Shown piece after piece: positions 1 to 64,000 of a DNA stretch of 64,000 nucleotides. The notes beneath the pieces are model-generated. The model did no database searches. It saw nothing but the letters and a program-made list of their open reading frames with translations, and had not been told where the DNA came from. Position 1 is the first letter of the stretch. Each line of letters opens with the position of its first letter. The stretch spans positions 389,341 to 453,340 of the forward strand of contig NW_004797604.1 of NCBI RefSeq assembly GCF_000002075.1. The letters are read 5' to 3'. A program made the position numbers and the translations under genes. This stretch comes from Aplysia californica. Taxonomy: Eukaryota.

Positions 1-12485: not shown

Positions 12486-13649
12486 ACATGTGGAATTTTA
12501 ATATCTTTGATTCCACACACGAATGATTTAAATTATTCTGTGTTCATGTTTGAAATAATAACAAGGACAACTGTTTTGTACGTCCTTTCTAGATAAGCTG
12601 GTTGTGTGCTGTCAAAATGCATATTGCTATGACGAGAATCTGTTTTAAAAGTATGCACATTTTAGAAAAGCCAGTTGAGTGCTATTGAACCTGCATAGGA
12701 TCATTATGCTTTAGTTGTCACCGAATTTGAACACGATTTTCTATAGTATGCACATTTCTCTTTTCTAAAGTTTACATATCGTCGAGTTATAAGAAAAGGG
12801 GGCGTTTACCCTCGACCAATTTTAATGTTATCTGACACTCTCACACCCTTGCAGAAAGTCTACTCAGAATTTGGTAGATATAATCCCAAACGTGCCTAAC
12901 AGCCGATTAAGACTATTATAAGTGTGTCTTCTGTTATTTACATATTTCGTGGCCATTCCCACAGGCTATACAGCCATTCGATCCGTGAAGAGCCTAGAAG
13001 CGTTTTTGCGATTTAAAATTTCGTGATTATTTTATATGAATTTATCATTCCATATTGGATTCAAAAGTACATTTGTTGTATAATTTGGCGTATCTTTCGA
13101 TATTTCATTTTTACTTCTTTGTATGTCTTGTATAAATACGATGACATTTTATGCCGAAGCTGGCTGACTTAAAAGCCGGTCAACTGTATGAAATGGATTT
13201 AGTCGAGGTACTTTCAGGCCAGTCACGAAGGACTTTTTTCTTTTTCAATAGCCAGGCATAGGACAGACATTTCTGACGTCAGAAGGCTCTTTGGGAAAAA
13301 TGTCTGTTTAGTCGTGATATTATTGTCAGTAAAAAAAAATCCCCTACCCTTTCCTGAAACCTCAAATCTTTTCGGGGGTAAGATAGGGTGCAGTGGCTGT
13401 GGGGGTGCTCTGAGTTAATCTATTAATTCCTTGGTACACCAACAACCAGTCTATTTGCACTTTATAAAACATACAAGAGTCTGACTCCTATATTAACAAG
13501 TACTCTACGTCTGGCAGTTTAAAGTCAACTATACCCTTTAAAAAAATTAAACCTTGACTTCTGAAGTATGGAATTTTTGGAAAAGCAAACTGGTATAGGT
13601 TTAACGCCTGTGTCAACATAATACACTTATTTAAGAGGCAGGACCTCCG

Positions 13650-14146
13650 ACTTTAACGGTTTTTTTGTGTTTTACCGCGCTCACACCTACATGAGGACAT
13701 TTGAGCGCGAGGGACACATTAAACATTTTCAGTTGGGGCAGGAAATTTTGAACTTTGCCCGGTTGGCGGCCAAAGCCTACTCTTATCGATTTTAGACCAC
13801 CAAGGGACCTCTGAGATTTTTCTCTCTTGTCCGAAAAGGCTAGGCGTAGATCTTTCCTACCAGAGATTCATGGGTGTGGCTGAAAGACAACAGTAAAAGG
13901 AGCCAAGGATTAGCAGTAGAAAAGCTGCAGAAAGAGTCAGGATCCCAGAGGAGGGGACAAAGGAGGTGAGGGGGTGGGGGCAGAAAGTGGAACCGAAAGC
14001 AGACCACAGAACATAGCTAGAGAGCATGAAAGGAGGTGAAAGGAGACAATTTTAGAGAAGAAAAGTTTTCCGTCGCTACCTGGATTCGAACCCGAGACTT
14101 TGAATGAGTGCCGGACACCTTAACCTCCACACCACGAAAACCCCTG
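13650..14146 (-). mobile_element. tRNA-derived SINE family A
   Basis: Aligns with 2794-3306; B box GGTTCGAATCC on the minus strand. Confidence 0.82.
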
Positions 14147-16817
14147 AATGCAATTCTTTCAATCTTAATACCGACTTTTACTAATCTTGCGATTTTGATA
14201 GAACAGACAGAGCATTCGGTTTCTGACCTCACGATCTAAGTAAATCAAAACGTCCAAAAATGTTAGATAGAGCTTTATAATTCTACGACAGCGAAATGTC
14301 CGATCAGCAGCAGATGAAGGTCATTGTTGCAGGATGATTGGAACCCTCATTCACAGACCAGAAATAACAATTTTCGTATAAGAGAGAATACATTTGGCTT
14401 CTGCCTGCCGTTTTTAATAACAGATAAAGAAAACAGATGGGAAAATCTGCATGAACAACGAATCAATGCCCCCAAAACAACGAGCCTTCATCTTGTAAAC
14501 TATCAGGAAAGGACCGTTATAGTAAATGTTACAAATTCACCGGGGTAGTGCCGCACCGCACTTTGATCTATCTACGTTAGTACAAATGTATCAGTGTCTT
14601 TTTAAATATAAAAATACAATTCACTGGAGTACAGGCTTGCTGCACACACATGGTCTAAGTAGCCTGTTTGTCGATAAGGGCATTATACCTTTACGTCTTT
14701 ATACAGTTTCAAACTAATCCCAGGCCTGGCGCAAGAGACTGAACAATAATTAGGCAGAGTTTTTGTCCTATTTCTACATTGTGGCATGGTTCATAATAGT
14801 TAGTGCCCCGTATGTCTCAGCATTAGACACTTTCATTGCCTCGTTCTTCTTCATTCGAAAATTGTGACTTTGATGTAGATCTAGATCTAATCCATGCCAG
14901 CCTGAGCTGGCTCCTCAAGCAGGGCAGGAGTAGTCCTCCTAAATGACCCAGGTCACGGTAAAAGAGGGTTTAGGTTTATGTTCTGTCTCTTCGAGAGTGC
15001 TTCGGGAATCAGAGGTATGCGATTAGTGTCCTTGAAATATTTGACAAGAAATTGGCTTGGATTAGTAAAAAACATACGAACCCCCCCCCCCCAACTCCCC
15101 CCCCCCCCAAAAAAAAACAACAAAAAAACCCAAAACAACAACAACAAAAATCTCCAACTAAAACATAAGTATCATAAGTGTTTTCCTGTTCATAGATTCA
15201 TCGTAGTCCTCTAAACTGCAAACTAGCCTTAAGTTCAAGATATGGGACGACTGCATCCACGTTATTTTATACGTGACCTTTGCTGTATCAAACAGTACTG
15301 AGCGTTTGCCAAGAAGTTCGTTTCGATGAAGGAAAAACAAAACAAAAACGAACGACAATGAGGTGTTTCTTAAGTGTTTTCCTGTTCATAGATTCTTCTC
15401 ACTTTTCTAGAGTGCAAACTGTCCTCAAGTACATTAATCATAATAATAATATATATTACAACTACTGTCATAGTATGTGTCTGTATTATACTTGTAGATG
15501 TTGATTTTAAAACTGTGGCAGGGTTATCCTTGATGGCTTCCAATCTGTTGATGTTATGCTGAAAATGGCAATAGGTGCAGACTTCCTACCAATTGTGATT
15601 AACTTGCTCAGATTTTTGATTGGCTTTATAATTGAACTAAAAACAAGATAAGTGCTGTAGTTACTTACAAAAACAAATATTCGAATACTGATTACAGTAA
15701 AACCATTTATAATCTTTCACGGATAGCTCATCACAAAACATATTGCAGCTTCTAAACAGAGTCAACGCTCGCCGACATGATTTACTGTAAAAAAACAAAA
15801 TTTATTTGTCCGCAGAAGGAAAACCGTGACAATTTATTTATTTTTTCATAACAAATCTGTGGTAATTAATACATTTTTTCATTGTGGAAACGTTTTAAAG
15901 CAAATGAGTGTTTTATTCATGCGATGCGGACCAATGGCCTCAAACACTGAATAAACGTACTTACTTAGGCCTANNNNNNNNNNNNNNNNNNNNNNNNNNN
16001 NNNNNNNNNNNNNNNNNNNNNNNNNNNNNNNNNNNNNNNNNNNNNNNNNNNNNNNNNNNNNNNNNNNNNNNNNNNNNNNNNNNNNNNNNNNNNNNNNNNN
16101 NNNNNNNNNNNNNNNNNNNNNNNNGCCTGGGAATGGAAAACAAAACGGTGGAAGGTGGGATTGGGTAAAACAGTCGGCCAGCTGCTGTTCAGATGAGCTA
16201 AGCCCACCATTTTGAATTTTGTTTGTTTGTTTAGATTGCAGATTCTTAACCTTTGGTGTCAATTGCTTACACATAAAATGTTTGGTCGAAACCCGAAACT
16301 TTATTGTTGATAATATAAAGCAAGAAAAGATTCACAACGTGGGTACAGTTTGTGAAAGAAATGAACGTTTTTTTCCCTCTCATCTGAACATATGTGAGGC
16401 GTGCTGACACAATGAGTTACTTCTCACAGTCCACAAATGGAGATATTGACCAAAAATTTACAGTATAGGGTCAAATTTGTAAATTTTCTATAGATGCCAT
16501 ATTCTTTAAGTATAACACTCCTTATATTTCATACCTATAAATTGTAAAAACTTCACCTATAAGTGTGATGTATCTATTTCCTTAAGGCCTGAATCCGAGA
16601 AGTAACTCTTTTTGTCAGCTCGCTTCACATATTTTTTAGTTGCTTTCTAATCTTAAGACTTTTGCCCACCTTGCCAAAGATAGGTAATTTATAGCGACAG
16701 GTACTTCGCATGTAACATTTTAGACGTTTTTGTAAGTCCAGTTACATTCATTAGAACGCCCCCAGGCAGAAATATCAACCCGCAGTTTTGTTTCCCTGAG
16801 TATCGCCAGCTTGTTTG

Positions 16818-16827
16818 GTCATGTGAC
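16818..16827 (+). promoter_or_regulatory. M-box-like E-box GTCATGTGAC upstream of copy 2
   Basis: Same TTTGGTCAyGTGACTTT context as copy 1, followed by an AT-rich TATAAG. Confidence 0.6.
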
Positions 16828-16889
16828 TTTGATAATATTATAAGCAGCTCAGCAGCCGGCCAGTTTCTGCAGCCAGTTCACTGGTTAAC

Positions 16890-19800
16890 ATGACATCGTT
16901 AACTTGTGCCGGAAAAGGTCTCGCCTTTTCCTTTCTGATTTCAGCCTGTTTTCTTTCTTTGTTCCAAGATGTCAATGGTTACGAGCCTAATTGGAAGTCG
17001 ATAGATTCGAGGCCTCTGCCTGGTTGGTACGATGATGCCAAATTGGGTATCTTCATTCACTGGGGAGTTTTTTCAGTCCCCAGTTTCTCATCAGAGTGGT
17101 TTTGGTATAGATGGAAAGTCAAAAAATATCCGCCAGTTGTTGAATTCATGGAGAAGAATTATCCACCAGACTTTACGTATGCAGACTTTGGCAAGGAGTT
17201 TACTGCTGAATTTTTTGACGCAAACAAATGGGCAGACATGTTTGAGAAAGCTGGCGCAAAGTGAGTATGTAAAATAATTTTTACAAACATTTATTTATTA
17301 CCACGCTTACACTTGGGTTAGGCCTCTTACAGGAATGGCTAAAATGTAATAGAAGTCATATATTATATATAAACCCCCCCCCCCCAANNNNNNNNNNNNN
17401 NNNNNNNNNNNNNNNNNNNNNNNNNNNNNNNNNNNNNNNNNNNNNNNNNNNNNNNNNNNNNNNNNNNNNNNNNNNNNNNNNNNNNNNAAAAAAAACCCCC
17501 CCCCCCCAACCAAACCAAAATAAAAAAACATAAAAAAAGTATGCCCGCTAAAATAAACGGTTACCTCGTTCACACAGTAATTTAGGCTGCAAGAACATGG
17601 GTCATCCAAAACTGTGTCTCTCCCTTCACTAAGTTCTCTTATCCAGTGGCAAATTGTGCTAGTGTTATATGAATAAGCACATTCATCACAAGCATTTTGC
17701 TAATTTTCATGAATCAGTTTTTTTTTTAGAGATTCACTAAGTTTACAGAGCGTTTAGATGTTGAAAAGTATTTCTTCTTTTGTTAACTCCATCTAGTTTT
17801 CACTAGAGTGCAAAGCATCCTTTGCTTGTAACGCCATAAAATAATCAAGAGTGACATCACAATGAAACTCCAGTCTTCAATTCGAAAGTAGACATTTACA
17901 GATAAATTATGAGTATTGCTTTGTGAAGGAAGTAAAAAAAACTTAAGCGCTAGATAACATATTCCACTACTTTCTGATCCACCCTTGTATAGCATGTGCA
18001 ATAAATGTGTACCCAAAACAAACCAAGCTACACCAACATCACATAAAATTCAATAATATAACACTACTCCAGAGGACACTGGATCAGTGTAGTCTTTAAT
18101 AATCGAGGTCAATAAGGTGTATAAGATGACTCAACATAATATATAACTTGAGGGTAGTTTTCTCATACCAGTAGGCTTTCTAATGCAGTTTGAGAATTGT
18201 TCTTCGTGGCTTTACTCATGTCGTAGAAAGAACTGACGGATAAGAGATATGTCCACTATTATGATTCAGACTTTTATATATTTGCAACTGTTTCACATTG
18301 ATAAATGGATGTTACCTAATAAAAGTTGAACTCTTTTCCTTCAAGGTACGTGGTCTTCGTAAGCAAGCATTGTGAAGGATTCACTAACTGGCCGTCAAAA
18401 TATTCTTTCAGCTGGAATTCAATGGCTGTTGGACCTAAAAGAGATATTGTTGGTAAGGCCTTTTTATGAGTGGTTCATCAGCCTGCCGTGTCAGACATCG
18501 GCAATCATAGTTCGCTCCTCATTTCTCTACCCAGATGCTCAAAAAAATATAGGTTGAAGTATCTCCACATCACCCACCAGTTCAAGTTCTCAGAGCGAGT
18601 TGTTTATGGTCTTTGTCTGCCTCTCTTTACTTCCGTTTCTCCATTCAGAACCCCCCCCCCCCTNNNNNNNNNNNNNNNNNNNNNNNNNNNNNNNNNNNNN
18701 NNNNNNNNNNNNNNNNNNNNNNNNNNNNNNNNNNNNNNNNNNNNNNNNNNNNNNNNNNNNNNNCCCCACTATTATGTTTTTAAGAGGCGGGACCTCTGAG
18801 TTTAAAGTCCATCTCCGAAAGGACATAGCCAAATGGGAAATTCGTGTTAGATGTCTTTCCCAAGGACACAACGTCGGGCTGAGTCTCGAATCTCCGAACC
18901 CGCAATCTCAAGATAACGGGTCCGGTAACCTAACCACACGGCCACCGACGCCACTGTTTCTCCATTCAGTGAGAGCAAGATGTTTAGGGCTTTTTTTGTC
19001 TGTTGAAGTATCTCGGAAACTGTTCTTTTCTCTTCCTGTTTTTATTCGTGAGCACTCCCCTGGGGCTTCTTTCAGCACCACCGTGGCCCGTTCGATTACT
19101 TTTCCTTCCATAAAAAACCCAAAAGTTTAATAAGAAGACACGTATCTATACTGGGACTTCAAGTTCCTTGTCATTGTTTTTGATAATTGCCAATCATTCA
19201 CAACCGTTAACCAAAGATGGGCTTTCAAAACTCTTATCTGGCTTTCATCGGAATTTTATTTTTTGTATTTTTTAAGCTTGAGTTCATTTTGTTGAAGATG
19301 TCTAATTGTTACTGCAATTCTTCGTTCCATTTCAGCAGTACTTTTGGCAGGTAGTTTAACAATATATCTTAGATATTCAAACTACTTTAACTTGTTTGAT
19401 CGTTTCACATTCGATTATGTGTTTGGTTTCTTTACATTTTAAAGATAACCCATTACGTTAGTGACGTCGGTATTTTAGTGGTTAGACCACCGAACCTGTA
19501 GTCGTGAGATAGCGGGTCCTGGGTTTCGACCGACGTTGTGTCCTTAGGAAAGGCACTTTACGGGAATTACCCATTTGGCGCAGTCCTTTCGTAGATGGGC
19601 GTTATACTCGGAGGTCCCGCCTCTTTAATAATCTAATAGTATTGATAGGGGCATTGAACTGATACCATTTCACCATTTCACTAGAGAAATATAGGCTGGT
19701 ATTTTTGATAACCCCCAAATCAGAGAGCTGGTATTTCTTTCAGGTGAACTCATGAATGCCACACGGAGCAGGACTGATCTGAAGTTTGGCCTGTATCACG

Positions 19801-22800
19801 TATTGTATGAGTGGCTCCACCCTTTGTATCTGAAGGATAAGGAGTCTGGATTTAAGACGCAAGATTTTGTCAATGTGAGTCCCCTGATCAATTTGTGTGT
19901 GCATTTTGGGTAACCTTTTGGTGACTATATTATTATCTTAAATAATTTGGATCTTCAGTGAGTGTCATTGTGTGCATGTTTGAGGGAATGCTTTTGGGTT
20001 TTTTTGCCTTCGTTTCTCTGAGTTTTTGACCCGTTGGAATTAAATATGGGTTGTTCTTTATAAAATTGAAAATAAAATATCCCCGCTTGTGAGGATTATG
20101 CATTTGAAAACCACCAGTGAAGATATAACTTTTTTTTCAGCTAAAGACAATGCCTGAAATGTATGAGATTGTGGAGACCTACAAGCCTGAGATCTTCTTT
20201 TCTGATGGGGACTGGGAAGCTCCAGTTGAGTACTGGAAGTCTTTGGAGTTCTTGGCTTGGCTCTACACCTACAGGTACACTGGGCCTCTTCTATTCATAA
20301 ACGGAGCGCAACTGCAGTGTGGGCAGTTACATGATTGGCGAACGGAATGGATGGTTCGCAAGTGCTCTGCTGTGGTTTGCTCCTTTGTTCATTTCAAACA
20401 TCTATCCTTGTCCTCATCTCTCCTTTTTGTGTTTATTTCTCTCTCCTGTCTGGGGAGGGGAAATCCCTTCTACTGGTAACATGTAACCCAGTACAACCTG
20501 TTGCTTGGACTGTTTTTTTTAGCATAACAGCATGGGGCGCATACGTCTTTGGTATTAGCGGCCAGGACGGATGAAGCTCACTGAGCCTTAACGGCCACAC
20601 GCTAAAGAACTTCAGTGTACCACTTCAGTGGCCCTCGCTGTTCTCCACGGTAGAGGTGTGCACTATGATGTATGTCGTATGTAACAGATGAATATCTAAT
20701 CATTCTTCCCGGCCTCAACTTTGAAGTTGGTGGCAGCAGGTCAGTAGAGGTATGGGCAAGAAACTGACAAAATAATAAAATGAAACTTGCTGGACAATAT
20801 TTTGAATACAAGATTGGTGACTGCCAATCAGCGTTGAAACCAGTGACCCTGGACGAGAACCTTGGAACCCTTTCACCTGCAGGTCTGCTTGATTAAAGAA
20901 ATAATACAGACAATGGGCATTTTAATAGGGAAACGAATGATGATGAATTTATGGCCGAAATTAATGAAAATGTGCTACACTTATTAGTCAAGAAGAGCTT
21001 AATGACTCGGTCAGAGATCTTTAATCGTCCAAAAAAAAAAAGAGAGAATAAAATAGAATAAAGAAAACAGGCCTGCATTTCCCTTTTCGATGACAACAAT
21101 AGAATCTCCTTCAAAAAGGTTTTAAAATAACGGTTTCATAGGGTAGAACATATGTGGTAATCACAATATAGCATCTCTACTTCTAGTACTGCACAAGGGA
21201 TATACCAAACACTTAGTTCTTGTGTCTTTGGAACAGTCAATGTTAATGCAAGCACTCATAGCAGAAGACAATAGTCAGAAATAAGACGCGGAAAATTTTA
21301 CTATTCAAATACATAATGTAGTCTGTAGTTTCCCGTTCTACTCTTTGGAAACATACCATACCATACCATAGCATAGCATACCATACCTTACCGTACTGTA
21401 CCCTATTTTGTTTTATTACACCATATCATACCATTGGCAGTTTCAAGATTTTTGTGTTTTATTCAAAACGTACTCTCTTGTTTCTCAGCCCTGTTAAGGA
21501 CACAGTTATTGTAAACGACAGATGGGGAATTGGCGCTAACTGTACACATGGAGGGTACTACACATGCGGAGACCGCTACAACCCAGGTGAGTTGGTAAAA
21601 TGATGATAAAGATACTAGCTCACCCAGAGAGGAGAACATTTCTCCAGCGAAATAGAAGAGTTAGAAGAATTAATGGTTAATATGACTTGCGACTTCTGCT
21701 GTGGCCGATAAGACCATATCCGGCTAAGAAAAGTTTGGAACAATTTCAAGTTCCACTTCCACTTGTATGTGTATGCAGCTTTCAGGACTCTCCCTTTGTT
21801 CTAGCATTTCTTATTTATGAAGTCTCATCTGATTTGCTGTGACTATTTGTCTCCAGCTGGGTCTGTCAGCAGCTAGGCTTTCCCTATAACGTATTTATGT
21901 TTAAGTCCTTCAGAAATATATACAAGGTGTCACTTTAGCACTTTCTAGGCATGCCAACCTTTATCAGCAAGATGTTTTCGTTCCAAAACATATTACAGCC
22001 CCCCACTTAGTTCCTTCACCTGACCTTCATCAGCAAATCTAGTTTCACTGAGAGCAACAGTATCGAGGTCTTACCTCTGCTGAGCTCCATTGCAATGATT
22101 GCTGTCCTTCTGTCAAGATTGGAGTCATTTTCCTGAAGTGTGCTCCAACAACCAATTTTCATCAGTTTTCTTTTATTGTGTCGATCGCATTGAGGCATCC
22201 TTACTGACCGTGGTGAACCAGTCCGGGTAGATGAAGTGAGGTTTCTTTAGGGCATCTTTTTCAGCTCCTTCCTTTTGTGGGGTGAGCAGTCCTGTCATAA
22301 AGAGGCTGCTCATATACCATATTATGTGCTGCTGGGTCATAACTTCGGCTCAACTCGGTAATGAAACGACCAAAGCCCATGGCCGCTTTACTCTCAGGTT
22401 TGTGCTAACAGCTCCCAGCCTATGCAAGCCTGTTGTTCACTAGTCACAGAAGGAATTTGATGGGGATGGACGACAAAGAAAAGGGAAATAATAGACAAAA
22501 GCAGATGTTTGACTTGCGTAATGGTTTTATAAAGTGAGAAAGAGAGAGGCTCAAACATCAGACTTACTCTCTCGCCCAGGTACACTGATGGCAAGATAAA
22601 GATAAAAGGTGATCAGATTAGTATCTAGGTGCAGTTAAAATCTAGTTTAAAAATGCAAAATTATACGTAAGTCATCGTTTCACTACAGTTATCTTTCAGG
22701 TATTTTTACACGGTAGCAGTGTGCAATTTGAAGCATGTCATGTGTAACAGACGAAGTTCTAAGCATTCTTTCTGGCCGCAGCTTTGAAGTTGGCGGCAGC

Positions 22801-25300
22801 AGGCCAATGGTAAACAGCCAGGGGAGATGGCAATAGACAGTCACACTGGCCTGGCTGCTACGGCGTTGGGCAACCACCGAGTATCGTCTACTTGACCCAG
22901 CCCTTCAAACGGTAGGCCTAGTTAGCTGGGACTGCAAGGCTCTGGTAGTACCTCTAGGCTGTTTGCCCTTCAATATGGATGGCATTCTGGCAACCTCCTG
23001 CACCTAGATACTGATCTGATCGTCTTTTGTCTTTATCTTGCCGTCAGATTTTACCCAGGCGAGAGAGTGAGTCTGAAGTTTGTAATGCTCTTTCTCACTT
23101 TAAACAGAGTTTCGCGCATGTCAAACATCTTTTTTACCATTGAAACAATATCATCCAAACTGTACACAGCGGGTGGTATCAGTTTGTCTTAACTAGATCT
23201 ATATCATATTTTTCACATTTGAGACAAGACTAAAACAACTTGTCTTCATAAATTTAAATGTAATACCATAAATCTACGTCACGCCGAAAATGGAATTGTT
23301 CACAGCACTTCCCGCTTGTCACACACATTTTGCGTACACGTATGGCCTACGTCACAGCTCCCCTTTACATTGAGTAATGAACACTTTTTTGCCCTAAAGG
23401 TTCTCAAAACATAGTTCGATAAACGTAATCTTGCGATTAGAAATAAAAATGACGGACTTGCTTTTAAAAGAGATAATTGATAATGTCCCAGCTGTAAAGC
23501 TTTAAAAATCTGTAGAGAGTACCCACTGGGATTTTTTTTATTAGCATTTATTAAGGAATTTTTAAAGAATAAAAGTAACATGTGTTCTAAAAAATATTGA
23601 TCTGTTCAGACAAATTGATACAAGGCACTGTGGAAAAGCTGGAGAGCTTTATGTTCGATATTTGAGGAGATATTTGACAATAAGTTGCGCCACAAATTTT
23701 GACCGCACTATACATAACTTTTATCTTAGAAATACCATTTAGATAAGTATTGCTATACTTACAGGTGTCCTTCAGAAACATAAATGGGAGAACGCAATGA
23801 CCATCGACAAAAGATCGTGGGGTTTCAGACGAAATGCTCCCTTGGCCGATTATCTGAGCATTGAGGAACTGCTGCAGACATTCGTTATTACTATTAGGTA
23901 GGTTTTAATACAGCCTCTAACAATGTCTAACAGGATACCCCAGCGTCTGTCTCCCTGGACACTGAGATTGTCATTTGGAATGGTTGGGGTGAAGTGGGGT
24001 GGGGTGGGAGGGATTGGGGGCGCGTTTAATTAAGTTGCCTGAACCTTCATGTTTGATTTGATTTATACAAGACTGTTCACAGGTATTGGGTTTTTATTCT
24101 TTTTTGTTTTAACTGAGTTAAGTTCAGACAGTCTTATCGTATCTTATAGGCTACTTACCGTCTGTTTCCAGGAAGATTAAGATGAAATTGAAATATNNNN
24201 NNNNNNNNNNNNNNNNNNNNNNNNNNNNNNNNNNNNNNNNNNNNNNNNNNNNNNNNNNNNNNNNNNNNNNNNNNNNNNNNNNNNNNNNNNNNNNNNATTG
24301 GAGCTCTGTTAAGTCGCGTGAATCTCCAGTTTTTACTTAGTTTTAACAGAATGTAAGTTGACATTTGGTTTTAAGCTATCATTTTTTTCAGCTGCGGAGG
24401 CAACATGCTGATGAATATAGGACCTCCCAAACATGGCCAAATTTCTCCGATATTTGAGGAGCGACTTCTTCAGGTGGGGTCTTGGCTTAAGGTCAACGGC
24501 GAGGGTGTCTATGCTTCCAGGCCTTGGACTTACCAGAATGAGACTGTGACCAAAGGTGTATGGTGAGTAACATTCTATTAATTGTGTATGAACGGTATGC
24601 ATTTTGTGAAAAGGGCCAAGGGTGAACAAAGAACAATGTGGACCGATGACATCAAGGGATGGACTAGTGTAAGTTTGACAAAGTGTAAAATGGCAGCTAG
24701 CGACCGTAAGCACTGGCGGGTAACTAGTCGTCGACCCCTGAGCCAGAGATGACACCTCCACAGAGATAATCTACTAGGATTCTGAAAACATCTGATGAAG
24801 CATTTCTCTCTCTCAATCAACTCATGTATATTTGCTCTCTAACTTTATATTCGCATTGAAAGAAGTAGAAAGTCAGTAAGTATATGTATTCAAATTTAAT
24901 GTCAGTCTACATGTGTGTCTCTTTTAAAAAATAGCATTTGATAGTATATATCTGTCTTTATTGCCAGTTACATTTTTAACGGTAAGATACACTGCCACTT
25001 TATGTTTCTGAATCTCATGTTTATCCTACCTTCCCCCGTTGTAGGTACACAAAGAAAACCGATGCCAGTGGCACGTCCCTGTACGCTTTTGTCTTCCACT
25101 GGCCAGACACGGGGACTCTCAGCCTTGATTTACCTCAGGTATCTTCTGCTACCAAAGTATCTCTGCTGGGGTATCCGACCTTGTTCAACTACCATGCTCG
25201 TAGTCCCAGAGGGCTGGACATCTCCGTTCCTCCTATCGCTGTGAGCAAAATGCCTTGCCAGTGGGTGTGGGTCTTCAAGATCACCGCTGTGGTTAACTGA
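16890..25300 (+). CDS. FUCA: Alpha-L-fucosidase-like (GH29), tandem copy 2, variant active site (HCEG/YHV/FSDG); 8 exons, 466 aa
   Basis: Exons 16890-17260, 18346-18452, 19744-19874, 20141-20274, 21489-21586, 23765-23897, 24392-24562, 25045-25300. Same exon lengths as copy 1, GT..AG introns, no stops or frameshifts. Confidence 0.95.
18649..18955 (-). mobile_element. tRNA-derived CORE-like SINE (family D) with 14-bp TSD; specific to copy 2 intron 2
   Basis: TSD GTTTCTCCATTCAG at 18635-18648 and 18956-18969; minus-strand head GTGGCGTCGGTGGCCGTGTGG and TGTGTCCTTGGGAAAG; absent from copy 3. Confidence 0.8.
19461..19680 (+). mobile_element. SINE family D (paralog at 37883-38105; other copies 28245-28454 minus, 13590-13648 minus fragment, 50598-50730 plus)
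   Basis: tRNA-like head, CORE-like TGTGTCCTTaGGAAAGGCACTTTAC, and (CCATTTCA)n tail. Confidence 0.75.
21615..23000 (-). mobile_element. Internally deleted RTE LINE (5' UTR + APE endonuclease N-terminus + 3' end), copy 2 intron 5
   Basis: Minus-strand relic [31 protein letters not shown], fused to the RTE 3' terminus. The 5'-most part is inverted. Confidence 0.7.
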
Positions 25301-25929
25301 ATTTTGAGAAAATTATGATGTGTTGTAATGTTGTTGTAAAGGGCTTCTCCTGACTACAGATTCAAGCCTTGCAAAAAGTACTTATTATGCGGATATAACA
25401 TTTTATATCACAGATCAACGAGCTTTGAATTTTTGTTACAAAATGCCCCCCCCCCCCATAAAAAAAAAAAAAAAATAAATAAACACACAAAAAAAACAAC
25501 AACAAACAAAAATCGAATGTTTCAGTTGTAATTAGCAACCACAATTGTTTATAAGAACGATTGGTCTCGTAGTTTTTTGGTTTTCTTTGTTTACATGCTC
25601 TTTCTTTGAATGATTTTATGTTGTTTGGAATAAAATATAACAGTATTATGACATATTATCTTAGTACTGTTTGCATTTATCGGTTTATTCTCTGTTCTTG
25701 TTTTTCTGCTGTATGATATTATTTCATTCTTCTAGGTAGGCCTGTTGGTCATAATAAAAATATGTTTTTTTATATTATTAGTCCCCACCCAGTCAGTCCC
25801 TATAGAGGACATAAACAGTGTGCCCACCTTTGCCAAATTCTAAATGTTTAAAACGATGAGTGATAGATGACAGGGAAGATACCTATTATTAATCATTTCT
25901 TTTTCTTTTCTGTTACTATGAAAAGTGAA

Positions 25930-51444: not shown

Positions 51445-54400
51445 ATGGTATCGTTAACTTGTGCTGGTAAAGGCCCAGCCTTTGCCTTTCTAGTTTCAGC
51501 TTGTTTTCTTTCGTTGTTTAACGATGTCAACGGTTACGAGCCTAACTGGAAGTCGATAGATTCAAGGCCTCTGCCTGGTTGGTACGATGATGTCAAATTG
51601 GGTATCTTCGTCCACTGGGGAGTTTTTTCAGTCCCCAGTTTCTCTTCGGAGTGGTTCTGGTATAACTGGAAAGTCAGAGAATATCCGCCAATTATTGAAT
51701 TCATGGAGAAGAATTACAAGCTAGACTTTACGTACGCAGACTTTGGCAAGGAATTTACTGCTGAGTTTTTTGACGAGAAGAAATGGGCAGATCTGTTCGG
51801 GAAATCTGGTGCAAAGTAAATGTTAAAAAAAAAAACCCACCCTACTTTTTATATTATTATTAGCGTACGAGCAATTGGGTTAGGCTTAATGTGATGGTAT
51901 GCACAATGCATGCCCGTAAGGGCATACAAAAGTCTGTATCCTGACTATGAATACATTTTCTTAAAATGAAAGAAAAAATGGTTAATCTGATTTCTGTCTT
52001 TTCTGTCATTCTGATCTCAAACAAAAATATCTTTTCGATGCTGTTATAGTATAAACAAGACAGACTACTTAGAAGACGCCTGTACCACCCCTCGGGACTA
52101 TAAATTGGCTCTGTTGACGAAAATATGATCACAATAATGCTCCGACGTGCAGAACGGTGAAGGAAACAGACAGCAGAACAGTGTGGCTATAAACTTCTTC
52201 TACACACATCCCACTGCATATTTATTGTACATTCTGACATTTTTCCAAATCTGAGAAAAAATATTAAAGGACCGCGTTTCCACAGCGACGAAGATGCAGC
52301 AGTTGCAGCTTTCTACATTTTTGTTCTATTGACCTTTAGGGAAAGATTCAGTACCTTGATTTCAAACTTTCAGTAAATAAAACAAAATGAACAGAACACT
52401 TCTGAAAGGGCACATTTCCGAGTTTTGTTCGATTTCCCTGTAGATTATTCTTTAGTGACCTTTCTATGAATCAGGCAGCTGCCTTATTGCCATTTCGCTG
52501 GTTTTGAGACTTCTTAATCTCGAGGATAAAATGATCTATCTTTCACTTTCACAAATTACTTTCCTGGCTTAAGTAATTGCAACTGGGAACCGAAAATTGA
52601 CACCTGGGACGTAGCTATGTCGTTTTTTCTGTAATAAAGTGACTTCAGTCTATACGTTTCGATGTCCCTGTCAAACAACAGAGGTGGGTGGTTGGCACTT
52701 GCTCTGGTATGATCTGGTCCTTCTTTCTTGTTAAACTTCTATGGTCCTTATCTCTCGTCCTTCATATTGTGTTTGCTACTCTCTTGTAACATCTCTAATT
52801 TACAGCACTTAAAATATGACCTTATTGTGTTGCAAGTGCCTTAAAACACTTACTCCCCCCGAACCCCCCCAACCCCCCCCCCCAACAACAAAAAAAAAAG
52901 CAAAAACAAAACCTAACAGTTGTAATAGTGCTTTGAAACCTTAGTTTATGTTTATGATTCCGAAATGTGACGGAGAAGTGTATACATATCATCGCACTTC
53001 ACAAAGAAACAAAATAACGCATTACGAGTATCACAAAATTATGATGGGTTTTAAAGTATTCTTTTTTTTACTATAATGAATGAATGCCACCTTCTAAAAG
53101 TAGTATTTTTCCCTTTCAGGTATGTGGTCTTCGTAAGCAAGCATCATGAAGGATACACAAACTGGCCGTCCAAATATTCCTTCAGCTGGAACTCGATGGC
53201 CGTTGGGCCTAACAGAGACATTGTCGGTAAGGTGGCGTCGGTGGTCAAGCGGTTAGGCTACCGGGCTCGTTATCGGGAGGTTGCGGGTTTGGGGGTTCGA
53301 GCATGAGTCCAGAAGCTGTGTCCTTTGGACAGGCACTTGACTCGAATTTTCCTCATTTCACCCCGGTGTGAATGGGTACCCGGCCATAGACAGAGAAAGA
53401 TCTTGTCAGTACGTTGGGGTTTTAGCGCTTATAGAATTTCAGATTGCATTGTATGCCTACCTGGAAGTTGAGATTGTTTCAGAATGCTGTAAATAAGGTC
53501 CACCGGGGTAATACTATAGAATGTAAAGCTTATAGAGCTTGCTGCGGGACACTATACGCTTATTATTATCATTATCATTATCTTCATGATAATAATATCA
53601 ATTAATTTATGCTTGTTTATTAGGTACATAATCTAGATTTGGGATGGTTTGTTATGGATATTACAATGATATGGATACGGAAACTGCAAGGTTATTAAGA
53701 AGGGTGAACTGAATCCTAAATTATTATGTGTCAGTGTTCGCTCTTAGAGATTGTCATCTATTTATAATCACTTTTGGAGTTTTTCCCCAGGTGAGCTCAT
53801 GAACGCTACACGAAGCCGGACTGACCTGAGGTTTGGCCTGTATCACTCAATGTATGAGTGGTTCCACCCTTTGTATCTGAAGGATAAGGAATCTGGATAT
53901 AAGACGCAAGATTTTGTCAATGTGAGTTTGGATTAATAGTCGCCACACAAAGTGATTTTTTCTCCGTAAAAATAATCAAACCATGTTTGAAAACACTGCC
54001 CGTTTTAGGAGAATTTGATTACCCCATCCCTTGTTTTATGTTTTAGTAAGAGTTTTACGGCACTTGCAACACAATAAGGTCATATAAGAGCCGAAGATTA
54101 GAGGTGTTACAAGAGAGTAACAAACACAAAAAAGAAGGAGGAGATATCAGGACGATAGATGTTTGATAGGAGAGAAGAAGCAAACCATACCAGAGTACCC
54201 TCCAACCACCCATTTCAAGTATCGTGACGGACAAACTATTCCATTGACCTCGTGTGTAAACAGCTGGAGTCTTGTCTAATGAGGCGGCCTAGTGTGTCCC
54301 TGTACCTAGAACTCATGTTGTAGTAAACGATGAGATTGACGCTGGAGTTGACGGAGTACAGGAAGTAGGACACTGCCCAACACACGCCGTACGCGTAACC

Positions 54401-57400
54401 ATAGCGACGCCCGTAATAAAATTCTGGCAGCAACAGGTTGGCGATAGGGGTGGCCTGAGCTGGTGCAAAGCAAACTATGAATACAGTGGACACGATGACC
54501 ACCATCTTGACCACTCGCTTCTCTCGACTGAGCGACGACTCGGCTGTATTCGCCAACGTCACAACGCGAGCTCTGTACGTGACCCTATTCCGCCATTTTG
54601 TTTCGTTTCTCAGGGCAAGTATCAGAGTTCCGGTACACAGAAGTAGACTGATAAAAGAGATAATCTGCAAGCTCGTACAGAGGATGTTGGACACGATAAA
54701 TCTCATTGGTCTTACATTGACGGCATGGACATACAGCATGTATCTTGGAATTATATTCGTGCAAGGGTCTCGCTGGCCCACGAAACTAACAAATGACAAT
54801 GCGGGAAAAACAGTTGCCATAGATACTGTAAAGATGGAGGCGATGATAAAGATAGACCGACCAGGCGTGATTATTTCTTTGACCTTGAAGGGTTGTGTTA
54901 TGCACAAACAGCGCTCCACTGAGGCGAAAACTGCCGTACAGCAGCTGTTTAGATTGAGGCCGTAGATGATCCAGGTACCTGAAGAAAACCAAAAACATTA
55001 AACATTGTTAACGCAGGGATTTAAAGAACTTAACAAGGGTGATTGGTGCTTTTCACGACCGAAGTCTTTTCGATGTGTAGGAATTTCGTTATGTATCTGT
55101 TTTAAAAGCATGATAAATTCTCTAATATGTATAAGATAAAGTTCGAGACCTGAAAATCTGTCACTACGTGAATATATTTTCGCTATATTATGAGTGTTCG
55201 CTATGTGTATGCCTTCTTGTTCTCAAAAGGGGGTAAGGGTGTCATAATTACTTTACAGCGGAAACGCTGGATTTTGTTTTCCTAAAATGTATAGAATTGT
55301 GTACAGGTTAACAGACGTAGCTAGATTTCTAATTTCATCGATTTTGAAATTCACATTTATTTGAAACGTTTGCTGATTGCTTAAACCATTTGAATAACAA
55401 AACAATTTGTTTAAATTTAAAAAATGAAAAGAGCAAATGCATGTACAAAAAAAGTCCCCCCCACCCAAAAAACATAAGCTACCAAACCAAAAATAAAACC
55501 ACTTCAGCAATACACCCCCCCCCTTTCAGCAATCTAGCTTGAATAGATGTTTGCCATTAAAATAAAGGAGGTAGTGGTCGCCGGCATCAACGATGAAATT
55601 CGCCCAAAAATTGTGGCAAAAGTTAGGTGACTTTCAAGGCTTGCGTTTCTTTGGAAACTGGAAATCTACATATTATTTTGGTGCCTTTGTCCAACGTATT
55701 TCAGTAAAAATCCACCCAAAAAATGAATTTTTAAAAAGGACAGTATAAAAGGTGTTGGGAAAAAATATCAGTTTTACTTACAAGTATACCAAACCTGTGG
55801 CGGTGCGCGTAGATAGCCCAGTTCCATGTCTGATATGATTAAAGAGTAGACGATCAATAACATAAGATTTAGCATATCGGAGATTGCCAGTGAAAAGAGA
55901 GAGACGTTGACACTTTTCCGGAAACCTTGACGCCAAAATACAGCCAGGTTGATCGCATTGGCGCCAAGACCTGCCACACACACGGGAACAGCCATCAAAA
56001 GTATGAGGACACGGGTCATGTTTGGGCTTGGCAGAAGATCAGTTTTTTCAAAGACAATTGCCCCAGTTTTATCTCCAGGTAGTGTTAGGGAGGAGTGGTT
56101 TTGCAAGTCCATATCGGAGGACGAGTTTTGAAGTAACTCTGTATGGCACATTTCGCTGCCAGTTCCCATTCCTTTCACAAGGAGGCCTTCTCATTCTTGG
56201 AGGGAGTCATCGACACAGTTATGATTGTTTGCCTGCCACCGTTATAAAATAAGTCTTTGGCCGTGTACGTCGTTGTATTTATTTTCAATGTGTCTACTGT
56301 TTGAAGAGTGACGAGGGCACCAGAGGCATTGATAGCGCAGATTATACTATAGTTGTTGCCCTTCGACAAGAATTGAGCATTTTTTTCTTTTAAAAATAAA
56401 GGACTAATCGTTGAGTCTTTATTTCATTTTCCTTCAGTCTACAACATTTTCCCTTATAGTGAAATTCAAACAAGTTCTAGAACACTTTTACTCTATTATT
56501 AATCTATTGCAAAAGAAAACGGAGAGGTAAAGACTTTATGGCAAATATTAACCTCAGAATTTTCTCGAAATCGCACGTTTTCTCAAGGGAGATACAAAAA
56601 CCACAATGTGTTTATGTAGATCTATGGTAATTGTCGAGTGTAGGGCGGTAAGCGGCGAGTAAATATAACTGAGGCGACGTGTGTAACTTATGTTGACACA
56701 GGTTGGAAAACCAAAGTGAGCACCTGTCAGTCAGCGAATTATCCACTCTGCGCGACATTGTAACGTATGTAGAACGTGTCCTTCTGATGTTCGGGGTAAA
56801 CAAGAAGTATGATGTTGTCCACATACCCATACACAATTATATGTAAAAACTTAATATTCTATAGGCCTTTATCTTCTTTCTTTATAGGCGTTGCCCATCT
56901 CACCACAGGATGCAGCATCCAACAACGGCTTCCACTCCGTTATATCTGCCGCTCTCCATGTCTAGGTTGAGTTTGTCCAAGTTTCATCTAACAGAAGCTT
57001 CAGATGGCCACATTTCTTCACTAATCCTTCCAACTCTATGTCTGCATGATTAATCTTACACAGTGCTAGGCATTTTTTCTCAATGCCAGAGAGTGACAGG
57101 TTTTTTAAATGGTGAAACAAGAAGAATATAGAATAGAACAATAGAAGAGTATGCTGTTCCTCTGCTTGTTAGTTCTGCAATGAGGGTGTCAATAATCGGC
57201 AAAAAAAGACTAAATGTTGAATTTTCCTCTCACATTGGGAAGCACTTCTTCCCCCGATGTCGTCTTGTAACATTCTTACTGCTTCTGGTCTTCCACCCGA
57301 TCGCTTTCCCGTTTTTAGTCTCAATCCGGTGCGTCTTTCTGTCCACTCGTTATAGTTTACTCTACCCATGTTGCAAGCCCATTTATAATTTTTTTCGGAG

Positions 57401-60400
57401 TGTAAATTTTGTGATGTTTGTCACTCCTGTTTTCTTTCGTATTTTGTGTGCTTTATTTAATCTTATGCCCAGCATCTTCCTTTCCATTGCTCTTTGTATT
57501 GTCCTTACTTTCTTTATAATATTTCGGGAAAATGACCAAGTTGGACATCCATAGCTTATTGCTGGTACAAGGCACTGATTGGAAACTTGAATTCTCTGTG
57601 ATCTCGGGAGATTTTGATCTGTAAATATTTCTCTGTATCTTCCATAGGAGCTCCAAGCCGTGTGTATCCTTCTGTCCACTACAGTTTTTGCTCTCTCTTT
57701 CATACTTATTGTTTGACCTGGGTATTTGTATTCTGTCAATTTTTCAACATTCTTGTTTATAAATAATTAAGAAAAAACCACAAAAAACCAAACCAAAACA
57801 AAAACAAAAACAAAAAAACAAAAAACAACAACCCCCCAACAACCCCCCGCCCCTACACAAAACAAAACAAAACAAAAACCAACGACAAGAACCAACCCGT
57901 GAATCTGACTTCAAAATCAAGAGGCAGACCAAGAAGGACCTGGCTTGAAAACCCCATCCCTCAAAAGCCAAACCAAACCAAAACAAACAAAAACACCCCC
58001 CAAAAAAAAACAAAAAACAAAACATCAACAACCCTCCCCTCCCCCCCCCCACAACAAAAAAATATAAAAAACAACAAAAAACAGCAACCCAAAAACAAAT
58101 ACAAAAACACAGAGGTATTGAGAAAACTTTACGTTGTGGATTAAAAAAAAAATTAAAAACATGCTTTTCAGCTAAAAACATTGCCCGAATTGTATGAGAT
58201 TGTGGAGACCTACAAGCCTGAGGTGGTGTGGTCTGATGGGGACTGGGAAGCTCCGGATGTGTACTGGAAATCTCAGGAGTTCCTGGCTTGGCTCTACACC
58301 AATAGGTAGGCAGGACTCCTCACAGAACATAACGTTTTAACTCTTTGAATGTGAAGAGGACGCATACGTCTGATCAGCAGCAGATTAAAGATAATGTTGT
58401 GTTGCATTTCGAAGCTTCAGTAACGAATAAAAACAACATGAATTTCTTTGTTTGCAAGTTGATGCTTGCCATTAAAAAACAGAAATGAAAAATCTGAAAT
58501 GGTAACTAAGGTATTGTGCTTCTTTTTTAAAGTGCCCAAAAATGCGTGTCCTAAATGAGTCATCTCTTCACTGCCGTCTAGACGTAATTATTTGCTGATG
58601 GTTAATTGCTGTTGTTTTCGATAGTCATATAGAGGAACGTTTAGGAGATGTAAATCTACATGTTATTTGCGCGTGTGCAGTTGCTTTTTCTTACATAGGG
58701 CACTATGGCTTTGTTTGAATCTCTCTTGAATGATATTTATTTTGTCCGTTAAAAAACGTAAGATAGACGTCTCTGTTATGAAGGGGTTAACAGCACACAT
58801 GGATATAGTCAGCCTTTTGGGTTCAGGCTCAGAACGCTTGAGCTTGATTTCCATGAGGGATTCATCAATCTGCGTATAGCATCCCTCCTCATTCATGTTT
58901 TTCCCGCTTAGAAGGCATGGTCATAGAAGCTCTCTTTTTAAAGAGCTGCAACTTTTGAAGATTGATCAGAGACAATTTGTATCTTATAATATTGTATCAA
59001 TCTAATGAAGTCTTTGCATGGATTGAAAATTGCTGTTCGAAAAATGGTAGTTTGGGCCTCTCCACTGTATCGTTGCAAAACTTATAAACTAAGATGAAAA
59101 TCTAATTCTATTGTAAATGCCTGGGTTCATATAGTGCTGGAAAGAATCAAGACAAATAGATAGAAACAACATACGGAAAAAAATTGAAGTAAGACGCACC
59201 AGTGACGCCCTCCAAGTGTCCACGATATTGTCTGTTGGCGCAGACTGGGAGTTTGTTTTCTTCAGAAGTTAGTTAGTCTATCCGACTTTAGGATATTTTA
59301 CAGATTCACCGCGTTTGAATCACCGTATAATCAATGAACAAAAGCACTTTCCTCGGCTCAGCTAATCTTCTCCGAATAGATGTAGGAAAATTATTTTATC
59401 CTGAATCCATGGAGGTGTTATCTCTGAATCAGAGGTTGACGTGTAATGACCCCCCACCCCCCTGTGCTCATGGACACCAGATGCCCATTATAGCTTGCTC
59501 ACTTTCGATTGTTCGCGTTAAAAAAGTTCTAACTCATTTATTAAATTACTTATGTCCACAAAACTGCGCATGGCACTTCTGCAGGTCAGCAACAAAACAA
59601 AAATATATATTAAAAAAATCTTGGCCCAGTAATAACAAAGGTTTTATCTTTGGGCCCTATATTTAAAACGGCTTTTTGGATGCTTACACGAGATCACTAA
59701 TATAAATGCACTCTGCCCCCATATTTTAGCGTGAGCTTGTAGGTTTCATCCACAGGCTGTCTTGTCGTATCCACGTGCTCCACGTGAGTCTCGAAAATTA
59801 GTCATCCCGTCCCTTGAATCGTGTTTCTTTGCCGAACGTTGAAGTGTGGTGTTTGAGGAAAATAATAAGTCAACTTTTAAATGTTAATATTTCAGATGTA
59901 TGCCACTGATCCCCTATTATTGGAAGGGGAGGATTGCATTATCTATAAGGATGGAACAAATAATTTACAGTTCGAAAGATTCAATCGGAGATCTTACTAT
60001 TAATATTACCTAACAACTTTGGACACCTTTATCATCATCTTTTTCATATCAGATCAGTGACCTTGACGTACCCCACAACAGTACACCACCTGAAAAGCTG
60101 AGCCATACCAAATGAGGCCTGAAACATTTACAACAATGACAGAGGTCCTTCAGGTTTTCATGAATGCCTCAAGGAGTAGTGGGTTATCACAACTATTCTA
60201 CAAGAACTTCTTAGAAGAGAGGAAAGCCGAAAGGATTAATCGGAAGGGCTTTCTTTTTTAAAAACGATTGTATAATTAACTGTAAACTGGTCCTAAGTTC
60301 GTGATAAACAGTGTCTAAGGAGATATCTTGAATTTTTAGACCCGTTCTTGGCTATTGTAAGAGCCCTCTGATGTACCAAACTATATACTAAGCATAATGA

Positions 60401-62561
60401 TTATTGTTTTGTACATGCTCTTGCTTTTTTGGCCTGTTCTGAGCTGTGCTAAGAGCCATCTGCCGTATCAAACTATATACTCAACATGATATTATGCTTT
60501 GTACAAGCTCAGAGTTTGACTTCAAGCAAAAAAGGTATATACTGATAAATAAAAGATAAACGCTTTTCTTTGATGACGTTTAATCTGCTATTGATAACCT
60601 GAAGAAACGACCTTGGAATACACTTTTTAAAAGTTCGATAAGCCTGCATAGTTTTGTGATTTTCTTGTTTGTAACTGGGTTTAGGAAGAGTACGCCCTAT
60701 TATTAATGCTTGCAGCAACGAACATTTCTGATTCTAAAACTGTTCGCAGTCTTCTTCAATGATCTTTCCCTTATCGTTCTTTCTGTCTAACGAGATGTAC
60801 ATTTAGCATTGAGCAACAGCAAATTCTATTCAGTTATTGCAACTATGATCTGAATATTCTCTAATTAAGTTAGTCTTACCGCTTCTCCACTTGCCTACTT
60901 TGATTTATGAATGACTACGATGAGGATGGACGTCTTACTAGGTCATTCGTTACCCTTTCTATGCTGAGCCGTTTCCATTTACAGTCACCTCATTGTGCAG
61001 TCGAGGTATTTTTCCACCAGAGATTCAAATAAAGCCAATATAATTATGTTTCCCGTTTAAAAAAAAATAGGCAACTGCACAAGTTGGTGGGTGTTTGACA
61101 GGTGCTCTGGTGTGGTTTGCTCATTCTTTCCTATGAAACATCAATCGCTCGTATCTCTCCTCGATCTTTGTTATGTTTGAAAATATATTGAGATACTTCT
61201 AATCTGCTGCACTTATAATTATATGACCTTATTGTTTTGAAAGTGTCGCAAAATAAGAACAACAGATGTCTGCAAATACGATACTTCTGACAATCCACTA
61301 GATCTACAAACTAAGAGGTGGAATGAAAGTGAACTGGCTTGGAAGAACCCATGTGAATATTATACGTCTACTTAGAAGTGAAAGGGTTAAACCCGTTTGT
61401 TTAGTAAGTTTTCAAAGTTCTCAAACCACTTGTCTCGGTCCTGTGCGCCGTGGTAAACAGCGGCAAAACGTTGAAAGAGCCTGCAAACTTATACCACGCC
61501 ATATGTAATAATTTATTTATTATGTGAACCATAATGTGTGACACACATATCATATTGCAATTAAAAAGGATATACAACATTTTGGGCTCAGTACTTTTTA
61601 ATAGCTTGCCGTCAATTTCCCTTTGTGCCAACCCCCCCCCCCGCTCTCCCCCAGTTCGGTGAAGGACACGGTTGTTGTGAACGACCGGTGGGGAACGAAC
61701 GTGAGCTGTCATCACGGAGGCTTCTACACGTGCGGGGACCGCTTCAACCCAGGTCAGTTGAAAAAATACTATGAAATAACAAAACCCAACTCATTTTTAA
61801 AAATGTGTAAAAAATATAATTGTTTTATGCCCAATCGACACAAATCGTTTAGTAGGTGCGATTCTAATAGGGGGTGCACACTACGGCTGGGATCGGCCGA
61901 TCGGGCCCATCGCCCGACTCGATCTCCTCAAAAACAAACGTTTTCATTTTCGGGCGATCGAGTCAGGCGATCGGCCCGATCCAGCCGTAGTGGGCACCCC
62001 GTATAACCCTCCCTGTGGGGGCTAACCCGGTCTGAGAGGGATACAATGGTTTTTTTTATAGCAGAAAGACCGATGTGCTCGATTACACAAAAAAATGTTT
62101 CCACCAGGGAATCAAACTCACGTTTCCTGCATGCGACAATTAAGCGCTTTACCGCTATACCAGAGACACCTGTTGATTGATAAATGTAATAAATAGATGA
62201 CTGGCACGAAAATGTAGCCAGCTTTTTAAAAAACAACAGCGTCAAAATAAAAACTTATGGAATTGATCCTGAAGATGTGGTCTTAATCGACACCGAACTA
62301 GTTTGATTATCTACAACGGGATAATGTTGGTAAAGCAATTGTTCTCTTTGCACTGTTTCCTGAACTTCTATTTTTGTCAAACTGATTGTCTTATCAATGT
62401 GTTTTGATCACCATCTATATACACACAGGTGTCCTTCAGACACATAAATGGGAAAATGCAATGACCATCGACAAATACTCATGGGGCTACCGACGTGATG
62501 CTGCGCTGGACAGTTATTTGAGCATTGAGGAATTGCTGCAGACATTCATCATTACTATCAG
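51445..62561 (+). CDS. FUCA: Alpha-L-fucosidase (GH29), tandem copy 4, canonical active site; exons 1-6 only (3' partial)
   Basis: Exons 51445-51815, 53120-53226, 53791-53921, 58172-58305, 61655-61752, 62429-62561. KHHEG, YHSM, WSDG, NDRW and CGD are intact. Exons 7-8 were not found before 64000 and are presumed to lie beyond the window. Confidence 0.93.
53231..53580 (+). mobile_element. tRNA-derived CORE-like SINE immediately after the exon 2 donor of copy 4
   Basis: GGTGGCGTCGGTGGTCAAGCGG head, GGTTCGA B box, TGTGTCCTTTGGACAGGCACTT, CCCCGGTGTGAATGGGTACC, (TTA/TCA)n tail. Confidence 0.75.
54040..54215 (-). mobile_element. Short interspersed repeat family C (shares 3' tail with SINE A); other copies near 20345-20450, 38833-38940, 52683-52855, 61085-61255, 62570-62740, 63255-63425
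   Basis: Recurring GGGTGGTT..GCTCTGGTrTGGTTTGCTCC..CTTGTAACAyCTCTAAT..TATGACCTTATTG..CGTAAAA pattern. Confidence 0.65.
54236..56169 (-). CDS. Rhodopsin-class 7TM GPCR, gastropod chemosensory-receptor-like / FMRFamide-receptor-like; 2 exons, 376 aa; nested antisense in intron 3 of fucosidase copy 4
   Basis: Exon 1 is 56169-55782 (ATG with an upstream in-frame TGA; donor GTAAGT). Exon 2 is 54978-54236 (acceptor TTTTCTTCAG). The phases join in frame (..VWYT-C-TWIIYG..). TM1 [14 protein letters not shown]2 [11 protein letters not shown]3 [17 protein letters not shown]6 [23 protein letters not shown]7 [18 protein letters not shown]-terminal sequons NSS, NHS, NMT. Confidence 0.9.
57150..57745 (-). 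mobile_element. RTE-clade LINE ORF2 C-terminal relic upstream of the nested GPCR
   Basis: [50 protein letters not shown] second LINE 3' fragment lies near 56870-57100. Confidence 0.8.
61868..62003. mobile_element. Second copy of the Harbinger-like MITE, opposite orientation, TAA TSD
   Basis: Same TIR with two mismatches; TAA at 61865-61867 and 62004-62006. Confidence 0.85.
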
Positions 62562-64000
62562 GTAAGGTTTTGGTTTAGTTTTAGTAAGAGTACACAGTTA
62601 AGTCATATACGTGCTGAAGATCAAAGGTGTTTCAAAATAGTTTTAAAAAATAAAAAGAGGAAGAAAGATAAGGAGAATAAATATATTTTTTGATAGAAAA
62701 GAAGAAGCAAACCCCAACAGAGCACCCACGAGCCGTCCATTATTAGGTGAGGGTCAATAGAGTTTTAGTGTCTAGCAAGATACAACTCTCTATGTACCCC
62801 AAGATAACGAAATGGTAAGTTTGAGTGATCAAGATTAAAGTTGGTGAAGGTAGGAAACGGGGGGGGGGGGGTCTGTGGTCTGTGGAGTCTCCCAGACTAG
62901 TTTGTTGTAAACTGGTACACTAACTGCAGTAAAGAAGTTCCCTGTTCAAATGACAAGTTCGTCAATTTCTAAAAAGAAGTGTTCAATTGTTCAATAATTG
63001 TTCAAACGTCATCGTCGTTTTGTTTTGATAGAATGGACTGTGCTTGTGAGGAAGGTTTGAAATACTAAAATGTACTTTGTAATGGTGACTAAGACAGCTT
63101 CTTGTCAGAACTTCAAATAGACTTCTGGCTACATTAATTAGGTCTTAAAACTCACTTGCACCTAATTTATTATGTTGACAAAATTACGGTTCAAATCTTT
63201 GTCCATCTGAAGGATGTTCAAGTCTTGAAATTCAGGTAGTGCAAATTATGCAATGTGTGTGGTTGGCGGGTGCTCCGGTGTGGTTTGCTCCTTCTTTCCT
63301 GTCAAACTTCAATCATCCTTATCTCTTCCCCTTCTTTTTGTGTTTGTTACTTTCTTGTAACACCTCTAATCTTCGGCACTTACATTACCCAAGTGGGTTT
63401 CAGGAGCCTTAAAACTCTTGCAAAAATAAACAACATTATGTAATGAAAGGAAGTTGAACCGGGGGATATAGATTGTCCACTGAGCCAACGGTAAGTGGGG
63501 CATATCCTCTATGATGGACTGACACTCTCTGGAGCAGGAGTTGTATCTTTTCTCTTTCCTCCATTATTACTTTGTCTTTAGTTAGAGATCACTTTTCTTT
63601 GTGTTTTTCTATTCCCCGAGGGTATTAATAAATGTCATAACCCCCGAAAGTATCACCCCCCCAAAATAAAAAAAAAATTTTTTAAAAATAAATCCTGGCA
63701 TCCCGAAATCAAAACAAAACAAAGCATACCCCATTGTGAGCTAAGACAAACTTGTCTCTAGAAAGCTGTTAGAAGTATTTGAATATACACACCAAATAAA
63801 CAGACATGGTTTCTGAGTTTTGATACCATTTTTAATGCTCTTACTATTGATGTAGATATTAAGTTGGTTTGTCAAGAGAATAATCGTAGCACAAAACATA
63901 ACACTTTCGATAAAATCACAACCCTAGAATGACAAAGCTATCAGCTCAGCACCTAGTATTGAGCAGCCTGACGTTGAAAATTTTGAGCTTCACACTTTGT

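What the first reader, a model, noticed from the sequence alone, without database searches (positions are those of the whole stretch)
53922..58171. Intact chemoreceptor-like GPCR nested antisense in intron 3 of only one fucosidase paralog
Seen: intron 3 is 418, 266 and 263 nt in copies 1-3 but 4250 nt in copy 4, where it contains a complete two-exon 376-aa 7TM gene on the opposite strand. The ORF track splits it in two; the GTAAGT donor (55781) and CAG acceptor (54979) join it in frame. Established: ERC at TM3, PxKVK in ICL2 and NSSVN-x-x-x-Y at TM7 resemble the expanded rhodopsin-type chemosensory receptor families described in Aplysia. Inference: because it has its own intron it is not a simple retrocopy. 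It either moved in at the DNA level or was deleted from the other copies. Whether the receptor is functionally tied to the host (e.g. sensing dietary glycans in the gut) is speculation.
Basis: partly seen in the sequence, partly recalled or inferred. Interest (0 to 1): 0.75.

Follow-up and report, generated by a model that had tools for sequence, protein, structure and literature searches.

The report
Receptor gene copied into fucosidase intron
An intact two-exon receptor gene sits backwards inside one intron of one of four sea-slug fucosidase genes, and it is likely a fairly young DNA-level copy from a receptor cluster elsewhere with no tie to its host, which is an ordinary kind of nested gene.

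Summary
Intron 3 is 418, 266, 263 and 4250 nt. Copy 4's intron holds a minus-strand two-exon ORF (56169-55782 + 54978-54236; 376 aa, or 357 from the ATG its paralog uses) that passes Pfam 7tm_1 and Srw. The window's fucosidase exons give four Aplysia californica RefSeq proteins without mismatch. No record of the nested receptor was found. Its nearest relatives (88%, 67%) lie on another contig, next to an AcCRa-type receptor. It fails the defining tests of AcCRa, b and c and belongs to a small divergent clade. About 90%-identical contigs cover its exons and about 0.69 kb of upstream DNA, and the 88% paralog's model uses the same acceptor, so it moved as DNA. That duplication (dS up to about 0.28) is younger than copy 4's split from copies 1-3 (dS 0.44-0.55, introns unalignable), so gain is favoured over loss. 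Expression and the splice joint were not seen in four runs. A fucosidase-rich run showed only background over the receptor. No laid piece spans the two flanking repeats, so misassembly is unlikely but open. Intron-bearing antisense nested genes are the common type in Drosophila. Ordinary kind, unannotated member.

The parts
55782..56169 (-). Receptor exon 1 (N-terminus, TM1, TM2, start of TM3); first ATG 56169, paralog-matched ATG 56112
   Evidence: 66% to P0004 residues 1-123
54979..55781 (-). Receptor intron, 803 nt, phase 1, GTAAGT...CAG
   Evidence: same acceptor position in the P0003 model; joint not seen in RNA
54236..54978 (-). Receptor exon 2 (TM3-TM7, helix 8, stop)
   Evidence: (7tm_1 48.6 bits, cut-off 30.5; Srw 46.1, cut-off 22.2)
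56170..56856 (-). Upstream DNA shared at about 90% with a paralogous locus; likely carries the promoter. Left edge of the LINE marks the approximate end of shared DNA
   Evidence: X1 records 4 and 5 and depth table; end estimated
53791..53921 (+). Host fucosidase copy 4, exon 3
58172..58305 (+). Host fucosidase copy 4, exon 4
53922..58171 (+). Host intron 3, 4250 nt
54040..54212 (.). Very high-copy short interspersed repeat, 24 nt past the receptor stop
   Evidence: 6 other copies in the window; depth in the millions
56870..57766 (-). Degenerate LINE-like remnants (RTE-like by recalled motif; no Pfam hit)
   Evidence: negative
57777..58115 (.). Low-complexity A/C tract
51445..62561 (+). Fucosidase copy 4, exons 1-6 (= XP_005102744.1; continues beyond the window)

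Best explanation
This is an intact two-exon class A GPCR gene on the minus strand of intron 3 of fucosidase copy 4, which likely arrived as a roughly 2.6-kb DNA-level duplicate from a receptor cluster on another contig after the fucosidase copies had split, and which likely works independently of its host. Shown: ORF, splice sites, Pfam class, paralogs on a different contig, shared upstream DNA. Inferred: the block (about 54.25-56.86 kb) carried both exons, the intron and about 0.69 kb of upstream DNA, so it probably brought its own promoter; it was probably captured during repair of a break next to old repeats in the intron; the antisense orientation hides its splice sites from the host transcript, which removes the whole 4250 nt. 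The protein is predicted to be a G-protein-coupled chemosensory or peptide receptor made in few cells, as proposed for its distant AcCR relatives. Ligand, tissue and expression are untested.
For: Nearest proteins: P0003 88%, P0004 67%, P0005 51% of 33 hits. P0003, P0004 and the AcCRa-motif protein P0018 share a 1,785,478-nt contig; the six fucosidase records share an 840,560-nt contig. Tree of 34 rows: (P0005,(P0004,(nested,P0003))) with SH-aLRT 100/98/98, so the sister and first outgroup both sit in the cluster (quick tree). The P0003 model splices into the same acceptor position and the P0005 model begins just after it. Run X1 (probably DNA) holds paralog-like contigs at single-locus depth: 55901-56168 (29 differences in 268), 56150-56375 (16 and 4 gaps in 230), 56527-56823 (27 and 6 gaps in 297); depth falls to one locus from about 56856. 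Receptor pair dS at most about 0.28 and dN/dS about 0.2 (hand sum from X5 record 22, 29 differences in 294 nt, and 13 residue differences over 68 synonymous sites). Copy 4 against copies 1-3: dS 0.44-0.55, and no intron-3 alignment above the shuffled range in any useful way. 7 of the 9 listed coding variants are synonymous (P 0.001). Model of P0004: 7 long helices plus helix 8, pLDDT 86.7, best matches class A receptors. In X4 the receptor exons and non-exon DNA both lie at depth 2-6 against thousands on fucosidase exons.
Against: No run showed the 55782/54978 joint; X10 (14.8 million polyA reads) had no reads on receptor or fucosidase exons. The paralog's DNA was seen only as laid contigs at 88% or better, so its assignment to P0003 and both block ends are indirect, and most of the paralog's intron did not reach 88%. 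No target-site duplication or repeat pair marks the ends. No listed piece crosses the short repeat (54059-54253) or the A/C tract (57777-58115), and 159,000 pieces were not shown. At 54290, 54293 and 54374 the only X1 contig counted differs from the window, and the like X4 contig leaves the window at 54253; this fits P0004's ending but is not proven. The two contigs could be neighbours on one chromosome. The 9 variants are a subset of 218 rows and mix alleles with paralogs. The careful tree did not finish.
Confidence: 0.72

Rival explanations
1. Relocation in progress: the nested copy is the working gene and its parent P0003 in the cluster is decaying.
For: The P0003 model lacks TM2 and the loop after it; 10 of 14 polarisable exon-2 changes fall on P0003 and 4 on the nested copy, with 15 of 29 ambiguous; branch lengths 0.092 against 0.042. 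Compatible with the best explanation.
Against: The missing stretch may be a gene-model error or an assembly gap; P0003's DNA could not be read; 10 against 4 is weak.
Confidence: 0.25
2. The nested copy is an unexpressed duplicate that has not yet decayed.
For: No spliced reads in 4 of 4 runs laid; no protein record in two searches.
Against: Open frame over 376 codons with both splice sites after up to about 0.28 dS; dN/dS about 0.2; short branch. The tissues of the runs are unknown, and AcCR transcripts were not detected in CNS or skin by RT-PCR (PMC2700072).
Confidence: 0.12
3. Misassembly: the receptor block belongs to the cluster and was joined into this intron by error.
For: Repeats flank it on both sides and no listed contig crosses them.
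Against: No N in the region; it needs two false joins at two unlike repeats; X1 record 1 (0 differences) and X5 record 16 (3 differences) join copy-4 exon 3 to the intron start, and X1 records 6-8 chain 56527-57490; the locus differs by about 10% from the cluster copy.
Confidence: 0.07
4. The receptor was in intron 3 of the ancestral fucosidase and was deleted from copies 1-3, or the nested copy is the source of the cluster copy.
For: Cannot be excluded without outgroup genomes; conversion between receptor paralogs could make them look young.
Against: It needs at least two clean losses with no remnant; non-coding DNA is about 90% identical to the cluster copy while copy 4's introns no longer align to those of copies 1-3; the outgroup P0004 is in the cluster.
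Confidence: 0.07
5. Functional coupling: the receptor senses dietary glycans in the gut and is co-regulated with, or damps, the host fucosidase.
For: Only position. One hint of a damped host: in X4 the copy-4 letter at 53891 was absent from depth 5356, and at 58270 it made up at most 104.5 of 10,629.
Against: Receptor at background depth in the fucosidase-rich run; present in 1 of 4 copies and young; neutral landing or interference is the usual reading for nested genes (PMC5174743). Contigs drop rare variants and that animal may carry another allele.
Confidence: 0.04
6. Retroposition or LINE 3' transduction.
For: LINE-like remnants lie upstream on the same strand.
Against: The intron is kept; no poly(A) signal or tail after the stop and no target-site duplication; the paralog does not share the LINE at 88%.
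Confidence: 0.03

Closest known systems
Aplysia californica XP_005094258.1 (P0003) and XP_005094263.1 (P0004), with XP_005103326.1 (P0005)
   Same: 88%, 67% and 51% identity over exon 2; one clade; the P0003 model uses the same acceptor position
   Different: They lie on other contigs; their names ('capa receptor-like', 'neuromedin-U receptor 1') look automatic, since identity to solved peptide receptors is remote (best E 1.8e-8; 16-23% in the fold search)
AcCRa/b/c candidate chemoreceptors of Aplysia (Cummins et al. 2009, PMC2700072)
   Same: 7TM rhodopsin type, ERCLC after TM3, NSS-N in TM7, size 357-376 aa, relatives in a genomic cluster beside an AcCRa-motif gene
   Different: Intron at the start of TM3 rather than in TM2 (a) or absent (b, c); TM3 signature differs; about 35% identity; none of 10 clade motifs found in the paper's three supplements as held, while the control motif was found 53 times
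Opposite-strand nested genes of animals (Assis 2016, PMC5174743; PMC13343718)
   Same: Whole coding sequence inside an intron, opposite strand, young duplicate; 71.3% of D. melanogaster nestings are opposite-strand and only 37% of those internal genes are intronless; nesting covers about 10% of fly and 5% of mammalian genes
   Different: Those papers say nesting typically arises through RNA-mediated duplicates; this one appears DNA-mediated, and three uninvaded host paralogs give an internal control
Pfam 7TM_GPCR_Srw (PF10324) gastropod expansions
   Same: Passes the cut-off; more than 1,500 relatives at E <= 0.001 (1557)
   Different: Only P0003 exceeds 50% among the best 150 listed for query P0004; the clade sits on a long stem (1.65)

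Membership tests
Class A (rhodopsin-type) GPCR | Pfam 7tm_1 above curated cut-off | tested here: met
   exon 2: 48.6 bits against 30.5, profile 71-260 of 260
Class A (rhodopsin-type) GPCR | Seven TM helices and helix 8 | tested here: met
   by proxy: model of the 67% paralog P0004; direct hydropathy gave 5 of 7 at threshold
Class A (rhodopsin-type) GPCR | D/ERY-like motif with Arg at the end of TM3 | tested here: met
   ERC
Class A (rhodopsin-type) GPCR | G-protein coupling on ligand binding | not testable with these tools
   needs a cell assay
AcCRa | Conserved intron between ISLM and GLAV in TM2 | tested here: not met
   that position lies inside exon 1; the intron is at the start of TM3
AcCRa | FITAFITFERCLCIA signature; 70-95% identity within the subfamily | tested here: not met
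   [15 protein letters not shown]; 35% to P0018, which I class as a-type by its motifs only
AcCRb | Intronless; WITAFVTFERCLCIA; 43-92% identity | tested here: not met
   one intron; signature differs; 35% to P0006, which carries the signature
AcCRc | Uninterrupted coding region | tested here: not met
   one intron
AcCRc | Monophyly with the 24 listed genes | not tested
   the paper's sequences were not in my tree
Chemosensory receptor (function) | Expression in rhinophore or tentacle sensory cells | tested here: inconclusive
   no spliced reads in 4 runs of unknown tissue
Pfam Srw | PF10324 above cut-off | tested here: met
   46.1 bits against 22.2
Nested (internal) gene | Whole coding sequence inside one intron of another gene | tested here: met
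   54236-56169 within 53922-58171
Nested (internal) gene | Host transcript spliced across it | tested here: inconclusive
   RefSeq model P0048 reads across it; the 4250-nt joint in X4 has 13+18 differences and matches copy 2 or 3 (13+17, 14+18), not copy 4
Retrocopy | No intron, poly(A) tail, target-site duplication | tested here: not met

The most novel reading that the evidence does not exclude
The receptor belongs to an undescribed Aplysia clade with its own intron position; the nested copy has replaced a decaying parent and become tied to the fucosidase array, sensing algal fucose-containing glycans in the gut while damping or tracking its host copy.
Probability: 0.04. Interest if true: 0.7.

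Novelty: new member of a known kind. Interest (0 to 1): 0.22.

Why it matters
It adds an apparently unannotated intact receptor to a small divergent Aplysia clade and shows one route by which chemoreceptor-like genes leave their clusters. With three uninvaded host paralogs and a parent copy elsewhere, the locus is a tidy natural control for whether nesting changes the expression of host or guest. It does not point to a new mechanism.

Tried and rejected
No whole genome is held, so the paralog loci could not be read and related species could not be checked. No RNA holder was listed for the stretch; this says nothing on expression. The 53921-58172 joint in X4 looked like host splicing but comes from copy 2 or 3. 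Intron 3 of copies 1-3 against copy 4: no blastn hit; local scores 18-29 against shuffled maxima 24-36, one of 12 comparisons beating all 100 shuffles by one point in the low-complexity tract, so no breakpoint could be read from the host side. Target-site duplication search: only chance A-rich matches. Four plus-strand AATAAA in the intron are about what an AT-rich 4.25 kb gives, so not taken as host truncation. Rfam: 0 matches at E <= 0.05. Weak tblastn hits at 58769-58949, 47558-47623, 43452-43595 and 48084-48293 (E 0.02 or worse) were not counted as remnants. The idea that the 90% contigs are alleles was rejected: per-locus depth is about 50 throughout and an 88% RefSeq paralog exists on another contig. 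Earlier findings: 3 look-ups, nothing. Paper searches that returned no paper; two searches returned listings with no title on this locus. First exon fits were wrong and were replaced.
Full report
Observation. The window holds four tandem alpha-L-fucosidase genes (Pfam GH29 domains). Their exon models translate to A. californica RefSeq proteins P0046, P0047, P0042 and P0048 with 0 mismatches, so this is the A. californica fucosidase array. Intron 3 is 418, 266, 263 and 4250 nt. Other introns vary from 411 to 3349 nt, so length alone is not striking; the content is. On the minus strand, 56169-55782 and 54978-54236 join through a GTAAGT donor and a CAG acceptor into 376 codons without a stop. The join is colinear with paralog P0004, whose first Met matches the ATG at 56112 (357 aa).

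What the protein is. Exon 2 passes Pfam 7tm_1 and Srw. Of 33 hits among 327 candidates, the best are A. californica P0003 (88%), P0004 (67%) and P0005 (51%); the other 30 are 27-38% identical and, where named, are gastropod proteins. An exon-1 search found only P0004 and P0003 among 762 candidates. No record of the nested protein itself appeared, so it seems unannotated in this collection. In a quick tree of 34 rows (the careful search did not finish) the four form one clade on a long stem, with the nested copy sister to P0003. A model of P0004 has seven long helices plus helix 8 and matches class A receptors at 16-23% identity; the nested protein itself was not folded. Against the criteria in PMC2700072 (I read section 6, passages and motif searches of three supplements) it is not AcCRa, b or c: the intron position and the TM3 signature differ. 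Supplement cells over 400 characters are cut and the alignment PDF gave 524 characters, so absence from that list is likely rather than certain. It looks like those candidate chemoreceptors without being a member; no ligand is known to me for any of them.

How it got there. P0003, P0004 and the AcCRa-motif protein P0018 share a 1,785,478-nt contig, while the fucosidases share an 840,560-nt contig. The P0003 model enters exon 2 at the same position and the P0005 model starts just after it, which suggests that the intron is a clade feature. Laying four runs at 88% likeness showed, in the probable DNA run X1, paralog-like contigs at single-locus depth over exon 1 and over upstream DNA to 56823, at about 90% identity; depth falls to one locus from about 56856, at the 3' edge of LINE-like remnants. 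Shared upstream DNA and a kept intron mean a DNA-level copy of about 2.6 kb. The ends are indirect, and no target-site duplication was found; capture during break repair is my inference.

Gain or loss. If X5 record 22 is P0003's gene, the pair differ at 29 of 294 nt with 13 residue changes, which gives dS up to about 0.28 and dN/dS about 0.2 (hand sum). Copy 4 differs from copies 1-3 by dS 0.44-0.55 and shares no alignable intron with them apart from dispersed repeats, while copies 2 and 3 (dS 0.235) still align in all five introns compared. The receptor duplication is therefore about as young as the copy 2/3 split and younger than copy 4's origin. Loss would need two clean deletions plus conversion with a distant locus. 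Conversion among the fucosidases would only make them older than they look.

Expression. Not shown. X10 (raw polyA reads) had none on receptor or fucosidase exons. X4 had fucosidase exons at depth in the thousands but receptor exons and non-exon DNA alike at 2-6, with no 55782/54978 joint among the 15 joints shown (266 not shown). The 4250-nt joint in X4 comes from copy 2 or 3, and copy-4 letters were absent or about 1% there. So host splicing across the receptor rests on the RefSeq model only. Tissues are unknown and contigs drop rare variants.

Assembly. X1 and X5 contigs join copy-4 exon 3 to the intron start, one X1 contig spans 54584-55804 with 5 differences, and three chain 56527-57490. 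None listed crosses the short repeat or the A/C tract. An error would need two false joins at unlike repeats in a gap-free stretch; I put it at 0.07.

Comparison. In passages of PMC13343718 and PMC5174743, nesting covers about 10% of fly and 5% of mammalian genes, 71.3% of fly nestings are opposite-strand, and only 37% of those internal genes lack introns; nesting usually starts with a young duplicate landing in an intron. This locus fits that pattern. Searches found no paper on this locus; some searches were seen as listings apart from the papers named. The library lacks most subscription journals.

Verdict. Real, and probably a working gene, but a new member of a known kind. Interest 0.22.

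Noticed in passing
window 3813-3943 against 53791-53921; 4362-4495 against 58172-58305: Fucosidase copies 1 and 4 differ at only 3 of 131 nt in exon 3 (background 14.7%, P 2e-6) and 10 of 134 in exon 4; identity runs about 16 nt into intron 2 and 10 nt into intron 3, then stops. Likely exon-scale gene conversion.
   Followed up: partly
P0003 (XP_005094258.1): The RefSeq model skips TM2 and carries 10 of 14 polarisable changes; the parent copy may be broken or mis-modelled.
   Followed up: partly
window 53891 and 58270, run X4: Copy-4 letters absent or about 1% in a run rich in transcripts of copies 1 and 2/3; the host copy may be weakly expressed.
   Followed up: partly
window 54040-54212; also 20346, 38834, 52685, 61088, 62592, 63256: Short repeat of very high copy number, abundant in polyA reads with A-tailed loose ends; SINE-like.
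   Followed up: no
window 50846-50995 and 61865-62012: Two related palindromic elements of about 150 nt, MITE-like.
   Followed up: no
window 58663-58920, minus strand: Short ORF that recalls an ISXO2/Merlin transposase motif (recalled; Pfam gave no such hit).
   Followed up: partly
window 10439-16388 against 25039-32983: The 3' exon and spacer after copies 1 and 2 align at 85-87% although the coding exons of those copies differ by dS 0.48: a mosaic from unequal crossing-over or conversion.
   Followed up: no
RefSeq P0043, P0049: A fifth fucosidase (P0043) and an alternative first exon for copy 1 (P0049) are recorded on the same contig but have no exact first exon in the window.
   Followed up: no
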